A stretch of DNA of 64,000 bases from Candidatus Cloacimonadales bacterium (GCA_963663475.2 CAXXJV010000001.1:640001-704000), one strand, 5' to 3'; numbered from the stretch's first letter, positions 1 through 64,000 are shown. A program made the numbers and translations. The notes: generated by a model not told the origin, from the sequence alone.

Positions 1-290
1 AGCTTGAATCTTGGGGTTTTTATTTTATCCAGTCGATAAACTCAATATGGGCGAATAAAATAAGCCCTACACATGATGTAATGTAGATTAAGCCTAGCTT
101 AGCCCTCTATCATGACACTATTAGTCCTAAAGCTAATAAATAACAAATAGAGGCCCAATAGACGGTAAAGGAACTTTCTTCTTATGGCTGGGGCATCTTG
201 CCGTCAGAATAAACAGGCTTTTGAAAGCATAATTTGACAAAAATCAAATAAATAATATATTGTAATAAATAATAAAATTAGAGGATTCTT

Positions 291-1586
291 ATGAAGATAT
301 TACTAGTGATAGCTATAATTTTAACAAGTTTTGCTTGTTTAAATGCAGAAGTTGAAGATGATTTTGTTGAAGCAATTACTAATGGGAGATACCAAGAAGC
401 AGAGTCTTATTATAGCCCTGAGTTAGCCAATGCACTCCAGAAGGGTAAGTTAGAATTTGTCTGGCAGGGAATTTTAAGAAACACAGGAGATTTTGAAGTT
501 GTGGTTGAATCTAAAAGGGAAAATAGGGAAGACTTCTATTCAGTAGTTACCACCCTCAAGTTTGAGAATGTCTATATGGATATGGTTTTAACAATAAACA
601 AAGATAATCAGGTATCTGGTTTATTCTTCAGGCCTTCGGAATACACAGGTGATTTAGAACAAAAACCTCCTTATGTAGATGAGAGTAAAATCATAGAAGA
701 AGATGTAGAATTTGATTGTAAGGGTTTTAAAATGTATGGTACTTTAACAGTTCCCAAGAATCAAAGAGCTTTTCCAATAGTAATAATGGCCACAGGTTCT
801 GGTCCAAATGACAGAGATGAGAAAATTGGTGCTAACAAACCTTTTAAAAACATTGCCCAAGGCTTAGGAGCATTAGGTGTTGCTACTTTACGTTATGACA
901 AGCGAACCTTAACCCATGGGGCTGAGATAGCTAAACTGCCTGAGTTTAATATTGATAATGAATATACCGAAGAAGTTGCTGCAGCCATAGACTATTTATC
1001 CACAAAATATACTGGCCGTAATATTTATTATTTAGGACATAGCATGGGAGCTTTTATGGCCCCTAGGGTTATGAATAAGAATTCTGAGTTGAGAGGGGCT
1101 GTCATGTTAGCTGCAAATGCAAGGCCATTAGAGGATTTAGTTTTGGAGCAAACAGAGTATATCATGGTAGAAACTGGTGATGTAAATGCCATGCGACTTG
1201 CCTTAATCGAAAAAGCAGTTGCAGAAGTAAAGAAGATTAACAATCTTGAGGTTGAGGTTGAAGAGCCTCTACTTTTAGATGTTTCTAAAGAATATTGGTT
1301 ATCCTTAAACCAGTATGATCCTTTAAAGGAAGCTAAAAACATTAAAGGCCAAGTATTAATAGTCCAAGGTCAACGAGATTATCAAGTTACAATGACAGAT
1401 TTCAATATCTGGCGAGATAAATTTGCTAATAATAAGAGCTGGCACTTTAAATCATATGAAGATTTAAATCATCTTTTCATGTCTGGCCAAGGCAAGTCAT
1501 TACCTAAAGAGTACATGAAACCTGCCTATGTGGCAGAAGAGGTAATTACAGATATAGCTAGATTTATAAATAATTTAGAAAAATAA
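291..1586 (+). CDS. Secreted alpha/beta hydrolase with N-terminal DUF3887-like domain
   Basis: Signal peptide; GSGPNDRD, RYDKR, nucleophile motif GHSMG, QGQRDYQV and LNHLF give a Ser-Asp-His triad pattern. Confidence 0.85.
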   Translation: MKILLVIAIILTSFACLNAEVEDDFVEAITNGRYQEAESYYSPELANALQKGKLEFVWQGILRNTGDFEVVVESKRENREDFYSVVTTLKFENVYMDMVLTINKDNQVSGLFFRPSEYTGDLEQKPPYVDESKIIEEDVEFDCKGFKMYGTLTVPKNQRAFPIVIMATGSGPNDRDEKIGANKPFKNIAQGLGALGVATLRYDKRTLTHGAEIAKLPEFNIDNEYTEEVAAAIDYLSTKYTGRNIYYLGHSMGAFMAPRVMNKNSELRGAVMLAANARPLEDLVLEQTEYIMVETGDVNAMRLALIEKAVAEVKKINNLEVEVEEPLLLDVSKEYWLSLNQYDPLKEAKNIKGQVLIVQGQRDYQVTMTDFNIWRDKFANNKSWHFKSYEDLNHLFMSGQGKSLPKEYMKPAYVAEEVITDIARFINNLEK

Positions 1587-1685
1587 AAAGAATTATCAGA
1601 CCTTTTTTATTTAGCTAAAAAAAAGCTTGCTACTTTTTACCCATAAATTTTTGTGGCATAGTAGAGTAACTCAAAAGGAGATATC

Positions 1686-2087
1686 ATGACTGATAAACAA
1701 CAAATTGAAGAAACAGTAGAGGGACCATTAACTCTTACTTTAACCTTGGAAGATGGAAAAGAATTGAATTGCGAAGTTTTAGCAAGTATTGAACATAATG
1801 ATAAAGAATATATCGCAGTTCTTCCTGAAGATGAAGATGAGTTCTGGATTTATGAATATTCAGAAAACGAAGATGGTACTCTTAATATCAACAACATAGA
1901 AGATGATGAAATTTTTGATGAAGTTGGAAGAGCTTTTGAAGAAATGTTTGACGCAGAAGAAGAAGTTGATGCTATGTTAGAAAATGACGATGAAGAGCAA
2001 GAACATGAATGCAACTGCAATTGTGATGATGACGATTGTGACTGCGATGATGATGATTGCGATTGTGATTGTCAGGATAAAAAATAG
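1686..2087 (+). CDS. Acidic DUF1292-like protein with Cys/Asp-rich tail
   Basis: LTLEDG..CEVL...KEYIAVLP...IEDDEIFDEV pattern; AGGAG RBS; C-terminal CNCNCDDDDCDCDDDDCDCDC. Confidence 0.7.
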   Translation: MTDKQQIEETVEGPLTLTLTLEDGKELNCEVLASIEHNDKEYIAVLPEDEDEFWIYEYSENEDGTLNINNIEDDEIFDEVGRAFEEMFDAEEEVDAMLENDDEEQEHECNCNCDDDDCDCDDDDCDCDCQDKK

Positions 2088-2102
2088 ATTTTAACTTTTA
2101 TT

Positions 2103-2130
2103 AAAACAGGGAGCAATCCCTGTTTTTTTT
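2103..2130 (+). terminator. Rho-independent terminator
   Basis: AAAACAGGGA-GCAA-TCCCTGTTTTTTTT hairpin plus T tract after the stop codon. Confidence 0.85.
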
Positions 2131-2229
2131 AATTTTTTCCCTTTGTAGCTTTTTGTAGGTATAAGTTAGTCAACACTATAAATCCATATTACCCTAACAC
2201 ACTATTATTCCAAGAATGAAGGAGACCTT

Positions 2230-3951
2230 TTGATAAAAAGATTTATAGCCTTTTATAAACCACATAAACTTTTGTTCTATATTGATATTATTGCTGCAAT
2301 TCTTGCATCTCTTCTCAGTATTATTTTTCCTACTATAACTAGAAAACTAATCCGAGAAACAATTCCTGACAAGGATATAAGACTGATAATCATCTTTTTT
2401 ACTATTCTCTTGTTCATTTTCATTGCTAAAGCAATTCTTAGCTATATTAGGGTTAAATGGGGACATATTTTAGGTGTTAGAATAGAAGCTGATATGAGGT
2501 CTAAACTTTTTAGACACTTGCAGAAACTCTCCTTTACCTACTATGATAATACCAAGACTGGCCATATCATGTCTAGAATTACCAATGATCTTAACACTAT
2601 AGCAGAAGTTGCTCACCATGCACCAGAAGATCTTATAATCTCTCTTTTTACCATTATCGGATCTTTCATCTTTATGTTTAAATTTAATACCACCTTAGCA
2701 TTTTTTGCCCTTATCCCTCTTCCTTTTATGGTAATCTGGGGATTAACTCTCGGAAGAAGAATGAAGCATGGTTTCAGAAATGTAAGAAAGAAAATAGCAG
2801 ATATGAACTCATCAGTAGAGAATTCTGTTCAGGGTATCAGAGAAGTCAAATCTTACGCCAATGAAGATGTTGAAATTGCTAAGTTCGGTGATGTAAATAT
2901 TCATTTTAAAAAAGCCAAAGAAAATATGTATGCACTTATGTCTCTTTTCCATACAGGAATGGGTTTTATAACTGATTTATATTATGGAATTGTTTTAGCA
3001 GCTGCTACTTGGTTAATTTTGAACAACAGACTTGAAGTAGCTGATTTAATAGCCTTTATTCTCTATATTAACTTTATATTAAACCCGATCAATCGCTTAA
3101 TTAACTTCGTAGAACAGTACCAACAAGGAACGACAGCCTTTGAAAGATTCACGGAGATAATGGATATTGAACCTGATATTAATGATATTGCAAATCCTGT
3201 AAAACTGAAAAATGTCTCAGGTAAGATTGAGCTAAGAAATCTTGATTTTAAGTATCATGGGAGCTCAGACATGATTCTCTCCAACATAAACCTAGATATT
3301 AAGCCTGGTCAAACTGTTGCGCTTGTAGGGGAATCTGGAGCTGGTAAATCAACCTTAGTTTCTCTAATCCCTCGTTTTTATGAACCTAGCAAGGGAGATA
3401 TCCTCATTGATGGGACAAAGGTTAAGGATTTAGAACAAAGATTTTTAAGAGATAATATTGGGATAGTTCAGCAAAATGTCTTTCTCTTTGATACATCTAT
3501 CAGAGAAAACATTCTTTATGGTAATCCCCAAGCCAGCGATCAAGAAGTCATTGAAGCAGCAAGATCAGCTAATATTCTTGATTTTATCCTTTCTCTACCT
3601 GATGGCTTTGAAACCTTAGTTGGGGAGAGGGGAGTAAAACTTTCTGGAGGCCAAAAACAAAGAGTCTCTATTGCCAGGGTCTTTTTAAAAGATCCTCCAA
3701 TCTTAATCTTTGATGAAGCTACATCTTCACTAGATACTGAATCAGAACTATATATCCAAGAAGCCTTAAATCAGCTAAGTGTGGGAAGAACAACCATTAT
3801 TATAGCTCATAGACTCTCCACCGTTGCTAATGCAGATTACACATATGTTATGCGCAAAGGTGAGATTGTTGAATCTGGACAACATCATGACCTACTAGCC
3901 CAAAAAGGTTATTACTATAATCTTTGTTCAAGAATGAATGTTTTTGATTAA
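2230..3951 (+). CDS. ABC exporter, fused permease/ATP-binding subunit
   Basis: N-terminal TM helices; Walker A GESGAGKS, signature LSGGQ, Walker B ILIFDEATS, IAHRLST. Confidence 0.95.
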   Translation: MIKRFIAFYKPHKLLFYIDIIAAILASLLSIIFPTITRKLIRETIPDKDIRLIIIFFTILLFIFIAKAILSYIRVKWGHILGVRIEADMRSKLFRHLQKLSFTYYDNTKTGHIMSRITNDLNTIAEVAHHAPEDLIISLFTIIGSFIFMFKFNTTLAFFALIPLPFMVIWGLTLGRRMKHGFRNVRKKIADMNSSVENSVQGIREVKSYANEDVEIAKFGDVNIHFKKAKENMYALMSLFHTGMGFITDLYYGIVLAAATWLILNNRLEVADLIAFILYINFILNPINRLINFVEQYQQGTTAFERFTEIMDIEPDINDIANPVKLKNVSGKIELRNLDFKYHGSSDMILSNINLDIKPGQTVALVGESGAGKSTLVSLIPRFYEPSKGDILIDGTKVKDLEQRFLRDNIGIVQQNVFLFDTSIRENILYGNPQASDQEVIEAARSANILDFILSLPDGFETLVGERGVKLSGGQKQRVSIARVFLKDPPILIFDEATSSLDTESELYIQEALNQLSVGRTTIIIAHRLSTVANADYTYVMRKGEIVESGQHHDLLAQKGYYYNLCSRMNVFD

Positions 3952-3971
3952 GTATTTTTAAGGTAAATTGT

Positions 3972-4832
3972 ATGAATAAATTAAAAGATAAAGATCAGGC
4001 TATCATCTGGATGCTTGTTTCAGCCCTAGCTTTTGCCCTAATGGGGGCTATGGTCAAACTAGCCTCTCAAGTAACAGTTGTGGAAAAAGTCTTTTTCAGA
4101 AACTTAATCACCTTCCTGCTTATGCTGATAATTATCATCAAAGAAAAAGAGAACCCTTTCCGACAAGCTGGGGCTACTAAATTTCTGATTTTCCGTTCTT
4201 TAGCTGGATTAGCAGGAGTTATTCTTTACTTCTATGCTATCTCAAATATGCCTTTAGCAGATTCTACAATGCTGAACAAACTCTCACCCTTCTTTGTTAT
4301 CCTCTTTGCTGGTATCTTCCTCAAAGAAGGCTTTAACTTGAGAAAAGTTATTGTGATCATTCTTGCCTTCTTAGGAGCACTATTGATTATAAAACCTCAG
4401 TTTGATATGACTATTTTTCCTGCTATAGCTGGTCTATTATCAGCTGTTTTTGCTGGACTAGCCTATACACTTGTTAGATTTCTCAAAGGCAAGGCATCAT
4501 CCTCAATAATAGTCTTCTATTTCTCAACTATCTCTGTTATTGCTAGCCTTCCCATGGTCGTAACTAATTTTACTCTACCTACTTATACCAACCTACTTTT
4601 ACTCATAAGTATAGGTATTTTTGCCGGTATTGGGCAAATCACCCTAACCAAGGCCTATCATTTAGCAGCAGCTTCTGAAATTTCTATCTACAACTATGCT
4701 TCCATACTTTTTGCCACTATTTTAGGCTTATTTATCGGTGATTCCTTGCCCGATACCTTGTCTATCATAGGAGGTCTTATCATTTTCTTCACAGCCTTCT
4801 ATAACTATAAATTGCTGAAGAAAAAAAGTTAA
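3972..4832 (+). CDS. DMT/EamA family transporter
   Basis: About 10 hydrophobic helices in two repeats; FFRN and LSPFFV...LKE motifs. Confidence 0.9.
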   Translation: MNKLKDKDQAIIWMLVSALAFALMGAMVKLASQVTVVEKVFFRNLITFLLMLIIIIKEKENPFRQAGATKFLIFRSLAGLAGVILYFYAISNMPLADSTMLNKLSPFFVILFAGIFLKEGFNLRKVIVIILAFLGALLIIKPQFDMTIFPAIAGLLSAVFAGLAYTLVRFLKGKASSSIIVFYFSTISVIASLPMVVTNFTLPTYTNLLLLISIGIFAGIGQITLTKAYHLAAASEISIYNYASILFATILGLFIGDSLPDTLSIIGGLIIFFTAFYNYKLLKKKS

Positions 4833-4905
4833 GATAATATTGGAATATAACTTGCATCTAACTCATTAAAATGAATTAAATTATAATTAACATAAAGAGG
4901 ATTTT

Positions 4906-7257
4906 ATGAAAAAAAGCTTACTTTTATTACTTTTAGCAACTACGAGTCTGCTCTTTAGTCAAGGAAGTCTCCCTGATTGCTACCCAACTAACCAAGAAAT
5001 AACCGACCAAATTTTGCAATATCAAGAAGACTATCCTGATATTTGTCAAGTTACTGTTGCCGGCTACTCCCAAGAAGATAATTTACCTATTTATTTAGTT
5101 AAATTATCTGAAAATGTCCAAGAATTCCAAGCTGAAAAACCTGTTATTTTATTCAGTTCACTTATCCATGCTGAAGAAGTTTTAGGCATCCCTATTACCC
5201 TTAAAACTATTGATGAAATTCTTACTCATAATAGTTCATCTCCTTACTCAAACTGGCTACAACAGTTACAAATATATTTTATTCCAACCTTAAATCCAGA
5301 AGGCTACCAAGTAGTTTCTGATGGTATCGATACTTCTTACCGTAAAAATAAACGCGATAATAATGAAAATGGCATCTTTGATTTTAACGCTGTTGTTGGC
5401 CATGATATAGATGGTGTTGATCCTAACCGTAACTTCCCGCTAAATTGGGTACACGGTGATACCTTATACTCAACATCAGGACTTGAAGTTTATGACTACT
5501 ATCGTGGTCCTGCCCCTCTTTCAGAATCTGAAGTAAACATTATTTGGGATTTTGTAGAAGAATATAAACCAGTTTATTCTATTCAATGGCACTCATCCAG
5601 AACAGGTAACTTATCGGAAAAAGTCTACTATCCTTGGAACTGGTACAATCTTAGACCATCTCCAGACCTAGATATGTCTGAGCAATTAGGTCTAGGCGTT
5701 GCTGCGAATATGCTTAAAGAAAACCAAGCTAATACTTATGAATGCTATCCAGGAACTGGCCGAAAAGGCTCCCAAGACCATTCCTTATACCAGGCTTTTG
5801 GAACCCTTCAAATCCTTGTTGAATGTGGAACCCTTAATCTTCAACCAGAAGAAGATGGTATGAACTTCGTTGCCCAACAAGGTTATAATGCTTCTGCCTG
5901 GATGCTTAATAGAGCCCTTCCTAATAGCATAGAAACAGCTTCAAACTCTATGCTAACTGGTGTGATTACGGATGCTGTCTCAGGTCAACCCCTAGAAGCT
6001 GAAATCGAAATTGCTGGCCGAAATCAAAGATACCTAGCACCAAGATTATCCTTAGCTGAAAGTGGAAGATACTTCCGCCCTCTTGTTAATGGACAATACA
6101 CTCTTATTGTAAAAAAAGAAGGCTATTATACTCACACCCAAAACATTACTGTCTATAACGTTAGAACTACTAAAAATGTTGAACTAACACCGCTACCTCT
6201 CCCTAACTCAGCTCTATCTCTTAATATTGATGGCTTCTGGGGTCCAGGAAAAGTTAAAATCGAATACCTTGATATTGCAGATCATATAGTAGAAATCGAT
6301 GATTTCACTCCTAATTCTCCCCAAGTTATCGACCTTATTTCAGGACAAGTTATGCTTACCTTCGAAAGCCCTGACCGCTACTTTACTGATGAGTTCACCA
6401 TCCCTAATGGTCCTTATGCTATCAATATCGACCTTACTAACTTCCAAGATTTATTTACTGATTACTTTGATAATTTAGATAATTGGACTGGTACTGATAA
6501 CTGGGATATCACTTCTTATACTAATTCTGAAGGATTAACTCAATCATTCATGTCTGATTCTAAACACTGGAACTTTAATTTTGAATCAGGATATGATAAT
6601 AACTTCTATGAACATAACTGTGATTATCACCTTACAACTAATCAACCAATCATTATCAATCCTGACCGTATTAATTATATAGAATTAGAACACTGGCTCT
6701 ATACTGAATGGGATTATGACTGGGCGACTGTCTATATTAGCTCTGATGGTGTAAATTGGATAGATACACCTGTTTGGACTGAATCTGGCCAGTTTGACTA
6801 CCTCCATAAAGATTGGATTAAAATACCTGATGATTTCACATCTAATCAGCTATATATCACCCTATCTCTAACTGATGACGGGGCTGAACAAAGATTAGTT
6901 GACCCAGGTTGGAATATTAACAAAATCTCTGTTAAATCTTTCTCCCCTCAAGTAACTTCGAATGAAAATGACGTGGTCCAAACTTCAAATTCTCTCTTAG
7001 GTAAAAACTACCCTAATCCATTTAATCCTCAAACTTCAATTAGCTTTAGCTTAGATAAAAATTTAAACCATAATGCTAAAATTGAAATTTATAATTTAAG
7101 GGGACAAAAAGTGAAACAAATCCCTCTCCATGAAAATGATATTAAGGCTGGAAAAGTTACTTGGAATGCTGAAGAACAAGCTTCTGGTGTTTACCTATAT
7201 CGCTTGACTTCTGATGGTATTGTGATTGATACTAAAAAAGCAACATTGCTAAAATAA
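4906..7257 (+). CDS. M14 zinc carboxypeptidase with regulatory-like domain and C-terminal FlgD-Ig/T9SS-like sorting domain
   Basis: HAEE zinc motif, NPEG, RKN, GVDPNRNF, WHS; C-terminus NYPNPFNP...SGVYLYRL. Confidence 0.9.
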   Translation: MKKSLLLLLLATTSLLFSQGSLPDCYPTNQEITDQILQYQEDYPDICQVTVAGYSQEDNLPIYLVKLSENVQEFQAEKPVILFSSLIHAEEVLGIPITLKTIDEILTHNSSSPYSNWLQQLQIYFIPTLNPEGYQVVSDGIDTSYRKNKRDNNENGIFDFNAVVGHDIDGVDPNRNFPLNWVHGDTLYSTSGLEVYDYYRGPAPLSESEVNIIWDFVEEYKPVYSIQWHSSRTGNLSEKVYYPWNWYNLRPSPDLDMSEQLGLGVAANMLKENQANTYECYPGTGRKGSQDHSLYQAFGTLQILVECGTLNLQPEEDGMNFVAQQGYNASAWMLNRALPNSIETASNSMLTGVITDAVSGQPLEAEIEIAGRNQRYLAPRLSLAESGRYFRPLVNGQYTLIVKKEGYYTHTQNITVYNVRTTKNVELTPLPLPNSALSLNIDGFWGPGKVKIEYLDIADHIVEIDDFTPNSPQVIDLISGQVMLTFESPDRYFTDEFTIPNGPYAINIDLTNFQDLFTDYFDNLDNWTGTDNWDITSYTNSEGLTQSFMSDSKHWNFNFESGYDNNFYEHNCDYHLTTNQPIIINPDRINYIELEHWLYTEWDYDWATVYISSDGVNWIDTPVWTESGQFDYLHKDWIKIPDDFTSNQLYITLSLTDDGAEQRLVDPGWNINKISVKSFSPQVTSNENDVVQTSNSLLGKNYPNPFNPQTSISFSLDKNLNHNAKIEIYNLRGQKVKQIPLHENDIKAGKVTWNAEEQASGVYLYRLTSDGIVIDTKKATLLK

Positions 7258-7300
7258 ATTTGCCTATTATATATACAGGATCTAACAAACCCTGCTATTT

Positions 7301-7465
7301 AACCCAGATAGTGTAGTAGAGCTTTAGTGAAGAGTGCAGATTATTCTAGCAAAATAGCTTACAGAATTTTGACGCATATATTTTATATATTCGGAGAAAT
7401 TATGGAAGCTACTTTTGCAGAAGAATATAGTGCTATTCACAAAGGTCTACTGCATTATTGGGTTT
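7301..7465. repeat. ~165-bp MITE-like element, copy 1 (copy 2 at ~45510-45673)
   Basis: Near-identical to 45510-45673 (GTAGAGCTTT.GTGAAGAGTGCAGATTATTCTAGC...CTACTGCATTATT); imperfectly self-complementary ends. Confidence 0.75.
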
Positions 7466-7512
7466 AACTTAAATAATGCAGTAGATTCTTGAGAATAGTA
7501 GTATTTTATTTG

Positions 7513-8481
7513 GCTCAAGTTCAAGTCTGGTGGGTATAATATAGGAAAATGAGAATATTTCATAACTAAATTGATTTATCAAAAATCCCTGACTTGAACT
7601 TGAGCATGTTTTTTGTTGGAGACCGGAGTTCCTCAGCCGTAGGCAAGGGACTTCGGGTGAAGAGTGTCGGAAGTCATCTTCCTAACACTGGGAACGCCAG
7701 CATCCCTGCTGGCATTTTCTCTTCTGCCAGACATCCAAACTGCAAATCCTTACTTTGCTAAAGCTCTACCCGCCTTTGGGTCGCGGGATTCCAGCCCGCG
7801 TTTACTCTGGTGGCAAGTGGTTACGAATCCTAGTCTGCCCAGCAAAACTAGAGCGTCAGCATCCCTGCTGGCATTTTCTCTTCTGCTAGACTGAAAAAAG
7901 ACTTACTCACTCTCTCTTCTGAGCAAGATAATTTCTATTATATCTAATAATAAAAGACTCAAGTTCAAGTCTGGTGGGAATAATATAGGAAAATGAGAAT
8001 ATTTCATAACTATATTGATTTATCAAAAATCCCTGAAAGGGATAAAATAATTTAGCCCAGGGTAAGATGCTGAAAGTATAGCAACCCTGGGTAATGATGG
8101 CTAGCCCAAAGATATTACCCTGTAAGGGTTTAATAAAAGAATAAATAATGTATTATATAATAAATCTATGGTATATATGATGTTATTTAACCCTTTCGGG
8201 GTTCAGTACCCGGGCTTGCATTCCCTTCAGGAATTTACCCCGGGCTAAACTATTTATCCTCTTATGGGGATTTAAGACCTATCCCTGACTTGAGTCTGCT
8301 TTTTGTTGGAGACCGGAGTTCCTCAGCCGTAGGCAAGGGACTTCGGGTGAAGAGTGTCGGAAGTCGCTACTCCGTGAGCAACTCCCGTCACTCTTCATAT
8401 AATCTTACTTGTAACTTTCTATTATTCAAGCAATATACTATAATGAAAGTCTCTTATTTACCAGCAGACTTGAACAAGAGC
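7513..8481. repeat. Mosaic of MITE/REP-like modules
   Basis: 15-bp perfect TIR GCTCAAGTTCAAGTC/GACTTGAACTTGAGC (7513-7605); nested CCCTGAAAGGG-type palindromes (~8030-8270); ~60-bp direct repeat at ~7616-7676 and ~8305-8365. Confidence 0.75.
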
Positions 8482-8529
8482 CTTTTATTTCACAAAAATT
8501 ACTGAGGAAAAACTACATTTTCCTCTATT

Positions 8530-8608
8530 CATCCCTAATCCTTCCTTTACAGTCTTTCGATGAAAGTCCCAGTTTCATCGAAAGACTGTAAAGGAAGGAT
8601 TAAGGATG
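8530..8608. repeat. Long hairpin element, copy 1 (others at 29814-29894 and 54398-54478)
   Basis: CCTTCCTTTACAGTCTTTCGATGAAA-7 nt loop-TTTCATCGAAAGACTGTAAAGGAAGG. Confidence 0.9.
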
Positions 8609-8654
8609 GAAAGGGTATTAGTGTTAAACCCAAATGGTGCAATAGATCTTTGTG

Positions 8655-8771
8655 GATGCAAGGATGCATCCACTCCATAAAAGGTCTGCAAGGATGCAGC
8701 CACTCCATAAAAGGTCTGCAAGGATGCATCCACTTCACAAAGGGCCAGCAAGGATGCTAGCGTTCCCAGTT
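8655..8771. repeat. 30-bp tandem repeat (about 3 units) ending in the GCGTTCCCAGTT module
   Basis: GCAAGGATGCA(T/G)CCACTCCATAAAAGGTCT repeated. Confidence 0.85.
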
Positions 8772-9510
8772 ATTCAAAAGATAGCTTTTTTAGGTATTTT
8801 TCAGCTTCAATTAAATCTTCAGGGGTATCAATTCCAATAGCTCTATAATTTGTTTTAACCATCTTAATCTTGTAGCCATTCTCTAGAAATCTAAGTTGTT
8901 CTAATTTTTCAATCTTTTCTAGTTGCCCTTGGGGAAGTCTGACAAAATCAAGAAGAGCTTGTTTTCTATAAGCATAGACTCCAACATGTTTAAAATAAGA
9001 TACAGGCTCAATTTTATCTCTGTTGTAGGGAATAGGAGAGCGAGAGAAATAGAGGGCATGAAGGTTTTTAGCACAGACAACTTTAACATTGTTAGGGTTG
9101 TTAATTTCTTTTTCATTGGTCAGTGGGTGCATGAGAGAGGCTAGGCTAACAGATTTATCTGCAAAAGCCTGAATTAGTTCTCTGAGTGGTTGAAGCTGGA
9201 TAAAAGGTTCATCACCTTGCACATTAATAATTAAGTCATAGTCTAAGTTTTTAACCACTTCAGCAATTCTATCAGTACCTGAGGGATGGTCAGGGGAGGT
9301 AAGAAGGCATTTAGCAGCAAATTCTTCAACTCTATTCTTAATCATTTCATTATCTGTTGCTATAATAATAGGCAAGTTTAGTCCTAAAACTGCTTCATAG
9401 ACATGTTGAATTATAGGTTTTTGTCCTAGGGTGACTAGGGGTTTGCCAGGGAAGCGAGAAGAAGCAAATCTTGCAGGAATGACAATCAGAGTTTTTAAGT
9501 TAGTATCCAT
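8770..9510 (-). CDS. kdsB: 3-deoxy-manno-octulosonate cytidylyltransferase
   Basis: IPARFASSRFPGKPL, SGTDR, NVQGDEP, LYFSR.PIP, EKLEQLR, GIDTPED. Confidence 0.97.
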   Translation of the reverse strand: MDTNLKTLIVIPARFASSRFPGKPLVTLGQKPIIQHVYEAVLGLNLPIIIATDNEMIKNRVEEFAAKCLLTSPDHPSGTDRIAEVVKNLDYDLIINVQGDEPFIQLQPLRELIQAFADKSVSLASLMHPLTNEKEINNPNNVKVVCAKNLHALYFSRSPIPYNRDKIEPVSYFKHVGVYAYRKQALLDFVRLPQGQLEKIEKLEQLRFLENGYKIKMVKTNYRAIGIDTPEDLIEAEKYLKKLSFE

Positions 9511-9512
9511 AA

Positions 9513-10346
9513 CTAGTTCTTTACCTCTATGTTAGTTATTTGGTATTTAGCTTGCCATTTTAGTTCTACAAAGGCATCAAAAACCCAAGCATTCTGGCTT
9601 TTTCTGACTAGTAGAGAATTACGGGTATTTTTAATATTTTCGATAATAAGGGAGGCATCAATTTCGACAAACTTCTCTTGAAATTTATCACTAGAAATAA
9701 GAGAGCCTTTTACTTGAGGTTTTATACCAGCTATCAGGTTATATACAGCATCATTATAAGCTTCATTATAGGCAGTAATCATATTATCAGCAGTATAAGT
9801 TCCACAACTAATTAGCCAGTCATCTTTAGAGCTAATTCTGTTTTCAGTGAACCAGACAGGAACTTGATTGATGGTCTGTCTCAGAGTATCTAATACTACT
9901 TTTTGAGAAGAATTACCGATTAAACCAATTGTCATACCTAAAGTTTGGTAGCTATTAAAAATATCGCAACTAGTAAAATAGTTCTTAAGAGCTGGAATAT
10001 CGCTAGCAACTTGAAGTTTGAAGTCTGTAAGAATTGGAGTTTTAGTTATTTCATTTTCTTTCATTTTTAGTTTGGCTATCACAATAGAAGACTTCTTTCT
10101 TTGGGCTAGAATTGATCCTTTCTCTTTTATCTTGTCTTGAGTAACTTGAGGATCATAAGAGTAAGTAGCAGCAATTCCGACTGAGAAATCACCAGCTGGC
10201 ATGTTTAAAAACCAGTTAGGTAATTCTAATTCTTGAATTTCAATACTATTTACATCTTCTAAGAGAGATAATTCGTTTCCTGTTTTTAGATTATTAGAAC
10301 AGGAAAGCAGAACTAAAATAAAAAACAAGATGAATAACTTCTTCAT
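9513..10346 (-). CDS. Putative lipoprotein (LPP20-like PxWF repeats)
   Basis: Lipobox LLSC; two P-x-W-F motifs; packed in the operon. Confidence 0.6.
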   Translation of the reverse strand: MKKLFILFFILVLLSCSNNLKTGNELSLLEDVNSIEIQELELPNWFLNMPAGDFSVGIAATYSYDPQVTQDKIKEKGSILAQRKKSSIVIAKLKMKENEITKTPILTDFKLQVASDIPALKNYFTSCDIFNSYQTLGMTIGLIGNSSQKVVLDTLRQTINQVPVWFTENRISSKDDWLISCGTYTADNMITAYNEAYNDAVYNLIAGIKPQVKGSLISSDKFQEKFVEIDASLIIENIKNTRNSLLVRKSQNAWVFDAFVELKWQAKYQITNIEVKN

Positions 10347-10350
10347 AGGC

Positions 10351-12186
10351 TTACCTCTTTTTGTAATACTTCTTTAAATAAACTAAAAGTGATGAAACAT
10401 CAGTGAAATTAACACCTGGGATACGTGACATTTGCCCTATGTTGTTAGGTTTAATCTTATTAAGTTTTTCTCTAGCTTCGTAGGCAATAGACTCTATTTC
10501 CATAAAATCTATATCTTGGGGGATTAGCTGATTTTGAACATTTTCAAACTTGTTTATATCAGCTAATTGTCTTTTTAAATAGCCTTCATACTTACATTCT
10601 AAAGAGACCCTTTCTGCTACATCAGGAGGAATACTTTCAGAAAACTTAAAGCCAAACCGACTTAAATCTGCAAAAGAAATATCTGGTCTTTTAAGTAACT
10701 TTATAAACTTAATCGGCTCTTTAAGACCTTCTATTGCTAAACAATTAGTATTTTCTAACTTATTAATAATTCTCTGTTTGAGGTCTTGATTATGAGAAAA
10801 CTTCTGCCAACGTTGGTCTGAAACAAGACCTAGCTTATAACCTAAAGGCATAAGTCTTTCATCTGCATTATCCTGGCGTAAGAAGAGTCTATACTCTGCT
10901 CGAGAAGTGAACATTCTATAAGGTTCATTGGTACCCTTGGTAACTAAGTCATCCAAAAGAACGCCAATATAAGATTTTGATCTATCAAAGTGCAGAGGGT
11001 CTTGATTATTTAAAGAAAGAACTGCATTAATACCTGCAGCAATACCTTGAGCTCCTGCTTCTTCATAGCCTGATGTTCCATTAATCTGACCTGCTAAGTA
11101 AAGTCCTGAAATACTCTTAGTCTCCATTGAAGATTTTATATCACTTGGGATTACATAATCATATTCAATAGCGTAAGCATAGCGAATAAGCTTGGCTTTT
11201 TCTAGGCCTGAAATTGAATGAATTAGTTGGATTTGCACATCTGGAGGTAATGAATTACTAACTCCATTAACATAGGCTTCATAAGTATCTCTTCCTTCGG
11301 GTTCAATAAAGACGTGGTGCTGATTTTTATCAGAGAACTTAACTATTTTATCTTCGATAGAAGGGCAATATCTTGGTCCAACACCTGAAATTTTACCACC
11401 ATAGAGGGCAGAACGTTGGAGATTATTTTCAATAATTTCATGACTTCTCGGATTAGTATGTGTTAACCAACAATCCACAAGATTCTTAACTTTTACATCT
11501 CGATAGAAGGAAAAGCCAGAAGGATTTTCATCACCAGGTTGAACTTCTAGTTTAGAATAATCAATAGTTCTTAAATCAATTCTGGCAGGTGTACCTGTTT
11601 TAAATCTAGCTAAATTTAAGCCTAGGTCTCTCAAGGAGGCAGATAAGTCATTAGCTGCAGGTTCTCCAGATCTTCCTCCTGGATATACCTTGTGGCCTAT
11701 ATGAATGGCTCCTTTTAAGAAGGTACCGTTAGCTAAAATTACCTTGGGAGCGTAATATTTATAACCTATTTGGGATAAGACCCCTATTACATTTTTCTGA
11801 GAATCTACTAAAACTTCTGAAATTGTATCCTCAATTATCTGTAAATTAGTTTGCTCTTCTAAGTGTTGTCTCATTATCTTAGAATATAAGTCTCTATCAT
11901 TTTGAGAACGGGGAGCCCAGACAGCTGGACCTTTCTTTTTATTAAGCATTCTAAATTGAATACCACTCAAATCAGCAACATAACCTAACTCACCCCCAAG
12001 AGCATCAATTTCTCTTGCCAGATGCCCTTTAGCTGGTCCACCCACAGAGGGATTACAGGACATTCTCCCGATGCTTTCTAATTTTATCACAAAGATGGCA
12101 GTGTTAGCCCCCATCCTAGCAGAAGCTAAAGCAGCTTCAACTCCTGCATGACCTGCTCCAACTACTATTACATCAAAATTATTCAT
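10351..12186 (-). CDS. mnmG: tRNA uridine 5-carboxymethylaminomethyl modification enzyme
   Basis: GAGHAG, MSCNPSVGG.AKG, GPRYCPSIEDK, AGQINGTSGYEEA, EPYRMFTSRAEYRL. Confidence 0.98.
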   Translation of the reverse strand: MNNFDVIVVGAGHAGVEAALASARMGANTAIFVIKLESIGRMSCNPSVGGPAKGHLAREIDALGGELGYVADLSGIQFRMLNKKKGPAVWAPRSQNDRDLYSKIMRQHLEEQTNLQIIEDTISEVLVDSQKNVIGVLSQIGYKYYAPKVILANGTFLKGAIHIGHKVYPGGRSGEPAANDLSASLRDLGLNLARFKTGTPARIDLRTIDYSKLEVQPGDENPSGFSFYRDVKVKNLVDCWLTHTNPRSHEIIENNLQRSALYGGKISGVGPRYCPSIEDKIVKFSDKNQHHVFIEPEGRDTYEAYVNGVSNSLPPDVQIQLIHSISGLEKAKLIRYAYAIEYDYVIPSDIKSSMETKSISGLYLAGQINGTSGYEEAGAQGIAAGINAVLSLNNQDPLHFDRSKSYIGVLLDDLVTKGTNEPYRMFTSRAEYRLFLRQDNADERLMPLGYKLGLVSDQRWQKFSHNQDLKQRIINKLENTNCLAIEGLKEPIKFIKLLKRPDISFADLSRFGFKFSESIPPDVAERVSLECKYEGYLKRQLADINKFENVQNQLIPQDIDFMEIESIAYEAREKLNKIKPNNIGQMSRIPGVNFTDVSSLLVYLKKYYKKR

Positions 12187-12195
12187 TTTTATCCT

Positions 12196-12804
12196 TTAAA
12201 AAAGTAGTTTTTCTATCCACTTTGTTACTTGATCTATACCGACCTTCTTGATTGAGGAAAAAGGAATTACTTGAACATCACTTAAGTCAAACTCTTTTTT
12301 AATTCTAGTGATTTCTTTTGGTATAGTTGTCTTTTTAATCTTATCGCACTTTGTTGCTACAAAACAAAAGGGAATTCCTGATTCAAGTAAAAGATCTTTC
12401 ATTAAAATATCTTTAGGATCTGCTTTTCTTCTAATATCTACTAAGAGGGCAATTCCTTTTAACTGATATCTTTCAGCAAAATAAGTCGAAATCATCTTAC
12501 GCCAAGAATCCCTTTCCTCTAAGGATACCTTAGCAAAGCCATAACCAGGTAAATCACAGATAGTAAAAAAACCGGATTCCTGACTATCATCAAATTTTAC
12601 CCTAATATTGAAGGTATTTAACAACCTTGTTTTTCCTGGCTTACCAGAAGTTTTTGCTAATAGTTTTCTATTAGTTATTGTATTGATGAGAGTTGATTTA
12701 CCGACATTAGATCTGCCTGCAAAAGCAATCTCTCCAAAGACTGTTTCTGGATAGTCCTTAGGATAAACTGCACTTTTTACAAATTGGGATTCTACTATAC
12801 GCAT
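12196..12804 (-). CDS. engB: Ribosome biogenesis GTP-binding protein YihA/YsxC
   Basis: GRSNVGKST, PGKTR, DLPGYG, TKCDK. Confidence 0.97.
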   Translation of the reverse strand: MRIVESQFVKSAVYPKDYPETVFGEIAFAGRSNVGKSTLINTITNRKLLAKTSGKPGKTRLLNTFNIRVKFDDSQESGFFTICDLPGYGFAKVSLEERDSWRKMISTYFAERYQLKGIALLVDIRRKADPKDILMKDLLLESGIPFCFVATKCDKIKKTTIPKEITRIKKEFDLSDVQVIPFSSIKKVGIDQVTKWIEKLLF

Positions 12805-12806
12805 AA

Positions 12807-13175
12807 TTATTCAGAATAGATTAATGATGACTTTTCTGATTCCCATACTTCAACTTCATAAACTCTACATCCCTCGATATCAACCATACTAGCAAGTTTT
12901 TGATAAAGATATTTTGCGATATTTTCTGAAGTAGGGTTTAATTCTGTAAAGGGTTCAATAGTATTTAAATGTTTGTGATCTAGTTCTTCCATTAGACTAT
13001 CCAACCATTTTTTTGCAAGAGTAAAGTCAACAGCCATTCCTAATTCATCTACTTTTTCACAAGCCAAACAAATCCTAACCTTCCAGTTGTGTCCATGAAT
13101 ATTCTTACACAATCCTGGATACTCTCTGAGATTATGAGCAGCAGAAAAGTGGGAAGTTACATTTATTTTATACAT
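12807..13175 (-). CDS. queD: 6-carboxytetrahydropterin synthase
   Basis: FSAAH, C..IHGHNW, LDHK.LN, NPTSENIA, VWES. Confidence 0.95.
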   Translation of the reverse strand: MYKINVTSHFSAAHNLREYPGLCKNIHGHNWKVRICLACEKVDELGMAVDFTLAKKWLDSLMEELDHKHLNTIEPFTELNPTSENIAKYLYQKLASMVDIEGCRVYEVEVWESEKSSLIYSE

Positions 13176-13412
13176 TTTTATCTTCTCCTTAAGTTATATA
13201 TAATTATAAATTACAAGATACTAAACAAGGCTCATGTGTCAATAAAAAGATTAGTATTATTCAAGTAAGGCTAATTAGCAAAAGTAGCTTTATTTAGTAT
13301 TTTTATTATTGTAATTTTTACACGATGCAAACATTAACAGAATTATAAACAGATATTTATGAAATTTTACTTTACATTTTTATAGGCCTTTCAATAATTA
13401 GTATAATAAGGA

Positions 13413-15764
13413 TTGTATACCATGACGAAAAATAATATTCCTCAAGAAAATATTAAAATTTTATTGCAAAAGGCCCAAGAGATTATCAACATCTCTCCAG
13501 ATTTAAGTCTGAAATATGCTCTATTAGCTCAAGAAAGAGCTTCTTCAGGAGAAAAGCAGGCTTATTATGGTATTTTTAATAAAATTCTTGGTGAATGTTA
13601 TTTACTTTTAAATGAGTTGAAGTTAGCTCAGGAATATATAAGCAAGGCAAAAGATTACTATTATCAGAGAAGTGAATTGCTTCCTAAATTAGAAATCAAT
13701 TCCCTTATGGCTAAATACTTCATAAAGACAGGTGATATTGACAGGGCAGTTGAAATATATCATGAAATGCTACTAACTTCAACAACCTTAAAGTTCTCTA
13801 AAGGTACAGTAATGGCCTTGCTAGAGATGGCAACTATGTATATTCAAGTTAGAGAATACAGGTTAGCTTATGACCTTTTATCTTCAATAACTTATGATGA
13901 TTTAGCAGATACTTCTAGGGAGATGAAGTTAAAAGTCTTTAATAATAAAGTCTTAGCATCAATAAAATGCAATATAACAAGCGGGTTAAAGGTTTTATTA
14001 AAGAAATCACTGAATTTAGCTAAGGAGGTTGCAGATAAGGCTTATTTAAAGACTTGTTATGAGAATTACTACTTATATTATAAATTAAGCAATAATATTC
14101 CCTTAGCCTTTGATTTTTTAGAAAAGACCTATGATCTTAATAATGAATTAACGTTAAAAAACTCTCAAAGTGAAATAGCTAAGATACTTAATCAGTATGA
14201 AATTGATAAAAAAGAGCAAGTAATCAGTCAAATTGAAGATAAGCGACTAGCCTTAGAAGAGGCTAATAAAATTATCAGAAAGCAAAAACTATTCTTAGAG
14301 ACTATTTTAGATACTATCCCCAATGCGATCTATTATAAAGATTTATCAGGAAACTATTTAGGTTATAATAAAAAATGGATTGATCTATTCGTAGGTAAAT
14401 CAAAACGTTATAAAATCACCAATCTTTATGATGTTCTGCCTAAAGAGCAAGCTGATATTTTAACTAAAGATGATGAAATTTTATTATATCAGAAAAGACA
14501 GACCAAGAATGAATACAAGATTCCTTTAGCAGATAAAAAAGAGCATTCTTTAGTAATTTATAAGGATGTATTCAGGGATGAAAGAGGAGCAATTGATGGT
14601 ATTATCGGAGTTGTAAATGATGTTACTGAGTATAAAAATACCTACTTAGAAGCTTCTAGAAACAATAGTTTTCTCAATGCAATTTTTGATTATGCCCCTA
14701 TAGGCATTTGCATTTTTGCTGATGATGGCAAAATAGAGAAGGCCAACAATTATTTGAAAGAAATTCTTTTACAGTATGCAGATGCTGATTTTGAAAATAT
14801 TTTAGATTTTGTTTTAGATGAAGATAGAGATGAAATAGCAAATTCACTAGCTAAATCTTTATTAAACAACAATACCAATACTACAGAATTAAGGCTTCAA
14901 GCTCAGAATGGTATGATTATTTATGCTGAAATATCTTACTCGCCGGTGATCAGTCCTAATACCCATAAATCAATGAATCTAGCTATTATTAAAGACATAA
15001 CAGACAGGAAGATATATAATGAAACCCTTCTCAGATCTGAGAGAAAACTTAGAGATGCAAACTATGCGAAGGATAGATTTTTCTCCATAATTGCCCACGA
15101 TCTAAGAGGTCCCATAGGTAACTATCGAGAAGTTTTCAAACTTTTATCAACCAAGAGAGAGATTTTTAGCGAGCAAGAAAAAGCTAATTTGATGGGTGAA
15201 CTTTATAAATCAGCAGACCATACATTTACTTTATTAGAAAATTTACTACAATGGACAAGAAGTCAGAAGAATGAGCTTCAGATAATGCCTAACTATTATT
15301 CAATTTTTGAGATAGCAACTAACACTATTAATACTCTTTCAGCTTTAGTAGAAAGTAAGAAATTAACCATTGAAAATGATGTTAAACTTGAACATACAGG
15401 TTATTTTGATATAAATATGATTTCAACAGTACTTAGAAATTTGCTTTCGAATGCTATTAAATTTTCTCACAGAAACTCAAAGATATTAATTACTTCTGCC
15501 ATTGATAATGACTTATTATCTGTGACAGTAAAAGATTTTGGAGTTGGAATTCCAGCAAAGAAATTAGAAACGCTTTTCGACCCCAAAGAGATGTCTTCAA
15601 CTTTAGGAACAGCTAAAGAGAAGGGAACAGGTTTAGGTTTAGTCCTTTGCAAGAACTTTGTCGAACTGAATCATGGAAGTATCTGGGTTCAAAGCAAAGA
15701 AAATGAAGGAACAAGCTTCACCTTTACTTTACCACTGGAAAATTCACTACAAGAGAACCACTAA
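13413..15764 (+). CDS. Cytoplasmic sensor histidine kinase (TPR-like, two PAS domains, HisKA/HATPase); ATG at 13422 is a likely start
   Basis: H-box IAHDLRGP, N-box NLLSNAIKF, DFGVGI, GTGLGL; PAS motifs ending DVTE and DITDRK; no TM helix. Confidence 0.9.
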   Translation: MYTMTKNNIPQENIKILLQKAQEIINISPDLSLKYALLAQERASSGEKQAYYGIFNKILGECYLLLNELKLAQEYISKAKDYYYQRSELLPKLEINSLMAKYFIKTGDIDRAVEIYHEMLLTSTTLKFSKGTVMALLEMATMYIQVREYRLAYDLLSSITYDDLADTSREMKLKVFNNKVLASIKCNITSGLKVLLKKSLNLAKEVADKAYLKTCYENYYLYYKLSNNIPLAFDFLEKTYDLNNELTLKNSQSEIAKILNQYEIDKKEQVISQIEDKRLALEEANKIIRKQKLFLETILDTIPNAIYYKDLSGNYLGYNKKWIDLFVGKSKRYKITNLYDVLPKEQADILTKDDEILLYQKRQTKNEYKIPLADKKEHSLVIYKDVFRDERGAIDGIIGVVNDVTEYKNTYLEASRNNSFLNAIFDYAPIGICIFADDGKIEKANNYLKEILLQYADADFENILDFVLDEDRDEIANSLAKSLLNNNTNTTELRLQAQNGMIIYAEISYSPVISPNTHKSMNLAIIKDITDRKIYNETLLRSERKLRDANYAKDRFFSIIAHDLRGPIGNYREVFKLLSTKREIFSEQEKANLMGELYKSADHTFTLLENLLQWTRSQKNELQIMPNYYSIFEIATNTINTLSALVESKKLTIENDVKLEHTGYFDINMISTVLRNLLSNAIKFSHRNSKILITSAIDNDLLSVTVKDFGVGIPAKKLETLFDPKEMSSTLGTAKEKGTGLGLVLCKNFVELNHGSIWVQSKENEGTSFTFTLPLENSLQENH

Positions 15765-15792
15765 TAAAGCAAAAAGTGAGAAATAGAAAAAA

Positions 15793-16764
15793 ATGAAAAT
15801 TTTATTAATCAGATTTTCTTCTCTAGGAGATATAGTCCTAACTCAACCATTAATTGCTCAATTAAAAGAGTCCTATCCTAGGGCAGAGATTCACTACTTA
15901 ACAAAAACAGCTTTCGCCCCTTTAGTTGAAAGTTATTTTTCTGTTGATAAAGTCTTAACAGACTACCAGTCGCTTAGGGGACTCTTGTCTATTAAAAAAA
16001 ATAAGTATGATTTAGTCATTGATCTTCATAACAAGTTTAATTCTTGGCTAGCCAAAACAATTATTCATGGTAAAAAGTCTTTTACCTACAATAAGCAAAG
16101 AAGACTAAGAAAAAAAATAGTAGCTCATAAAACTAACCAAAGCATAAAAACTACTCTTGATCTTTATAATTCTGTTTTTAGAAAGATGAAGCTTGCTTAT
16201 ACTTTTAGGCAACCTTGTTTAAAAACTCCATCAGCAAGCTCTAAACTCCTTCCTCGAGGTGAGAAATATAAAGTTATGATTTTCCCTGGAGCTACTCATA
16301 ACACAAAGAGAATACCCTGTCATAAATTGATTTCCTTTATAAATAATTATGACCATGACCAGACCTCTTTTTATCTGATGGGGTCTAAAGATGAAAAGAA
16401 TATAACTAGCAAAATTAAAGAGAAAAGTAAGAAGGAAACTTTTGATTTAGCAGGTGACTTTAATTTAGTTCAACTTGTGGCAGCTATAAGTGAAGCTGAC
16501 ATTGTGCTAAGTAATGATTCTGGTCCTATGCACATAGCAGCAGCTTTAGGTAAGGCTCAAATAGCCTTTTTTGGCTCTACTAATCTTTCCTTAGGTTTTG
16601 GTCCTCTTAACAAGCAAGCAAGAGTCTTAACCTATCCGATAGAGTGTTCACCTTGTAGTTTACATGGAGGCAAAGAGTGTCCGCTAGGTCACTTCTCTTG
16701 TATGCAAAACATCTCTGTTGAAGCAATTTATGCTAATTATATTGAGTTATTAAAACTGGTGTAA
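15793..16764 (+). CDS. GT9 LPS heptosyltransferase (WaaF-like)
   Basis: IRFSSLGDIVL, SNDSGPMHIAAA, CSPC..C..C. Confidence 0.9.
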   Translation: MKILLIRFSSLGDIVLTQPLIAQLKESYPRAEIHYLTKTAFAPLVESYFSVDKVLTDYQSLRGLLSIKKNKYDLVIDLHNKFNSWLAKTIIHGKKSFTYNKQRRLRKKIVAHKTNQSIKTTLDLYNSVFRKMKLAYTFRQPCLKTPSASSKLLPRGEKYKVMIFPGATHNTKRIPCHKLISFINNYDHDQTSFYLMGSKDEKNITSKIKEKSKKETFDLAGDFNLVQLVAAISEADIVLSNDSGPMHIAAALGKAQIAFFGSTNLSLGFGPLNKQARVLTYPIECSPCSLHGGKECPLGHFSCMQNISVEAIYANYIELLKLV

Positions 16765-16777
16765 TTAAGGAAAAGAA

Positions 16778-17665
16778 ATGACATCAAGTTTAATAACAGG
16801 TTTGCTTGCCTTTGTTTTATGGGGATTATTTCCAATTTATTGGCGAGCCTTACAGGCTGTACCTGCTCCTGAAATCTTAGCCTACAGAATAGTAGGATCA
16901 TTATTCTTTGTGATTTTTCTCTTAGCTGTAATGAAGAAATGGACCTGGATAAAAGAGTTGACTTACAAGAAACTAGCTTTTTATGGGTTGACTTCTATTT
17001 TCATCTCCATCAATTGGTTAGTCTATATTTGGGCAGTCAATAATGATCAAGTTGTTGAGGCAAGTCTAGGTTATTATATCAATCCCTTAACTAATGTTCT
17101 TTTAGGAACCATTTTTTTACAAGAAAAGCTTAGACCTATGCAAAAGCTTGCTATTTTTATTGCCCTGATAGGTGTAGCCTTTCTAACCTATAAATATGGT
17201 AAACTACCTTGGGTTTCTCTAATCTTAGCTATCTCCTTTGCAGTTTATGGTCTTCTCAAAAAGAAATCAGACTTAGGCGGAATAGAATCTTTTTCCTTAG
17301 AATCATTAATCTTATCTCTTCCTGCTTTTATCTTTATCATCTTTCTCTTCAATCAAGGCAATAGTTCTTGGGGTAAGCTTGGACTAGTTTCAGACCTTTT
17401 ATTACTAGGAGCAGGAACTGCCACAGCTTTACCGCTTGTCCTCTTTAACTTAGCAGCTAAGAAATTAACTCTAACTAGCTTAGGAATGCTACAATATATT
17501 GCTCCTACTCTTCAGCTTTTAATAGGTCTCTTAGTTTTTAAGGAAACCTTTCCTATGGATAAGTTAATAGGTTTTGTAATTATTTGGCTAGCCTTAATTA
17601 TTTATACTAGCGAATTAGTGTATTATAATAATCAAAATCAAAAAAAACTACCTATTAAGGAGTGA
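16778..17665 (+). CDS. rarD: EamA-family permease RarD
   Basis: WGLFPIYW, NWLVYIWAV, EASLGYYINPL, QYIAPTLQ. Confidence 0.92.
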   Translation: MTSSLITGLLAFVLWGLFPIYWRALQAVPAPEILAYRIVGSLFFVIFLLAVMKKWTWIKELTYKKLAFYGLTSIFISINWLVYIWAVNNDQVVEASLGYYINPLTNVLLGTIFLQEKLRPMQKLAIFIALIGVAFLTYKYGKLPWVSLILAISFAVYGLLKKKSDLGGIESFSLESLILSLPAFIFIIFLFNQGNSSWGKLGLVSDLLLLGAGTATALPLVLFNLAAKKLTLTSLGMLQYIAPTLQLLIGLLVFKETFPMDKLIGFVIIWLALIIYTSELVYYNNQNQKKLPIKE

Positions 17666-18590
17666 TTAAGATTTTCTGACTATTCTTGAAGTGTAACTTA
17701 GCAATATTCTCGAAAACATCTTGACCTAAGTCTGCAAGAATTTTCTTACCTGCTACAATAGTTGCATCCCCACCACCCTTGGGTAACTTATGTCCATACT
17801 CTTTTGAATAATAGTCTATACCAGCATTAAATTTTGCTCTTGCTAGTATTGAAGCTGTTGCAACTGCCATATCTCTTTCGCCTTTATGGGCCTGTAAAAT
17901 ATCACAATTATCTATTTTCTCGGAATTTAAGTAATATTCGACTAGGCCTTGTTTGGTAAATCTATCTACAAAAATGCCCTGAGGATTAAACTTCCTTGCT
18001 AAAGTGGCAATTACTTTGGAATGACACCAGGCTAAGAGGTGGTTAAGATTCTTCTTACTTTGGGTGAAATTGTAGTATAATTCATTATATTTTTTAGGAG
18101 TTAAAGTTATTAATTGATAACGGTTAGGAAACCTCTCCCTAATCTTCTCTGCAATAATATTTATCTGTTTGTCTTGTAGAAGTTTACTATCTCTTACTCC
18201 CATTCTTTCTAGACTGATAATATCCTGACTCTGGCAATAAAAAGCAGCTACAACTAGAGGTCCGTAATAATCTCCTTTACCTGATTCGTCGCTACCTATC
18301 CATTTATCCCAAGTATGGAGACTTTCTAATAAGTTTAAAGAGTTATCTCCTTCAACCTGAATAACAAGCTCATTTAAAATTCTGTTCAGCTGACTTTCTT
18401 TAGTTGAAACTACAAAAGAAATCTTATTCTTCTTGCTACTATAATAGATATTAATCTTACTTGTTTCCTCTTGCCACACATACTCTAACTGCAATCCATA
18501 GGCAATTTCTTTCTGACTTATTAGTGTCAAATTTTGCCTTAGCGCTCTACTTTTAAATAGGCTTACTTTATCAGTAAATTCTTGCTTCAT
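17655..18590 (-). CDS. rnhC: Ribonuclease HIII
   Basis: IGSDESGKGDYYGPL, VRDSKLL, YNELY, VATASILAR, AKLHF; N-terminal extension. Confidence 0.9.
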   Translation of the reverse strand: MKQEFTDKVSLFKSRALRQNLTLISQKEIAYGLQLEYVWQEETSKINIYYSSKKNKISFVVSTKESQLNRILNELVIQVEGDNSLNLLESLHTWDKWIGSDESGKGDYYGPLVVAAFYCQSQDIISLERMGVRDSKLLQDKQINIIAEKIRERFPNRYQLITLTPKKYNELYYNFTQSKKNLNHLLAWCHSKVIATLARKFNPQGIFVDRFTKQGLVEYYLNSEKIDNCDILQAHKGERDMAVATASILARAKFNAGIDYYSKEYGHKLPKGGGDATIVAGKKILADLGQDVFENIAKLHFKNSQKILITP

Positions 18591-18744
18591 ATTATTTCCT
18601 CTATGATTAAGTTTTTCAGCTAGAAGATTATGTCAATATTTATCACATGGACTTCATAAGATATTAAATTAAGTTTAGTTTTTCTCTACAAATAATTTGA
18701 CTAATATATTCATTCCTATTATCTTGTATTGTAGGAGTGTGAAT

Positions 18745-19185
18745 ATGAAAAAAGATATTTTTTCTCAATTAAAAACCATTGAAGATGGTATGAATAATTT
18801 GCTAGGAGCAATGTCTTCACTAACTCATAGTAAGTACACTTTTCAGGATAATTATGATGAAGTGTGGACACCTAACTGTGATGTCTATATATCGAACTCT
18901 ATATTGAATATAGTTATCGAATTAGCTGGTGTCGAGAAAGATTCAATTGAATTAGTTTTTAATGATTCTTACCTCTTACTTAGGGGTAACAGAGATTTTG
19001 GAGTCCCTTGCAGTGATGTTTGTTTTTATCATATGGAAATAGAAACTGGTGCTTTTGAAAGAGCAATTTATTTTCCTGATGTTCAATTAGATAAAAATAA
19101 CCCACTTGTGAAATTCGAAAATGGTATTTTAAAAATTCAATTTGCTTTAAGTGAGGAGAAAGAATCTATTATAGAAGTTGAGTAA
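18745..19185 (+). CDS. Hsp20/alpha-crystallin family protein
   Basis: WTP.CDVY, ELAGV, MEI..G.FER, ENGIL; AGGAG RBS before ATG 18745 (ORF track starts at 18697). Confidence 0.85.
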   Translation: MKKDIFSQLKTIEDGMNNLLGAMSSLTHSKYTFQDNYDEVWTPNCDVYISNSILNIVIELAGVEKDSIELVFNDSYLLLRGNRDFGVPCSDVCFYHMEIETGAFERAIYFPDVQLDKNNPLVKFENGILKIQFALSEEKESIIEVE

Positions 19186-19436
19186 AATATTATAGTAGAC
19201 CTTTGTGAAGAGTTTGGACAAAAATATAGCGACTTTAATAAGATTTCTAAATTACCTAGATCTAGCTTAGTGTCTGAAACAATTCATGAATGGTGGGTTT
19301 ATCAACAGTCTGCTTATAGAGGCTATCTGGTAAAGATAAATGCTTGAAATATAGCTTTCTTTTTTAGATTTAATATGATTTAAAGATTGACAAGCTAGTC
19401 TTTTATAAAATCCTTGAACTCAAGGAGTTTAATTTT

Positions 19437-20591
19437 ATGATTTTACCAGATTTTGATAATAGTTTGCTTAATTTAACAGCATCAATTTCTTTGGCCTATG
19501 GATGTAGTCCTATTTATAAGCCTCTAGCAAAGCTATCATTAGAGGAATTAAAGAGTAAGAAAAATGTAATTTTAATGGTTATAGATGGTTTGGGCTATAA
19601 CTTTTTTAAGGAAAATGTAAGTAATCAATTACTAATTAATGGGGATTTAGGAGCAATTACTTCTGTATTCCCCTCAACAACCGCAGTTGCGATAACCTCC
19701 ATTTTAACAGGTAAATCACCTCATGAGCATGCCCTAACAGGCTGGTTTGTCTATTTAAAAGAATTAGGATCTGTATCGAAAATCTTGCCTTTAGCACCAA
19801 GATACTCTGATACAGTTTATTTTAACAATGATGAAGAATCAAATGATGTATACGGCTTTGATTCTTTAATAGATAATTTTAAAGTAGATAGTCATTTTAT
19901 TCACTTAAACAAGTATCAAAATGATGCTTACCAAAAATTACTCAGAGGCAAATCCCACTTTCATGGCTTTGATAATATATCTGAAATAGCCACTCAAGTT
20001 AATAAGGTAGTAAATTCTACAGAATCTTCCAAGAAGTTTATCTATACCTATTGGAATGGTTTAGATGCTATTTCCCATAATTATGGCTATAATTCTCCAG
20101 AAGCTTGCCAGCATTTTACCCAGATTCAGGAACAAATAGTAGAAGTTGCCCAGACAATTAATACTCAAGACACAGCCTTAATCGTTACAGCAGATCACGG
20201 GTTCATTAATGTACCAGATGAGCATAAGCTTAGGGTTAAAGACATTCCAGGCTTAAGAGAATGCTTAGTTTTACCCCTTATGGGAGAGCCACGTTCACCT
20301 TATTGTTATCTTAGGTCTGGTAAAGAAAAACAATTTATTGACATCTGGGAAAAACACCTATCTGCATATTCGCAACTTTTTCATATTGACGAATTATTAG
20401 AAAAACAAGTTTTTGGTCTTAATGATAGACATAATAAGTTTTCTGATCGAGTAGGCGACTATGTAATAGTGATGAATGACTCTTATGTCTTAATCGATAA
20501 TGTTTTATTAGAGAAGGAAATGAATTTAGTTGGATATCATGGTGGTTTAACCCAGAATGAAATGCTAGTCCCACTAATTTACATAGGATAA
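19437..20591 (+). CDS. Alkaline phosphatase superfamily nucleotide pyrophosphatase/phosphodiesterase
   Basis: IDGLG, SVFPSTT, LD..SH..G, TADHG, HGGL...EM.VP. Confidence 0.9.
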   Translation: MILPDFDNSLLNLTASISLAYGCSPIYKPLAKLSLEELKSKKNVILMVIDGLGYNFFKENVSNQLLINGDLGAITSVFPSTTAVAITSILTGKSPHEHALTGWFVYLKELGSVSKILPLAPRYSDTVYFNNDEESNDVYGFDSLIDNFKVDSHFIHLNKYQNDAYQKLLRGKSHFHGFDNISEIATQVNKVVNSTESSKKFIYTYWNGLDAISHNYGYNSPEACQHFTQIQEQIVEVAQTINTQDTALIVTADHGFINVPDEHKLRVKDIPGLRECLVLPLMGEPRSPYCYLRSGKEKQFIDIWEKHLSAYSQLFHIDELLEKQVFGLNDRHNKFSDRVGDYVIVMNDSYVLIDNVLLEKEMNLVGYHGGLTQNEMLVPLIYIG

Positions 20592-20593
20592 AT

Positions 20594-21070
20594 ATGAAAA
20601 AAATTTTTTTGTTAATAATTTTACTAAGTCTTCTCTTGGCATGTAAAGAGAAGACTAATGAACTTGCCACAGATCAAGCTGAATCAGAAAAAGACTCCTT
20701 AAGTCAAACTAGGGAGGAAGTAGATTTCTCAAACTCTCAAATGGTAATTAATCCTGAAACTGGTGATACTATTTATGTAGATTTTGGGATTAAGTATGAG
20801 GAGGGGATAGAGCATAAGAAATATGAGAAATACTTTATTATTTCTACCTATACATCCTATACAAAAGATAGTAAATTGCAAGTTGAACTTAGCAAATGGA
20901 AAGAATTAGAAGTTGATGCTTATCTAGAAGATGTTAAAATCGGACAAGCTAGTAAGTACTTTATTTCCATAGGTAAATTTGCTGATCAAGAACAAGCAAT
21001 GGAAAAACTTGAAGCTTTCAAGAAAAAATATCCAACTGCCAGAATACATATTCAATCTATTACTCAATAA
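20594..21070 (+). CDS. Lipoprotein with C-terminal SPOR-like domain
   Basis: Lipobox LLAC; Y.I.IGKF.D...A motif. Confidence 0.6.
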   Translation: MKKIFLLIILLSLLLACKEKTNELATDQAESEKDSLSQTREEVDFSNSQMVINPETGDTIYVDFGIKYEEGIEHKKYEKYFIISTYTSYTKDSKLQVELSKWKELEVDAYLEDVKIGQASKYFISIGKFADQEQAMEKLEAFKKKYPTARIHIQSITQ

Positions 21071-21224
21071 GGCTTTTAACCAACGATTTTTAAGAAATAT
21101 TTTAGCAGTTTACCCCCTAAAATTAGTAGATAAAATAACTTTTTAGATTAATGGATAATAAATTGCATTAACTATATGTTAGAGAGTGATTATAAAAAAT
21201 GATATAAAGAAATGAGGAGAAAAA

Positions 21225-24200
21225 ATGAAAAAATTTATTTTGTTGTTTTCCTTGCTTATGACCATTAGTATGGTGATGGCAGTTCAGGAAAACTTAATGG
21301 ATTTACACCAAAACTCTATTACTTTACAGAATAGTAATGATTATGGTGTAGATATCGCTTATGAACTTGGAAACATAGAGATTAAGACTAATAATACTCG
21401 TGGTGGAGAATATGCAGAGATTTTTGCAAAGGACTATTCTTTAACTAAAGATGAGGGTTTACCTCAATTACCATACAGTCAGAAAATCATCTCAGTTCCA
21501 CTTGGTGCAAGTGTTGAAGCTTCTATTGAAGTTAATTCAGCAAGTAGTTTAAACCTAGTCAGAAGAGGTTTTAATCAAGCAATTATTCCTGCTCAACCAT
21601 CTGTGGCTAAGTGTGAAAATATCGAAGATATGCCTTTTATCAAAAATGAACAAATATATAATGCAGATAAAGCTTTTAAATACCAACCAGTAAGTGTTAA
21701 AGAAATTGGTATTTTGAGAGGAATGAGACTTTTTGAAGTTAACTTCTATCCAGTTGAATACAATCCAGTATCTGGAGACCTCCGTGTTATCAACTCTGCA
21801 GATGTTACTATTGAATTTGTCAATGGCGATATCTATGCTACTGAAGAATTAAAAGCTAAAACAAGATCCTTTATGTTTGAAGGTATTTATTCTCAAAACA
21901 TCTTCAACTATTACCCTTCAAGATCTTCTTTAGAAAACTACCCACTTGGCTACTTAATAATTACACCAAACCAATTTATGGATACTTTAGAACCATTCAT
22001 TACCTGGAAACAAGAACAAGGTTATGATGTAACTATTGGTATTACTGATAATATCGGTTCTTCTACAAGTGCAATTAAAAACTATATCCAAGGTATCTGG
22101 GACGCAGCTACTCCTAACAACCCTGCTCCTTCTTACTTATTAATAGTTGGTGATACTCCTCAAGTTCCAGCTTACGCTGGTTCAACAGATTCTGGTCATG
22201 TAACAGACCTTAATTATGTTAGATTAAACGGTACAGACTATCTTCCTGAAATGTATTTTGGAAGATTCTCAGCAACAACAGTTGCCCAGTTAACCCCTCA
22301 AGTTAATAAAACTTTAACCTATCAAAAATATGAAATGTCCGACCCTTCTTACCTTGAAAGAGCAACTCTTATTGCCGGTGTAGATGGTTACTGGGCTAAT
22401 ACTCATGGTAATGGTACCATTAACTATGGTAGCGATAACTATTTCAACGAAGAACATGATATAGATGTTACTACTTATTACTATCCTCAATCAGGTTCTT
22501 CTGCTGCAAGTATCGTAGCAGATGCAAGTGCTGGTTTAGGTTATTTAAATTATACTGCTCATGGTTCTGAAACTTCATGGTCAGACCCTAGTTTTACCAT
22601 TTCAAATATTAATAGTCTCCAAAACTCAGGTAAATATCCTGTTGTTGTAGGAAACTGCTGTTTAACAAATCACTTCAATACAGGTACATGTTTCGGTGAA
22701 GCTTGGTTAAGAGCTACTAACGGTGCAGTTATCTATATTGGTGGAACAAACTCAACCTACTGGGATGAAGACTACTGGTGGTCTGTTGGTCACTTCACTC
22801 CTACTTCAACATCTAACCCAACTTATGCTGGATCTGGACTAGGTATGTACGATGCCCTCTTCCATGAACATAATGAAGCTTTTGAAGACTGGGCTCATAC
22901 TGCAGGTTCTATGGTATTCACAGGTAATATGGCTGTCCAATCCTCAGCTTCAACTAGAAAAAATTATTACTGGGAAATCTACTCAATTATGGGTGACCCT
23001 TCTTTAATGCCTTATATTGGTGTTCCTCAAGCTCAAACTGTTGATTACTCTAACACTATGCTTGTTGGCATGACTTCTCTTAATATCACAGCAGCTCCTT
23101 ATAGCTATGCTGCTCTTTCTAAAGAAGGCCAGCTTCTTGGAACAGTCTTAACAGACGGTACAGGAAATGGTACAATCAACTTTGAAGCACTTAACCTTCC
23201 TGGTAATGTTAAATTAGTTGTGTCTCACACTGACTACCAACCATTTATCACAGATATTGAAGTTGTACCAGCAGAAGGTCCTTTCCTTGTTATTGATAAC
23301 CAACAAATTACTGGAAACATTGCAGCAGGTCAAAACCTCGACATGGCTCTTACTATTGGAAATGTTGGTGTTGAAGCTGTAGCAAATGTTGATGTTACTC
23401 TTACAAGTCTTGATGCTAATGCTACTATTACTAATGCCAATACTACTATAGCTAATATCGATGCAAATAGCACTAGTCAATTAGCTTCTGCTTTTGAAAT
23501 AACACTTGCTAATGGTATCAACCAAGGCGACAATATTGCCTTTAATTTACTCCTTGAATCAGCTGACGAAAGCTGGGAATATGAAATAATGCTAACTGCT
23601 GTTGGACCACATTTTATTATCACTGAAGTTGAAGTAAACGATGGTGATAACAACTTACTTGATCCTAACGAGACTGCTCAACTTTTAATCAGCTTCCAAA
23701 ATAATGGTAATTTTGTAGCTAATACTAGTGTAGCAAGTTTAATCTCAGCAACACCTGGCATAACTATTGCTGATCCAAACATTGCATTAGGAGATATTGC
23801 TGCTAATGCTAACGGTCAATTCACTGTTACTGTTGAAACATCTGCTTATATGGAAACTGGAACTATTGCAAACTTCACTACTAATTTCACTAGTGAATAT
23901 AACGTTATCTCTTCAGATAACTTTGAGCTATCTGTTGGTTTACTCTTTGAAGACTTTGAATCTGGTGACTTTGCATCAGACTTCAACTGGAATACTCCTG
24001 GTTGGTCTGTTGTAAGTAACGAAGCTCATGAAGGTTCTCACTCTGCTAAATCAAATACTATTAACCACAGCCAATCAGCTTCTATGACTGTTCAAATGGA
24101 TGATGTAACTGCAGGTCAAATAAGCTTCTGGGTAAAAGTATCTTCAGAAAGTGGCTATGATGAATTAACTTTCTATATTGATAATGCTGCCCAAGATTCT

Positions 24201-24992
24201 TGGAGTGGTACTGTTAACTGGCAAGAAGTATCTTACAATGTTACTGATGGTAACCATACCTTTAAGTGGGAATATAGCAAAGACTATAGTGTAAGTGAAG
24301 GTGATGATTGTGCTTGGATTGACTATATTGTCTTCCCTACCGCTACAAGTGAAGTTGGCGATCCTGTGATAGCTCTTGATATGACAGAATATGACTTTGG
24401 TGCTGTTGCAAGTGGTCAAACTCAATTCACCATCTCCAACTCTGGCCAAGGTATCTTAGCTGGTCAAATTTCACTTAATAGTCAAAGCGTATTCTCAATA
24501 AGCTTAGAAGACCAAGAAGCTAACAACCAGCTTAATTACTCTCTTGATCCTGAAGCAGAATTGCAAGTAACTCTTCACTTCAATCCTATTGCTAATGTTG
24601 AATACTCTGATAATGTCATTATTACTTCAAATGATCCACAACAGGAACAAGTTGTAATTAATGTTTACGGAACAGGTCAAGGTGTATCTAATGATGACGA
24701 AAACCTTATTCCACAAATAACAGAACTTCAAGGAAACTACCCTAATCCATTTAACCCTCAAACTGCTATTAAATATGCAGTTAAGCAAGATGGAAACGTT
24801 TCCCTTAAAATATTTAATTTAAAAGGCCAGCTTGTTAAAACTCTTGTTAATGATGATGTTAAAGCTGGATTCCATAGTATTGTCTGGGATGGCAAAAATA
24901 ATTTTGGAACAGATGTTGCAACAGGTATATACTTGTATCGTCTAGAAACCAAAACATATAACCAAACCAAAAAGATGATGCTGATGAAATAA
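21225..24992 (+). CDS. Gingipain-like C25 cysteine protease (propeptide, catalytic, Ig-like domains, C-terminal sorting domain)
   Basis: GLPQLP propeptide; YLLIVGD, GRFSA, catalytic YTAHGSETSW and GNCC, MGDPSL; NYPNPFNP...TGIYLYRL C-terminus. Confidence 0.93.
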   Translation: MKKFILLFSLLMTISMVMAVQENLMDLHQNSITLQNSNDYGVDIAYELGNIEIKTNNTRGGEYAEIFAKDYSLTKDEGLPQLPYSQKIISVPLGASVEASIEVNSASSLNLVRRGFNQAIIPAQPSVAKCENIEDMPFIKNEQIYNADKAFKYQPVSVKEIGILRGMRLFEVNFYPVEYNPVSGDLRVINSADVTIEFVNGDIYATEELKAKTRSFMFEGIYSQNIFNYYPSRSSLENYPLGYLIITPNQFMDTLEPFITWKQEQGYDVTIGITDNIGSSTSAIKNYIQGIWDAATPNNPAPSYLLIVGDTPQVPAYAGSTDSGHVTDLNYVRLNGTDYLPEMYFGRFSATTVAQLTPQVNKTLTYQKYEMSDPSYLERATLIAGVDGYWANTHGNGTINYGSDNYFNEEHDIDVTTYYYPQSGSSAASIVADASAGLGYLNYTAHGSETSWSDPSFTISNINSLQNSGKYPVVVGNCCLTNHFNTGTCFGEAWLRATNGAVIYIGGTNSTYWDEDYWWSVGHFTPTSTSNPTYAGSGLGMYDALFHEHNEAFEDWAHTAGSMVFTGNMAVQSSASTRKNYYWEIYSIMGDPSLMPYIGVPQAQTVDYSNTMLVGMTSLNITAAPYSYAALSKEGQLLGTVLTDGTGNGTINFEALNLPGNVKLVVSHTDYQPFITDIEVVPAEGPFLVIDNQQITGNIAAGQNLDMALTIGNVGVEAVANVDVTLTSLDANATITNANTTIANIDANSTSQLASAFEITLANGINQGDNIAFNLLLESADESWEYEIMLTAVGPHFIITEVEVNDGDNNLLDPNETAQLLISFQNNGNFVANTSVASLISATPGITIADPNIALGDIAANANGQFTVTVETSAYMETGTIANFTTNFTSEYNVISSDNFELSVGLLFEDFESGDFASDFNWNTPGWSVVSNEAHEGSHSAKSNTINHSQSASMTVQMDDVTAGQISFWVKVSSESGYDELTFYIDNAAQDSWSGTVNWQEVSYNVTDGNHTFKWEYSKDYSVSEGDDCAWIDYIVFPTATSEVGDPVIALDMTEYDFGAVASGQTQFTISNSGQGILAGQISLNSQSVFSISLEDQEANNQLNYSLDPEAELQVTLHFNPIANVEYSDNVIITSNDPQQEQVVINVYGTGQGVSNDDENLIPQITELQGNYPNPFNPQTAIKYAVKQDGNVSLKIFNLKGQLVKTLVNDDVKAGFHSIVWDGKNNFGTDVATGIYLYRLETKTYNQTKKMMLMK
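24904..24920 (+). promoter_or_regulatory. Putative internal sigma-54 (-24/-12) promoter
   Basis: TTGGAACAGATGTTGCA = GG-N10-GC inside the C25 CDS. Confidence 0.45.
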
Positions 24993-25048
24993 CCTCCTTG
25001 TATGCTAGCAGATAAAGGTTGGGCTCCCCGCCCAACCTTTCTGCATTT
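24935..25048 (+). repeat. 114-bp direct repeat, copy 1 (C25 3' end plus terminator)
   Basis: Matches 25921-26034 with one visible mismatch (GATAAAGG vs GACAAAGG). Confidence 0.95.
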
Positions 25049-25050
25049 TA
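25008..25050 (+). terminator. Terminator hairpin after the C25 gene
   Basis: GCAGA.AAAGGTTGGGC-TCCCC-GCCCAACCTTT.CTGC followed by ATTTT. Confidence 0.8.
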
Positions 25051-25102
25051 AGAACTTTCTTTTTTATCCCTTGCAGGTATTTTATGTAACTTCATTAATT
25101 TT

Positions 25103-25333
25103 GGCTCAAGTTCAAGCCTGGTGGGAATATATAGGAAAATGAGAATATTTCATTACTATATTGATTCATCAAAAATCCCTGAAAGGGATAAAATAATTTA
25201 GCCCAAGGTAAGATGCTGAAAGTATCGCAAGCCTGGGTAATGATGGTTGTCCCAAAGATATTACCCTGTAAGGGTTTAATAAAATGATAAATAATGTAAG
25301 TCTCTTATTTACCACCAGACTTGAACAAGAGCC
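25103..25333. mobile_element. MITE-like element of the GCTCAAGTTCAAG family
   Basis: Ends GGCTCAAGTTCAAGCCTGGTGG / CCACCAGACTTGAACAAGAGCC; body matches ~7958-8150 and ~30001-30170. Confidence 0.75.
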
Positions 25334-25890
25334 TTAATTTTTGATCCATATCTTAGTGTAATTAGTGTAATCCGTGGATAGACTATTTCTTTTTACACAG
25401 TCTGGCCCGCCTTCCCAGTTAGAGCCGTCAGGCGGGGAGAGTAAACATTCCCCTTTCAGCTCCTTGTCAGTGAAACCAGTTAAAGCTGAAAGCGAAAACT
25501 CTCTTCTTGCATCTTAATACTTATTTTCCTGCAACAATCATTATTTTATAAATATTTATATATGTGCAAAATTTACCATACAGTCACGTTGTAAAAGTTG
25601 ATAAATAGCTACTTTTTCATAAAGACTGTCTTATGTCTAATATCATGACTTGAACTTTTCTGTTAAACAGGAGCTTTTCATCCCTTAACTCTTGTATATA
25701 CTGTTTACACATTCTTAATTATTGTCCGTAACAGTGTAGACATTTCTTTAAAAAAGGTAAAAAGTGTAAATTTTCTTACTAGTTATGCTTATTTGTGAGC
25801 TTTCTTTTTTCTAAGGCTAACTTACTAATAGTCTGATATTTATTAAGTATTTTAAAATTATTTTTAACTTTTTTTTGAAATTTAATTTGT

Positions 25891-25907
25891 TTGGAACACC
25901 TATTGCA
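25891..25907 (+). promoter_or_regulatory. Putative sigma-54 promoter
   Basis: TTGGAACACCTATTGCA, GG-N10-GC; AT-rich upstream tract. Confidence 0.6.
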
Positions 25908-25917
25908 TTATTATATA

Positions 25918-26034
25918 AGCGTATCGTCTAGAAACCAAAACATATAACCAAACCAAAAAGATGATGCTGATGAAATAACCTCCTTGTATGCTAGCAGACA
26001 AAGGTTGGGCTCCCCGCCCAACCTTTCTGCATTT
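25918..26034 (+). ncRNA. Candidate sRNA (stand-alone copy of the C25 3'-end segment)
   Basis: Begins ~12 nt after the -12 GC; contains ACCTCCTT; ends in a terminator hairpin; in-frame TAA directly upstream excludes a CDS. Confidence 0.45.
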
Positions 26035-26044
26035 ATAGACTATT

Positions 26045-26740
26045 TTATTTTTCCCAATACTTATCTTGAGGGTATTTTTCTTTTAATTCTTTTGCCAACT
26101 TCTTATATTCTTTCTTCATCTTATTAGCCTGCAAAATCTCTAACTTAAGGAAATTCTCCTCATGGGAAGAAAACTCTTCCTCTGGATCTTCAATATCTTT
26201 TCCCTTGTAAAACATAGCTGTTTCAAAGGTTTTTAAAGCTTCTTTATTTTTCTTTAGCTTCAACTGAGCTCTTGCTAACCACATGTAAGCATCATAATGT
26301 TCTTCTCTTGTTTCAATTGCTTTAGTAAAAGCTTCTTCCGCCTTAACCCAATTTCCTAACTTATAATATACTTCACCCTTATGTCTCCAAGGACAAGACC
26401 AGTTAGCAAATTTATCATTCAAGTAATTATAATGAGGTAGAGATTCCTCAAGTCTTCCTATTGTTAAATAGATATTAGCTAACTGAAACCTTTGGGCAGC
26501 TTGTAAATCGTCTGCAATTTCCTCAAGTTTAGCCAGTGTTTTATTCATCTCTGAATAATGAACCATGAGTAAGTTATAGTTGCTACTAGCCAGGTCTTTA
26601 GAGCTATTTGCATCTTCTAAAACAGCCTTTAGATTTTCAAAACTAGCATCTTCAAAGTAAGACGTTAAGAGATCTTGACTAGCCCCGAAGACAAGTCTAG
26701 TAGCCATCAAAACGATTAAAAGACAAAATACTTTTTTCAT
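26045..26740 (-). CDS. Secreted tetratricopeptide-repeat protein
   Basis: Signal peptide; TPR patterns (LANIY..GR.EE, KGEVYYKLG...AEEAF.KAI, AYMWLARAQ). Confidence 0.8.
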   Translation of the reverse strand: MKKVFCLLIVLMATRLVFGASQDLLTSYFEDASFENLKAVLEDANSSKDLASSNYNLLMVHYSEMNKTLAKLEEIADDLQAAQRFQLANIYLTIGRLEESLPHYNYLNDKFANWSCPWRHKGEVYYKLGNWVKAEEAFTKAIETREEHYDAYMWLARAQLKLKKNKEALKTFETAMFYKGKDIEDPEEEFSSHEENFLKLEILQANKMKKEYKKLAKELKEKYPQDKYWEK

Positions 26741-27185
26741 ACATTAATACTCCTATTTGATAATTAAAACCAAGAGATTACTTGGTTAAAAGCAATATTT
26801 AAGAAAAAGTATATATGTGTCAAATATTAAAAAGAACTATTAAGTTATGCAAGATTAACTCTTAGGATTTACTATAATTATTTGGGTTAAAGAGCATTAA
26901 GTAAAGAATCCATGTAAGAGAAGCTTGATTAGTTTTTAGAAGAATCTGCTATTAAGCATGTTTTTTATAAGCAAAAAACTGAAAACTATCTTATAAGGAA
27001 CTATTTTAGCAAAAGTTTTAGTAATTTAGCATATTTTATGCAATTATTGAAATCAGAATCAGTTTTTTGTATTTTTTGGTGAGAAATGAAGCTATTAACC
27101 CAAGTAGCACAGTAATCAGAAGCTATTACAACAAAAAGCTTGTCAAAAAAAAGCTATAGATTAATTTTAGTGTAGGGTAAACAAT

Positions 27186-28889
27186 ATGAATAAATTTAGA
27201 TTAATACTAATAATACTTATCAGCAATTGCTTAGGTCTTGTAGCTAGCGAGTGGACCATTCTTATTTATATGGCTGCAGATAATGGACTACATGACTATG
27301 CTTTAGAGGATATTGCCGAAATGGAACTTTCCTCCTTTAGTTCTCAAGCTAACATAATTGTAGAGATGGACGGGGATGCGAATAGCGATTTATCAGCAAG
27401 CTATAGATATAAAATTACGGAGAATCCCCAAGCTGGAATTCAATCTCCTATCATTGCAAATTTGGGAGAAAGAAATTCAGGTTCTTACTTAACTTTAAAG
27501 AATTTTGTAGAGTGGGGCTTTAACCGCTATAAGTCTTCAAAAAAAGCCTTAATTATCTGGTCTCATGGCAACGGCTGGGCAAAAGATAGACTAAATAAGG
27601 GTATTGCGCCTGATAACACCTCTCAAAGCTTTATAAGTATGTCAAATCATGAAATGCAAGCAGCCTTAAGTGAAATCGAGCTTGATCTTCTTATCTATGA
27701 TGCTTGTAATATGCAGACTATTGAAAATTTAATTGAGCTAGAGGGGAGAGCTGATTATATCATCGGTTCTGAAGCCACTGTTCCTTCCACTGGCCTACCT
27801 TATGGTCAGATTTTTGACTACTGGCAAGAAGCTACTGATATAGACTCCCTAGTTATAAATATTCCTAAAATATATGTTGAAGCCTATAGACCAGGCAATG
27901 TTTATAATTCTGGACCCTTTTTAAGAAGAGTTACTTCCTCTACTGCCAATATGTCTAAACTTTCCACTTTTAAAGAAGACCTTAATGCTTTTCTAACTAA
28001 GTGGAGTTCTGATCCAAGAGACTTTATCATTTCTAGAGAGGATCTAAATGAATTTGGTATCACTTCTACTGATGTTGATTTAAAAGAACTTCTAGATAAT
28101 TTATCTGATACTACTAGCAATAATGATTTGCAAGAAGATTGTCTGGACTTAAGCTCTAAATTAGACTCTCTTTTTATTAGTTATGACTCTTCCTCATTCG
28201 ATTATAAAGTAGGATCAGCTAGTATTTGGTTTCCCAAGTACTCCTGGCAATTTGCTAACAACTGGCAGATTTATAGAATGTTGCATTTTGCTCAAGGAGC
28301 TATAGGTAACTTTTTAAACAAGTTCTTAGCACCTGATGAAATCCCTCCCTTTCCTTTTGAAATTACTAAGTCACAGGTAATTAACGAGACAATCTATTTA
28401 GAATGGGAAAATCATCTTGATCCTGACCCTCTAAACTACCAAATTACTTTTGACTTTAATGATGGCACTAGTCAGATAATTAATCTGGAAAACTTAGGCA
28501 GCTACCAGACAAGTGTTAAAGAGAATGGTCAAGTCTATATTCTAGCCCAAGATGCAGCAGGAAACCAGACAAAATCCTCTGTCTTAGATTTTGAAATTGG
28601 AAGCGACTACGGTAAGCTTTATCTAGCTCCCAACCCCATAAGAAAAGATAATGAAGGTAAAATAATATTCTATGCTGAGAATAGCGGGGGTAAAAAGGCT
28701 GAAATAAGCTTATTTTCCCTAAGTGGTAAAGTTATATCAAAAGCTAAAATTAACTTGCCTGAGGGGATAAATGAGCATAAGATTGACCTCTCTGATATTA
28801 TTAAGGTAAAATTATCATCAGGAATTTACTTGTGCAGCTTAAAGATTGAAAATAAGTACTATAAAACAAAATTCGCTGTGGAATATTAA
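27186..28889 (+). CDS. Clostripain (C11) family cysteine peptidase with C-terminal sorting domain
   Basis: WTILIYMAADN.L, WSHGNGW, YDACNM, GSE; APNP...SGIY C-terminus. Confidence 0.9.
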   Translation: MNKFRLILIILISNCLGLVASEWTILIYMAADNGLHDYALEDIAEMELSSFSSQANIIVEMDGDANSDLSASYRYKITENPQAGIQSPIIANLGERNSGSYLTLKNFVEWGFNRYKSSKKALIIWSHGNGWAKDRLNKGIAPDNTSQSFISMSNHEMQAALSEIELDLLIYDACNMQTIENLIELEGRADYIIGSEATVPSTGLPYGQIFDYWQEATDIDSLVINIPKIYVEAYRPGNVYNSGPFLRRVTSSTANMSKLSTFKEDLNAFLTKWSSDPRDFIISREDLNEFGITSTDVDLKELLDNLSDTTSNNDLQEDCLDLSSKLDSLFISYDSSSFDYKVGSASIWFPKYSWQFANNWQIYRMLHFAQGAIGNFLNKFLAPDEIPPFPFEITKSQVINETIYLEWENHLDPDPLNYQITFDFNDGTSQIINLENLGSYQTSVKENGQVYILAQDAAGNQTKSSVLDFEIGSDYGKLYLAPNPIRKDNEGKIIFYAENSGGKKAEISLFSLSGKVISKAKINLPEGINEHKIDLSDIIKVKLSSGIYLCSLKIENKYYKTKFAVEY

Positions 28890-28984
28890 GTGTTAATTAA
28901 TTCTTACTTGAGATTTAATATTTATTAAACTAATTTTACTTTACTTTTGATAGTAACAATATGATAAATAAGCTCTTAAGTATT

Positions 28985-29220
28985 TGTGGACAAAATTCCA
29001 TAAGCTAAATGTGGAAAAGATTTGTTAATTTTTAGCTAAATTATTATTAAAACAATCAAATAGGTTAGATCAAGTCTATGTGTATAAGTAGTGGATAAGT
29101 ACTTGCATAAATCAACATATTGTTCCTTATTTATATGTCTATTAATATGATAGACATATTGTGGATAATGTGTATATTAAGGATAAGTAGTAGTTAATCC
29201 TGGATGAAAATTGGGTATAA
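28985..29220. promoter_or_regulatory. DnaA-box cluster
   Basis: TGTGTATAA 29079, TGTGGATAA 29160, TGTGGAAAA 29010, AGTGGATAA 29090, TGTGGACAA 28985, TGTGTATAT 29169, TGGGTATAA 29212. Confidence 0.65.
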
Positions 29221-29304
29221 GTCATAAGGTACATAGAAAAGAGAAAGTGGTGGTAACTCACTGTTTCTGAGGCTAATTATTTCTTTTCTTTCTTTCCAAC
29301 CCAT

Positions 29305-31300
29305 CTTTACGCAGATGACAAGTAGTTACGGGATTGTCTCGAGGGATTCCAGCCCGCGGTTACGCTGAAGACAAGCGGTTACGGTGCCTATGGAGTGGAA
29401 GCATCCTTGCTTGCACACACATTATTCTGAGACAAGAGATGGTCTCAGTCCATAGTTTTTATAACTCGTGATTACGCAGAAGACAAGCGGTTACGGATTG
29501 GGTCGCGGGATTCCAGCCCGCGGTTACGCAGATAATAAAGTGGTAACGGTGCCTAAGGAGTGGAAGCATCCTTGCTTGCACACACATTATTCTGAGACCA
29601 GGGATGGTCTCAGTCCATAGTTTTTTTCTAGCCCGCGGTTGCGAAGGTATCATGCTGTTACCAGGCTTGGCATCTACTATCAGATGGTGGACTGCTTGTC
29701 CGTCACATTATTTTTTGTTAGTTTTTTCCTATTATCCCACTATTTGGGATTATCTTCACTCATCTTTGTAGCAAGTCTATAATTTATCTCAAATCAACAG
29801 AAAAATCGCCTATTCATCCATGTACCTTCCTTTACAGTCTTTCGATGAAACACGGACTTTCATCGAAAGACTGTAAAGGAAGGTACATGGATGACAAGAG
29901 AAAACAACCAGCCATCAAAGAAATGAAAATTTAGAAAAACTAAAAAAAATGAGTCTTCACAAGAGCCAGAAGACCTTTAATAATAAAAATTCTGGATCTA
30001 GTTCAAGTCTGGTGGAAATAATATAGGAAAATTAGAATATTTCATTACTATATTGATTCATCAAAAATCCCTGAAAGGGATAAAATAATTTAGTCCAGGG
30101 TTAGATGCTGAAAGTATCGCAACCCTGGGTAATTATGTATCTAAAAAAGTTTAATCCTGTAATGGTTTGATAAACATTGACTCCTTTCATATTATCTCCT
30201 AGAATTTTCTATTTTTTATCTAGGAAAGTGTACCAGTTTAAACTGCCATCTTCACCATAAGCCCTGTAACCACTTGTCTTCTGCGTAAACGCGGGCTGGA
30301 ATCCCGCGACCCATTCCCGTAACCGCTTGGCATCTACGTAACCGCGGGCTGGAATCCCGCGACCCAAGCCCATAACCACTTTATTATCTGCATAACCGCG
30401 GGCTGGAATCCCGCGACCCAAGCCCATAACCACTTGTAATCTGCATAAACGCGGGCTAGAATCCCGCGACCCAAGCCCGTAACCACTTTATTATCTGCGT
30501 AAACGCGGGCTGGAATCACGCGACCCAATCCCATAACCACTTTATTATCTGCGTAAACGCGGGCTGGAATCCCGCGACCCATTCCCGTAACCGCTTGGCA
30601 TCTACGTAACCGAGGGCTAGAATCCCGCGACCCAATTCCATAACCACTTGTAATCTGGGTAAACGAGGGCTAGAATCCCACGACCCAAGCCCGTAACCAC
30701 TTTATTATCTGCGTAAACGAGGGCTGGAATCCCACGACCCGAAGACGGGCAGGTTTTTGGCAAGGTAGATTTTTCCAAAAACTCTGTGTAACTCCTCTTT
30801 ACCTCGGTGAAACTCTGTGTTAAGGATAATTCTCTTTCGTCAATCCGTGGATAGACTTCTCTTGTAGGCAGTATTATACTGCCTACTGCGAGCAAGGATG
30901 CTCGCGTTCCCAGTTAGTCCCGCGTTCCCAGTAGTAAGTCCCGCACACAGTTAGAATCTTCTTTCTCTCCATCTCACTATCACCCTGTCTCTCCATCTCA
31001 CTATCACCCTGTTTCTCCATCACCCCTGCTTTGAGCCGAAAGGCGAAAATCCTCTTATTCGTGAAATTCGTTTTAATTCGAGTTAATTCGTGTAAAGAAT
31101 CTTCCTTCTTAAAACTCTGTGAACTCTGTGGAAACCTCTGTGAACTCTGTGTTAAGGTTCTTAAAAAATCCGTGAAATCCGTGAAATCCGTGGATAGACT
31201 TCTTTTGTAGGCAGTATAATACTGCCTACTGCGGGCAAGGATGCCCGCCTTCCCAGTTAGTCCCGCGACCCAAATATGGGCAGAATATAGCTTGCTTTCA
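29305..31300. repeat. Large REP-like mosaic
   Basis: Contains CGCGGG-ATTCCAG-CCCGCG units, a 37-bp-stem hairpin (29814-29894), GCGGGCA/TGCCCGC and GTAGGCAG/CTGCCTAC palindromes and CTCTGTG and ATTCG arms; ~29555-29990 is duplicated at ~54141-54575. Confidence 0.9.
30265..30740 (-). repeat. 53-54-bp tandem array, about 9 units
   Basis: GGGTCGCGGGATTCCAGCCCGCG(G/T)TTACGCAGAT(AATAAAG|TACAAG)YGGTTAYGGG repeated on the minus strand. Confidence 0.92.
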
Positions 31301-31429
31301 AGCAAATTCAAAAAAATAGTGAGTATATCTTGACATAGCTATTTTAGAGATTATTTTGGTTAAAAATGAAAAGTGAAACTTATCTTAGATAAATTATAGG
31401 TCATATAAAGGCAAAGTTCACTAAAATAT

Positions 31430-33115
31430 TTGGACAAAAAAGAAAAAAGAAAAGGGATTATGATAGCAGTATATATTGATGATAACAGTAATAGCAATTT
31501 AAACACTATGATCAACTACATAGTTGATTTTACCTTTGTTACTTTAGGTTATAGCCACAAGATCATATATTCTCTCAAGGGATTATCTGAGTTTGATGTC
31601 TTAATTTGGTATGATTCGAAGGGCATACAAAAGGAGCAAATTGTTAGTTTCGCTAAGAAAATACCAATTATTGTTGTTAGATATCATGAAAATCTCTATA
31701 TACCAAGTCAGTTAAAAGGCAATATTCTAGCATCAAAGATAAAAAAAATTAAGTTTTATAATGAAGTTATCCCAATAATACACAACAATCTCTTGACCAA
31801 TATAGTTGAAGAGGTTAAGCAAAGCGATATTGCCTTAACTATAATGAATTTTGATATCTTTGGTAACTTATATTATCATATTGCAGATTGTGAATTTAGG
31901 GCAAAAAAAGCTGATGATGGCATAATAGAACAGGGATCTATTTTCGATGAATTTTATCACCAGCCCATTGTAAATCATCTTTTAGCTTTTACTGAAAAGA
32001 TTATTATTAACTGCTGTCGTAAATTAGATTTTTTATTATTAAAAAAAGAGTATTGGCCACATGGAGAGGATTATGCAGTCATTTTCACCCACACAATAGA
32101 CAAGTTAGAAAAGTGGGGAAAGGGTGTGTTTAGTGAGTTTTTATTAGACTCTTTTCCTCTTCTATTAAAGGGTAAATTTAATGATGTTTTTAGAAATTTA
32201 TCTAGTGGAATCAAGTATTTCTTAACAGATGAAGAGCAGTACTGGAATTTTGAGAATTATTTAGATTTAGATGAGAAGTATGGAATAGTTTCCACCTGGT
32301 TTGTTTCTCTACTTGAAGATAATGGTTTTATCTACAATGTTGATGAAAACAAGATGATTAAAGAGTTGAACAGGATATTGAGTAAGGGTCATGAATTAGG
32401 TATTTTAGTAAATCCATATGAAATGGACCAGATAAAAATCAAGACAGCTTACAGTAAATTGACCAAGATAACCCAGACTGACCAGGTTGGAATCAGGGTA
32501 ACAGGCAGGCCACTTCATGACAATATTTCCTTAGCTATCCATAGGAATAATCTTTTATATGATTCTTCAATAATATCGCCCAAAATAAATCTCTTTAAAA
32601 ATGGTAACATCTTACCGCATCATAAATTAATAGATGGCATAAGAACTTTCTCCTTAGAGATTCCTATCACTTTTAGCGATGAAATTCTTAAATCTTCCAA
32701 GTATTCCTATCAATCCTATGAATCAGCTAAACACAAGATGGATGAATTAATTCAAAAGATTCATACGAGTGGAGGCTTAATATGTTTTGATTTCACTATA
32801 GCTAACTTTAAAGATATTAGTTATCTAGAGAAATTATACACTTACACCTTAGATTCCATTAAAGAGACTAATTACTATAATAATTCTTGTAAGAATATCT
32901 CTCTTTGGTGGAAGGCCAGAAAAAATGTCATCATAACTAATGTTGAATGGGGTGCAAACATCCTCTTCCTTGATGATTTTTCCTTCTTTACCTTTAGGCT
33001 ACATTCTAAGAAGAAGGTAAAAGAGGTCACAATGGTTGATTATCAGATTGAAGATGATATTATTACCATGTCCAATATTAAGGCTAATACTGCTGTTAAT
33101 CTTGTAATGGAGTAA
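31430..33115 (+). CDS. Polysaccharide deacetylase-like protein with degenerate metal motif (start may be ATG 31460)
   Basis: FDIFG..YY, WP.G..YAVIFTHTID (canonical THDVD), STWF, GHELGI, YDSS, EIP.TF.D. Confidence 0.6.
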   Translation: MDKKEKRKGIMIAVYIDDNSNSNLNTMINYIVDFTFVTLGYSHKIIYSLKGLSEFDVLIWYDSKGIQKEQIVSFAKKIPIIVVRYHENLYIPSQLKGNILASKIKKIKFYNEVIPIIHNNLLTNIVEEVKQSDIALTIMNFDIFGNLYYHIADCEFRAKKADDGIIEQGSIFDEFYHQPIVNHLLAFTEKIIINCCRKLDFLLLKKEYWPHGEDYAVIFTHTIDKLEKWGKGVFSEFLLDSFPLLLKGKFNDVFRNLSSGIKYFLTDEEQYWNFENYLDLDEKYGIVSTWFVSLLEDNGFIYNVDENKMIKELNRILSKGHELGILVNPYEMDQIKIKTAYSKLTKITQTDQVGIRVTGRPLHDNISLAIHRNNLLYDSSIISPKINLFKNGNILPHHKLIDGIRTFSLEIPITFSDEILKSSKYSYQSYESAKHKMDELIQKIHTSGGLICFDFTIANFKDISYLEKLYTYTLDSIKETNYYNNSCKNISLWWKARKNVIITNVEWGANILFLDDFSFFTFRLHSKKKVKEVTMVDYQIEDDIITMSNIKANTAVNLVME

Positions 33116-33118
33116 ATT

Positions 33119-35521
33119 TTGAAGAGAATATTAATTGTAACGATTAGTCATAAAGCCAAAGATGTAAGACTATACCATAAGTTAGGCAAAAGTCTTAGTG
33201 AAAGATATCAAGTAAGCATCCTGCACAACCAGTCTCAAACAGGCGATTATGACGATGATATAAAACTTATAGGGTTAAATAATTTAAGTAAGACACAATT
33301 TTTAATTCAAGCTGCAGTTCAAATAGCCTTACTTACGCCTGATGTAGCTATCCTAGTTGAACCAATCCTACTTACCCTGGTTAACCCTATAGCCAAGACA
33401 AAATATGTCTATGATTGCCATGAATTTTTTACCCTAGCCCAAAAAGAAAAGTCTTTAAAGAAAAGTAAACAATTTCTAGATACTTTTCTTCACCAAAGCA
33501 TAGAAAGAAGATTTATTCCTAAACTTAGTGCCTGTATTACTGTTAATGACATTCTTACTCAAAAGTATCAAGCTATGGGAACCAATACTATTACCATAGC
33601 TAACTATCCTCAAATGCATAAGCAAGAGCAAGCAAAAGACTTAGAAATTAAGTATGATTTTGTTTATGCAGGAGGTTTATCACCCATACGGGGGATTAAA
33701 GAGATAATTCAAGCTACCTATCTAGTAAAGCAGATTTTACCTGAAATAAAGGTTTTGCTAGTAGGCAAGGAACAAATTTCTGCTTTCAGGCAGGAATGCC
33801 TTGATTTTATTGAAGAATTGAATTTGAAAAATAATATTAGTCTGTTGGAAGCTATCCCATATGAAGAAGTTTATGACAAGTATTATCAAGCTAGATGTGG
33901 TATTTGTCTGCTTTCACCTAGTATTGCTCGCTACAAATATGCCCTTCCTATCAAGCTTTTAGAGTACCTAGATGCTGGCTTACTCGTAATTACCAATGAT
34001 TTTCCAATGACCAAACAGATTTCTCAAAGCTCTGAAGGAATCCTAACAGCTAAGTTTAATGCAGAAGATCTAGCTAATAAGATGCTTAAGATTTCAACTA
34101 TGAGCCAGGAAGAAATTGCTAAACATCAATCTATTGCTAGCAAGTTGATTAAAGAAAAATACAATTGGCAGCTACTTGCACCCAAGTTACTCAAATTCTT
34201 TGACCACTTAACTTCACCAGTTAAAAAAGCTCTTTTGGTATCTTACTTCTTCCCACCCTTGGGAGGAGCAGGAGTGCAAAGACCACTCAAACTAACCAAG
34301 TATGCTAATGAGTCTAATTGGGATTTGCTAGTTCTAACTATTCAAGATATTGTCTTCCATTCTTATGACCAGTCCCTTTTACAGGAAATTGAATCTGAAG
34401 TTGTTAGAGCTAACTCTTGGGATATCATGTCTTTATTACAAAAAATAAAAGTTTTCCAAACTCTTAAGCTGGGAGATAAGGTAGATAAAGCATATTTTGA
34501 AACTGAAGATTTTAAGAAGAAATTAGTCAAATCACTCTTTTTTATGGATGAGAAGATAGGCTGGTTTATACCTGCTGTTTTAAAAGGACTTCAACAGGTA
34601 GTTAAGCATGATTTTTCTGCTGTAATTGTAACTATCTATCCACCTTCTTCCCTCCTAATTGCCTTCACTATAGCTAAAATAACTAACCTACCCCTCTTTA
34701 TAGATTATCGGGACCACTGGACTTTAAGTTCTTATTTTGACTTCTCAAGTCAGACCTCAAGACAAGCCTATCATGGTCTAGAAAAGTTCTTTCTAAATCA
34801 GGCAAGAGGCATTATCACAATTGGCCAAGTAATGAAAGAAGAACTAGCTCAATCTTTCAAGATTTCTTTAGATAAAATAGCAGTCTCTTATAATGGCTAT
34901 GATGATGAAGATTTTGACCAAGCAAGCCCTAGGTTAAGTCTAGCTAGCAATGATTGCCTAAAAGCCAAGAAAAAGATAAATATTGGCTATATTGGAAATA
35001 TGTACAAGCATAGAACTTCTAAATACTTTCTGCAAGCCCTGCAAAGTCTAATTGCAGAAGCTAAACTAGATATAAATGAAATCCAACTTAACTTTATGGG
35101 CAACTATTATCATGAAGAACAAGAAGTATTTAAAAATTCGGGTCTGGAAAACATCATCCATATCACCCCGCAACAAGACCATAAAAGAGCTATTAAAACT
35201 ATGCAAAAACAGGATATACTCCTCCTTTTAATAGCTACTAAAAGTGGAAAAAATGTGCTTACAGGTAAAATCTTTGAATATTTAAAGAGTAAGAAAGCAA
35301 TTTTAGCTTTAGTACCCCAAGGAGGAGAAGCTCAAGACATCTTAACAAAGCTAGGAAACCCTTGGATTGCTCCGTTAGAAGATATTGAACAAATAAAAAC
35401 ACAAATTCTGAAAATTATAGATTTTGTTAAAGATGGGGGAGAAGTTGATTATGATATTTCCCAATACAGTAGAAGACAGCAAGTGAAAAATTTCTTTGCT
35501 TTCATAGAGGAAAAAATCTAA
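33119..35521 (+). CDS. Fusion of two GT4 (GT-B) glycosyltransferases
   Basis: First half YDCHEF, PIKLLEYL.AG; second half YFFPP.GGAGVQR, DYRDHW, GKIFEYL. Confidence 0.85.
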   Translation: MKRILIVTISHKAKDVRLYHKLGKSLSERYQVSILHNQSQTGDYDDDIKLIGLNNLSKTQFLIQAAVQIALLTPDVAILVEPILLTLVNPIAKTKYVYDCHEFFTLAQKEKSLKKSKQFLDTFLHQSIERRFIPKLSACITVNDILTQKYQAMGTNTITIANYPQMHKQEQAKDLEIKYDFVYAGGLSPIRGIKEIIQATYLVKQILPEIKVLLVGKEQISAFRQECLDFIEELNLKNNISLLEAIPYEEVYDKYYQARCGICLLSPSIARYKYALPIKLLEYLDAGLLVITNDFPMTKQISQSSEGILTAKFNAEDLANKMLKISTMSQEEIAKHQSIASKLIKEKYNWQLLAPKLLKFFDHLTSPVKKALLVSYFFPPLGGAGVQRPLKLTKYANESNWDLLVLTIQDIVFHSYDQSLLQEIESEVVRANSWDIMSLLQKIKVFQTLKLGDKVDKAYFETEDFKKKLVKSLFFMDEKIGWFIPAVLKGLQQVVKHDFSAVIVTIYPPSSLLIAFTIAKITNLPLFIDYRDHWTLSSYFDFSSQTSRQAYHGLEKFFLNQARGIITIGQVMKEELAQSFKISLDKIAVSYNGYDDEDFDQASPRLSLASNDCLKAKKKINIGYIGNMYKHRTSKYFLQALQSLIAEAKLDINEIQLNFMGNYYHEEQEVFKNSGLENIIHITPQQDHKRAIKTMQKQDILLLLIATKSGKNVLTGKIFEYLKSKKAILALVPQGGEAQDILTKLGNPWIAPLEDIEQIKTQILKIIDFVKDGGEVDYDISQYSRRQQVKNFFAFIEEKI

Positions 35522-35522
35522 A

Positions 35523-36626
35523 ATGGCAGTAGTTCTTCACCTAGGTCTCTTGCCTATCCTATCAGGCGTACAGAATGTCATGCTGCAAATCTTAGATGCT
35601 ATTGCCAGTGATGGCTATGAGATTAAAGTTGCTGGTGCTCCTGATGGTCCACTCATAGGTCAAGTTGAGCAAAGAGGTTGGAAATACTTGACTCTACCTT
35701 CCTTAGTCAGAGAGATTAATCCTAAAAAAGACTTACAAGCTATGAGACAACTAGCAAAAATTATAAAAGAGGAAAAGGTAGATATTCTTCACACTCATTC
35801 TTCTAAAACAGGTCTCATAGGCAGACTTATAGGTAGAAAGTGTAAAGTAGCTAAAATTCTCCATACTGTTCATGGCTATCCTTTCCATAAATACCAAAAT
35901 CCTCTACTCTACTCCTTCTACCACAAGGCCGAATGGTTAGCAGGTCATTTCTGTGACTATCTAATTTCAGTTAATAAAGAAGATGCCCAACTAGCCCACA
36001 CTAGCTTAAAAATTCCTAAACATAAAATCAAATATATTCCCAACGGAGCCCTAGCTAAAGAGCAAAGAGAAATTCTGCAAAAACCTGAAATAGTTATTGG
36101 AAGTCTTTCTCGCTTTTGGAAACAAAAAAACATGATTAATAGCGTTAAAATAGCAATCAAGGCCTGTCAGCATAGACAAGACCTTAAATTCATCTTTGTG
36201 GGGGATGGACAAGATTTAGCCTATTGTCAGAATTTAGTAGCCCAAGCCCAGCTTACAGATAAAATCATCCTACCTGGTTGGTCAGACGACAAGGAAAAGT
36301 GGTTAAGCTTATTTGATATATTTTTTCTCTACTCTCTCTGGGAAGGTCTCCCCCTATCTATCTTAGAAGCAATGTCTTATGGACTACCAATTATAGCTTC
36401 TGATATTAAGGGCAACAGGGAGTTAGTTGATGAATCTAATGGTTTCTTAGTAAATCCTGATGATAATTCCCACCTTCTTAACCTACTACTTCAACTTCCA
36501 AAACTTAGACATGATTTACAAGAAAAAGGGCTCTCTAGTTATAATAAAGTTGTCAATGACTACTCATTAGATTACTTTAATACTAGATATAGAAACTTAT
36601 ATCAAGAAATTAATAGAGAATTATAA
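35523..36626 (+). CDS. GT4 glycosyltransferase
   Basis: HTHSSK.G, HTVHG, EGLPLSILEAM..G.PIIASD. Confidence 0.92.
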   Translation: MAVVLHLGLLPILSGVQNVMLQILDAIASDGYEIKVAGAPDGPLIGQVEQRGWKYLTLPSLVREINPKKDLQAMRQLAKIIKEEKVDILHTHSSKTGLIGRLIGRKCKVAKILHTVHGYPFHKYQNPLLYSFYHKAEWLAGHFCDYLISVNKEDAQLAHTSLKIPKHKIKYIPNGALAKEQREILQKPEIVIGSLSRFWKQKNMINSVKIAIKACQHRQDLKFIFVGDGQDLAYCQNLVAQAQLTDKIILPGWSDDKEKWLSLFDIFFLYSLWEGLPLSILEAMSYGLPIIASDIKGNRELVDESNGFLVNPDDNSHLLNLLLQLPKLRHDLQEKGLSSYNKVVNDYSLDYFNTRYRNLYQEINREL

Positions 36627-36627
36627 T

Positions 36628-37746
36628 ATGCTAGAAAATTTATTACTTACTAACCCCTTAAATGTTGAATCAAGTATCAATAGCTCTGCTTTTATCCAAA
36701 GCCATTGGAAATACTTCTTGGCTGGAATAGTAGTCTTTGTTATGACCTACCTCCTCATACCCTTTAATATCAAGCTTGCTAAAAAGAAGGGCTGGTTAGA
36801 CTACCCTAATGAAAGGTCTGCTCATCCTAAACCTATTCCTATTAGTGGAGGCTTAGCCTTCGGACTAGTCATCTGCTTTGCTCAGGTAGCTTTTGGTCTG
36901 CTGTTCTGGGATACTAAATCTTCTCTAATGATTTATGGTTTAGCTATGATAAATATCCTAATCCTAACAGTTGGCTTGGTTGATGACCTATTAAAACTTA
37001 AAGCTAGAGATAAACTCCTTCTCCAACTTCTTATCTCATCACTTCTCTATATTGTAGGCTTTAGAATAGAAATTCTAACTAATCCCTTTGGTCCTGACCT
37101 CTATCTGCAATACCTAAGTTTTCCTTTTACTATTTTTTGGTTTTTAGCTATATCTAATGCTATCAACTTAATTGATGGTTTAGATGGACTTGCTGCTGGG
37201 ATTACCTTAATAAGCGGACTAGTCCTTTGTCTTGTAGGCCTAATATCCTATAATCCCATAGTCTTCTACCTAGCCATAATCTTAGTTGCTGGCAACTTAG
37301 CCTTCCTAAAGTATAATTTTTATCCAGCAAAAATATTCATGGGTGATGCAGGCTCCCTCTTTAATGGCTTCAATTTAGCAGTCTTATCAGTTACAGGAAT
37401 CTCTCAATTTAAGGGTGTTACAGCTATGACCATTGCTCTACCAGTTGTTGTAATGATGTTCCCTATAATGGACACTATTATGGCTATGATAAGGAGAATC
37501 AGGAAGAAGCAGAGTATTTTTCTTGCAGACAAAGAACATATCCATCACCGCTTGTTAAAACTTGGTATCTCTCAAAAAGGAATATGCTATATTGCCTACT
37601 TCTTAACCTCCCTTTTCGGACTCTTGGCAATTGGTTTCTATTTCTCAACAAAACAGATTTTTTTAATAGCTTTGACTATCTTAATAGTCTTATGTTTTAT
37701 CTTCGCCTGGCTGTTACTACAGTCGATTTTTAAAGATTCAAAGTAG
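36628..37746 (+). CDS. WecA/TagO-like undecaprenyl-phosphate N-acetylhexosamine-1-phosphate transferase
   Basis: GLVDD, NAINLIDGLDGL, IFMGDAGS, D..HIHHRL. Confidence 0.92.
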   Translation: MLENLLLTNPLNVESSINSSAFIQSHWKYFLAGIVVFVMTYLLIPFNIKLAKKKGWLDYPNERSAHPKPIPISGGLAFGLVICFAQVAFGLLFWDTKSSLMIYGLAMINILILTVGLVDDLLKLKARDKLLLQLLISSLLYIVGFRIEILTNPFGPDLYLQYLSFPFTIFWFLAISNAINLIDGLDGLAAGITLISGLVLCLVGLISYNPIVFYLAIILVAGNLAFLKYNFYPAKIFMGDAGSLFNGFNLAVLSVTGISQFKGVTAMTIALPVVVMMFPIMDTIMAMIRRIRKKQSIFLADKEHIHHRLLKLGISQKGICYIAYFLTSLFGLLAIGFYFSTKQIFLIALTILIVLCFIFAWLLLQSIFKDSK

Positions 37747-37755
37747 GAGTTGTAA

Positions 37756-40290
37756 ATGAAAAAGATTAACCTAATCTTAGTTATCTCTATGTGGGCACTT
37801 GTAATTTTTTCTTTTGAAAGATGGGAAGTTTATACCAATACTTCTCATATTTATCAAACTTTATCAAATAATTCTCAAATAATTTCAGTATCCTGGGGAG
37901 GAATTGAAGACTATGCTTTAGATCTGCAAGCAGACCAACCCCTTGTGGAACTTACCAATAAATATACTACAATTAATGGTTTATCCAGCAATGAAATATC
38001 TTCAATCTATAAAAAGGACGATAAGCTATGGGCAGGATCCTACAACGATGGTATCTCTATTGTTCAAGCTGGACAAGTCTATCTAATCAATGCCGATAAT
38101 GGACTTATCTCCAACAAGGTAAAAACTATTAAAGCAATTGAAGACCTAGTTTATGTGGTTACTGAAGGTGGTTTTTCTACCTTCTATGACCTTGAACAAA
38201 TATCCTTCCCCCTACTCTCTCGTAAGTATTCTCCTACTTCTACTTCGGGAGCATTGATCTCTGATACCATTAATGATATTATCCTCTTCCAAGACTATGT
38301 TTTTCTAGCTACAGATGCTGGACTTATCTACTTCCCTGTGACCTCCCTTGATAATTTTGATCAATGGACCAGCTTGACTAGTCAAAACTCACAACTAGCA
38401 GACAATAAAATTATCAAACTTGCAGCCAAAAATAATAAATTAGCTATAGCAAGTGATAATAATATTCAGATTATTTCTGATTTTTTCACAGACCAATCTT
38501 GGCATAATTACTCATTTTTAGGACCTAATAAAGCTACAAAAGATGATGATACTTTTATCCAAACTATTGCCTTTGATGAATTAGGTCAACTTCTCTTCTC
38601 CACTGGCATCTGGGAAGAAACAACCACAACTATGTCTGACCTCTCTACTGATATTCTGCAAGTTATTACCCTGGAAGGCAATATTCAACCTTTCCTTACT
38701 ACTTCAACTCCACTTATAAAATTAAATTCACCTTCAGACCAAACTTCCACCCTGAAAGAAGTTGGTATTAAGTCTATCGAAAGCTCCAAAGATAAGCTAA
38801 TTCTTTCTAGCTGGGGAGCAGGCTTGCTAATTCACCATAATAATGCCTGGTATCAACTTGAACCAAATGGAATCGGATTTAATGCTATTAATCACCTAAC
38901 TGTTGATAAGAACAATAAACTCTGGGCTTCCTGTGGCTACTACGGAACAGCAGCCTTACGTAAAGGTGCTCGCGGTGTTAGCTCTTTTGATGGAGAAAAT
39001 TGGCAAACTTTAAATATGAAAAATTCACCTCTCCAAAGTGATAATATCAATGCTATTACAGTAGGCAATGATAATAAAAAATGGTTCGGGTCTTGGTATA
39101 GTGGAGAGAATCACCCCCAAGGTTGGAAGGGGGGAGTTACCTCTTACGATGAAGAAACAAATCAATGGAAATGGTACTATGTCAATGGAGTTTATAGCTA
39201 TAACCCAGAAAGTCAATCCTTCTCTGATTTGCAAGCAGACATTCCTGGAATCCCTTCCCAAACTATCTCCTTCCTCAATACTGATAAAAGAGGCAATATT
39301 ATGATGTCTCTCCAAAGCTATGGCCTAGCCTTCTACTCTCCTGAAGGAAATCAAAGATTAGCAATTTCCCCACTTTATGGATCACAAAATAACTTTATTA
39401 GAAGATCCTTTCATAATGAATATGGTTACTTCTTCAGTAAATCAGCTGCAGCTTCAGGTGAATCAGCAGGACTTGTTCACTGGGATTCTCAAGACTTACC
39501 TAGTGAGGGAGATATTTCCAACTGGACTAGTATTCCTGTTGCTGATATAAGAAATTCTGCTATAAATGATATTATTGAAGTAGCAAGCCCTTATGGTAAT
39601 CAAATCTGGATTGCTGGAACGAATGGCTTATTCATGTATGATGGAGACTACTGGTACCGCTATGGTATCGATATCAAACGAGAAAGATGGACAGGTAGCT
39701 GGCAAATTGATACCCGCTATATTGTTGGTGAGACTAAACTCTTTGCAGCTAAAGATACTTACCCTACATCTTTGGCTATAGATGACTTCGGTTGCCTCTG
39801 GATAGGTTCTGAAGAAGCAGGTTTAACTAAATATGATACCAATACTGAAGAGTATTTTGTTTATGATAAAGATTCCTACCCCCTTATAAGTAATCAGATT
39901 AGAGCTTTAGCTTATGAAGCTAGGTCTGGTAAACTCTTTATTGGTGCTGGAGAAGGACTCTGCTCAGTTACAGTTGGCTCTTCTGCTAACCCAGAAACAA
40001 ATTTTAATAAGCTGGTAGCAGTACCTAATCCTTTCTACCCTGAACGAGGTGACGTAGTTAGAATCTTTAATAGTCCCAACGATTTTATGCCAAAATCAGC
40101 CAAAATATGTAAGATATTTGATAAATCAGGCCAGCTTGTCTATGACCTTCCCATTAATAAATACCAGTCTTTTAGCTGGGATGGAAATAATAAAAACGGT
40201 AAGAAATGTAGCTCTGGTATCTACTTTTTTACTGTCTCCAATGATAAAGGAGAAACTATAAGAGGCAAAATTGCCCTTATTAGAGATTGA
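37756..40290 (+). CDS. PorZ-like beta-propeller protein with C-terminal sorting domain
   Basis: Repeated N(S/G)L..N.I..I..D propeller blades; W-rich; C-terminal PNPF...WDG.N..G....SGIY...GKIALIR. Confidence 0.7.
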   Translation: MKKINLILVISMWALVIFSFERWEVYTNTSHIYQTLSNNSQIISVSWGGIEDYALDLQADQPLVELTNKYTTINGLSSNEISSIYKKDDKLWAGSYNDGISIVQAGQVYLINADNGLISNKVKTIKAIEDLVYVVTEGGFSTFYDLEQISFPLLSRKYSPTSTSGALISDTINDIILFQDYVFLATDAGLIYFPVTSLDNFDQWTSLTSQNSQLADNKIIKLAAKNNKLAIASDNNIQIISDFFTDQSWHNYSFLGPNKATKDDDTFIQTIAFDELGQLLFSTGIWEETTTTMSDLSTDILQVITLEGNIQPFLTTSTPLIKLNSPSDQTSTLKEVGIKSIESSKDKLILSSWGAGLLIHHNNAWYQLEPNGIGFNAINHLTVDKNNKLWASCGYYGTAALRKGARGVSSFDGENWQTLNMKNSPLQSDNINAITVGNDNKKWFGSWYSGENHPQGWKGGVTSYDEETNQWKWYYVNGVYSYNPESQSFSDLQADIPGIPSQTISFLNTDKRGNIMMSLQSYGLAFYSPEGNQRLAISPLYGSQNNFIRRSFHNEYGYFFSKSAAASGESAGLVHWDSQDLPSEGDISNWTSIPVADIRNSAINDIIEVASPYGNQIWIAGTNGLFMYDGDYWYRYGIDIKRERWTGSWQIDTRYIVGETKLFAAKDTYPTSLAIDDFGCLWIGSEEAGLTKYDTNTEEYFVYDKDSYPLISNQIRALAYEARSGKLFIGAGEGLCSVTVGSSANPETNFNKLVAVPNPFYPERGDVVRIFNSPNDFMPKSAKICKIFDKSGQLVYDLPINKYQSFSWDGNNKNGKKCSSGIYFFTVSNDKGETIRGKIALIRD

Positions 40291-40705
40291 TATGGATTCT
40301 GTGGCGGACAAGCTGTCCAGACTGCGTAAAAAGAAATAGCCAGTGAAAACACTGAAAACACTGAAAACACCGAAAAGGGAAGATTCTTTACTCGAATTAA
40401 CTCGAATTAAGACGAATTTCACGAATAAGAGGATTTTCGCCTTTCGGCTCAAAGACGGGGTGATGGAGTGATAGAGAGATGGAGTGATAGAGAGATAGAG
40501 TGATAGAGTGATAGAGAGATGGAGAGAAAGAAGATTCTAACTGTGTTCGGGACTTACTACTGGGAACGCGGGACTAACTGGGAACGCGGGACTAACTGGG
40601 AACTCGGGCATCCCTGCCCGCAGTAGGCAGTTTCAAACTGCCTACAATCATACATTAGAAAGGCCGCATGGTAAAGAAGTCTATCCACTAATTACACTAA
40701 GATAT
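40290..40705. repeat. REP-like mosaic
   Basis: ACTCGAATTA arms, TTTTCGCCTTTCGGCTCAAA, GTGATAGAGAGATGGA tracts, ACTGGGAACGCGGG x3, GTAGGCAG/CTGCCTAC. Confidence 0.85.
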
Positions 40706-40817
40706 GGATTAAGTAGTAATGTTCGATTATATTATTTATAACAGAGTTTTTGTTTTTACACAGACTGTTCGCCGTTTGATATAACAAAAAAAAATTAATA
40801 AAAAAGAGGTAATAAGA

Positions 40818-41738
40818 ATGAAGAGATTCTTTTGTGTACTAGCTCTCATAATGATAATACTCCTTACCGCTTGTGGTAAGGATATAGAAAAGGAAGGACA
40901 GCAGACTAAGCAGTCCAAAATTAATGTCTTACTTCCCCAAACCCCATCTTCCCTCCCCTTATATTTTGCCTTAAAAGATAATCCAATTTTCCAGGTTGAA
41001 TTATTTCTTAACCATTCCCAAGCTAATGCTAAATTTTTAAATGGTCAGGCGAAGTTGCTGTTAACTGGTATATCGGTGGCTAATTCTTTTAGTCAGCAAG
41101 GAGTGGACTTTGACATCCTTAATTCTCAAGTAGATAATTTAACTCATTTGGTCGGACATGATTTAATTACAAATTTTAGTCAGATAAAAGGAAGAAAGAT
41201 AATTTTTCCTTTTGCAGATTCTCCCATGGAAGTTCTTTTCACTGAGATTGCTAAGCAGCATAACTTGGTGAAAAATCAGGACTATACTATTGAATATATG
41301 CCTTTTACCACATCTCTACAAGTCTTACAACAAGGTCAAGACCTACTTGTCTGGCTACCTGAACCCTTCGTTTCTTTAGCTGAAGATAAATTTAACCTTA
41401 AGGTTGGTCTTTCCTTAGATAAAGAGTTCCGAAGTCAGCTTGCTGATATCAATGCCTGCCAAGTCCTTCTTTTAGCTAGAGACTTAGATTTAAGGACTCA
41501 GGGAGCCATTCATTACCTTTCAAAAGTCTATATTGATAGTTTGAAAAAACAGCCAGAAAAGTTTATTAACCGACTTCCTCAAGATTTCCCTAACAGGCAA
41601 GCTTATAATCTAAGAACCCTGAAGAGAACTTCCTATAACTTTACCCATGGGGCAGACTTGAAAAGTACAACAGATTCTTTATTCAAACTTCTAAATAAGG
41701 AAAATAATCTTGCTGAGAGAATTTTGGAACTCAATTAA
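40818..41738 (+). CDS. ABC transporter substrate-binding lipoprotein (NitT/TauT-like)
   Basis: Lipobox LTAC; LPEPFVS motif; adjacent permease. Confidence 0.7.
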   Translation: MKRFFCVLALIMIILLTACGKDIEKEGQQTKQSKINVLLPQTPSSLPLYFALKDNPIFQVELFLNHSQANAKFLNGQAKLLLTGISVANSFSQQGVDFDILNSQVDNLTHLVGHDLITNFSQIKGRKIIFPFADSPMEVLFTEIAKQHNLVKNQDYTIEYMPFTTSLQVLQQGQDLLVWLPEPFVSLAEDKFNLKVGLSLDKEFRSQLADINACQVLLLARDLDLRTQGAIHYLSKVYIDSLKKQPEKFINRLPQDFPNRQAYNLRTLKRTSYNFTHGADLKSTTDSLFKLLNKENNLAERILELN

Positions 41739-42459
41739 GAAGAGTCTTCTAGGACTCTTAACTCTCCTGATAATCTGGTTTATTCTAGCTCTTATCTATG
41801 ATTCCTATGTTGTGCCTTCACCCTTCAAGGTAATTTCTGGATTGCCTAGTCTCTTTTCTGAAAAAGCTTTAGGCCATCATTATAATTTGACTTTATCCAG
41901 ACTTTTCCTAGGTTTTTTATTATCTTTTTTTATAGGTACCCTAATAGGAATTATTTCTTTTATTCTGAAAGTATATAACTACATAGAGAATCTTATGTCT
42001 TTACTGCAAGTTGTACCAGGAGTTATAGTTGCCTCCTTCTTTATCCTCTTTTATGGGACAGGATCTATTGTGCCTATTGGCATGATTTTTCTAATGATTA
42101 CCCCTATTGTGGCAACGAATACTGTTAATGGACTGCTAGATCATACCAAAGAGTTAGTCGAAGTAATAAACGTCTTTGGCGGTAATACCCTTGATATTAT
42201 TAAGCATGTTTATCTACCTAAATTGCTACCTGTCTTTAAAACTAACTTCTTAGTCTGCACTGCCCTCTCTCTAAAAATTATTATTTTAGGTGAATATGTG
42301 GGCTGTCAGGATGGACTTGGTTTTCTCTTTAATAATGCCAGGATTTTCTATAATATGAATGAAGTTTTTGCTTATCTTCTCTTAATTATCTTAACTGCTT
42401 TAGGATTTCAAATCTTTATACAAGCCATATTCTTATTTTACTGGAAAAAAATTAACTAA
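41710..42459 (+). CDS. ABC transporter permease (NitT/TauT-like)
   Basis: VPSPF.V, TLSRL..GF, EAA-like loop, GEY.G..DGLG. Confidence 0.8.
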   Translation: MLREFWNSIKKSLLGLLTLLIIWFILALIYDSYVVPSPFKVISGLPSLFSEKALGHHYNLTLSRLFLGFLLSFFIGTLIGIISFILKVYNYIENLMSLLQVVPGVIVASFFILFYGTGSIVPIGMIFLMITPIVATNTVNGLLDHTKELVEVINVFGGNTLDIIKHVYLPKLLPVFKTNFLVCTALSLKIIILGEYVGCQDGLGFLFNNARIFYNMNEVFAYLLLIILTALGFQIFIQAIFLFYWKKIN

Positions 42460-42534
42460 GAAAAAACTTGACATAGCTAACTTATTGACTATTATTATAT
42501 TATATTTCATTAATCAAATATTAAAGGAGATAAT

Positions 42535-42987
42535 ATGAATAATAGTGTAAATATATTTACACCTGAACAAAAACCTACGGACGAAGAGTATACGAGAATT
42601 GCAAACTTTTTAAAAGAACATTTAGAAGAATATGGTGATGCACTGGCTGATATTAAAAAGGCTATGGATTTTGCCTTAACTAAAGACAATTCCTTTGGTG
42701 GAAAAATAATAGTTAAATACCTTGATAATCAAATAGTTGGTGCTGTTGTCCTTAATCAAACAGGAATGAAAGATTATATTCCTGAGAATATCCTAGTCTA
42801 TATAGCTGTCCATCGTGATTACCGAGGTCGCAAACTTGGTAAAGAATTAATGAACAAAGCTGTTGAAATTTCTGCTGGTAATATTGCCCTGCATGTTGAG
42901 CCTGATAACCCTGCTAAATTTCTTTATGAAAAAATTGGTTTTACTAATAAATACTTAGAAATGAGATACCAAAGAGAGGGAAAATAA
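42535..42987 (+). CDS. GNAT family N-acetyltransferase
   Basis: IAVH..YRGRKLGK.L, LHVE..NPA..LYEK.GF. Confidence 0.9.
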   Translation: MNNSVNIFTPEQKPTDEEYTRIANFLKEHLEEYGDALADIKKAMDFALTKDNSFGGKIIVKYLDNQIVGAVVLNQTGMKDYIPENILVYIAVHRDYRGRKLGKELMNKAVEISAGNIALHVEPDNPAKFLYEKIGFTNKYLEMRYQREGK

Positions 42988-44063
42988 TGGCTTACTTAGA
43001 GATGAATGTAGAGTCTTTAAAATATAACTACCAATACCTAGATAAAATTTTCACTGAAAATGATATTAAATGGTCTATTGTGACTAAAGTACTATGTGGA
43101 AATAAAACCTTTCTAACAGAACTACTTAAGTTGGGTATGACTGAAGTTTGCGACTCCAGAATCTCTAATTTGAAGAATATCAAAGCCATAAATAATAAAA
43201 TTGAAACAATTTATATCAAACCTCCTTCCAAAAGAGATGTTCCTAATATTGTAAAATATGCGGATATAAGCGTTAATACAGAAATTTCTACTATCAGAGC
43301 CTTGGCTAGAGCTGCTAAAAAGCAAAATAAGACCCATAAAATTATTATTATGATTGAGATGGGTGAGCTGAGAGAAGGTGTCTTAAGAGATGATTTTATC
43401 GACTTCTATGAAAAAGTCTTCAAACTTGACAATATCAAGGTTGTGGGGATAGGAACTAACTTCTCCTGCCTTTATGGTGTCTTACCAAATCCTGATAAAC
43501 TTATTCAATTATCCTTATATGAACAGCTTATCGAAGCAAAATTTAACAGACAGATTCCATATGTGTCTGGTGGTAGCTCTGTGGTATTCCCTCTAGTTCT
43601 TAATGGAACCCTTCCTAAGGGGATTAACCATTTCCGCCTAGGTGAAACCCTTTATTTGGGCACAAATGTCTATAATGATAGTAAAATAAAAGATATGGCC
43701 CACGATATTTTTACCCTGCATGTGGAAATTATCGAGCTTATTGAAAAGCCTAAAGTTCCTACAGGTAACTTCGGAACTAACTTAGAAGGACATTCCTATG
43801 ACTTTGATCCGGCTGATGCTTCTGATACTTCCTATCGGGCTATTATTGGTCTAGGACTCCTTGATGTAGATGATAAACACCTCTGGTGTGATGATAAATC
43901 CTTGGAATTCGTGGGAGCTAGCTCTGATATGATTGTTATGGATTTGAAAAATAATCCTAAGAAATATAAGGTTGGTGATGAACTTACCTTTAGTATGGAC
44001 TATATGGGCTTGCTTAAACTTATGAATTCTAAATATATAGATAAGAAGGTTGTGAATAACTAG
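42987..44063 (+). CDS. Alanine/ornithine racemase family PLP-dependent enzyme
   Basis: VTK, DSRISN, MGELREG, GIGTNFSC, SGGSS, GASSD; TAATG overlap with the GNAT gene. Confidence 0.88.
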   Translation: MAYLEMNVESLKYNYQYLDKIFTENDIKWSIVTKVLCGNKTFLTELLKLGMTEVCDSRISNLKNIKAINNKIETIYIKPPSKRDVPNIVKYADISVNTEISTIRALARAAKKQNKTHKIIIMIEMGELREGVLRDDFIDFYEKVFKLDNIKVVGIGTNFSCLYGVLPNPDKLIQLSLYEQLIEAKFNRQIPYVSGGSSVVFPLVLNGTLPKGINHFRLGETLYLGTNVYNDSKIKDMAHDIFTLHVEIIELIEKPKVPTGNFGTNLEGHSYDFDPADASDTSYRAIIGLGLLDVDDKHLWCDDKSLEFVGASSDMIVMDLKNNPKKYKVGDELTFSMDYMGLLKLMNSKYIDKKVVNN

Positions 44064-44144
44064 ACCGAGGATAGCTGGTTTTAAGAAGAAAGATGGTTCA
44101 AACTGTTATGTCGAGCAAGCTGATCACATTTTCAGTATGAACCT

Positions 44145-44622
44145 TCTTTCTCTCCATCTCTCTATCACTCCGTCACCACGTCTTTGAGCCGAAAGGCGAA
44201 AACCTTCTCTTGTAGGCAGTTCTTTACTGCCTACTGCGGGCAAGGATGCCCGCCTTCCCAGTTAGTCCCGCGACCCAATCCGTAACCGCTTTATTATCTG
44301 CATAAGCGCGGGCTGGAATCCCGCGACCCAAATACGGGCAGACTTTTAGCAAGCTAATTTTTTCCTAAACTCTGTGTAACTCTGTGATTACCTCTGTGAA
44401 CTCTGTGTTAAGGTTCTTAAAAAATCCGTGAAATTCGTGAAATCCGTGGATAGATTTCTTTTGTAGGCAGTATTATACTGCCTACTGCGGGCAAGGATGC
44501 CCGCCTTCCCAGTTAGTCCCGCATCCCAGTTAGAATCTTCTTATTTTTCACTTTTCATTTTTAATTCTTCATTCTTGCGAAGCAAGCATACCCGCCTTCC
44601 CAGTTAATGCCGAAAGGTGAAA
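44145..44622. repeat. REP-like mosaic between convergent genes
   Basis: Same modules as 30740-31300 in minus orientation. Confidence 0.85.
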
Positions 44623-44623
44623 A

Positions 44624-45241
44624 TCATTTCAAGACACTAATCGTAATTCCATCACCCACTGGTAGGATAGTAGATTCCAGCAAGGGGTGTTTCATAACAT
44701 AATGGTTATATTCATCCATAGGTTTTGCTAATCTATCTTTAAAGCCAAGGGGTATAAAGAGTGTATCATCGGCATAGATAAGTCCTTTAGGGTTGAGAAG
44801 ATTAATACAATCATCGATGATTTTATTATAGAGAGGTTTATTGGAATCAATAATAATGATATCATATTTTTCTTTTTGTTCTTTAACAAAGTCAAGGGCA
44901 TCACCATTAACCACATCAATAATATCTTCTAAACCTGCACTTTTTATATTTTCAATATTTTCTTTTACAAATCTATGATCAATTTCGATTGTAGTTAAGT
45001 GGCCATTAGTTTGGCGTAAGGCTTGTCCAGCCCAAATTGCAGAATAGCCAAGACAGGTTCCTATCTCTAAAACTCGCTTAGCATCCTTAAGTATAATAAA
45101 GCAGGAGAGTAATTTAGCCCCCTGTTTAGTAATATTAGGTTGGACATTGATTCTTGTCTGATGAGCCTCTTCTAGACTTATCAGAAGGTCATTAGGATAG
45201 TCTATAAATGCATCAATATAGTCATTAATTTTATCTTTCAT
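44624..45241 (-). CDS. SAM-dependent O-methyltransferase (TrmR/caffeoyl-CoA OMT-like)
   Basis: VLEIGT..GYS, GDAL, DIIIID..K, PVGDG. Confidence 0.88.
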   Translation of the reverse strand: MKDKINDYIDAFIDYPNDLLISLEEAHQTRINVQPNITKQGAKLLSCFIILKDAKRVLEIGTCLGYSAIWAGQALRQTNGHLTTIEIDHRFVKENIENIKSAGLEDIIDVVNGDALDFVKEQKEKYDIIIIDSNKPLYNKIIDDCINLLNPKGLIYADDTLFIPLGFKDRLAKPMDEYNHYVMKHPLLESTILPVGDGITISVLK

Positions 45242-45509
45242 AAGGTCCTCAACTGTAATTTATAAATTATTTTATTGACATTTAGTTAATTATTCAAAAT
45301 ATTTACCATTATGTAATAGTAAGGTAACTCATTGATAGAGTTTAGTACATCATTTTAGTATGTCATAAACTGACAACTAATTTTTGAAATATTAATGAGC
45401 AGTCTTTACTAGACTTGGACTATAAATTTTGGAAGGAATATATGTAAGAGGGTAATAGGTCTATAGTTACGCCTTAATTTGCCTAATACATAATTAAATA
45501 ATAACACTA

Positions 45510-45673
45510 AACCAGATAGTTTAGTAGAGCTTTGGTGAAGAGTGCAGATTATTCTAGCAAAATAGCTTACAGAATTTTGACGCATATAATTTTATATTCG
45601 GAGAAATTATGCAAGTTACTTTTGCAGAAGAACATAGTACTATTCATAAAGATCTACTGCATTATTTTGGTTA
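45510..45673. repeat. ~165-bp MITE-like element, copy 2
   Basis: Near-identical to 7301-7465. Confidence 0.75.
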
Positions 45674-45693
45674 AACCCAGATAGGTAATCATA

Positions 45694-47037
45694 ATGGAAA
45701 AATCAAGAATTCTGATAGCTGATGATGACTATATTTTTTGTGAATTAACTAAGTATATCTTAACTGAGAATAATTTTGATGTGGTTTTAGCTAATAACAG
45801 TGATACAGCAATCAAATATATCAAGGAAAATCCCTGTGATTTAATATTATTAGATCTACATTTTCCTGATTATCAAACAGGTATTAGTAGCCTAGAGAGT
45901 CTTCATACTAGCAATAAAGATATCCCAATTATAATTATTACCAGCGATAATCTGGGCTTGGTCAATAGGTTTCCTGATTTAGTAAGGAAGGGAGCTTATG
46001 ATGTTATTGAAAAGCCAATTCAAGAAGAAAGGCTAATCTTAACTCTCAAAAATGCTCTAAATCATTATAGTTTAAAAAATAAGAAAGCCCTTCATCCTAA
46101 GGCAGAATTTCTTTATCTACTAGGAAACTCCAATCAAATAAGAAAGGTTAGAGAAAAGGTTGAGAACCAACTTAACACAGAGAATAATTTAATTATTTAT
46201 GGAGATAAAGGGACTGGTATCAAGAATATCATCAACAAACTGCATGATAATTCTTCCAGATCAACTAAGAAGATATACACTATTGAGTGTTCAAAATTAA
46301 CCAATAAAGATATGGAGATTGAGTTATTTGGACATCCAACAGAAAGAAATTATGAAAAAAAGTTTAGAGAACTAAAAATTATCCAAGCAGAGAAGTCTTT
46401 TTTTGTGATTAATGATCTTCATTTAATGCCCTTAAAGATTCAAGAAAAGTTGGCTAGAACTCTCCAAGGAAGAAAACTTAAAAATCTGGGCGGGAGAAGT
46501 CTTGAAAATATTGATGTTAAATTAATCTTAACAACAAGCAAGAAGAATTATAGTAAGCCTTTTTCCCCTAATCTCTGCCCACTCCTGGTTAATTTATGTG
46601 AAGATGAACTAATCTTACCTTCACTTGAAGAAAGAGTAGAGGATATTCCTTTATTAGTTAAACATCTGATAAATTCCTATAACCAGACAACTGATTTACA
46701 TGTTACTATTCAGCCTTCAGCCTTAAAAAACCTAGTTAATCACAAATGGAAGAATAATGTTACTGAACTTCAAAAAGTAATGCTTAGAATTTTACATGAA
46801 ATAGATAGTAATGAAATAACTAACAAAGATATTATTTTTAATGAAGAATCAGTGGAATATTTTATACCTTTAACTTTTAAAGAAGCTATTAGAAATTATG
46901 AAAAAATATATTTAGAGCAAATTATGAATTACCATGATTGGTCTTTAAATGATGCTGCCAAAACATTAAATATCGATAGATCAAATCTCTTTAAAAAGTT
47001 ACAAAGACATGGTATAAAAATAAGAAAAAAACGCTAA
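45694..47037 (+). CDS. NtrC-like response regulator with degenerate AAA+ domain and Fis-type HTH
   Basis: Receiver ADDD/LLD/K; LPSLEERVEDIP, W.NNV.EL; HTH AAKTLNIDRSNL; Walker A, GAFTGA and Walker B degenerate. Confidence 0.85.
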   Translation: MEKSRILIADDDYIFCELTKYILTENNFDVVLANNSDTAIKYIKENPCDLILLDLHFPDYQTGISSLESLHTSNKDIPIIIITSDNLGLVNRFPDLVRKGAYDVIEKPIQEERLILTLKNALNHYSLKNKKALHPKAEFLYLLGNSNQIRKVREKVENQLNTENNLIIYGDKGTGIKNIINKLHDNSSRSTKKIYTIECSKLTNKDMEIELFGHPTERNYEKKFRELKIIQAEKSFFVINDLHLMPLKIQEKLARTLQGRKLKNLGGRSLENIDVKLILTTSKKNYSKPFSPNLCPLLVNLCEDELILPSLEERVEDIPLLVKHLINSYNQTTDLHVTIQPSALKNLVNHKWKNNVTELQKVMLRILHEIDSNEITNKDIIFNEESVEYFIPLTFKEAIRNYEKIYLEQIMNYHDWSLNDAAKTLNIDRSNLFKKLQRHGIKIRKKR

Positions 47038-47048
47038 ATCTCCTTGTT

Positions 47049-47420
47049 TTATCCACAAGTTATCCACATAGGTTAAAAATAAAGAATCTCCTGCTTTTTT
47101 ACCATAGTTAAACTATTAAATATTAGTAGATTATAAAAATTCCTAAGGAAATATTAAAAGGAGGAAAAACTTATTCTTTCGTTACTTTTCCACACTAGTG
47201 GATAAGTATATGTGAATACTTAAGGATAAGTAGAGAATTAGATTAAATATACTCAGAGAGAAGTGTATAAATAAGGATAACTTTTACCCTTATCCACAAG
47301 TTATCCTCAATTACAATGAATTTTAAGAGGCTTATTTTGCAGTTTCTTATAATTTCTCTTGACGACTTATCCATATATCCACACAGACTACTACTAATAC
47401 TAATTAATAAAAAGAAAAGG
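47049..47420. other. Putative replication origin (oriC): DnaA boxes, DnaA-trios, AT-rich DUE
   Basis: TTATCCACA at 47049, 47060 and 47290; TTTTCCACA 47186; AGTGGATAA 47197; TTATCCTCA 47301; TTATCCATA/ATATCCACA 47367-47383 followed by CTACTACTAATACTAAT. Confidence 0.75.
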
Positions 47421-47429
47421 TAATATAAT

Positions 47430-48665
47430 ATGTATTTAATGATTAAGAGACTTTTATTTTGGCTGACTTTTACACTTGTTCTATTTGCTTGTAATAACAA
47501 AGAAAATAACATTAATATTACTCAGTCAGACCTGCATCCAATGTCAGGACAATTCACTTCCTTCTCTCAAGAATTTTCTTTCAAAGACCAAATTGATGTT
47601 AATGGAGAAAACTACAAACTTCTTATAGCAAATACAGAAGAAATTCAATCACAAGCTGTAATTTCTTTTGCCTACCTACCAGAAAATGTTGAATATATAG
47701 CAAATGCTACTTTAACTCTTTATACTGATTTAAAACCTTATGGTGATATGGAATTCAAAATTAAGAGATTAGAACAAGATTATTTAGAATCTGAAGCAAA
47801 CTGGCTACAAGCAAGTCAAGATGTAGATTGGGATGAAAATCTTATTTTTACTAGTCAAACTCCCCCTATAACCCTTACTGATACTATTGCTGCTTCCCTA
47901 GATTCTCTAGTTTTTAATATTCCAGCTGATGAGATAAAGACTTGGACTCAAACCGACCAAACCCTCTTTTCCTTAATAATATATACAGATTCAGATAATT
48001 ATATAGAAATTTATTCTTCAGAAAACTCTAAAAACCCTGTCTTAAAATTCAACTATATGCTAAATAGTGAAACTGAAGAGAAGACCTATGAGAGAAATGC
48101 CTTCAAGGATACCTATATTGTTAATGATAAGCAGGAAACAGACCAAACATGGTCTTCAATACTAACTATAGGTAATATGCCTCCTAAGAGGGCTTATTTT
48201 AAGTTTGACGTAGATACTGATATGATTGCAAGTGGAAGTGACCAAACTTTAACAGACTTTCAAAAAGAACATATTACTATAAATAGTGCTTATGTGAGAT
48301 TCTATGTAAAAGATTTTTCCTTCTTTGAAGGGAATAGAAATGTTTATATTACTCCTTGGAGAGTTAAAGAAGAGATTAGTCAGGCCTCAAATATTGATTC
48401 TGATATGCTTGAATACTTGGTTAATACTGGTACTAGCCTAGCTACTATTAAGTCTAACCCAGATTCTACTCAGTATATCGATGTGAAAATAACCCCTATT
48501 TTACAAGGCTTTATAACAGGTGAAAAAGATAACTTCGGAATTGTTATGACTTCATCATATCAGTCTAGTAACTTCGATCAAATTGAGCTGTGGGGTAAGG
48601 ATGCGGAAGATGCAGACTTAAGACCTAAGGTGCATTTTATCTATACGCTACCTATGGAGGAGTAG
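47430..48665 (+). CDS. Putative lipoprotein (DNRLRE/DUF4270-like beta-sandwich repeats)
   Basis: Lipobox LFAC; ATLTLY, EANW, SSE....PVL, RPKV. Confidence 0.55.
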   Translation: MYLMIKRLLFWLTFTLVLFACNNKENNINITQSDLHPMSGQFTSFSQEFSFKDQIDVNGENYKLLIANTEEIQSQAVISFAYLPENVEYIANATLTLYTDLKPYGDMEFKIKRLEQDYLESEANWLQASQDVDWDENLIFTSQTPPITLTDTIAASLDSLVFNIPADEIKTWTQTDQTLFSLIIYTDSDNYIEIYSSENSKNPVLKFNYMLNSETEEKTYERNAFKDTYIVNDKQETDQTWSSILTIGNMPPKRAYFKFDVDTDMIASGSDQTLTDFQKEHITINSAYVRFYVKDFSFFEGNRNVYITPWRVKEEISQASNIDSDMLEYLVNTGTSLATIKSNPDSTQYIDVKITPILQGFITGEKDNFGIVMTSSYQSSNFDQIELWGKDAEDADLRPKVHFIYTLPMEE

Positions 48666-49399
48666 GTTTTCGCCTTTCGGCTCAAAGATGCTTGCTTGGC
48701 AAGAATGAAGAATTAAAAATGAAAAGTGAAAAATAAGAAGAAAGAAGATTCTTTACACGAATTAACTCGAATTAAGACGAATTTCACGAATAAGAGGGTT
48801 TTCGCCTTTCGGCTCAAAGATGCTTGCTTGGCAAGAATGAAGAATTAAAAATGAAAAGTGAAAAATAAGAAGAAAGAAGATTCTTTACACGAATTAACTC
48901 GAATTAAGACGAATTTCACGAATAAGAGGATTTTCGCCTTTCGGCTCAAAGACGGGGTGATGGAGAGACAGGGTGATAGTGAGAAAGAAGATTCTAACTG
49001 TGTGCGGGACTAACTGGGAAGGCGGGCATCCTTGCCCGCAGTAGGCAGTATAATACTGCCTACAAGAGAAGTCTATCCACTGATTTCACGGATTTTTTAA
49101 GAACCTTAACACAGAGTTCACAGAGGTTATCACAGAGATTCACAGAGTTTTAATAAGGAAGAATAAGCCACCGAAAAAACCGATAATAATACGTGATTTA
49201 CCACAAAGGCACGAAGACACAAAAGGAAAAGAAGATTCTAACTGGGAATGCGGGACTAACTGGGAATGCGGGCATCCCTGCCCGCGGTTATGCAGATTAC
49301 AAGTGGTTACGGGAATGGGGCACGGGATTGTCTCTTAATTCCCCTTTCAGCTCGTAAGAGCGGTATGAGAGGGGTGCCGTAAGGCGGGGAGAGTAAACA
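48666..49399. repeat. REP-like mosaic including a 132-bp tandem duplication
   Basis: TTTTCGCCTTTCGGCTCAAAGA recurs with a 132-nt period (48667, 48799, 48931). Confidence 0.88.
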
Positions 49400-49461
49400 T
49401 GTGTCGTTCTGTGTCGTTCCATAAAAGTGGACTAGAAAATTAAACAAACTAGGAGCTTGAA

Positions 49462-49884
49462 ATGGAAAGAAAAAAGAATATGACTCATAAGATTCAAAAG
49501 ACCTATAGTGAAAGTTTTAAAATTAAAGTTGTTGACGAAATAGAGAAGGGAGATTTAACTCAAGCTGGAGCTTGTAGACTTTACAATATTTCAGATAGCA
49601 ATGTGAGTAGATGGGTTGCCAATTATGGTATGAATGAACGAGTGGGAAAAAAGGTGGTAGTTATGACCGATAGAGAAATACGTGAATCTGACCTTTTAAG
49701 GAAAGAGAATAAGCAGTTAAAACGAGCATTAGAAGATAGTCAGTTCTCCAACGAAGTTCTAGAGAAATATATTCATTATATTGCAGAACAAAATGGTATT
49801 GATTTAAAAAAAAAGATCGATTCAGGTTTATCAGAAGATACTCAAAAACTCTTGATTTCAAGGTTGCTAAAAGGTCAGGAATAA
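49462..49884 (+). CDS. IS3 transposase OrfA (HTH, leucine zipper)
   Basis: YSESFKIKVV...YNI....V.RW; LRKENKQLK; A9G slippery tract at 49806-49815. Confidence 0.9.
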   Translation: MERKKNMTHKIQKTYSESFKIKVVDEIEKGDLTQAGACRLYNISDSNVSRWVANYGMNERVGKKVVVMTDREIRESDLLRKENKQLKRALEDSQFSNEVLEKYIHYIAEQNGIDLKKKIDSGLSEDTQKLLISRLLKGQE

Positions 49885-49889
49885 GCCAA

Positions 49890-50675
49890 ATGTGTAGTTT
49901 ATTACAAGTATCTAAATCAGGTTACTATAAATATCTTCAAACTGTCTCCCAGAGTTCTACAAATGACTCCCTATGTCTTTCCAGAGTTAAACAATATAGA
50001 AAAATTCAGCCTTATGCAGGCACTTATAAATGTTGGAAAATGCTACATAATGATGGTTTTAAAATTGGGAGAAATCATCTTAACTGCCTGCTTAAAGAAC
50101 ATAATATGTTGATCAGGAAGAAGAAGAAATATTGCAAAACTTCAATATCAGATGGTAGTAAGGTATATCCTAATTTACTTAAAGATACCGAAGTAAAGAG
50201 GAAAAATCAAGTTTGGGTAACTGATATTACTTATATTTCTAAAGGCAAAGGGTTTTATTATTTGTTTTTGCTAAGTGATATGTATACTAGACAGATATTG
50301 GATTATGAAGTTTCTTCTAATATGTTGACTGATAATCATATAAGGATGTTAAAAAGACAGCTAAACCATGTTGATAATGCTAACGATCTTATTCATCATT
50401 CAGATCATGGTTCTCAATATACAAGTAATGAGACTATTAGCCTTCTGAAAAAGCATGGTATAAAGATTAGTATGACTGGTGATGGTAAATGCTATGATAA
50501 CCCTATTGCTGAAAGAATAAACTGCACAATGAAGCATGAATTTGGTTTAAATCGGACATTTAGCACTATAGAAAGTCTTAAAAAAGCTACTAAAGATGCA
50601 GTAATGATCTATAACTCTCAGAGACTTCACAAAAGTTTGGGGTATTTTACTCCAAATGATTTTGCAAATCATTAA
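49890..50675 (+). CDS. IS3 transposase OrfB (DDE integrase core), fused to OrfA by -1 frameshift
   Basis: WVTDITY, HHSDHGSQY, DNPIAER...MKHE, YN..RLH.SLG; the -1 frame is open from the A-tract to ATG 49890. Confidence 0.93.
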   Translation: MCSLLQVSKSGYYKYLQTVSQSSTNDSLCLSRVKQYRKIQPYAGTYKCWKMLHNDGFKIGRNHLNCLLKEHNMLIRKKKKYCKTSISDGSKVYPNLLKDTEVKRKNQVWVTDITYISKGKGFYYLFLLSDMYTRQILDYEVSSNMLTDNHIRMLKRQLNHVDNANDLIHHSDHGSQYTSNETISLLKKHGIKISMTGDGKCYDNPIAERINCTMKHEFGLNRTFSTIESLKKATKDAVMIYNSQRLHKSLGYFTPNDFANH

Positions 50676-50862
50676 AAGAGGTTACCAGATGATGAACAGA
50701 TACTTAGCTGAATGTATTTTCTTTTGGAAAATGCGACTAAATTACGAATGCAAAATGGAGTCGACAACAGAACTCAAAAGTATGAGTAAATGTCTCATTT
50801 TTCAAAAGAGATACATGACTCAGGATACATAAAAAAGGTGTCCACTATATTGGTACTTGACA

Positions 50863-51095
50863 ACATTCCCCTTTCCAGCCCGCGGTTACACAGATAATAA
50901 AGCGGTTACGGATTGGGTCGCGGGATTCTAGCCCGCGGTTACGCAGATAATAAAGCGGTTACGGATTGGGTCGCGGGATTAACTGGGAAGGCGGGCATCC
51001 TTGCCCGCAGTAGGCAGTATAGAACTGCCTACAAGAAGAAATTACAAGCACTCACACGTGCTTGTTGCGGGCAAGGATGCCCGCCTTCCCAGTTA
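50863..51095. repeat. Continuation of the REP mosaic interrupted by the IS
   Basis: CGCGGG/CCCGCG units and ACTGGGAAGGCGGGCATCCTTGCCCGC modules in both orientations. Confidence 0.85.
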
Positions 51096-51204
51096 ACCCA
51101 TCTCCCCATTACCAATAAAAAAATCTATCATTTGACAAAAATATCTTAATTATAATATTGTTAATCGACACGGTAAAATTGCAATAAAAGGAAAGAAAAT
51201 AAAT

Positions 51205-52461
51205 ATGAAAAGACAGGTTTTACTCATAATAATCTTGCTAGTTTCACTTATGGCAGGGGCAGAAGTTATAGACAGAATTATAGCTAAAGTAGGAAATGAC
51301 ATAATATTACAGTCTGATTTAGAAAAGCAAATAATGCAGATGCAAAACTCTGGTATGTTAGATGATACAATGACAGAGCAAGCCATTCTTGAACAGATGG
51401 TAGAATTCAAACTTGTAGTCCAAAAAGCTAAAGAATTAGATTATGTTGTAAATGAAGATCAAATTGCTGCCATGGCTCAAAGAAGGATAGAAGAAATTAG
51501 AAAAAACTTTGATTCCGAAACAGCCTTCCTAAATGAACTTAAAAAAAGTAATATGAATAGGTTTGACCTGCTTAATTATTTCAAAGATATGTTAAAAGAA
51601 CAATCTCTTAGAGAACAAGTTATTCGCTATGAAGTAGATTCCAAAATTCAAGTAAGTGATGAAGAAATTCAAGACTTCTATGATCAGCATATTGATGAAA
51701 TTCCCTTAAGACAAGCTTCCTACAAGTTAGGAATGATTCTTATGCAAATTAAAGCTAGTGATAAAACTAAAGAAAAAAGGTATGCAGAGTTAGAAGAAAT
51801 CCTTGAAAGAATTAGCAGAGGTGAATCTTTTGCAGAACTAGCAAAAAAATATAGTGACTGTGGTTCAGCTGCAGCTGGTGGAGATTTAGGTTACTTCGGA
51901 AGAGGGGAAATGGTTAAGAACTTTGAAAATACAGCCTTCTCCCTTAAACCAGGTCAGGTATCTGATATTATCGAAACTCAGTTTGGCTATCATATTATCA
52001 AACTTGAAGACATTAAAGAAAATCAAGTTAGGGCACGACATATCCTTAAAGACTTAACACCTACAAAGTTAGACTCTCTTGCCTACTACAAACTAATGCA
52101 AGAAATTGTGGAAAAATATCAACAAGGACAAGATTTTGCTTCATTGGCAAGACAGTATTCAGATGATCAAGCTTCAGCTCTCCAAGATGGTGTGATTGGT
52201 ATCTTCCCACATGGACAATACCCTCCTCTCTATGAAGAATATTTTAAAGACTTACAACTTGGTCAAATATCTGATATAATTCAAATTCAAGACATGTATT
52301 ATATTTTTGCTAATCTTGAAGATGTACCTGAAGGAGTCTATGAATTAGATGAGATAAAAGATAGGGTAAAAGAAATGGCCTTTATGGAAAAGAAACAAGC
52401 ATTTTACCAAGATTGGATAAAGCAAATTAAAAACGATATCTATGTTGAAATCACCTATTAA
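51205..52461 (+). CDS. surA: SurA-like peptidyl-prolyl isomerase
   Basis: IDRIIAKVG..IIL.SD; parvulin domain F.ELAKKYSD...GGDLG.F...M...FE..AF; second parvulin domain. Confidence 0.8.
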   Translation: MKRQVLLIIILLVSLMAGAEVIDRIIAKVGNDIILQSDLEKQIMQMQNSGMLDDTMTEQAILEQMVEFKLVVQKAKELDYVVNEDQIAAMAQRRIEEIRKNFDSETAFLNELKKSNMNRFDLLNYFKDMLKEQSLREQVIRYEVDSKIQVSDEEIQDFYDQHIDEIPLRQASYKLGMILMQIKASDKTKEKRYAELEEILERISRGESFAELAKKYSDCGSAAAGGDLGYFGRGEMVKNFENTAFSLKPGQVSDIIETQFGYHIIKLEDIKENQVRARHILKDLTPTKLDSLAYYKLMQEIVEKYQQGQDFASLARQYSDDQASALQDGVIGIFPHGQYPPLYEEYFKDLQLGQISDIIQIQDMYYIFANLEDVPEGVYELDEIKDRVKEMAFMEKKQAFYQDWIKQIKNDIYVEITY

Positions 52462-53005
52462 AAATATCTATGAGCTTATAGCGACCTTTTTTATGGTAGG
52501 AAAGGCACCTAAAGGACCAGGCACCTTTGGAAGCTTGGCTGCTGCCCTTATCTACTACTATCTTCCTAGAATAGCTGCAATTGTGAATAGCTTCTTTAAT
52601 CCCCTTTCTTTGAGAGGGGTGGCATCGGAGATGACGGGGAGAGTCCTTCCACAAATCTACGATTCCCCCTTCTGGCTCCTCTTCCTCATAGCCTTCTTCT
52701 TCCTTGGAGTATATGTCTCCACTAAAGCAGAAGAGACTATGGGACACGACAATGGCCACATAGTTATTGATGAAGTGGTAGGTTATTGGTTTGCCCTTTA
52801 TCTCTTTCAACCTTCCCTCTATTATGTTGTTTTCGGCTTCTTATTATTCAGATTATTTGATATAGCAAAACCATATCCTATTAATAAATTACAGAATTTA
52901 CCTAAAGGTTGGGGAGTTATGGTGGATGATTTGATGGCTGGGGTTTATACTGCTCTGATTTTAGGACTTATAGATTTAATTTGGTTTATTGTTAAACCTG
53001 TGTAG
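52442..53005 (+). CDS. pgpA: Phosphatidylglycerophosphatase A
   Basis: PGTFGS, D...IVIDEVVG, FRLFDI.KP.PI, GVMVDDLMAG. Confidence 0.93.
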   Translation: MLKSPIKNIYELIATFFMVGKAPKGPGTFGSLAAALIYYYLPRIAAIVNSFFNPLSLRGVASEMTGRVLPQIYDSPFWLLFLIAFFFLGVYVSTKAEETMGHDNGHIVIDEVVGYWFALYLFQPSLYYVVFGFLLFRLFDIAKPYPINKLQNLPKGWGVMVDDLMAGVYTALILGLIDLIWFIVKPV

Positions 53006-55790
53006 GACTAACTGGGAAGAAGGGAATGCTTGTTTCGCAAGAATGAAGAATTAAAAATGAAAAGTGAAAAATAAAGAAGATTCTTTACACAAATTAACAC
53101 GAATTAAGACGAATTTCACGAATTTTTTAAGAACCTTAACACAGAGTTCACAGAGTTTTAAGAAACAAAATTCTTTACACAAATTAACACGAATTAAGAC
53201 GAATTTCACGAATAAGAAGAGCTCCTTAACACAGAGTTCATAGAGGTAAAGAGGAGTTTCACAGAGTTTAGGAAAAAATTAGCTTGCTAAAAGCCTGCCT
53301 GTCCTTGGGTCGCGGGATTCCAGCCCGCGGTTACGCAGATTACAGGTGGTTACGGGATTGGGTCGCGGGATACCAGCCCGCGGTTACGCAGATAATAAAG
53401 CGGTTACGGGAGTAACTGGGAAGGCGGGCATCCTTGCCCGCAGTAGGCAGTATTATACTGCCTACAAACGAAGTCTATCCACGGATTGACGAAAGAAAAT
53501 TATCCTTAACACAGAGTTACACAGAGTTAAAGAGGAGTTGCACAGAGTTTAGGAAAAAATTAGCTTGCTAAAAGCCTGCCTGTCCTTGGGTCGCGGGATT
53601 CCAGCCCGCGTTTACGCAGATTACAAGCGGTTACGGTATTGGGTCGCGGGATTCCAGCCCGCGTTTACGCAGATTACAAGTGGCTACGGGAATGGGTCGC
53701 GGGATTCCAGCCCGCGTTTACGTAGATAATAAAGCGGTTACGGGATTGGGTCGCGGGATTCCAGCCCGCGTTTACGCAGATAATAAAGTGGTTACGGGAT
53801 TGGGTCGCGGGATTCCAGCCCGCGTTTACGCAGATAATAAAGTGGTTACGGGAGTAACTGGGAAGGCGGGCATCCTTGCCCGCAGTAGGCAGTAAAGAAC
53901 TGCCTACAAAAGAAGTCTATCCACGGATTGACGAAAGAAAATTATCCTTAACACAGAGTTACACAGAGGTAAAGAGGAGTTGCACAGAGTTTAATTACAT
54001 AAATCTACCTAGCTAAAAGCCTGCCCGTATTTGGGTCGCGGGATTCCAGCCCGCGGTTACGCAGATAATAAAGCGGTTACGGTATTGGGTCGCGGGATTC
54101 CAGCCCGCGGTTACGCAGGTGTCATGTTGTTACCAGGCCTATGGAGTGGAAGCATCCTTGCTTGCACCCACATTATTCTGAAACCAGGGATAGTCTCAGA
54201 CCATAGTTTTTTTTAACCCGCGTTTACAAAGGTGGCATGCTGTTACCAGGCTTGGCATCTACTAGCAGATGGTGGACAGCTTTTCCGTCACATTATTTTT
54301 TGTTAGCTTTTTCCTATTATCCCATATTTGGGATTATCTTAACTTATCTTGCCACTAATTCTATAATTTATCTTAAATCAACAGAAAAATCACTTATTCA
54401 TCCATGTACCTTCCTTTACAGTCTTTCGATGAAACACGGACTTTCATCGAAAGACCGTAAAGGAAGGGGAAAGGATGACAAGAGAAAACAACCAGCCATC
54501 AAAGAAATGAAAATTTAGAAAAACTAAAAAAAAAATAAGTCTTCGCAAGAGCTAGAAGACCTTCAATAATAAAAAATCTGAAATATGAATAACATATAAA
54601 ACCAATACAGGGTAAGATCTATTAGATAATATTATAAGTGTGGTGGCAAGTATCTTACATAAGGAATATACATCCCTTGCTAACAGTTCTGATAGGCATT
54701 AAACCCAAATAATGCAATAGAGCTCTTCTCTAAAGCTCTATTGCACAATCTGTGTTAAAAAAAAACTGGCTGCAATGGGCAAGATGACCAACTTGTCTAA
54801 AAAGAAAGAAACTATCTGCTAGATTTTTCTATTTTTTATCTAGGAAAGTGTACCATTTTAAACTGCCATCTACATTATGGACTGAGACCATCCCTGGTCT
54901 CAGAATAGTGTGTGTGCAAGCAAAGATGCTTCCACTCAATAAGACCTGTAACAGCATGACACCTGTGTAACCGCGGGCTAGAATCCCGCGACCCAAGGAC
55001 AGACAGGCTTTTAGCAAGATAGATTTTTCCTAAATTCTGTGGTAACCTCTGTGAACTCTGTGTTTAGGATAATTTTGCTTTCGTCAATCCGTGGATAGAC
55101 TTCTTTTGTAGGCAGTATTATACTGCCTACTGCGGGGCAGGGATGCCCGCGTTCCCAGTTAGTCCCGCACCCCAGTTAGAATCTTCTTTCTCTCCATCTC
55201 TCTATCACTCCATCACCCCGTCTTTGAGCCGAAAGGCGAAAATCCTCTTATTCGTGAAATTCGTCTTAATTCGTATTAATTTGTGTAAAGCATCTTGTCC
55301 TATCACTTCTCCTTGTTGAATCTGCTATCGCCCTTCCAGGGCTTATATTTCTATTATTCAATATGGAGTGTCTTACGAACACTCCCTTTTAGCTGTTATC
55401 CCTTCGGGATAATTTTTTTTCTAACTAATGAATGATTATAAAACATATAAATATAATCACTCACTTTTCATTTTTAATTCTTCATTCTTCATTCTTCATT
55501 CTTGCGAAGCAAGCATCTTTGAGCCGAAAGGAGAAAAATCTTACGTCTTCATCTTCTCTGTGTTCTCTGTGGCTCTGTGGTTAGTAGGTATTTCTTCTTT
55601 TTATCGGTGTTTTCAGTGTTATCGGTGGCTAAATATTTCCTCTCTCTTCTTACTTATTCGTGTTTTATTTGTGTTCATTAGTGGCTAAACTCTTCTTCTT
55701 TCTTGTATTCTTTGTGCCTTAGTGGTGAAATAAAATTCGTGAAATTCCTTCTAATTCGCGTTAATTCGTGTAAAGAATTTCCAAAAATAT
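53006..55790. repeat. Large REP-like mosaic (2.8 kb) with 53-54-bp arrays and hairpin copy 3
   Basis: Five tandem CGCGGG/CCCGCG units at ~53587-53850 plus pairs nearby; hairpin 54398-54478; modules in + then - orientation. Confidence 0.9.
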
Positions 55791-55877
55791 CTTAAATTAA
55801 GAAAAAAACACTTGACGTCTCACTCAAGCCCCTTTTAATAGCCACTGTATTAAATAAGACATTTGAGGATTATTGAA

Positions 55878-56945
55878 ATGAATATAAATGGTAATATATT
55901 GGTAACAGGTGGTGCTGGTTTCATTGGTGCAAATTTCATTCACTATCTATTTGAACAAACAGATTTTACAGGCTTAGTAATCAACGTTGATAAATTAACT
56001 TATGCTGGAAATCTAGAAAATCTCTCTGAAATTTCTCATAAATACGATGATAGATATTGCTTTCATCAGATAGATATTTGCAACTATGCTGCAATGGATG
56101 TAATTTTTACCAAGTATAAGCCTCAAATAGTAGTCCATTTTGCTGCTGAATCCCATGTAGATAGGTCAATTCACGGACCAAAAGAATTCATTGAAACAAA
56201 TATTATCGGAACTTTTAACTTGCTTGAACTTGCAAAAAAACACTGGCAAGATAGACAAGATGTTCTCTTTCATCATATTTCAACTGATGAAGTTTATGGT
56301 TCTTTAGGAGAAACAGGTTATTTCTACGAAGATACACCTTATGATCCTCGTTCTCCTTACTCATCTTCCAAAGCATCTTCAGACCACCTTGTTTCAGCCT
56401 ATTTCCATACCTATAAATTACCAGTAACTATCTCCAACTGCTCTAATAACTACGGTCCATACCAATTCCCAGAAAAACTTATCCCTCTAATGATTTCTAA
56501 TATGTTAGAAGATAAGAATCTCCCTGTTTATGGTGATGGTAAAAATATCCGAGATTGGCTTTATGTAGAAGACCATTGCTCAGGTATCTGGAAAATAATC
56601 CAAAATGGTAGAAGAGGTCAAACCTACAATATCGGCGGAGAAAATGAATGGGAAAATATCAAACTTCTTCACGTACTTTGCGAAGTTGTCGCTAAAAAAT
56701 CAGGGAAAGATCTAAATAAAATATTAGATTTGATTACTTATGTTAAAGATAGAGCAGGACACGATAGACGCTATGCTATCAACTGCGATAAAATAAAGAA
56801 TGAACTCGGCTGGAAGCAATCTGTAGATTTCTCACAAGGCTTGGAAAAAACTGTTGAATGGTACTTAAATAATACAGAATGGATTGAGAATATTAAGACT
56901 GGGGAGTACCAGAAGTGGATTGATAAAAATTATTCGAATGAATAA
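55878..56945 (+). CDS. rfbB: dTDP-glucose 4,6-dehydratase
   Basis: GGAGFIG, DKLTYAGN, AAESHVDRS, STDEVYG, YSSSK, NNYGPYQFPEK, DR.GHD.RY; GAGG RBS before ATG 55878. Confidence 0.97.
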   Translation: MNINGNILVTGGAGFIGANFIHYLFEQTDFTGLVINVDKLTYAGNLENLSEISHKYDDRYCFHQIDICNYAAMDVIFTKYKPQIVVHFAAESHVDRSIHGPKEFIETNIIGTFNLLELAKKHWQDRQDVLFHHISTDEVYGSLGETGYFYEDTPYDPRSPYSSSKASSDHLVSAYFHTYKLPVTISNCSNNYGPYQFPEKLIPLMISNMLEDKNLPVYGDGKNIRDWLYVEDHCSGIWKIIQNGRRGQTYNIGGENEWENIKLLHVLCEVVAKKSGKDLNKILDLITYVKDRAGHDRRYAINCDKIKNELGWKQSVDFSQGLEKTVEWYLNNTEWIENIKTGEYQKWIDKNYSNE

Positions 56946-57109
56946 TTTTTATCATTTAATAATTTAAGAGTTTTTACCACAGAGCCACAGAGAACACAGA
57001 GAAGATAATTAAGAAAAAATATAATAACCACAGAGACACAGAGAACACAGAGAAGAAATTAAGAAAAAGAATAAACTCTATGCCCTCTGTGTCTCAGTGG
57101 TGAATAAAA

Positions 57110-57155
57110 GGTGCTTCAGATTATAGCAATCTGTAAGTCATAGGGCGAAGCTTGC
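57110..57155 (+). repeat. 46-nt conserved element, copy 1 of 4 (also 57912-57957, 59979-60024, 60872-60917)
   Basis: GTGCTTCAGATT-loop-AATCTGTAAGTCATAGGGCGAAGCTTGC. Confidence 0.85.
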
Positions 57156-57412
57156 TTTAAAATTGGATAACCATGGAATGCAAAAAAAAAATAGTTATAC
57201 CACAACCACAGAAAGTACTGAGAAGAAAATAAATAAGATTGACCTTTGTGCCCTCTGTGTCTCAGTGGTAAAAAAGAAATGTAATAACCACAGAGCCACT
57301 GAGAACACTGAGAAGAAAAATAATAAAGAATTACCTTTGTGTCTCAGTGGTGAAAAAAATTAGCTGTTAATTCTTCTCTGTGCTCTCTGTGTCTCTGTGG
57401 TGAAATAATAAA

Positions 57413-57808
57413 ATGGTAGGTTATATTATGGGTGATGGTTTGTACTCAGATATTACTAAGCAGATTATTGGTGCTGCAATCGAAGTTCATAGAAATTTAG
57501 GACCTGGATTGTTAGAATCAGTCTATGAGGTTTGTTTAATATCAGAATTAAAAAGTAGAAGTTTAGATGTGCAAAGCCAAGTCAATATTCCAATAATTTA
57601 TAAAAACATAAGACTTGATGACCACCTTCGGATAGATATTTTAGTAAATGATTGTGTCATAATAGAATTAAAATCTGTAAATAATTTGCTACCTATACAT
57701 GAAGCTCAAATGTTATCTTATATGAAATTAGCTAAAAAGAAAGTTGGTTTATTAATTAACTTTAATGCTAATATACTTGTTAATGGTGTAAAAAGGTTAA
57801 TACTATAA
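57413..57808 (+). CDS. GxxExxY protein (PD-(D/E)XK nuclease-like), copy 1; start may be Met at 57428
   Basis: IIGAAIEVHRNLGPGLLESVYE, RIDILV...VIIELKSV, HEAQ.LSY, GLLINF. Confidence 0.92.
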   Translation: MVGYIMGDGLYSDITKQIIGAAIEVHRNLGPGLLESVYEVCLISELKSRSLDVQSQVNIPIIYKNIRLDDHLRIDILVNDCVIIELKSVNNLLPIHEAQMLSYMKLAKKKVGLLINFNANILVNGVKRLIL

Positions 57809-58260
57809 AACAAAAAAGCTATAACCACAGAGTCGCAGAGAACACCGAGAAGATAAATAATAACAAGAACTAAAAACTCTGTGCCCTCTGTGTCTCAGTG
57901 GTGAGAATAAAGGTGCTTCAGATTATAACTATCTGTAAGTCATAGGGCGAAGCTTGCTAAAAATTTTATAACTATAGAATACTAAGAAAGAAATTTAACC
58001 ACAGAGCCACAGAGAACACTGAGAAGAAAGAATAAAAAAAATAAACTCTGTGCCCTCTGTGTCTCAGTGGTAAAAAAAAAGTATAGAAAGTAAAAGCTAT
58101 GTACCCACATGGGTGAGTATAAGAAGTGGATAGAAACTACTATAAATAAATGGTTTAACCACAGAGTCACAGAGAACACGGAGAAGAAAATAATAACAAA
58201 GAATACTTCTCTGTGTCCTCTGTGTCTCAGTGGTGAATAAAAATAATAAAAGGAGAAAGT

Positions 58261-59289
58261 ATGATTAATAAAGTTGAACTTAAAAACTTTGGTCCAATCA
58301 AACATTTGAATTGGCACAATATAAGCAATATAAACCTTATTATCGGAAAAAACTCTACCGGTAAAACCTTTCTTCTTAAATCTCTTTACACAGCTATGAA
58401 GACTATTGAAGAATATAAGCGTGGTGATAATCCAAAATCATTATCTGATATTCTTATAGATAAATTAATCTGGACTTTTCAAACAGATATTATAGGTGAT
58501 TTGGTAAATAAAGAGGAGAATTCTCTCAATTTTAGCATAGATTTTAATTATAAGCACTGGAACTATTCCTTTGGAAAAGAAACTTCTAAACAAATTAAAT
58601 CAATTGAATATCATATTGATAAAAGAGAAGATGATAATTCAATCTTTCTTCCTGCTAAAGAAATAACATCTATAGATAAAATCATTTTTGACAGTAGGGA
58701 TAATAAACAGCTTTTCGGCTTCGATAACACTTATTACGATCTAGCCAAAGCAATCAGACTAAATACACAAAAAGGTAGGAACTTCCCTGAATTTGCTAAT
58801 TGTAGAAAAAACCTAAAAGAAATTATTGATGGTAAAATTGAATTTGATACTACCACTGAAAAATGGTATTATAAAAAAGGAAAACAAAAATTTTCAATAG
58901 GTATGACTGCTGAAGGAATTAAAAAGATAGCAATTATTGATATTTTATTAGGAAATAGATATTTAACTAAAGATTCCATAATTTTTATTGATGAGCCAGA
59001 ATCTGCTCTTCACCCAAAAGCAATTTCTCAATTCCTAGAATTATTATCAGAACTAAGTGAATCAGGAATTCAGATTTTTATGGCTACCCATTCTTATTAT
59101 GTTATTAAAAGACTTTACTTAATTTCCCAGAAGAAAGAAAAATCAATTTCTGGGATTTCTTTTGATGATAGCCATGAAAACAATTTCATAGAGTTTGATT
59201 TAATAGATGGTATCCCTGAAAATTCAATCATCGAAGAATCTATAAACCTATACAAGGAAGAGGTTGATCTAGGCTGGGATAATGAATAA
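58261..59289 (+). CDS. ABC-type AAA ATPase (AAA_15/AAA_21, AbiEii-like)
   Basis: LKNFGPI, Walker A GKNSTGKT, A.GIKK signature, IFIDEPE..LHP, THS. Confidence 0.88.
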   Translation: MINKVELKNFGPIKHLNWHNISNINLIIGKNSTGKTFLLKSLYTAMKTIEEYKRGDNPKSLSDILIDKLIWTFQTDIIGDLVNKEENSLNFSIDFNYKHWNYSFGKETSKQIKSIEYHIDKREDDNSIFLPAKEITSIDKIIFDSRDNKQLFGFDNTYYDLAKAIRLNTQKGRNFPEFANCRKNLKEIIDGKIEFDTTTEKWYYKKGKQKFSIGMTAEGIKKIAIIDILLGNRYLTKDSIIFIDEPESALHPKAISQFLELLSELSESGIQIFMATHSYYVIKRLYLISQKKEKSISGISFDDSHENNFIEFDLIDGIPENSIIEESINLYKEEVDLGWDNE

Positions 59290-59791
59290 AATAATAACTG
59301 AATCAGGTATGAAATTCGGTCCTTTTGAAGATAAATATCTTTATCATATCGAACAAAGCGATATGGTAAAATCATTACAGATAAAAATAGTAGAGTTTTT
59401 AGTTTATCATAAAAAAACTTTGACATTTATTGAAGCAAAAAGCTCTTCACCAAATCCAGAGAATAAAAGATTAGATAATGATGAAAAATTTGATGTATAT
59501 ATTGATAATATTATCAGCAAATTTGTTAATTCTGTAAGTCTTTACATTTCAGTATATCTTAAAAGACTCACTGATATAATCGGGACGGAGTTAGAGAAAA
59601 TCAATCTTTCTAAAGCAAATATTCGTTTATTGTTAGTTATTAAAAATCACGAAACAAAATGGTTACCTCCAATTAGTGATGCAATAAAAGTCAAACTAAA
59701 TGCTGTATGTAAGATTTATAGTATTAATCCTAGTAATATAATAATTATGAATGAGCAAATGGCTATCAGTAAAGGATTGATAGCTGAATAA
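59282..59791 (+). CDS. Hypothetical protein, possible PD-(D/E)XK nuclease partner of the ATPase
   Basis: 8-nt overlap with the ATPase; VEF....TFIEAKSS motif. Confidence 0.55.
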   Translation: MNKIITESGMKFGPFEDKYLYHIEQSDMVKSLQIKIVEFLVYHKKTLTFIEAKSSSPNPENKRLDNDEKFDVYIDNIISKFVNSVSLYISVYLKRLTDIIGTELEKINLSKANIRLLLVIKNHETKWLPPISDAIKVKLNAVCKIYSINPSNIIIMNEQMAISKGLIAE

Positions 59792-60119
59792 GAAAAATAA
59801 GTGAAAAATTGTGGTATTGCTTCGCAATGGAGTTTAAAGAATAGAACACAGATAACTCAGATTGAACAGATATTAACAGATAAGAGAGATTAGGTTTAAT
59901 AAAGAATATAGAATGCATAAATAAAAGTTTTTTAATAATTAATTTTGTGTTCTATGTACCTTTTTGTTGAATAGAAACGGTGCTTCAGATTTCAGCAATC
60001 TGTAAGTCATAGGGCGAAGCTTGCAAAAAAAATAACCACAGAGCCACAGAGAACACTGAGAAGAAAAGAATAAAGAATTTAACTCTGTGCTCTCTGTGTC
60101 TCAGTGGTGAAATAATAAA

Positions 60120-60515
60120 ATGGTAGGTTATATAATGAGTGATGGTTTGTACTCAGATATTACTAAGCAGATTATTGGTGCTGCAATTGAAGTCCATAGA
60201 AATTTAGGACCCGGTTTATTAGAATCAGTCTATGAGGTTTGTTTAATATCAGAATTAAAAAGTAGAAGTTTAGATGTGCAAAGCCAAGTTAATATTCCAA
60301 TAATTTATAAAAACATAAGACTTGATGACCACCTTCGGATAGATATTTTAGTAAATGATTGTGTAATTATAGAATTAAAGTCGGTAAATAGTATATTACC
60401 TATCCATGAAGCCCAAGTATTATCTTATATGAAATTAGCTAAAAAGAAAGTTGGTTTATTAATTAATTTTAATGCTAATATACTAGTCAATGGTGTTAAA
60501 AGGTTGATACTATAA
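60120..60515 (+). CDS. GxxExxY protein, copy 2
   Basis: Four amino-acid differences from copy 1. Confidence 0.92.
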   Translation: MVGYIMSDGLYSDITKQIIGAAIEVHRNLGPGLLESVYEVCLISELKSRSLDVQSQVNIPIIYKNIRLDDHLRIDILVNDCVIIELKSVNSILPIHEAQVLSYMKLAKKKVGLLINFNANILVNGVKRLIL

Positions 60516-61012
60516 AACAGAAATACTATAAATACAGAGTCGCAGAGAACACTGAGAAGAAAAGAATAAAGAATTTAACTCTGTGCCCTCTGTATCTCTG
60601 TGGTAAATAAATTAAAATAATTAAATATCTTATTTTTTTTGAAGTGAGTAAAGTACTTCTTACTAAAACTCTGTAGCAATTGAAATATTTGCTAAAAAAA
60701 AAGAAAAATAAACTTGACGAATCTAATAATAGCAAGATTTATAGAGACTTGAGAGAATTAGGAAGGTTGGATTTCGTCTAAGATATACTAAGCGAAATTG
60801 TAATTCTTTTAATTCCATACGATTGTGAGTTTCTGGGAAACTGGAAAAATTATATTTATAGTGTGGAAATAGTGCTTCAGATTGCAGGGAATCTGTAAGT
60901 CATAGAGCGAAGCTTGCAATAAAAATAATTAATATTAGTTCATTCTAACAAATCATGTATCGCTCAGTAAGAACTATAATATTATAAAATAGAGTTGCTA
61001 TTATAACTAAAG

Positions 61013-61921
61013 ATGAGGAACAAGATGAAAAATTGGATTTTAGGTAAAATACAAAATATTGTAAGAATTATGATTTATAAATTTGGTTTCTTTATAATAA
61101 GTGACAAATTATATTTAAAGATAAGTTATTGGGCTAAAATGGGGAAAAAAATAAATTTTGATAATCCAGTATCTTATACTGAAAAAATCCAATGGCTAAA
61201 ATTAAATTATTATAAACCCGAATTTACAAAAATGGCAGATAAAATTGAAGCAAAAAACATTGTGTCTAATATTATTGGTGATGATTATGTGATTCCTTCG
61301 TTAGGAGTGTGGAATAATTTTGAAGAAATTGACTTTAATTTATTACCAAAACAGTTTGTTCTCAAAACAAATCATGATTCTGGAGGAGTTGTAGTTTGTA
61401 AAGATAAATCAAAGTTCAATATAGAAAATGCAAAAAGATTGCTATCCACTAGTTTAAAAAAAAAATATTATTATTGTGGAAGAGAACTCCCGTATAAAGG
61501 AATTAAACCTAAAATATTAGCAGAAAAATATTTAGTTGATGAGAGTAAACAAGAGTTAAAAGATTATAAATTTTTTTGTTTTAATGGAGAGCCAAAGCTT
61601 TTATTTGTAGCACAGAATAGACACATAGAAACTAAATTTGACTTTTTTGATATGCAATTTCATAAACTAAATATAAAAAATTATTATAAAAACTCTTCAA
61701 CTTTACAATCTAAACCAAAGAATTTTGAACTAATGATTGAATTAGCTAAGAAACTTTCCAAAGGGTTGCCACATATTAGAATTGATTTTTATAACATTTC
61801 AGGAAAAATATATTTTGGAGAATACACTTTTCATCATTTTGGGGGATATAAAAAATTTGAACCCGAAGAATGGGATTATGAAATAGGTAGCTGGTTAAAA
61901 TTACCTGAAAAAAATAGATGA
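61013..61921 (+). CDS. TupA-like ATP-grasp amidoligase (polysaccharide modification)
   Basis: P.SYTEKIQWLK, ADK, FVLKTNHDSG, DYKFFCFNG, RIDFY, YFGE.TF. Confidence 0.9.
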   Translation: MRNKMKNWILGKIQNIVRIMIYKFGFFIISDKLYLKISYWAKMGKKINFDNPVSYTEKIQWLKLNYYKPEFTKMADKIEAKNIVSNIIGDDYVIPSLGVWNNFEEIDFNLLPKQFVLKTNHDSGGVVVCKDKSKFNIENAKRLLSTSLKKKYYYCGRELPYKGIKPKILAEKYLVDESKQELKDYKFFCFNGEPKLLFVAQNRHIETKFDFFDMQFHKLNIKNYYKNSSTLQSKPKNFELMIELAKKLSKGLPHIRIDFYNISGKIYFGEYTFHHFGGYKKFEPEEWDYEIGSWLKLPEKNR

Positions 61922-62440
61922 ATTAATAACAAATAAAATTCTTATTATACTAATAATATCATATCTATGTAGTAAATTAAAGTATGAATATTTTAGATGT
62001 AATATATTAACTAAACTGTAAGATTTATAATAGTAATGAGTATACTTTTTATATGAGAAAAAATATACACAAACTTTATAAATTAACAAGTATATTTAGT
62101 GTTAGTATAAAAGAAGTAATTGAAATAATAAATTTACTTAGATTGTACAGGTAGTAATTTTATATTAAGTTAATATAATCAAAAGACTAATCAGATAAAT
62201 AAAGCAAAATAATATTCATACTGATAGGTCTATATATAAAAGCGAAAGTAAATATAAAGGAAAAGTAACAAGTGTTATTAACCATTTTGATTAGTGTATT
62301 TCAGAATGAATATATCTGCATATACAAAGAAATTGTTAATTCTGTAATTTTAATTGGATTACTTCTAATAATAATATTAAGTAACAATTCGATTTTTAAT
62401 TTTTCACTTTATCAAAGTTACTTTAAAATAAAGGAGCAAT

Positions 62441-63862
62441 ATGAAAACTGTCGTTATTCAAGGATTAGGATTTGTCGGCTTAGCCATGGCCACCGTCGTC
62501 GCTAACGCTGTTGATGCAAAAGGAAACCCATTATACAATGTTATAGGTGTAGATCTTCCTATGAATCAAGATAGGATTGATCAAATTAATTTAGGAAATT
62601 TACCTTTCAAAAATGAAGACGAAACTTTCCCTGTTCAGTTGAAAAAAGCAGTTTTAGAATATAAAAACTTATTAGCTTCTACAGATGAAGATTGGTATAA
62701 AAAAGCAGATATCGTAGTTGTTGATATTCAACTTGACATCAAGAAGAGAGTTATTGGTAATGCTAAAGATTGTTACTTAGAGAAAGATGCTTTTATTAAA
62801 GCTATTCATACTTTAGGAAGGCATATCAAACAAGAGTGTTTAGTATTAGTTGAGACAACTGTAGCTCCTGGTTTTAGCAGACACGTTGTTAAACCTGCTT
62901 TAGATAAAGAATTTATGGAACGCGGTATAGATGTTGTGGCTAATCCTCCTCGCATTGCTCACTCTTATGAAAGAGTGATGCCTGGTAAAGAGTATTTAGC
63001 TTCTATTAGATCATATCCTCGCACCTTCTCAGGATTTGATAAGATAAGTGCTGACATGGCACGTGAATTCTTAGAAAATGTCCTTGAAGTGGATAAATTC
63101 CCTCTTAGAGAAGAGAAATCAACTGAAACTTCAGAGCTTGCCAAAGTTATGGAAAACTCTTACAGAGCAGTTAATATTGCTTTGGTTAACGAATGGACTT
63201 TGCTTGCTGAAAAGATGGAAGTGAATATTTTCGATGTTATCGAAGGTATCAAAAAGAGAAAGACCCATAATAACATGCTTTATCCAGGACTTGGTGTAGG
63301 TGGTTACTGTTTAACCAAAGATACTCTTCTTGCTTACTGGTCTGGAATTAATTTCTATGATGAAAATCTTGATTTACCTATGACTATTAAAGGTATTAAT
63401 ATTAATGATACTATGCCTTGGCATACTTATGACTTAATTAAAGACAAATTCTATGAAGATAAATTCAAAACAATCCTACTCGGTGTTTCCTACCGTGAAG
63501 ATGTGGGTGATACTCGCTATGCTCCAGCTGAAAAACTCTACACTAAATTAGATAATGATGGTTTAGATGTCCATGTCCACGACCCTTATGTAGATGAATG
63601 GCCAGAACTTCCTGAAGCTAAATTTATAGACCAAATTACAGACCTTAAAGAATATGATTGCGTGGTTCTTGGGGTAAAACATAACTGCTATCTAAACCTT
63701 TCAGCTGATGAACTTATCCAAGCTACAAAACCTCAAACCCTTATTGTGGATGCAAATAATATTCTTGATGATGAGAAGATTTTAGCTCTGCTAAAGAGTG
63801 GAAGAGATGTGATTGGTGTGGGTAAAGGGCACATAACGAGAATGAAAAGAGAGCTTGTTTAG
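62441..63862 (+). CDS. Nucleotide-sugar dehydrogenase (UDP-Glc/GDP-Man/UDP-GlcNAc DH family)
   Basis: GLGFVG, ETTV.PG, ERV.PG, E.AKVMENSYR, GVGGYCLTKD, GVSYR..V.DTR, HDP. Confidence 0.92.
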   Translation: MKTVVIQGLGFVGLAMATVVANAVDAKGNPLYNVIGVDLPMNQDRIDQINLGNLPFKNEDETFPVQLKKAVLEYKNLLASTDEDWYKKADIVVVDIQLDIKKRVIGNAKDCYLEKDAFIKAIHTLGRHIKQECLVLVETTVAPGFSRHVVKPALDKEFMERGIDVVANPPRIAHSYERVMPGKEYLASIRSYPRTFSGFDKISADMAREFLENVLEVDKFPLREEKSTETSELAKVMENSYRAVNIALVNEWTLLAEKMEVNIFDVIEGIKKRKTHNNMLYPGLGVGGYCLTKDTLLAYWSGINFYDENLDLPMTIKGININDTMPWHTYDLIKDKFYEDKFKTILLGVSYREDVGDTRYAPAEKLYTKLDNDGLDVHVHDPYVDEWPELPEAKFIDQITDLKEYDCVVLGVKHNCYLNLSADELIQATKPQTLIVDANNILDDEKILALLKSGRDVIGVGKGHITRMKRELV

Positions 63863-63891
63863 CCACAGAATACACAGAATACACTGAAAAT

Positions 63892-64000
63892 ATGATTTAT
63901 GAAAAAGAGTTGTCTAAAAAAGTTATAGGTTGTGTTTTAAATGTTTATCATACACTTTGGTTATGGATTTTTAGAAAAAATCTATGAAAATCACTTATGA
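63892..64000 (+). pseudogene. Divergent GxxExxY gene start, frameshifted, at the window edge
   Basis: MIYEKELSKKVIGCVLNVYHTL then, in the +1 frame, GYGFLEKIYEN; preceded by a CCACAGAATACACAGAATACACTGA arm. Confidence 0.7.

Follow-up and report, generated by a model that had tools for sequence, protein, structure and literature searches.

The 3' end of a C25 peptidase gene in a Candidatus Cloacimonadales genome is repeated almost exactly a short distance downstream, and the repeated segment is very probably a functional RNA element of the plus strand. Both copies lie in the window, the stretch of 64,000 nucleotides that we analyzed and whose numbering is used here. We favor, with moderate confidence, the interpretation of the 114-nt repeat as a regulatory small RNA (sRNA) of ~115 nt that is encoded twice on the plus strand, is linked to sigma-54, and pairs with Shine-Dalgarno or G-rich sites. 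It probably represents a new sRNA family.

RESULTS

The end of a C25 peptidase gene recurs as a free-standing unit

A sequence-only reading of this DNA had pointed to a near-identical recurrence of the C25 gene's 3' end. We found the same: positions 24935-25048 and 25921-26034 of the plus strand agree at 113 of 114 bases, with a single mismatch. In a repeat search, the paired region reaches 140 nt, with 92% identity. The suggested search for further genomic copies was done with BLAST, and it returned exactly two in the whole genome. Two other matches, at 72%, are paralogous sorting-domain ends.

Copy 1 (24935-25048) is embedded in its parent gene. Its first 58 nt are the final 19 codons and stop codon of an open reading frame (ORF; 21225-24992, plus strand), and the remainder is the 3' untranslated region and terminator. 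The ORF encodes a C25 (gingipain-family) peptidase with a type IX secretion C-terminal sorting domain, and it matches the Pfam families Peptidase_C25 (3.3e-64), Propeptide_C25, FlgD_ig, and Por_Secre_tail. Copy 2 (25921-26034, plus strand) stands free, with its limits given by the repeat comparison and by cross-species alignment. The claim that it is free of ORFs needs one amendment. The plus strand has no frame of at least 40 aa except a 47-aa TTG frame (25984-26127), which begins within the element and continues into DNA that is unalignable between species. Beyond copy 2 is a gene for a TPR-repeat protein (26045-26740, minus strand), recognized as an ORF with matches to the TPR families of Pfam. 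This gene is convergent, and therefore there is no plus-strand coding DNA downstream of copy 2.

The two copies are separated by a variable spacer (25049-25889), which is 370 to 875 nt long in other species. An ORF listing revealed no integrase or other gene in it. It includes a dispersed repeat of ~200 nt at 25097-25298, and the spacer as a BLAST query gave 153 matches in its own genome. Some similarity between the copies also extends, in part, upstream of the repeat, which fits a segmental duplication.

Both copies are conserved within a genus

The six other genomes of the genus all retain both copies, at 97 to 100% identity, and both are also on one further metagenome contig (L103). Copy 2 is present in all eight members of this genus-level group (seven genomes and the contig). 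In the sister genus (G008), only the gene-embedded copy was found, in a C25 ortholog with 59% protein identity over 755 aa. The C25 orthologs of genus g2 and of G013 have ordinary 3' ends. The retention of both copies in six of six genomes, together with the embedded copy in the sister genus, bears out the view that the repeat goes beyond chance.

From 24935 to 25012, which covers the last 19 codons, the stop codon, and the linker, none of 78 alignment columns varies among seven genomes. In the adjoining upstream coding sequence, 34 of 89 columns vary, and in the downstream stretch, 50 of 52 (Fisher P = 1.6e-11). In each copy, the invariance sets in at the corresponding G, 3 to 4 nt past the predicted transcription start. 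Copy 1 of G002 and G005 has a compensatory stem change that is absent from copy 2. Therefore, the identity of the copies is not just the result of ongoing homogenization.

We also searched for relatives of the element. Rfam produced no family at the gathering score anywhere in the window, and only subthreshold terminator matches between 24850 and 26100 with E values up to 5. A covariance model (R1) was run over 151 genomes of the order. Matches with E ≤ 0.01 occurred in 71 genomes; 8 of these score at least 139 bits, and the rest score at most 51.7 bits. Twelve hits were rescored, and the 8 of these whose alignments were inspected are generic sorting-domain 3' ends and terminators without CCUCC. 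No distant homologs were found by this model in the 151 genomes. By these comparisons, the element is confined to two genera of Candidatus Cloacimonadales.

The predicted RNA exposes C-rich motifs

The predicted fold has three parts: a stem-loop, a single-stranded linker with the motif CCUCCUU, and a terminator with a UCCCC loop. On the plus strand, these occupy 24935-24981, 24982-25007, and 25008-25044 in copy 1 (loop at 25025-25029) and 25921-25967, 25968-25993, and 25994-26030 in copy 2 (loop at 26011-26015). Stem 1 is predicted to have 9 bp and a 29-nt CA-rich loop, and the linker to have 26 nt. The linker contains AACCTCCTTG where the sequence-only reading had put it, at 24991-25000 and 25977-25986, and in copy 1 this is just after the C25 stop codon. 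Plus-strand folding gave -33.5 kcal/mol (z score of -5.5), compared to a z score of -3.0 for the minus strand, and two G-U pairs of stem 1 are possible on the plus strand only.

The terminator has three pairs with compensatory changes, and its loop never varies. Stem 1 and the linker are both invariant, and therefore no covariation can come from them. Y-R-L and K-M-M-L codons incidentally create pairing of the stem 1 type at unrelated sorting-domain 3' ends as well. A terminator search tool called the stem-loop at 25014-25040 and its T tail as a plus-strand terminator of copy 1. The T tail of copy 2 is one T below the rule of this tool, so it was not called. Hairpins with a UCCCC loop occur 24 times in the genome, but only three have stems of at least 10 bp: those of the two copies and one at C1:1181780. 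The last is a second orphan sigma-54-type locus, with the same loop and the same phyletic range. Predicted pairing between the element and the candidate RNA from C1:1181780 was weaker than for shuffled sequences (-27.9 versus a mean of -36.7).

The C-rich motifs are seed candidates, being invariant and predicted to be unpaired. One of them, ACCUCCUU in the linker, is identical over 8 nt to the 3' tail of 16S rRNA. This identity and the predicted single-strandedness of the stretch uphold part of the proposal that the RNA pairs like an anti-Shine-Dalgarno sequence. However, our target scans did not outperform flank-shuffled controls: a 30-nt linker sequence found 147 sites at or below -18 kcal/mol, versus 94 to 365 for eight controls that kept CCUCC. 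A complementarity BLAST gave matches of 15 nt or less, none at a clear start site. When the 5' 76 nt were run with RNAduplex against 3,991 candidate start regions, unrealistic long-loop duplexes dominated. The start regions of neighboring genes were unremarkable in the target scan, and CGGGGAG before start codons amounted to five unrelated cases. None of these searches singled out a particular target. Anti-Shine-Dalgarno action is, on this evidence, only plausible, and we put base-pairing through the C-rich motifs in general at a little under an even chance.

These same observations have to be weighed against a different role for a real RNA, that of a sponge or decoy with CA-rich and C-rich loops that titrate an RNA-binding protein. 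CrcZ, which is said to titrate Hfq/Crc, is the model for this. In 15 of 15 copies the 29-nt CA-rich loop has the same sequence, which a sponge would accommodate, as it would target scans without signal above controls. A common protein partner would also fit the UCCCC pentaloop with its closing C-G pair, which recurs identically in a second and otherwise unrelated RNA. However, neither an Hfq nor a CsrA gene was found in this 99% complete genome, and our analysis turned up no candidate protein. The exact match to the anti-Shine-Dalgarno tail is also better explained by pairing with ribosome-binding sites. We consider a sponge unlikely, and an sRNA that acts by pairing is still the interpretation that we prefer.

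Copy 2 follows a conserved sigma-54-type promoter

A GG-N10-GC motif upstream of both copies had been reported, and it is there at fixed spacing, with an offset between copies of 987 for the promoter versus 986 for the repeat. The candidate promoter of copy 2 (25890-25907, plus strand) consists of TTTGGAAC at 25890-25897 and TTGCA at 25903-25907, separated by 5 nt, with GG at 25893-25894 and GC at 25905-25906. The start predicted from it, 25918, is indeed near the beginning of the repeat, 3 nt ahead of the first invariant base (25921). It was also correct that only the boxes are conserved: they are invariant across species, and the 3 to 5 bases between them vary. Apart from the -24/-12 boxes, the only 8- to 10-mer shared by the spacers of at least six of seven species is the trivial AT-only TTTTAAAA. 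The -24 box is TGGAAC, with an A in place of the C in the textbook TGGCAC.

One part of the promoter proposal found no support. The AT-rich DNA upstream was supposed to contain enhancer or IHF sites, but no upstream word is conserved, and the spacer is partly the dispersed ~200-nt repeat. Specifically, no activator site was found as an exact 8- to 10-mer common to at least six of seven spacers. There is no activator gene adjoining the promoter of copy 2.

The genome has rpoN, as the proposal demanded, with a Sigma54_DBD match of 171.7 bits in a 487-aa frame. Sigma54_activat gave 14 matches above the cutoff, 10 of them at 196 bits or more and one at 82 bits, which amounts to about 11 strong activator gene matches. 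The sequence TGGAAY-N6-TGCA is intergenic at 12 of 27 sites, compared to 7 of 85 at six other spacings (P = 7e-5), and the intergenic enrichment occurs at this spacing only. An ORF follows 19 of the 21 sites listed. Mostly, these are genes for type IX secretion cargo, including the C25 gene: 10 of 15 scanned downstream proteins have a type IX sorting domain, versus ~5% of ORFs genome-wide. Sites of the class also adjoin activator genes at 498310 and 1041346. Judged by this distribution, the motif behaves as the sigma-54 promoter type of the genome, and copy 2 is likely to be an independent sigma-54 transcript.

The boxes might instead belong to a housekeeping sigma-70-type promoter, TTGGAA-17/18-TATAAG/TATACT, and the RNA would then not be RpoN dependent. 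A consensus scan did find TTGGAA-18-TATACT at 24904-24933, with 9 of 12 matches; by eye, copy 2 has TTGGAA-17-TATAAG; and the ATATAA block is conserved too. However, sigma-70-like matches in the region are no more common than in shuffled sequence (7 versus 6.3). At the other sites of the class, the TATA-like block lies at a variable distance (11 to 16 nt by eye), whereas GG-N10-GC keeps a fixed spacing and is specifically enriched at it. Furthermore, TATTGCATTA would fall in the spacer of a sigma-70 promoter and yet is invariant in seven of seven species, and the proximity of this motif class to activator genes also speaks for sigma-54. A sigma-70 promoter is therefore distinctly improbable, and we retain sigma-54 dependence as the preferred reading.

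Copy 1 is tied to the peptidase mRNA

The C25 gene has a sigma-54-type promoter of its own (21152-21168, plus strand; TGGATA-N5-TTGCAT), ~57 nt before the ATG. The block TGG(A/T)TA-N5-TTGCAT is the only alignable one upstream of the C25 ribosome-binding site in six of six aligned genomes of the genus; its counterpart in the sister genus (G008) is TGGTTC-N5-TTGCAA. What is expected of a parent mRNA of the CpxQ/GlnZ type is therefore present, namely a conserved promoter, here of sigma-54 type, and a terminator that is shared with the putative RNA.

Promoter-like -24/-12 boxes also occur inside the coding sequence at 24903-24920 (plus strand), with TTTGGAAC at 24903-24910, TTGCA at 24916-24920, GG at 24906-24907, and GC at 24918-24919. 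Set in Gly and Val-Ala codons, these nested boxes may be a promoter for copy 1. The codons GGA, GTT, and GCA are invariant in the seven genomes of our codon table. The stretch has 5 of 31 variable columns, versus 34 of 89 in the upstream coding sequence (P = 0.027), a comparison confounded by the conserved protein motif G-x-x-V-A-T-G-x-Y, because this stretch is also the most conserved motif of the protein. Paralogs share the VATG codons without the TGGAAC box. Nor is a nested promoter required: with a conserved sigma-54-type promoter already in front of the C25 gene, processing of the mRNA could give the same RNA.

Contigs from four metatranscriptome runs were examined. The 3' end of C25 is represented in two of them (X1 and X9), from 24898 or 24902 to 25018 or 25048, with DNA carry-over and mixed strains both possible. 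Run X8 had nothing, and X13 had just a 32-nt piece of the repeat. The junction specific to copy 2 was absent from the contigs of all four runs. Depth in X1 was 38 at the 3' end versus 13, a difference explained by co-occurring relatives whose sequence is the same from 24898 on. Species differ at the base where this step in depth falls (24898), and the step was therefore dismissed as a sign of an sRNA. Small shares of sequence words in 18 RNA runs were left out of the evidence. The proposal of a 3'-end-derived sRNA with an independent sibling stands insofar as a conserved, structured, terminator-ended unit of ~115 nt occurs twice, with copy 2 behind a footprinted -24/-12 motif, but a short transcript was not demonstrated in the RNA-library contigs.

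Could the element's role be confined to the C25 mRNA in cis, where it would serve at the 3' end in stability, termination, or translation termination, with copy 2 as a nonfunctional duplicate kept similar by gene conversion? Copy 1 is the older, being the sole copy in G008, and the RNA-library contigs show the copy 1 form alone. However, copy 2 has been kept in eight of eight genus-level genomes and contigs, with flanks that do not align and a sharp footprint of its promoter. This footprint cannot be put down to conversion from copy 1, since the two copies are unlike in both their -12 flank and their spacing. Furthermore, the copies of G002 and G005 differ by a compensatory pair, and 78 invariant bases are more than a plain terminator requires. 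We regard a purely cis-acting signal as very unlikely, in comparison to an RNA made from both copies.

A function of the minus strand is highly improbable. The region might be used by the convergent TPR mRNA, or AAGGAGGT might be the ribosome-binding site for a short hydrophobic peptide; the reverse complement does read CAAGGAGGTTATTTCATC, and by eye a hydrophobic frame of 23 codons in copy 2 terminates within the -12 box. However, ATG, GTG, and TTG are absent at a usable distance, so that the frame would need ATC, and it is not a conserved unit because the frame in copy 1 continues to 58 to 70 aa. The fold of this strand is weaker, its hairpin has no T tail, and the footprint points to the plus strand. 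Equally hard to credit is that the copies are attachment-site-like direct repeats from a small mobile insertion into the gene's 3' end: they do surround a variable spacer, with a dispersed repeat in this genome, but that spacer lacks an integrase or other gene, the spacers of different species share almost nothing, invariance in eight genomes and a conserved promoter are unexpected for such repeats, and the partial upstream similarity fits segmental duplication.

DISCUSSION

The model of a twice-encoded sRNA starts from the observed conservation pattern, promoter footprint, predicted structure, and regulon context. We infer from these that copy 2 would be transcribed from the RpoN promoter TGGAAC-N5-TTGCAT, with its 5' end near 25918, and that the hairpin at 25994-26030 would end the transcript. 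Copy 1 would form the 3' end of the mRNA for the C25 peptidase, whose gene also has a sigma-54-type promoter, and the copy 1 RNA would be released by processing of this mRNA or arise from the look-alike promoter in the last codons. Both routes would join the RNA to the sigma-54 regulon, which appears to be mainly secreted type IX cargo with many peptidases. Acting in trans and independently of Hfq, the RNA would use its exposed C-rich motifs to bind target mRNAs at Shine-Dalgarno or G-rich sites and so reduce their translation.

A wider scenario is possible, although we hold it only tentatively. The RNA and a sigma-54 promoter may have arisen inside the last ~30 codons of the protease gene, freezing 19 of them synonymously, and a tandem duplication may then have kept only the boxes and the RNA. 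Together with the second UCCCC-loop RNA, the element might be a post-transcriptional arm of the type IX peptidase sigma-54 regulon, and these RNAs might be the first riboregulators of Cloacimonadota.

Cloacimonadota are abundant fermenters of amino acids and propionate in digesters and sediments. A brief literature search found no described sRNAs in this phylum. If the locus is real, it would offer the phylum's first riboregulator candidates, with a clear sigma-54 input and a secreted type IX peptidase context. It would also be a clean natural case of mRNA 3' ends serving as a nursery for sRNA genes and an example of a coding sequence frozen by an overlapping RNA function. In addition, the promoter rule TGGAAY-N5-TTGCAT would be usable for annotating sigma-54 regulons in these AT-rich genomes.

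Several known systems resemble the element in part. DapZ and MicL are 3'-end-derived sRNAs with a promoter within the parent coding sequence, and CpxQ is one that is processed from the parent mRNA. GlnZ is likewise processed from its parent mRNA, and glnA/GlnZ are controlled by NtrC-sigma-54. Like these RNAs, the element shares the terminator and last part of a parent mRNA, and its conserved region overlaps the 3' end of a coding sequence. As with glnA/GlnZ, the parent gene, here C25, is under a specialized promoter. Unlike them, it has 19 codons without synonymous change and a free-standing duplicate with its own candidate promoter.

The C-rich motifs recall another group. C-rich sites of LhrC bind the Shine-Dalgarno region of lapB (PMC4132741). 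Like Listeria LhrC1-5, RsaE/RoxS, and RNAIII, the element has C-rich motifs in a single-stranded stretch between stem-loops and in a terminator loop. Multicopy genes are a further likeness, as is the Hfq-independent action of those RNAs, given that no Hfq gene was found here. The element differs from these UCCC-motif sRNAs in having no sequence or Rfam relationship to them, in its CA-rich first loop, in its phylum, and in its promoter type.

Finally, sigma-54-dependent sRNAs include Qrr1-5, CrcZ/CrcY, and GlmY. Like them, the element has an orphan -24/-12 promoter followed by a short, terminated putative RNA, and it is multicopy. Campylobacter CJnc230 is made with an RpoN-dependent flagellar mRNA, and one form of our element is similarly tied to an mRNA with a sigma-54-type promoter. 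The element has no homology to any of these RNAs, and it is set apart from them by its TGGAAC -24 box and by a regulon of secreted type IX cargo and peptidases.

Duplication and nucleotide-level conservation of a peptidase gene end

The sequence-only reading had claimed that the segment at 24935-25048 recurs at 25921-26034. This was confirmed, with 113 of the 114 bases identical, and a repeat search of the window gave a longer pair of 140 nt, with 92% identity. Copy 1 starts 58 nt upstream of the end of a 1,255-aa open reading frame (ORF; 21225-24992), which encodes a C25 peptidase with a propeptide, Ig-like domains, and a FlgD_ig/Por_Secre_tail sorting domain. Both copies come with TTTGGAAC (24903-24910 and 25890-25897), TTGCA (24916-24920 and 25903-25907), and AACCTCCTTG (24991-25000 and 25977-25986). 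The genome (3.30 Mb in two contigs, 33% G+C, 99% complete) has these two copies and no more.

Among 41 related genomes, strong matches were found only in six others of the same genus, with two copies each, and in G008, a sister-genus genome, with one. There was no strong match to the 114-nt unit in the four genomes of the family's third genus included in this search, and weaker matches in other genomes were generic sorting-domain gene ends only. Scanning 185,579 species representatives for an exact 26-mer recovered the same seven genomes, and a metagenome scan added one contig with both copies. Identity of the unit is 97-100% inside the genus and 93% in G008.

We counted variable columns by region in an alignment of seven genomes. 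The coding sequence ahead of TTTGGAAC varies in 34 of 89 columns and the promoter-like stretch within the coding sequence in 5 of 31. Then come the last 19 codons plus stop (0/58), the linker that follows stem-loop 1 of the unit (0/20), the terminator (10/36), and the downstream DNA (50/52). The difference between 0/78 and 34/89 is significant (p = 1.6e-11). Synonymous variation occurs in 12 of the 30 codons preceding TTT-GGA and nonsynonymous variation in 11, but in none of the final 19 codons is there any variation. The G008 ortholog protein is only 59% identical over its C-terminal 755 residues, and the 3' ends of the orthologs (39-40% identical) in genus g2 and genome G013 are ordinary, with neither the boxes nor CCUCC. 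These comparisons indicate that the 114-nt unit originated in the common ancestor of both genera and that its nucleotide sequence has stayed frozen ever since. Because G008 carries the embedded copy alone, the embedded copy must itself be under constraint.

A putative sigma-54-type promoter precedes the free-standing copy

Between the copies lie 370-875 nt of DNA that cannot be aligned across species. The only 8- to 10-mers in it common to at least six of the seven species are TTGTTTGGAA, CTATTGCATTAT, and the trivial TTTTAAAA. The 3-5 bases separating the boxes vary by species (ACC, AGC, AAC, GGC, and GAC, with AAGAA in the metagenome contig). Invariant boxes around a varying interior are the footprint expected of a -24/-12 promoter. 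The GC at 25905-25906 gives a rule-of-thumb +1 of 25918; the invariant block starts at G25921, and the invariance of copy 1 starts at the same G (24935). RpoN and 11 strong Sigma54_activat proteins are encoded in the genome. A weaker Sigma54_activat match (82 bits) is in an ORF at 45694-47037, ~20 kb from the repeat locus.

Upstream of the identical block, the copies still have TTTGGAACA, TTGCA, TATATA, and GTATCG in common (~30 of 40 columns, by eye), and beyond that nothing. In the simplest history, the gene 3' end would have been duplicated in tandem in the genus ancestor, after which copy 2 would have retained just the promoter and RNA requirements. What copy 2 retained corresponds precisely to the -24 and -12 boxes, which suggests that the boxes were already functional inside the coding sequence. 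Their retention is no proof of this, because the parent mRNA has a sigma-54-type promoter of its own and processing would suffice.

The spacer contains a dispersed ~200-nt repeat (25097-25298). The spacer gave 153 BLAST matches within the source genome, many of them spanning ~200 nt at 91-96%. This repeat resembles a REP-type or miniature mobile element and explains part of the between-species differences in spacer length. Several contigs from two unrelated RNA runs (X9 and X13) contain a ~32- to 40-nt piece from 25351-25392; because its flanks differ among those contigs, the piece probably belongs to another repeat.

The promoter class is associated with type IX cargo genes

The C25 peptidase gene's own conserved sigma-54-type promoter is at 21152-21168. 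Upstream of the ribosome-binding site, TGG(A/T)TA-N5-TTGCAT is the sole alignable block in all six aligned genomes (same-genus G005 left out), and G008 has TGGTTC-N5-TTGCAA upstream of the gene. Genome-wide, 12 of 27 occurrences of TGGAAY-N6-TGCA are intergenic, compared with 7 of 85 for six neighboring spacings pooled (p = 7e-5); the intergenic share of the genome is 12.6%. We listed 21 intergenic sites, 12 that fit the strict pattern and 9 chosen by eye from relaxed matches; for 19 of them, an ORF of 60 aa or longer lies no more than 500 nt downstream. Four of these ORFs (at sites 857890, 1691568, C2:112556, and 2870763) were excluded from the protein scan. A type IX sorting domain was found in 10 of the 15 scanned proteins; across the genome, the 2,761 ORFs of 90 aa or more give at least 149 sorting-domain matches, a baseline of ~5%. 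The sorting-domain genes include two further C25 peptidases, an S8 subtilase, and an M14 carboxypeptidase (4906-7257), whose ORF has TGGAAT-N5-TTGCAT (4841-4856) 38 nt ahead of it.

At another site of this class (G000:C1:857890, in the source genome), there is just an 84-aa ORF lacking a Shine-Dalgarno match, 406 nt downstream, and this may be a further noncoding transcript. The short palindromic hairpin GTGGAAGCA...TGCTTCCAC occurs at many intergenic sites genome-wide, often in tandem (in the window at 29395-29416, 29560-29581, 54146-54167, and 54914-54935). Although it resembles the relaxed -24/-12 pattern, it is a REP-like element.

Predicted RNA structure and a second candidate locus

The 119-nt RNA is predicted to form a 9-bp stem, GUAUCGUCU/AGAUGAUGC (two G-U pairs), around a 29-nt CA-rich loop. 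Next come an unpaired 26-nt linker with AACCUCCUUG and, after it, an interrupted 15-bp hairpin that has a UCCCC loop and a short U-rich tail. The fold has a dG of -33.5 kcal/mol and a z score of -5.5 (-3.0 for the opposite strand), and none of 200 shuffles folded equally well. A terminator scan called copy 1, and copy 2 was one short of the T-count rule. Across 15 copies, the terminator loop and all positions 5' of the bulge are invariant, and compensatory double changes affect 3 of 24 pairs, every one in the terminator. Stem 1 shows no covariation in the same copies. Furthermore, in many sorting-domain genes (loci L051-L062, from other Cloacimonadales), the Y-R-L codons (UAUCGUCU) complement the K-M-M-L codons (AGAUGAUG). 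Pairing of the stem-1 kind thus arises generically from the last two strands of the sorting domain, and it is also seen in unrelated sorting-domain 3' ends; together with the lack of covariation, this leaves stem 1 weakly supported as a structure under selection.

Outside the window, at C1:1181780, there is another strict promoter site with no ORF behind it. In this second candidate sigma-54-dependent sRNA (G000:C1:1181759-1181960; locus L069/L084), ~155 nt containing a long terminator and a hairpin with a UCCCC loop lie behind TGGAAC-N5-TTGCAT. The locus has an equivalent promoter footprint, the core behind it is invariant, and compensatory changes occur in the terminator; the fold has a z score of -4.9. 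Its phyletic range (6/6 in the genus, present in G008, and 0/4 in g2) matches that of the 114-nt unit. The hairpin has 10 bp, a UCCCC pentaloop, and a C-G closing pair. The genome has 24 UCCCC-loop hairpins of at least 5 bp, and only this one and those of copies 1 and 2 have stems of at least 10 bp. By these sequence features, C1:1181780 links the orphan sigma-54-type promoters to a common C-rich loop.

Expression, proposed action, and relation to known sRNAs

In two studies, assembled RNA contigs span C25 coding sequence as well as the 3' end of copy 1 but do not include the copy-2 junction; RNA ends do not show in such contigs, the only form of these expression data. Within the linker, ACCUCCUU is identical to the organism's own 16S rRNA 3' tail, GGAUCACCUCCUUU. 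Target scans gave no enrichment above controls and no nameable target, and neither an Hfq gene nor a CsrA gene was detected in the genome. The candidate RNA would pair with mRNAs at ribosome-binding or G-rich sites, which we favor because its layout matches the experimentally shown arrangement of LhrC in Listeria. In LhrC, such C-rich sites bind the lapB Shine-Dalgarno region (PMC4132741), and the layout common to the two systems consists of C-rich motifs in a single-stranded stretch and in a terminator loop, multiple gene copies, and no involvement of Hfq.

A literature search on sRNAs in Cloacimonadota found nothing relevant. Overall, we lean moderately toward our reading of the candidate sRNA. 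New in this putative family would be the frozen codons, the free-standing sibling with a promoter inherited from coding sequence, and the tie to a sigma-54/type IX cargo regulon. In its manner of working, the candidate RNA would resemble 3'-end-derived sRNAs (of the DapZ/MicL or CpxQ/GlnZ types), sigma-54-dependent sRNAs, and UCCC-motif sRNAs, but by sequence it belongs to none of the three.

Follow-up and report, generated by a model that had tools for sequence, protein, structure and literature searches.

What this locus asks is why small genes of the GxxExxY family lie among short periodic hairpins in the spacers of a polysaccharide-synthesis operon. The window analysed here is a stretch of 64,000 nucleotides from a Candidatus Cloacimonadales bacterium (GCA_963663475.2 CAXXJV010000001.1:640001-704000), and an earlier note on it had proposed that GxxExxY is the nuclease that recognises or propagates these repeats. 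We put the chances at about even that the stretch is part of an array of hairpin cassettes built like the intervening sequences (IVS) of 23S rRNA genes. Similarly balanced is the more general reading, drawn from sequence comparison, that the cassette is a selfish element with arms cognate to its cargo nuclease, in which binding, cutting and mobility would be the nuclease's presumed contributions.

Nuclease genes and hairpins of the window

The elements follow each other in the order hairpin, gene 1, hairpins, HEC-02, hairpin, gene 2 and hairpin (Table 1). The hairpins are imperfect and about 75 nt long, and a 29-nt arm with up to 6 substitutions recovers 8 left and 3 right arms in the window, all of them within 55553-60559; the window arms group into 8-copy repeat families. 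Folded as single-stranded DNA, 7 of 8 hairpins reach z scores of -3.7 to -7.4, with none of 200 shuffles folding equally well. The hairpin at 56976..57102 stands directly 3' of the rfbB-like gene and is kept in sister species, and the loop of the hairpin behind gene 2 is identical to that of the hairpin before it. The earlier note had described arms of periodic units of about 8-11 nt and had ascribed the same grammar to other repeats of the window; TRF indeed reports periods of 8-10 nt, for the window arms as well as for arrays of ATTCGTG, AACTCTGTG and AAATCCGTG at other places in the window.

Table 1. Coordinates and properties of hairpins, arms and genes at the locus (window positions; C1 positions lie outside the window).
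Feature	Position	Strand	Remarks
Solitary right-type arm, CTCTGTG units	55553..55581	+	Upstream of rfbB-like gene; 1 substitution from arm consensus; repeat family D4
Two left arms (56976-57004, 57027-57055) and one right arm	56976..57102	+	Fold z -6.1
Degenerate hairpin copy	57199..57270	+	nhmmer E 3e-16; fold z -1.1 (folded as 57197-57272)
Hairpin (57287-57353) and extra right arm (57373-57401)	57287..57401	+	Ends 11 nt before gene 1; fold z -3.8
GxxExxY gene 1	57413..57808	+	Likely start 57428, 126 aa; TIGR04256 and PF13366 profile matches
Hairpin 15 nt past gene 1 stop	57824..57905	+	Fold z -3.7
Gene-less hairpin	57998..58070	+	0 substitutions; fold z -5.5
Gene-less hairpin just 5' of HEC-02 pair	58158..58234	+	Fold z -7.4
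HEC-02 candidate defence system	58261..59791	+	AAA_21 ATPase 58261-59289, 169-aa partner 59282-59791; between genes 1 and 2
Hairpin with end 11 nt before gene 2	60035..60108	+	Fold z -4.8
GxxExxY gene 2	60120..60515	+	Protein 97% identical to gene 1; dS 0.29
Hairpin 15 nt past gene 2 stop	60531..60606	+	Fold z -4.1
Cassette 3 left arm, CACAGAAT units	63864..63888	+	Begins at dehydrogenase gene stop codon
GxxExxY gene 3, 5' part	63892..64000	+	Frameshifted, one in-frame TGA; goes on to ~C1:704251
Cassette 3 right arm	C1:704269-704292		Outside window, just past gene 3 stop

The spacing noticed earlier, with an arm ending shortly before the ATG and a hairpin following the stop, recurs exactly at both intact genes (11 nt and 15 nt). 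The related arm reported ahead of the gene at 63892 is likewise there, directly before the ATG, and it has an inverted partner past the stop, so that gene 3 lies inside one hairpin. Genes 1 and 2 are arranged in the order right arm, gene, left arm, that is, between complete hairpins, and the description of the genes as embedded in hairpins thus applies to gene 3 and not to these two. The host genes rfbC and rfbD also lie between arms.

Genes 1 and 2 match TIGR04256 (E 5e-45, 152.6 bits, cut-off 35) and PF13366 (E 9e-44, 149.1 bits, cut-off 22), and a profile search of the whole genome adds gene 3, at 95.9 bits despite one TGA, and gene 4, at 128 bits. Gene 3 runs past the window end and, given its in-frame TGA, is a pseudogene. 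In the family of gene 1, residues G25, G27, E30, Y33, D70, E80, K82 and Q94 are invariant, with the catalytic E30, D70, E80 and K82 unchanged across 26 sequences. The predicted structure (pLDDT 94.9) has its nearest solved folds in Cas4, lambda exonuclease and the AddAB/AdnAB nuclease domains, the best match being Cas4 SSO0001 (E 5e-4). On this model, GxxExxY, at about 126 aa, is a minimal PD-(D/E)XK nuclease of Cas4/RecB-like build with complete catalytic residues. The invariant residues, the confident model, the Cas4 match and a gene 1 dN/dS of 0.05-0.11, which indicates strong purifying selection, make an active enzyme plausible.

Gene 1 occupies the same place in four of five compared species (the window's genome and three of four sisters) at dS ~1, and from these comparisons it is a vertically inherited resident that looks retained by the host. 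Genes 1 and 2 are long-standing residents of the window's genome and not recent arrivals, comparable in this to RAYT genes. Together they form a 300-nt direct repeat whose two copies are 95% alike and lie 2707 nt apart, and strong copies of the exact window hairpin are restricted to about 5 kb; both facts would suit a local accident in which a segmental duplication copied hairpin and gene with no functional link between them. This account is refuted by the enrichment of arms across phyla, with controls, that is described below, and its probability is next to nil.

The pair between genes 1 and 2 was assigned by PADLOC to HEC-02A (E 1e-145) and HEC-02B (E 1e-53), and it also lies 3' of gene 1 in the sister genome G003. 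Within 120 kb around the locus, a Pfam scan of 89 ORFs gave no tyrosine recombinase, and the only recombinase-type genes are an IS3-type transposase pair at window positions 49462-50675. No rRNA was found in the window.

The statement that the window holds no RAYT gene is borne out, as no Y1_Tnp gene was found in it. REP families are hairpins in spacers and the genome has five Y1_Tnp matches, so that the hairpins might be a REP/REPIN family moved by its Y1 (RAYT or IS200-like) transposase. However, all five matches are at least 360 kb away from the locus, and at the flanks of the two best lies a GC-rich palindrome of their own that starts with GCCCAGGGT and is unrelated to the CACAGAG arms. 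The GTAG or CGTC tags that PMC3733652 gives for REP superfamilies are absent from the arms, which end in CCAC. The repeats thus do not map to a RAYT, and we regard this origin as highly improbable.

Arm spelling follows cargo family and clade

Across genomes, arms consist of 2 to 4 tandem units of 8-10 nt with the core C-R-C-N-R-A-N, usually with CCAC at the outward end and in inverted orientation. In a genome_contigs sample of 74 GxxExxY genes from about 20 phyla, 41 have a flanking inverted-repeat score above 28 as compared to 7 of 263 neighbouring genes (Fisher p 4e-25), and these seven include two four-helix-bundle cassette genes and one second GxxExxY gene. Moreover, 29 of the 74 score above the 99th percentile of pairs made from mismatched upstream and downstream flanks, and 31 of 66 genes of a metagenome sample score above 28. 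The pass rate at the repeat threshold is only 55% (genome_contigs) and 47% (metagenome) of cassettes, only 9 of 31 genes of relatives exceeded the 95th percentile in a cruder first pass, and the four genes of the window's genome rank only 11th, 16th, 40th and 61st of ~2514 ORFs by flanking repeats. Most cassettes elsewhere have the order L-gene-R (48, with 6 of the opposite polarity).

Units are kept alike in a cassette, both within and between its arms: at core positions 2/4/5, bases agree at rates of 0.91/0.61/0.89 for units of one arm, 0.83/0.61/0.90 for units of the two opposite arms and 0.58/0.34/0.61 for units of different cassettes. Their spelling also tracks the protein. A tree of 172 GxxExxY proteins divides into clades I and II (support 99), and core base 7 is G in 59, T in 3 and A in 1 of the former, as compared to 1 G, 31 T and 13 A in the latter. 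A 16-row subclade, also supported at 99, is mostly of the CACGAAA type (9 A and 2 T in 11 labelled rows) and spans 7 named phyla together with relatives of the window's genome. The window's genome itself fits the rule, with CACAGAG at genes 1 and 2, CACGAAT at gene 4 and CACAGAA at gene 3. Mapped on the protein tree, the unit type requires 10 changes, as compared to 41 on average and never fewer than 35 when the labels are shuffled 200 times. Because gene and arms are physically linked, shared descent by itself should produce some co-variation.

The same phylum offers a second cargo for comparison. Periodic inverted arms flank 15 of 28 TIGR02436 (four-helix-bundle) genes, and these arms are of the AACAGAT type; three or more CRCNRAN cores are found at 0 of the 28, as compared to 22 of 29 GxxExxY loci of relatives. 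TIGR02436 has no match in the window's genome. Unit spelling is thus specific to the cargo family and to the clade inside the family, and gene and arms form one evolutionary unit across about 20 phyla. Enrichment and co-phylogeny, which the earlier note had suggested as checks, both came out in its favour, and periodic arms with different words at the four-helix genes point in the same direction; the proposal that GxxExxY may be the cognate nuclease is partly supported. The four-helix cassettes have the same architecture with no nuclease, so that the design does not depend on a cargo that cuts. Such nuclease-free cargo, along with gene-less arms, prophage copies and the resident gene 1, argues against a simple dependence of the REP-RAYT kind.

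Gene-less hairpins of the same grammar cluster where the genes are. A strict three-unit pattern finds 104 arms in the window's genome and 4 in its reversed sequence; the genome is 87% coding, yet 76 of these arms are located outside ORFs, and 42 fall inside an 80-kb zone with all four genes. Among 151 genomes of the phylum there are 4207 arms, and the reversed control gives 343; the 106 gene-bearing genomes have a median of 16 arms and the remaining 45 a median of 3, and the genome-level Spearman correlation is 0.57 vs 0.35 for a control pattern. Twelve gene-bearing genomes have at most 2 arms by the strict pattern, and 8 of the 45 gene-less genomes have at least 20. In two of these eight, the drafts G017 and G035, the arms sit at contig ends, so that genes may be missing from the assembly. 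In the complete genome G013, PF13366 has no match although there are 11 arms, and 30 arms of the window's genome sit in four prophage copies.

Arms in G013, in prophages and in gene-less genomes, rfbC and rfbD between arms, and the vertical inheritance of gene 1 would all be expected if another host or mobile factor (recombinase, repair or phage) maintained the hairpins, with GxxExxY and four-helix genes as passengers or landing preferences. A shared external factor would predict one grammar, yet within the same genomes the two cargo families differ in grammar and the spelling tracks the cargo tree; besides the IS3-type pair, the 120 kb mapped contain no recombinase. We therefore consider such a factor quite unlikely.

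Turnover, transcription and a possible mechanism

At the site after the dehydrogenase gene (94-96% identical), six sister species carry different, partly nested cassettes. G000 and G004 have a type-3 cassette with arms that differ in concert (CACAGAA vs CACCGAA), while a type-4 cassette with arms of its own lies among type-3 hairpin remnants in G001, G002, G003 and G006; G002 retains the 3' end and right arm of the old gene. Cassettes thus replace or nest into each other at a fixed site. No clear target duplication is seen at the nested type-4 insertion, and neither a recent insertion nor an excision product was seen. Terminal inverted repeats are one mark of a MITE or insertion sequence; inverted arms are present here, and no transposase with matching ends was found.

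This turnover bears on the idea that the arms are operator-like sites of an autoregulated resident gene, a defence or repair nuclease with no mobility. Clade-specific spelling, strong purifying selection at a stable position and a variable locus beside a candidate defence system all suit it. However, an operator does not sit easily with cassettes that nest and replace each other, with one protein subclade that has the same arms in 7 phyla, with scattered gene-less copies, or with the state of PF13366 matches in relatives, about one quarter of which are fragments or contain stops (match list as read, in which some broken genes count as two matches). We judge it improbable.

Cassette genes follow the direction of the host operon: 100 of 113 are co-oriented with the upstream gene, and both neighbours are on the gene's strand in 67 cases and on the opposite one in 6. 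The median distance from upstream stop to GxxExxY start is 70 nt. Such strong co-orientation and tight spacer insertion, together with stems that are 87% Watson-Crick and the precedent of a 28-bp IVS stem cut by RNase III, favour the view that the arms work only in RNA, as IVS-type stems from which RNase III removes a selfish ORF and which the protein does not recognise. A stem needs no set word, though, yet the core has been conserved from phylum to phylum and varies with cargo family and clade. Many arrays stand by themselves, as a strict threshold leaves a close inverted partner for only 18 of 318 periodic arrays, and no stem encloses genes 1 and 2. On the sense strand, the stems hold 62 G-U and 72 A-C pairs, and the missing G-U excess gives no support for selection on an RNA stem. 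An RNA-only role is thus unlikely, if the least so of these alternatives.

A spelling that follows the nuclease tree points to an undescribed selfish gene-plus-repeat element of IVS-like build, in which the nuclease is cognate to its arms. Its protein probably binds the cores of its own arms, with several protomers side by side, a step to which we give slightly better than even odds. More tentatively, cutting at or beside the paired arms may start copying or recombination. This would yield homogenised units, leave gene-less hairpins behind and occasionally place a cassette into another hairpin. By analogy with the 23S rRNA IVS, it could equally well go either way whether cassettes are transcribed by read-through and their paired RNA arms cut by RNase III; we propose that an insertion within an operon would then do little harm.

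Comparison with known systems

A literature search found no description of this pattern of a gene with cognate hairpins. Integron gene cassettes carry attC hairpins, with integrase and attI adjoining the array. Similar to them, promoter-less genes in the window alternate with imperfect hairpins of one orientation in a variable locus; different from them, hairpins here also run on with no genes between, hairpin grammar depends on cargo, and the 120 kb mapped yielded neither an integron integrase nor attI. Homing endonuclease genes, including those of PD-(D/E)XK type, are small selfish nuclease inserts passed between distant lineages; here, there is neither an intron or intein nor an identified recognition site interrupted by the gene, and the periodic inverted arms have no counterpart there. 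The TAACTGA direct repeats of Beggiatoaceae, Cyanobacteria and Bacteroidetes, which lie just upstream of start codons and were proposed as regulator sites, are likewise short tandem words in spacers with patchy distribution across phyla and an obscure mechanism, although the abstract reports neither an inverted partner nor a linked gene family (PMC4679880).

In Coxiella burnetii 23S rRNA, the IVS of helix 45 is described as closed by a terminal stem of 28 bp, which RNase III cuts; its loop holds an ORF for the four-helix protein S23p, and GACAGAT heptamers occur in tandem and in variable number (PMC4990558). ORF-bearing IVS are part of the host transcript and regarded as selfish, and the ORF often decays (PMC4990558). 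Cassette 3 and most cassettes elsewhere share the small ORF in the loop of an inverted-repeat stem of ~28 bp, the tandem heptamers of variable number that adjoin the IVS ORF parallel the arm units, and GACAGAT shares its word type with the AACAGAT arms that S23p-family genes have here. In contrast, the cargo of our cassettes is a PF13366 PD-(D/E)XK nuclease instead of S23p, they lie between protein-coding genes and not in a 23S rRNA helix, their arms carry the CRCNRAN word, and many copies are gene-less; genes 1 and 2 stand between hairpins rather than inside one. No RNA run is on record for this DNA.

In REPIN-RAYT systems, the enzyme gene is flanked by the repeats that it supposedly serves (PMC3116915, PMC3337134, PMC5581495). 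Short hairpin repeats dispersed in spacers and a low-copy, vertically inherited enzyme gene under purifying selection are common to both, whereas the enzyme here is a PD-(D/E)XK protein unrelated to the HUH Y1 superfamily, the repeats consist of a 7-nt core in periodic array and not of a tagged palindrome, and the GxxExxY gene commonly lies inside the hairpin. We entertain, with about as little confidence as for the cutting step above, that GxxExxY cassettes, four-helix-bundle cassettes and rRNA IVS are branches of one undescribed class of miniature replicators in which a protein of ~125 aa reads a repeated word in both hairpin arms. If true, a simple protein-to-word code would differ by family and clade, and nesting and recombination at hairpins would reshuffle variable loci such as polysaccharide and defence clusters. 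The GxxExxY branch would then be the PD-(D/E)XK-driven counterpart of REPIN-RAYT in about 20 phyla, with a nuclease that starts the copying.

GxxExxY genes and periodic hairpins in the source genome

The source genome (3.30 Mb in two contigs, G+C 33%), in which the window spans C1:640001-704000, has PF13366 matches in four GxxExxY genes only, here called genes 1 to 4 (see the table). Every gene from window 55863 onward lies on the forward strand and belongs to polysaccharide synthesis, with an rfbB-like dehydratase first, followed by a TupA-like ATP-grasp protein and a UDP-sugar dehydrogenase, and this locus extends about 48 kb past the window end. Genes 1 and 2 are copies of one 300-nt direct repeat, 95% alike and 2707 nt apart, and enclose a candidate defence pair (HEC-02) that is also found 3' of gene 1 in the sister species genome G003 (84.5% and 59.5% identity). 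Contigs of a related strain in two wastewater runs span this pair, with 37 differences over 1804 nt, as well as its flanking genes, leave genes 1 and 2 uncovered and have joints that are short-sided or of undefined content, while contigs of two source-like sequencing runs are broken at the hairpins.

Coordinates of the features discussed (window positions unless a contig, C1 or C2, or a fetched locus, L, is named)
Feature	Location	Strand	Remarks
GxxExxY gene 1	57413-57808	+	TIGR04256 and PF13366, far over cut-offs
GxxExxY gene 2	60120-60515	+	TIGR04256 and PF13366, far over cut-offs
GxxExxY gene 3	starts 63892, overruns window end	+	PF13366 match with in-frame TGA
GxxExxY gene 4	C1:737591, 34 kb beyond gene 3		intact; PF13366 match
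Candidate defence pair	58261-59791	+	AAA_21 ATPase and 169-aa partner; PADLOC HEC-02, E 1e-145 and 1e-53
58-nt element	57107-57164, 57909-57966, 59976-60033, 60869-60926
58-nt element	C1:912069-912128	-
CAGAT-type array	59850-59973		AACAGAT-like; weak inverted partner
Compound arrays	31057-31192, 44368-44448, 48755-49149, 53087-53991		recurring in both orientations
Near-perfect palindromes	8530-8608, 29814-29894, 54409-54467		26-37-nt arms, 7-nt loop
IS3-type transposase pair	49462-50675		HTH_Tnp_1 and rve
31-nt perfect inverted repeat	50979-51096		56-nt loop; GC-rich, other family; after IS3-type pair
Mu-like prophage copies	C1:1-20000, C1:1368000-1387000, C2:1-10300 (inverted), C2:308000-327000		portal, terminase, Mu F, tape measure
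Two best Y1_Tnp genes	C1:2619168-2619635, C1:1464139-1464585		RAYT or IS200-like; outside window
Two GxxExxY cassettes	L070:1950-4266		Labilibaculum contig; alternating with rfbC and rfbD
Four-helix-bundle (S23p/Avd-like) genes	L075:899-1285, L041:5835-6194, L251-L280		in own periodic hairpins of several distinct words

The earlier observation of GxxExxY genes among hairpins is real, and the distances claimed for it are correct (11 nt from an arm to the ATG, 15 nt from the stop to the next hairpin). A 29-nt arm with up to 6 substitutions finds 8 left and 3 right arms, all within 55553-60559, and a repeat search of the window places the arms in 8-copy families. A first generic hairpin finder, too strict for such imperfect stems, caught just 2 hairpins; seven of the eight fold as single-stranded DNA with z-scores of -3.7 to -7.4 (0 of 200 shuffles matched this), and the remaining one is a degenerate copy (z -1.1). 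Each arm consists of three 8-9-nt units whose 7-nt cores are paired and whose 1-2-nt spacers are often unpaired. Strong matches to a profile of the eight hairpins occur only at C1:695.5-700.6 kb, with weaker relatives near gene 4 and in one repeated region. Genes 1 and 2 are flanked on each side by complete hairpins rather than enclosed by one. Gene 3 is enclosed, with its left arm abutting the dehydrogenase stop codon and its right arm 3' of its own stop, and the arms on either side of gene 4 read ATTCGTG and CACGAAT. Rfam at gathering thresholds gave no match in the window or in three further loci, and the sole matches of a permissive scan, which fell on the hairpins and were to microRNA precursors, were judged spurious. 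A 58-nt element beginning GGTGCTTCAGATT goes with the hairpins (five genome copies, four of them in the window) and also lies 3' of the rfbB hairpin in the sisters G002 and G004; it is without an Rfam match and forms a small hairpin whose loop varies (six sequences folded, one of them misplaced, with little variation among them).

Genome-wide, TRF finds 318 GC-containing arrays with a period of 7-11 nt, 129 of which fit the core C-R-C-N-R-A. A strict three-unit pattern matches 104 arms versus 4 in the reversed sequence, and 76 of the 104 lie outside ORFs though the genome is 87% coding; 42 fall in an 80-kb polysaccharide zone with all four GxxExxY genes, 30 in Mu-like prophage copies and 32 elsewhere. 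A strict search found partner arms for 18 of the 318 arrays, and many really are either solitary or paired with an arm of a different word. With the strict three-unit pattern required within 90 nt on both sides, gene 1 alone of the four genes is caught. When about 2514 ORFs are ranked by flanking inverted repeats, the gene 3 remnant comes 11th, gene 1 16th, gene 2 40th and gene 4 61st; host genes of the polysaccharide zone rank high too because they are located between hairpins.

Several other repeats deserve mention. The four Mu-like prophage copies lack a GxxExxY gene; about 30 periodic arms of the CRCNRAN grammar occur in their spacers, together with GAGTTAG-type arrays. Compound arrays carry three words (ATTCGTG, CTCTGTG and ATCCGTG, or their complements) in succession with no nearby inverted partner, and a separate family of near-perfect palindromes has a 22-nt core present about 65 times in the genome. 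The CAGAT-type array resembles the arms of cassettes (a gene plus its inverted arms) that carry four-helix-bundle (TIGR02436) genes in related genomes and, as the window's own genome lacks any TIGR02436 gene, is perhaps an orphan arm from such a cassette.

Coupling of gene and arm across genomes

Of 31 related genomes, 21 carry PF13366 genes, which cluster in 40-60-kb zones. A first crude pass placed 9 of 31 cassettes over the 95th percentile of a null in which upstream and downstream flanks were mismatched, with some start codons miscalled and this null inflated because arms have one grammar in common. An alignment of gene-4-like proteins then yielded 79 loci in named genomes that span about 20 phyla, 74 of them with full flanks, and 41 of these exceeded the 95th and 29 the 99th percentile of the mismatched null. 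Among neighbouring genes, 7 of 263 (4 of 77 small ones) passed the 95th-percentile score (Fisher p 4e-25). Of these seven, one was a second GxxExxY gene, two were four-helix-bundle genes with periodic arms of another kind, two were rfbC and rfbD (both located between cassettes), one encodes a methyltransferase and one is a different gene. An alignment of gene-1-like proteins gave 80 metagenome loci, and 31 of the 66 with full flanks exceeded the gene-4-like set's 95th-percentile score, the two subfamily samples coming from different collections. Cassettes are polar (left arm, gene, right arm in 48 versus 6 of the opposite order), and genes 1 and 2 have the minority polarity. Viral contigs contributed 15 loci in all, with periodic arms in 5 of 7 close ones; such a low number indicates that phages are not the chief home of the PF13366 family. 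The Labilibaculum contig L070 is a further example of GxxExxY cassettes in a sugar-nucleotide/polysaccharide operon. Overall, gene-repeat coupling is strongly supported by the controls.

Across 151 genomes of the phylum, the pattern CCAC-unit x3 had 4207 matches versus 343 for the reversed control. PF13366 occurs in 106 of these genomes (up to 16 matches each), and gene-bearing genomes have a median of 16 arms, gene-less ones of 3. The gene-arm Spearman correlation is 0.57 versus 0.35 for the control pattern, and these phylum-wide figures overstate the case because related genomes are not independent. At least 20 arms are present in 8 of 45 gene-less genomes, and 12 gene-bearing genomes have at most 2. 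The gene-less drafts G017 and G035 have arms at contig ends, and G013, a complete genome without a PF13366 gene, has 11 arms. Most arm-rich gene-less genomes have four-helix genes, but the arms of these use other words.

The four-helix family itself serves as the decisive control, with TIGR02436 genes in 118 of the 151 genomes (up to 26 matches each). Inverted periodic arms over the GxxExxY threshold flank 15 of 28 TIGR02436 loci with full flanks, and their words include AGTGACGAG, TTAGCG, AACAGAT, TAGGTG and GTCGAGAG. At least three CRCNRAN cores were found at none of these 28 loci versus 22 of 29 GxxExxY loci of relatives. Two cargo families with two grammars in one set of genomes speak against a common host factor and argue for arms that would be cognate to their cargo.

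The arm word also follows the protein clade. Core base 7 is G in 29 gene-1-like cassettes over threshold and T or A in none (2 have fewer than three cores), while among gene-4-like ones it is T in 21 and A in 4 but never G (16 with fewer than three cores). In a FastTree phylogeny of 172 proteins, 112 of which have at least three cores in arrays up to 150 nt away, the proteins divide, with support of 99, into clade I (59 G, 3 T, 1 A) and clade II (1 G, 31 T, 13 A). A subclade of 16 rows, also supported at 99, is mostly of CACGAAA type (9 A and 2 T in 11 labelled rows) and draws on 7 named phyla, among them Planctomycetota, Calditrichota, Fidelibacterota, Cloacimonadota, Bacteroidota and Verrucomicrobiota, plus relatives of the source genome. 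The word label needs to change 10 times on the protein tree; 200 shuffles gave 41 on average and never fewer than 35. Because gene and arms are linked, shared descent adds to this agreement. Variable core bases are far more often common to units of one cassette than of different cassettes, and agreement inside a cassette is alike within an arm and between arms. That a non-coding word is kept across phyla and over more than 50% protein divergence implies that the word is under selection.

Turnover in sister species and a separate REP-like system

Six species of the genus differ in content 3' of one dehydrogenase gene (94-96% identical protein). The source genome and G004 carry the cassette type of gene 3, with arms that differ in concert (CACAGAA versus CACCGAA). 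The other four (G001, G002, G003 and G006) have a cassette like that of gene 4 with its own CCACTAAT/CACAAAT arms amid remnants of the type-3 hairpin: G003 retains the whole old left arm, and G002 the old gene's final ~35 nt with its right arm. These four share their left junction, so a single old insertion took place and the deletions after it differed. GxxExxY genes at this site are broken in two of the six species. Gene 1 follows a conserved long-loop hairpin, itself located directly 3' of rfbB, in the source genome, G003, G004 and G006, while G002 has the hairpin and no gene 1. Its orthologues have dN/dS of 0.05-0.11 at dS of about 0.8-1.1 (dS is 0.29 between genes 1 and 2), and gene 1 thus behaves as a retained, working gene; RAYT genes (Y1-transposase-like) are likewise described in this way (PMC5581495).

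The earlier note had stated that the window lacks a RAYT gene, which is borne out, as none of the genome's five Y1_Tnp matches lies inside it. Nor do the repeats trace to a RAYT elsewhere, since both best Y1_Tnp genes carry their own inverted GC-rich palindrome, beginning GCCCAGGGT, that has no relation to CACAGAG-type arms. These genes and their palindrome are a separate REP-like system in the source genome.

Protein fold, DNA or RNA role, and related systems

Invariant positions in 26 GxxExxY sequences are G25, G27, E30, Y33, D70, E80, K82, Q94, Y98 and N111. With an AlphaFold model (pLDDT 94.9) as query, the best solved fold is Cas4 SSO0001 (E 5e-4, TM 0.53), followed by lambda exonuclease and the AddAB/AdnAB nuclease domains, with Hjc resolvases lower; a profile search of PDB sequences found no relative (best E 0.34). 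It is plausible, but not proven, that this putative nuclease recognises and spreads the arms.

Alternatively, the arms might act purely in RNA. The GxxExxY gene and its upstream gene lie on the same strand in 100 of 113 cases, and both neighbours are co-oriented with it in 67 and opposed in 6; this co-orientation and the short gaps fit read-through transcription of cassettes. A precedent for RNA processing is Coxiella's rRNA intervening sequence (IVS), whose 28-bp terminal stem is cleaved by RNase III, whose loop contains an S23p ORF and whose tandem GACAGAT heptamers vary in number among strains (PMC4990558). Two results speak against an RNA-only role: among the mismatches of 72 stems G-U is not in excess on the sense strand (62 G-U versus 72 A-C), and many periodic arrays are without a partner arm.

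In the literature covered, which includes few subscription journals, no link of the GxxExxY, PDDEXK_3, TIGR04256, PF13366, TIGR02436 or PF05635 families to repeats was found. From these results the large and widespread PF13366/TIGR04256 family gains a concrete partner open to test, namely a heptamer word that can be predicted from the protein clade, and its function becomes a simple binding and cleavage question with inbuilt specificity controls. If cassettes recombine at their hairpins, this would partly explain the reshuffling of polysaccharide and defence loci, as exemplified by the HEC-02 pair between two cassette copies. Finally, three subjects separate until now are joined, namely a common type of hairpin in intergenic DNA at which short-read assemblies break, the four-helix-bundle (S23p/Avd-like) family, and the ORF-bearing IVS of rRNA genes, whose heptamer repeats had been noted before without explanation.
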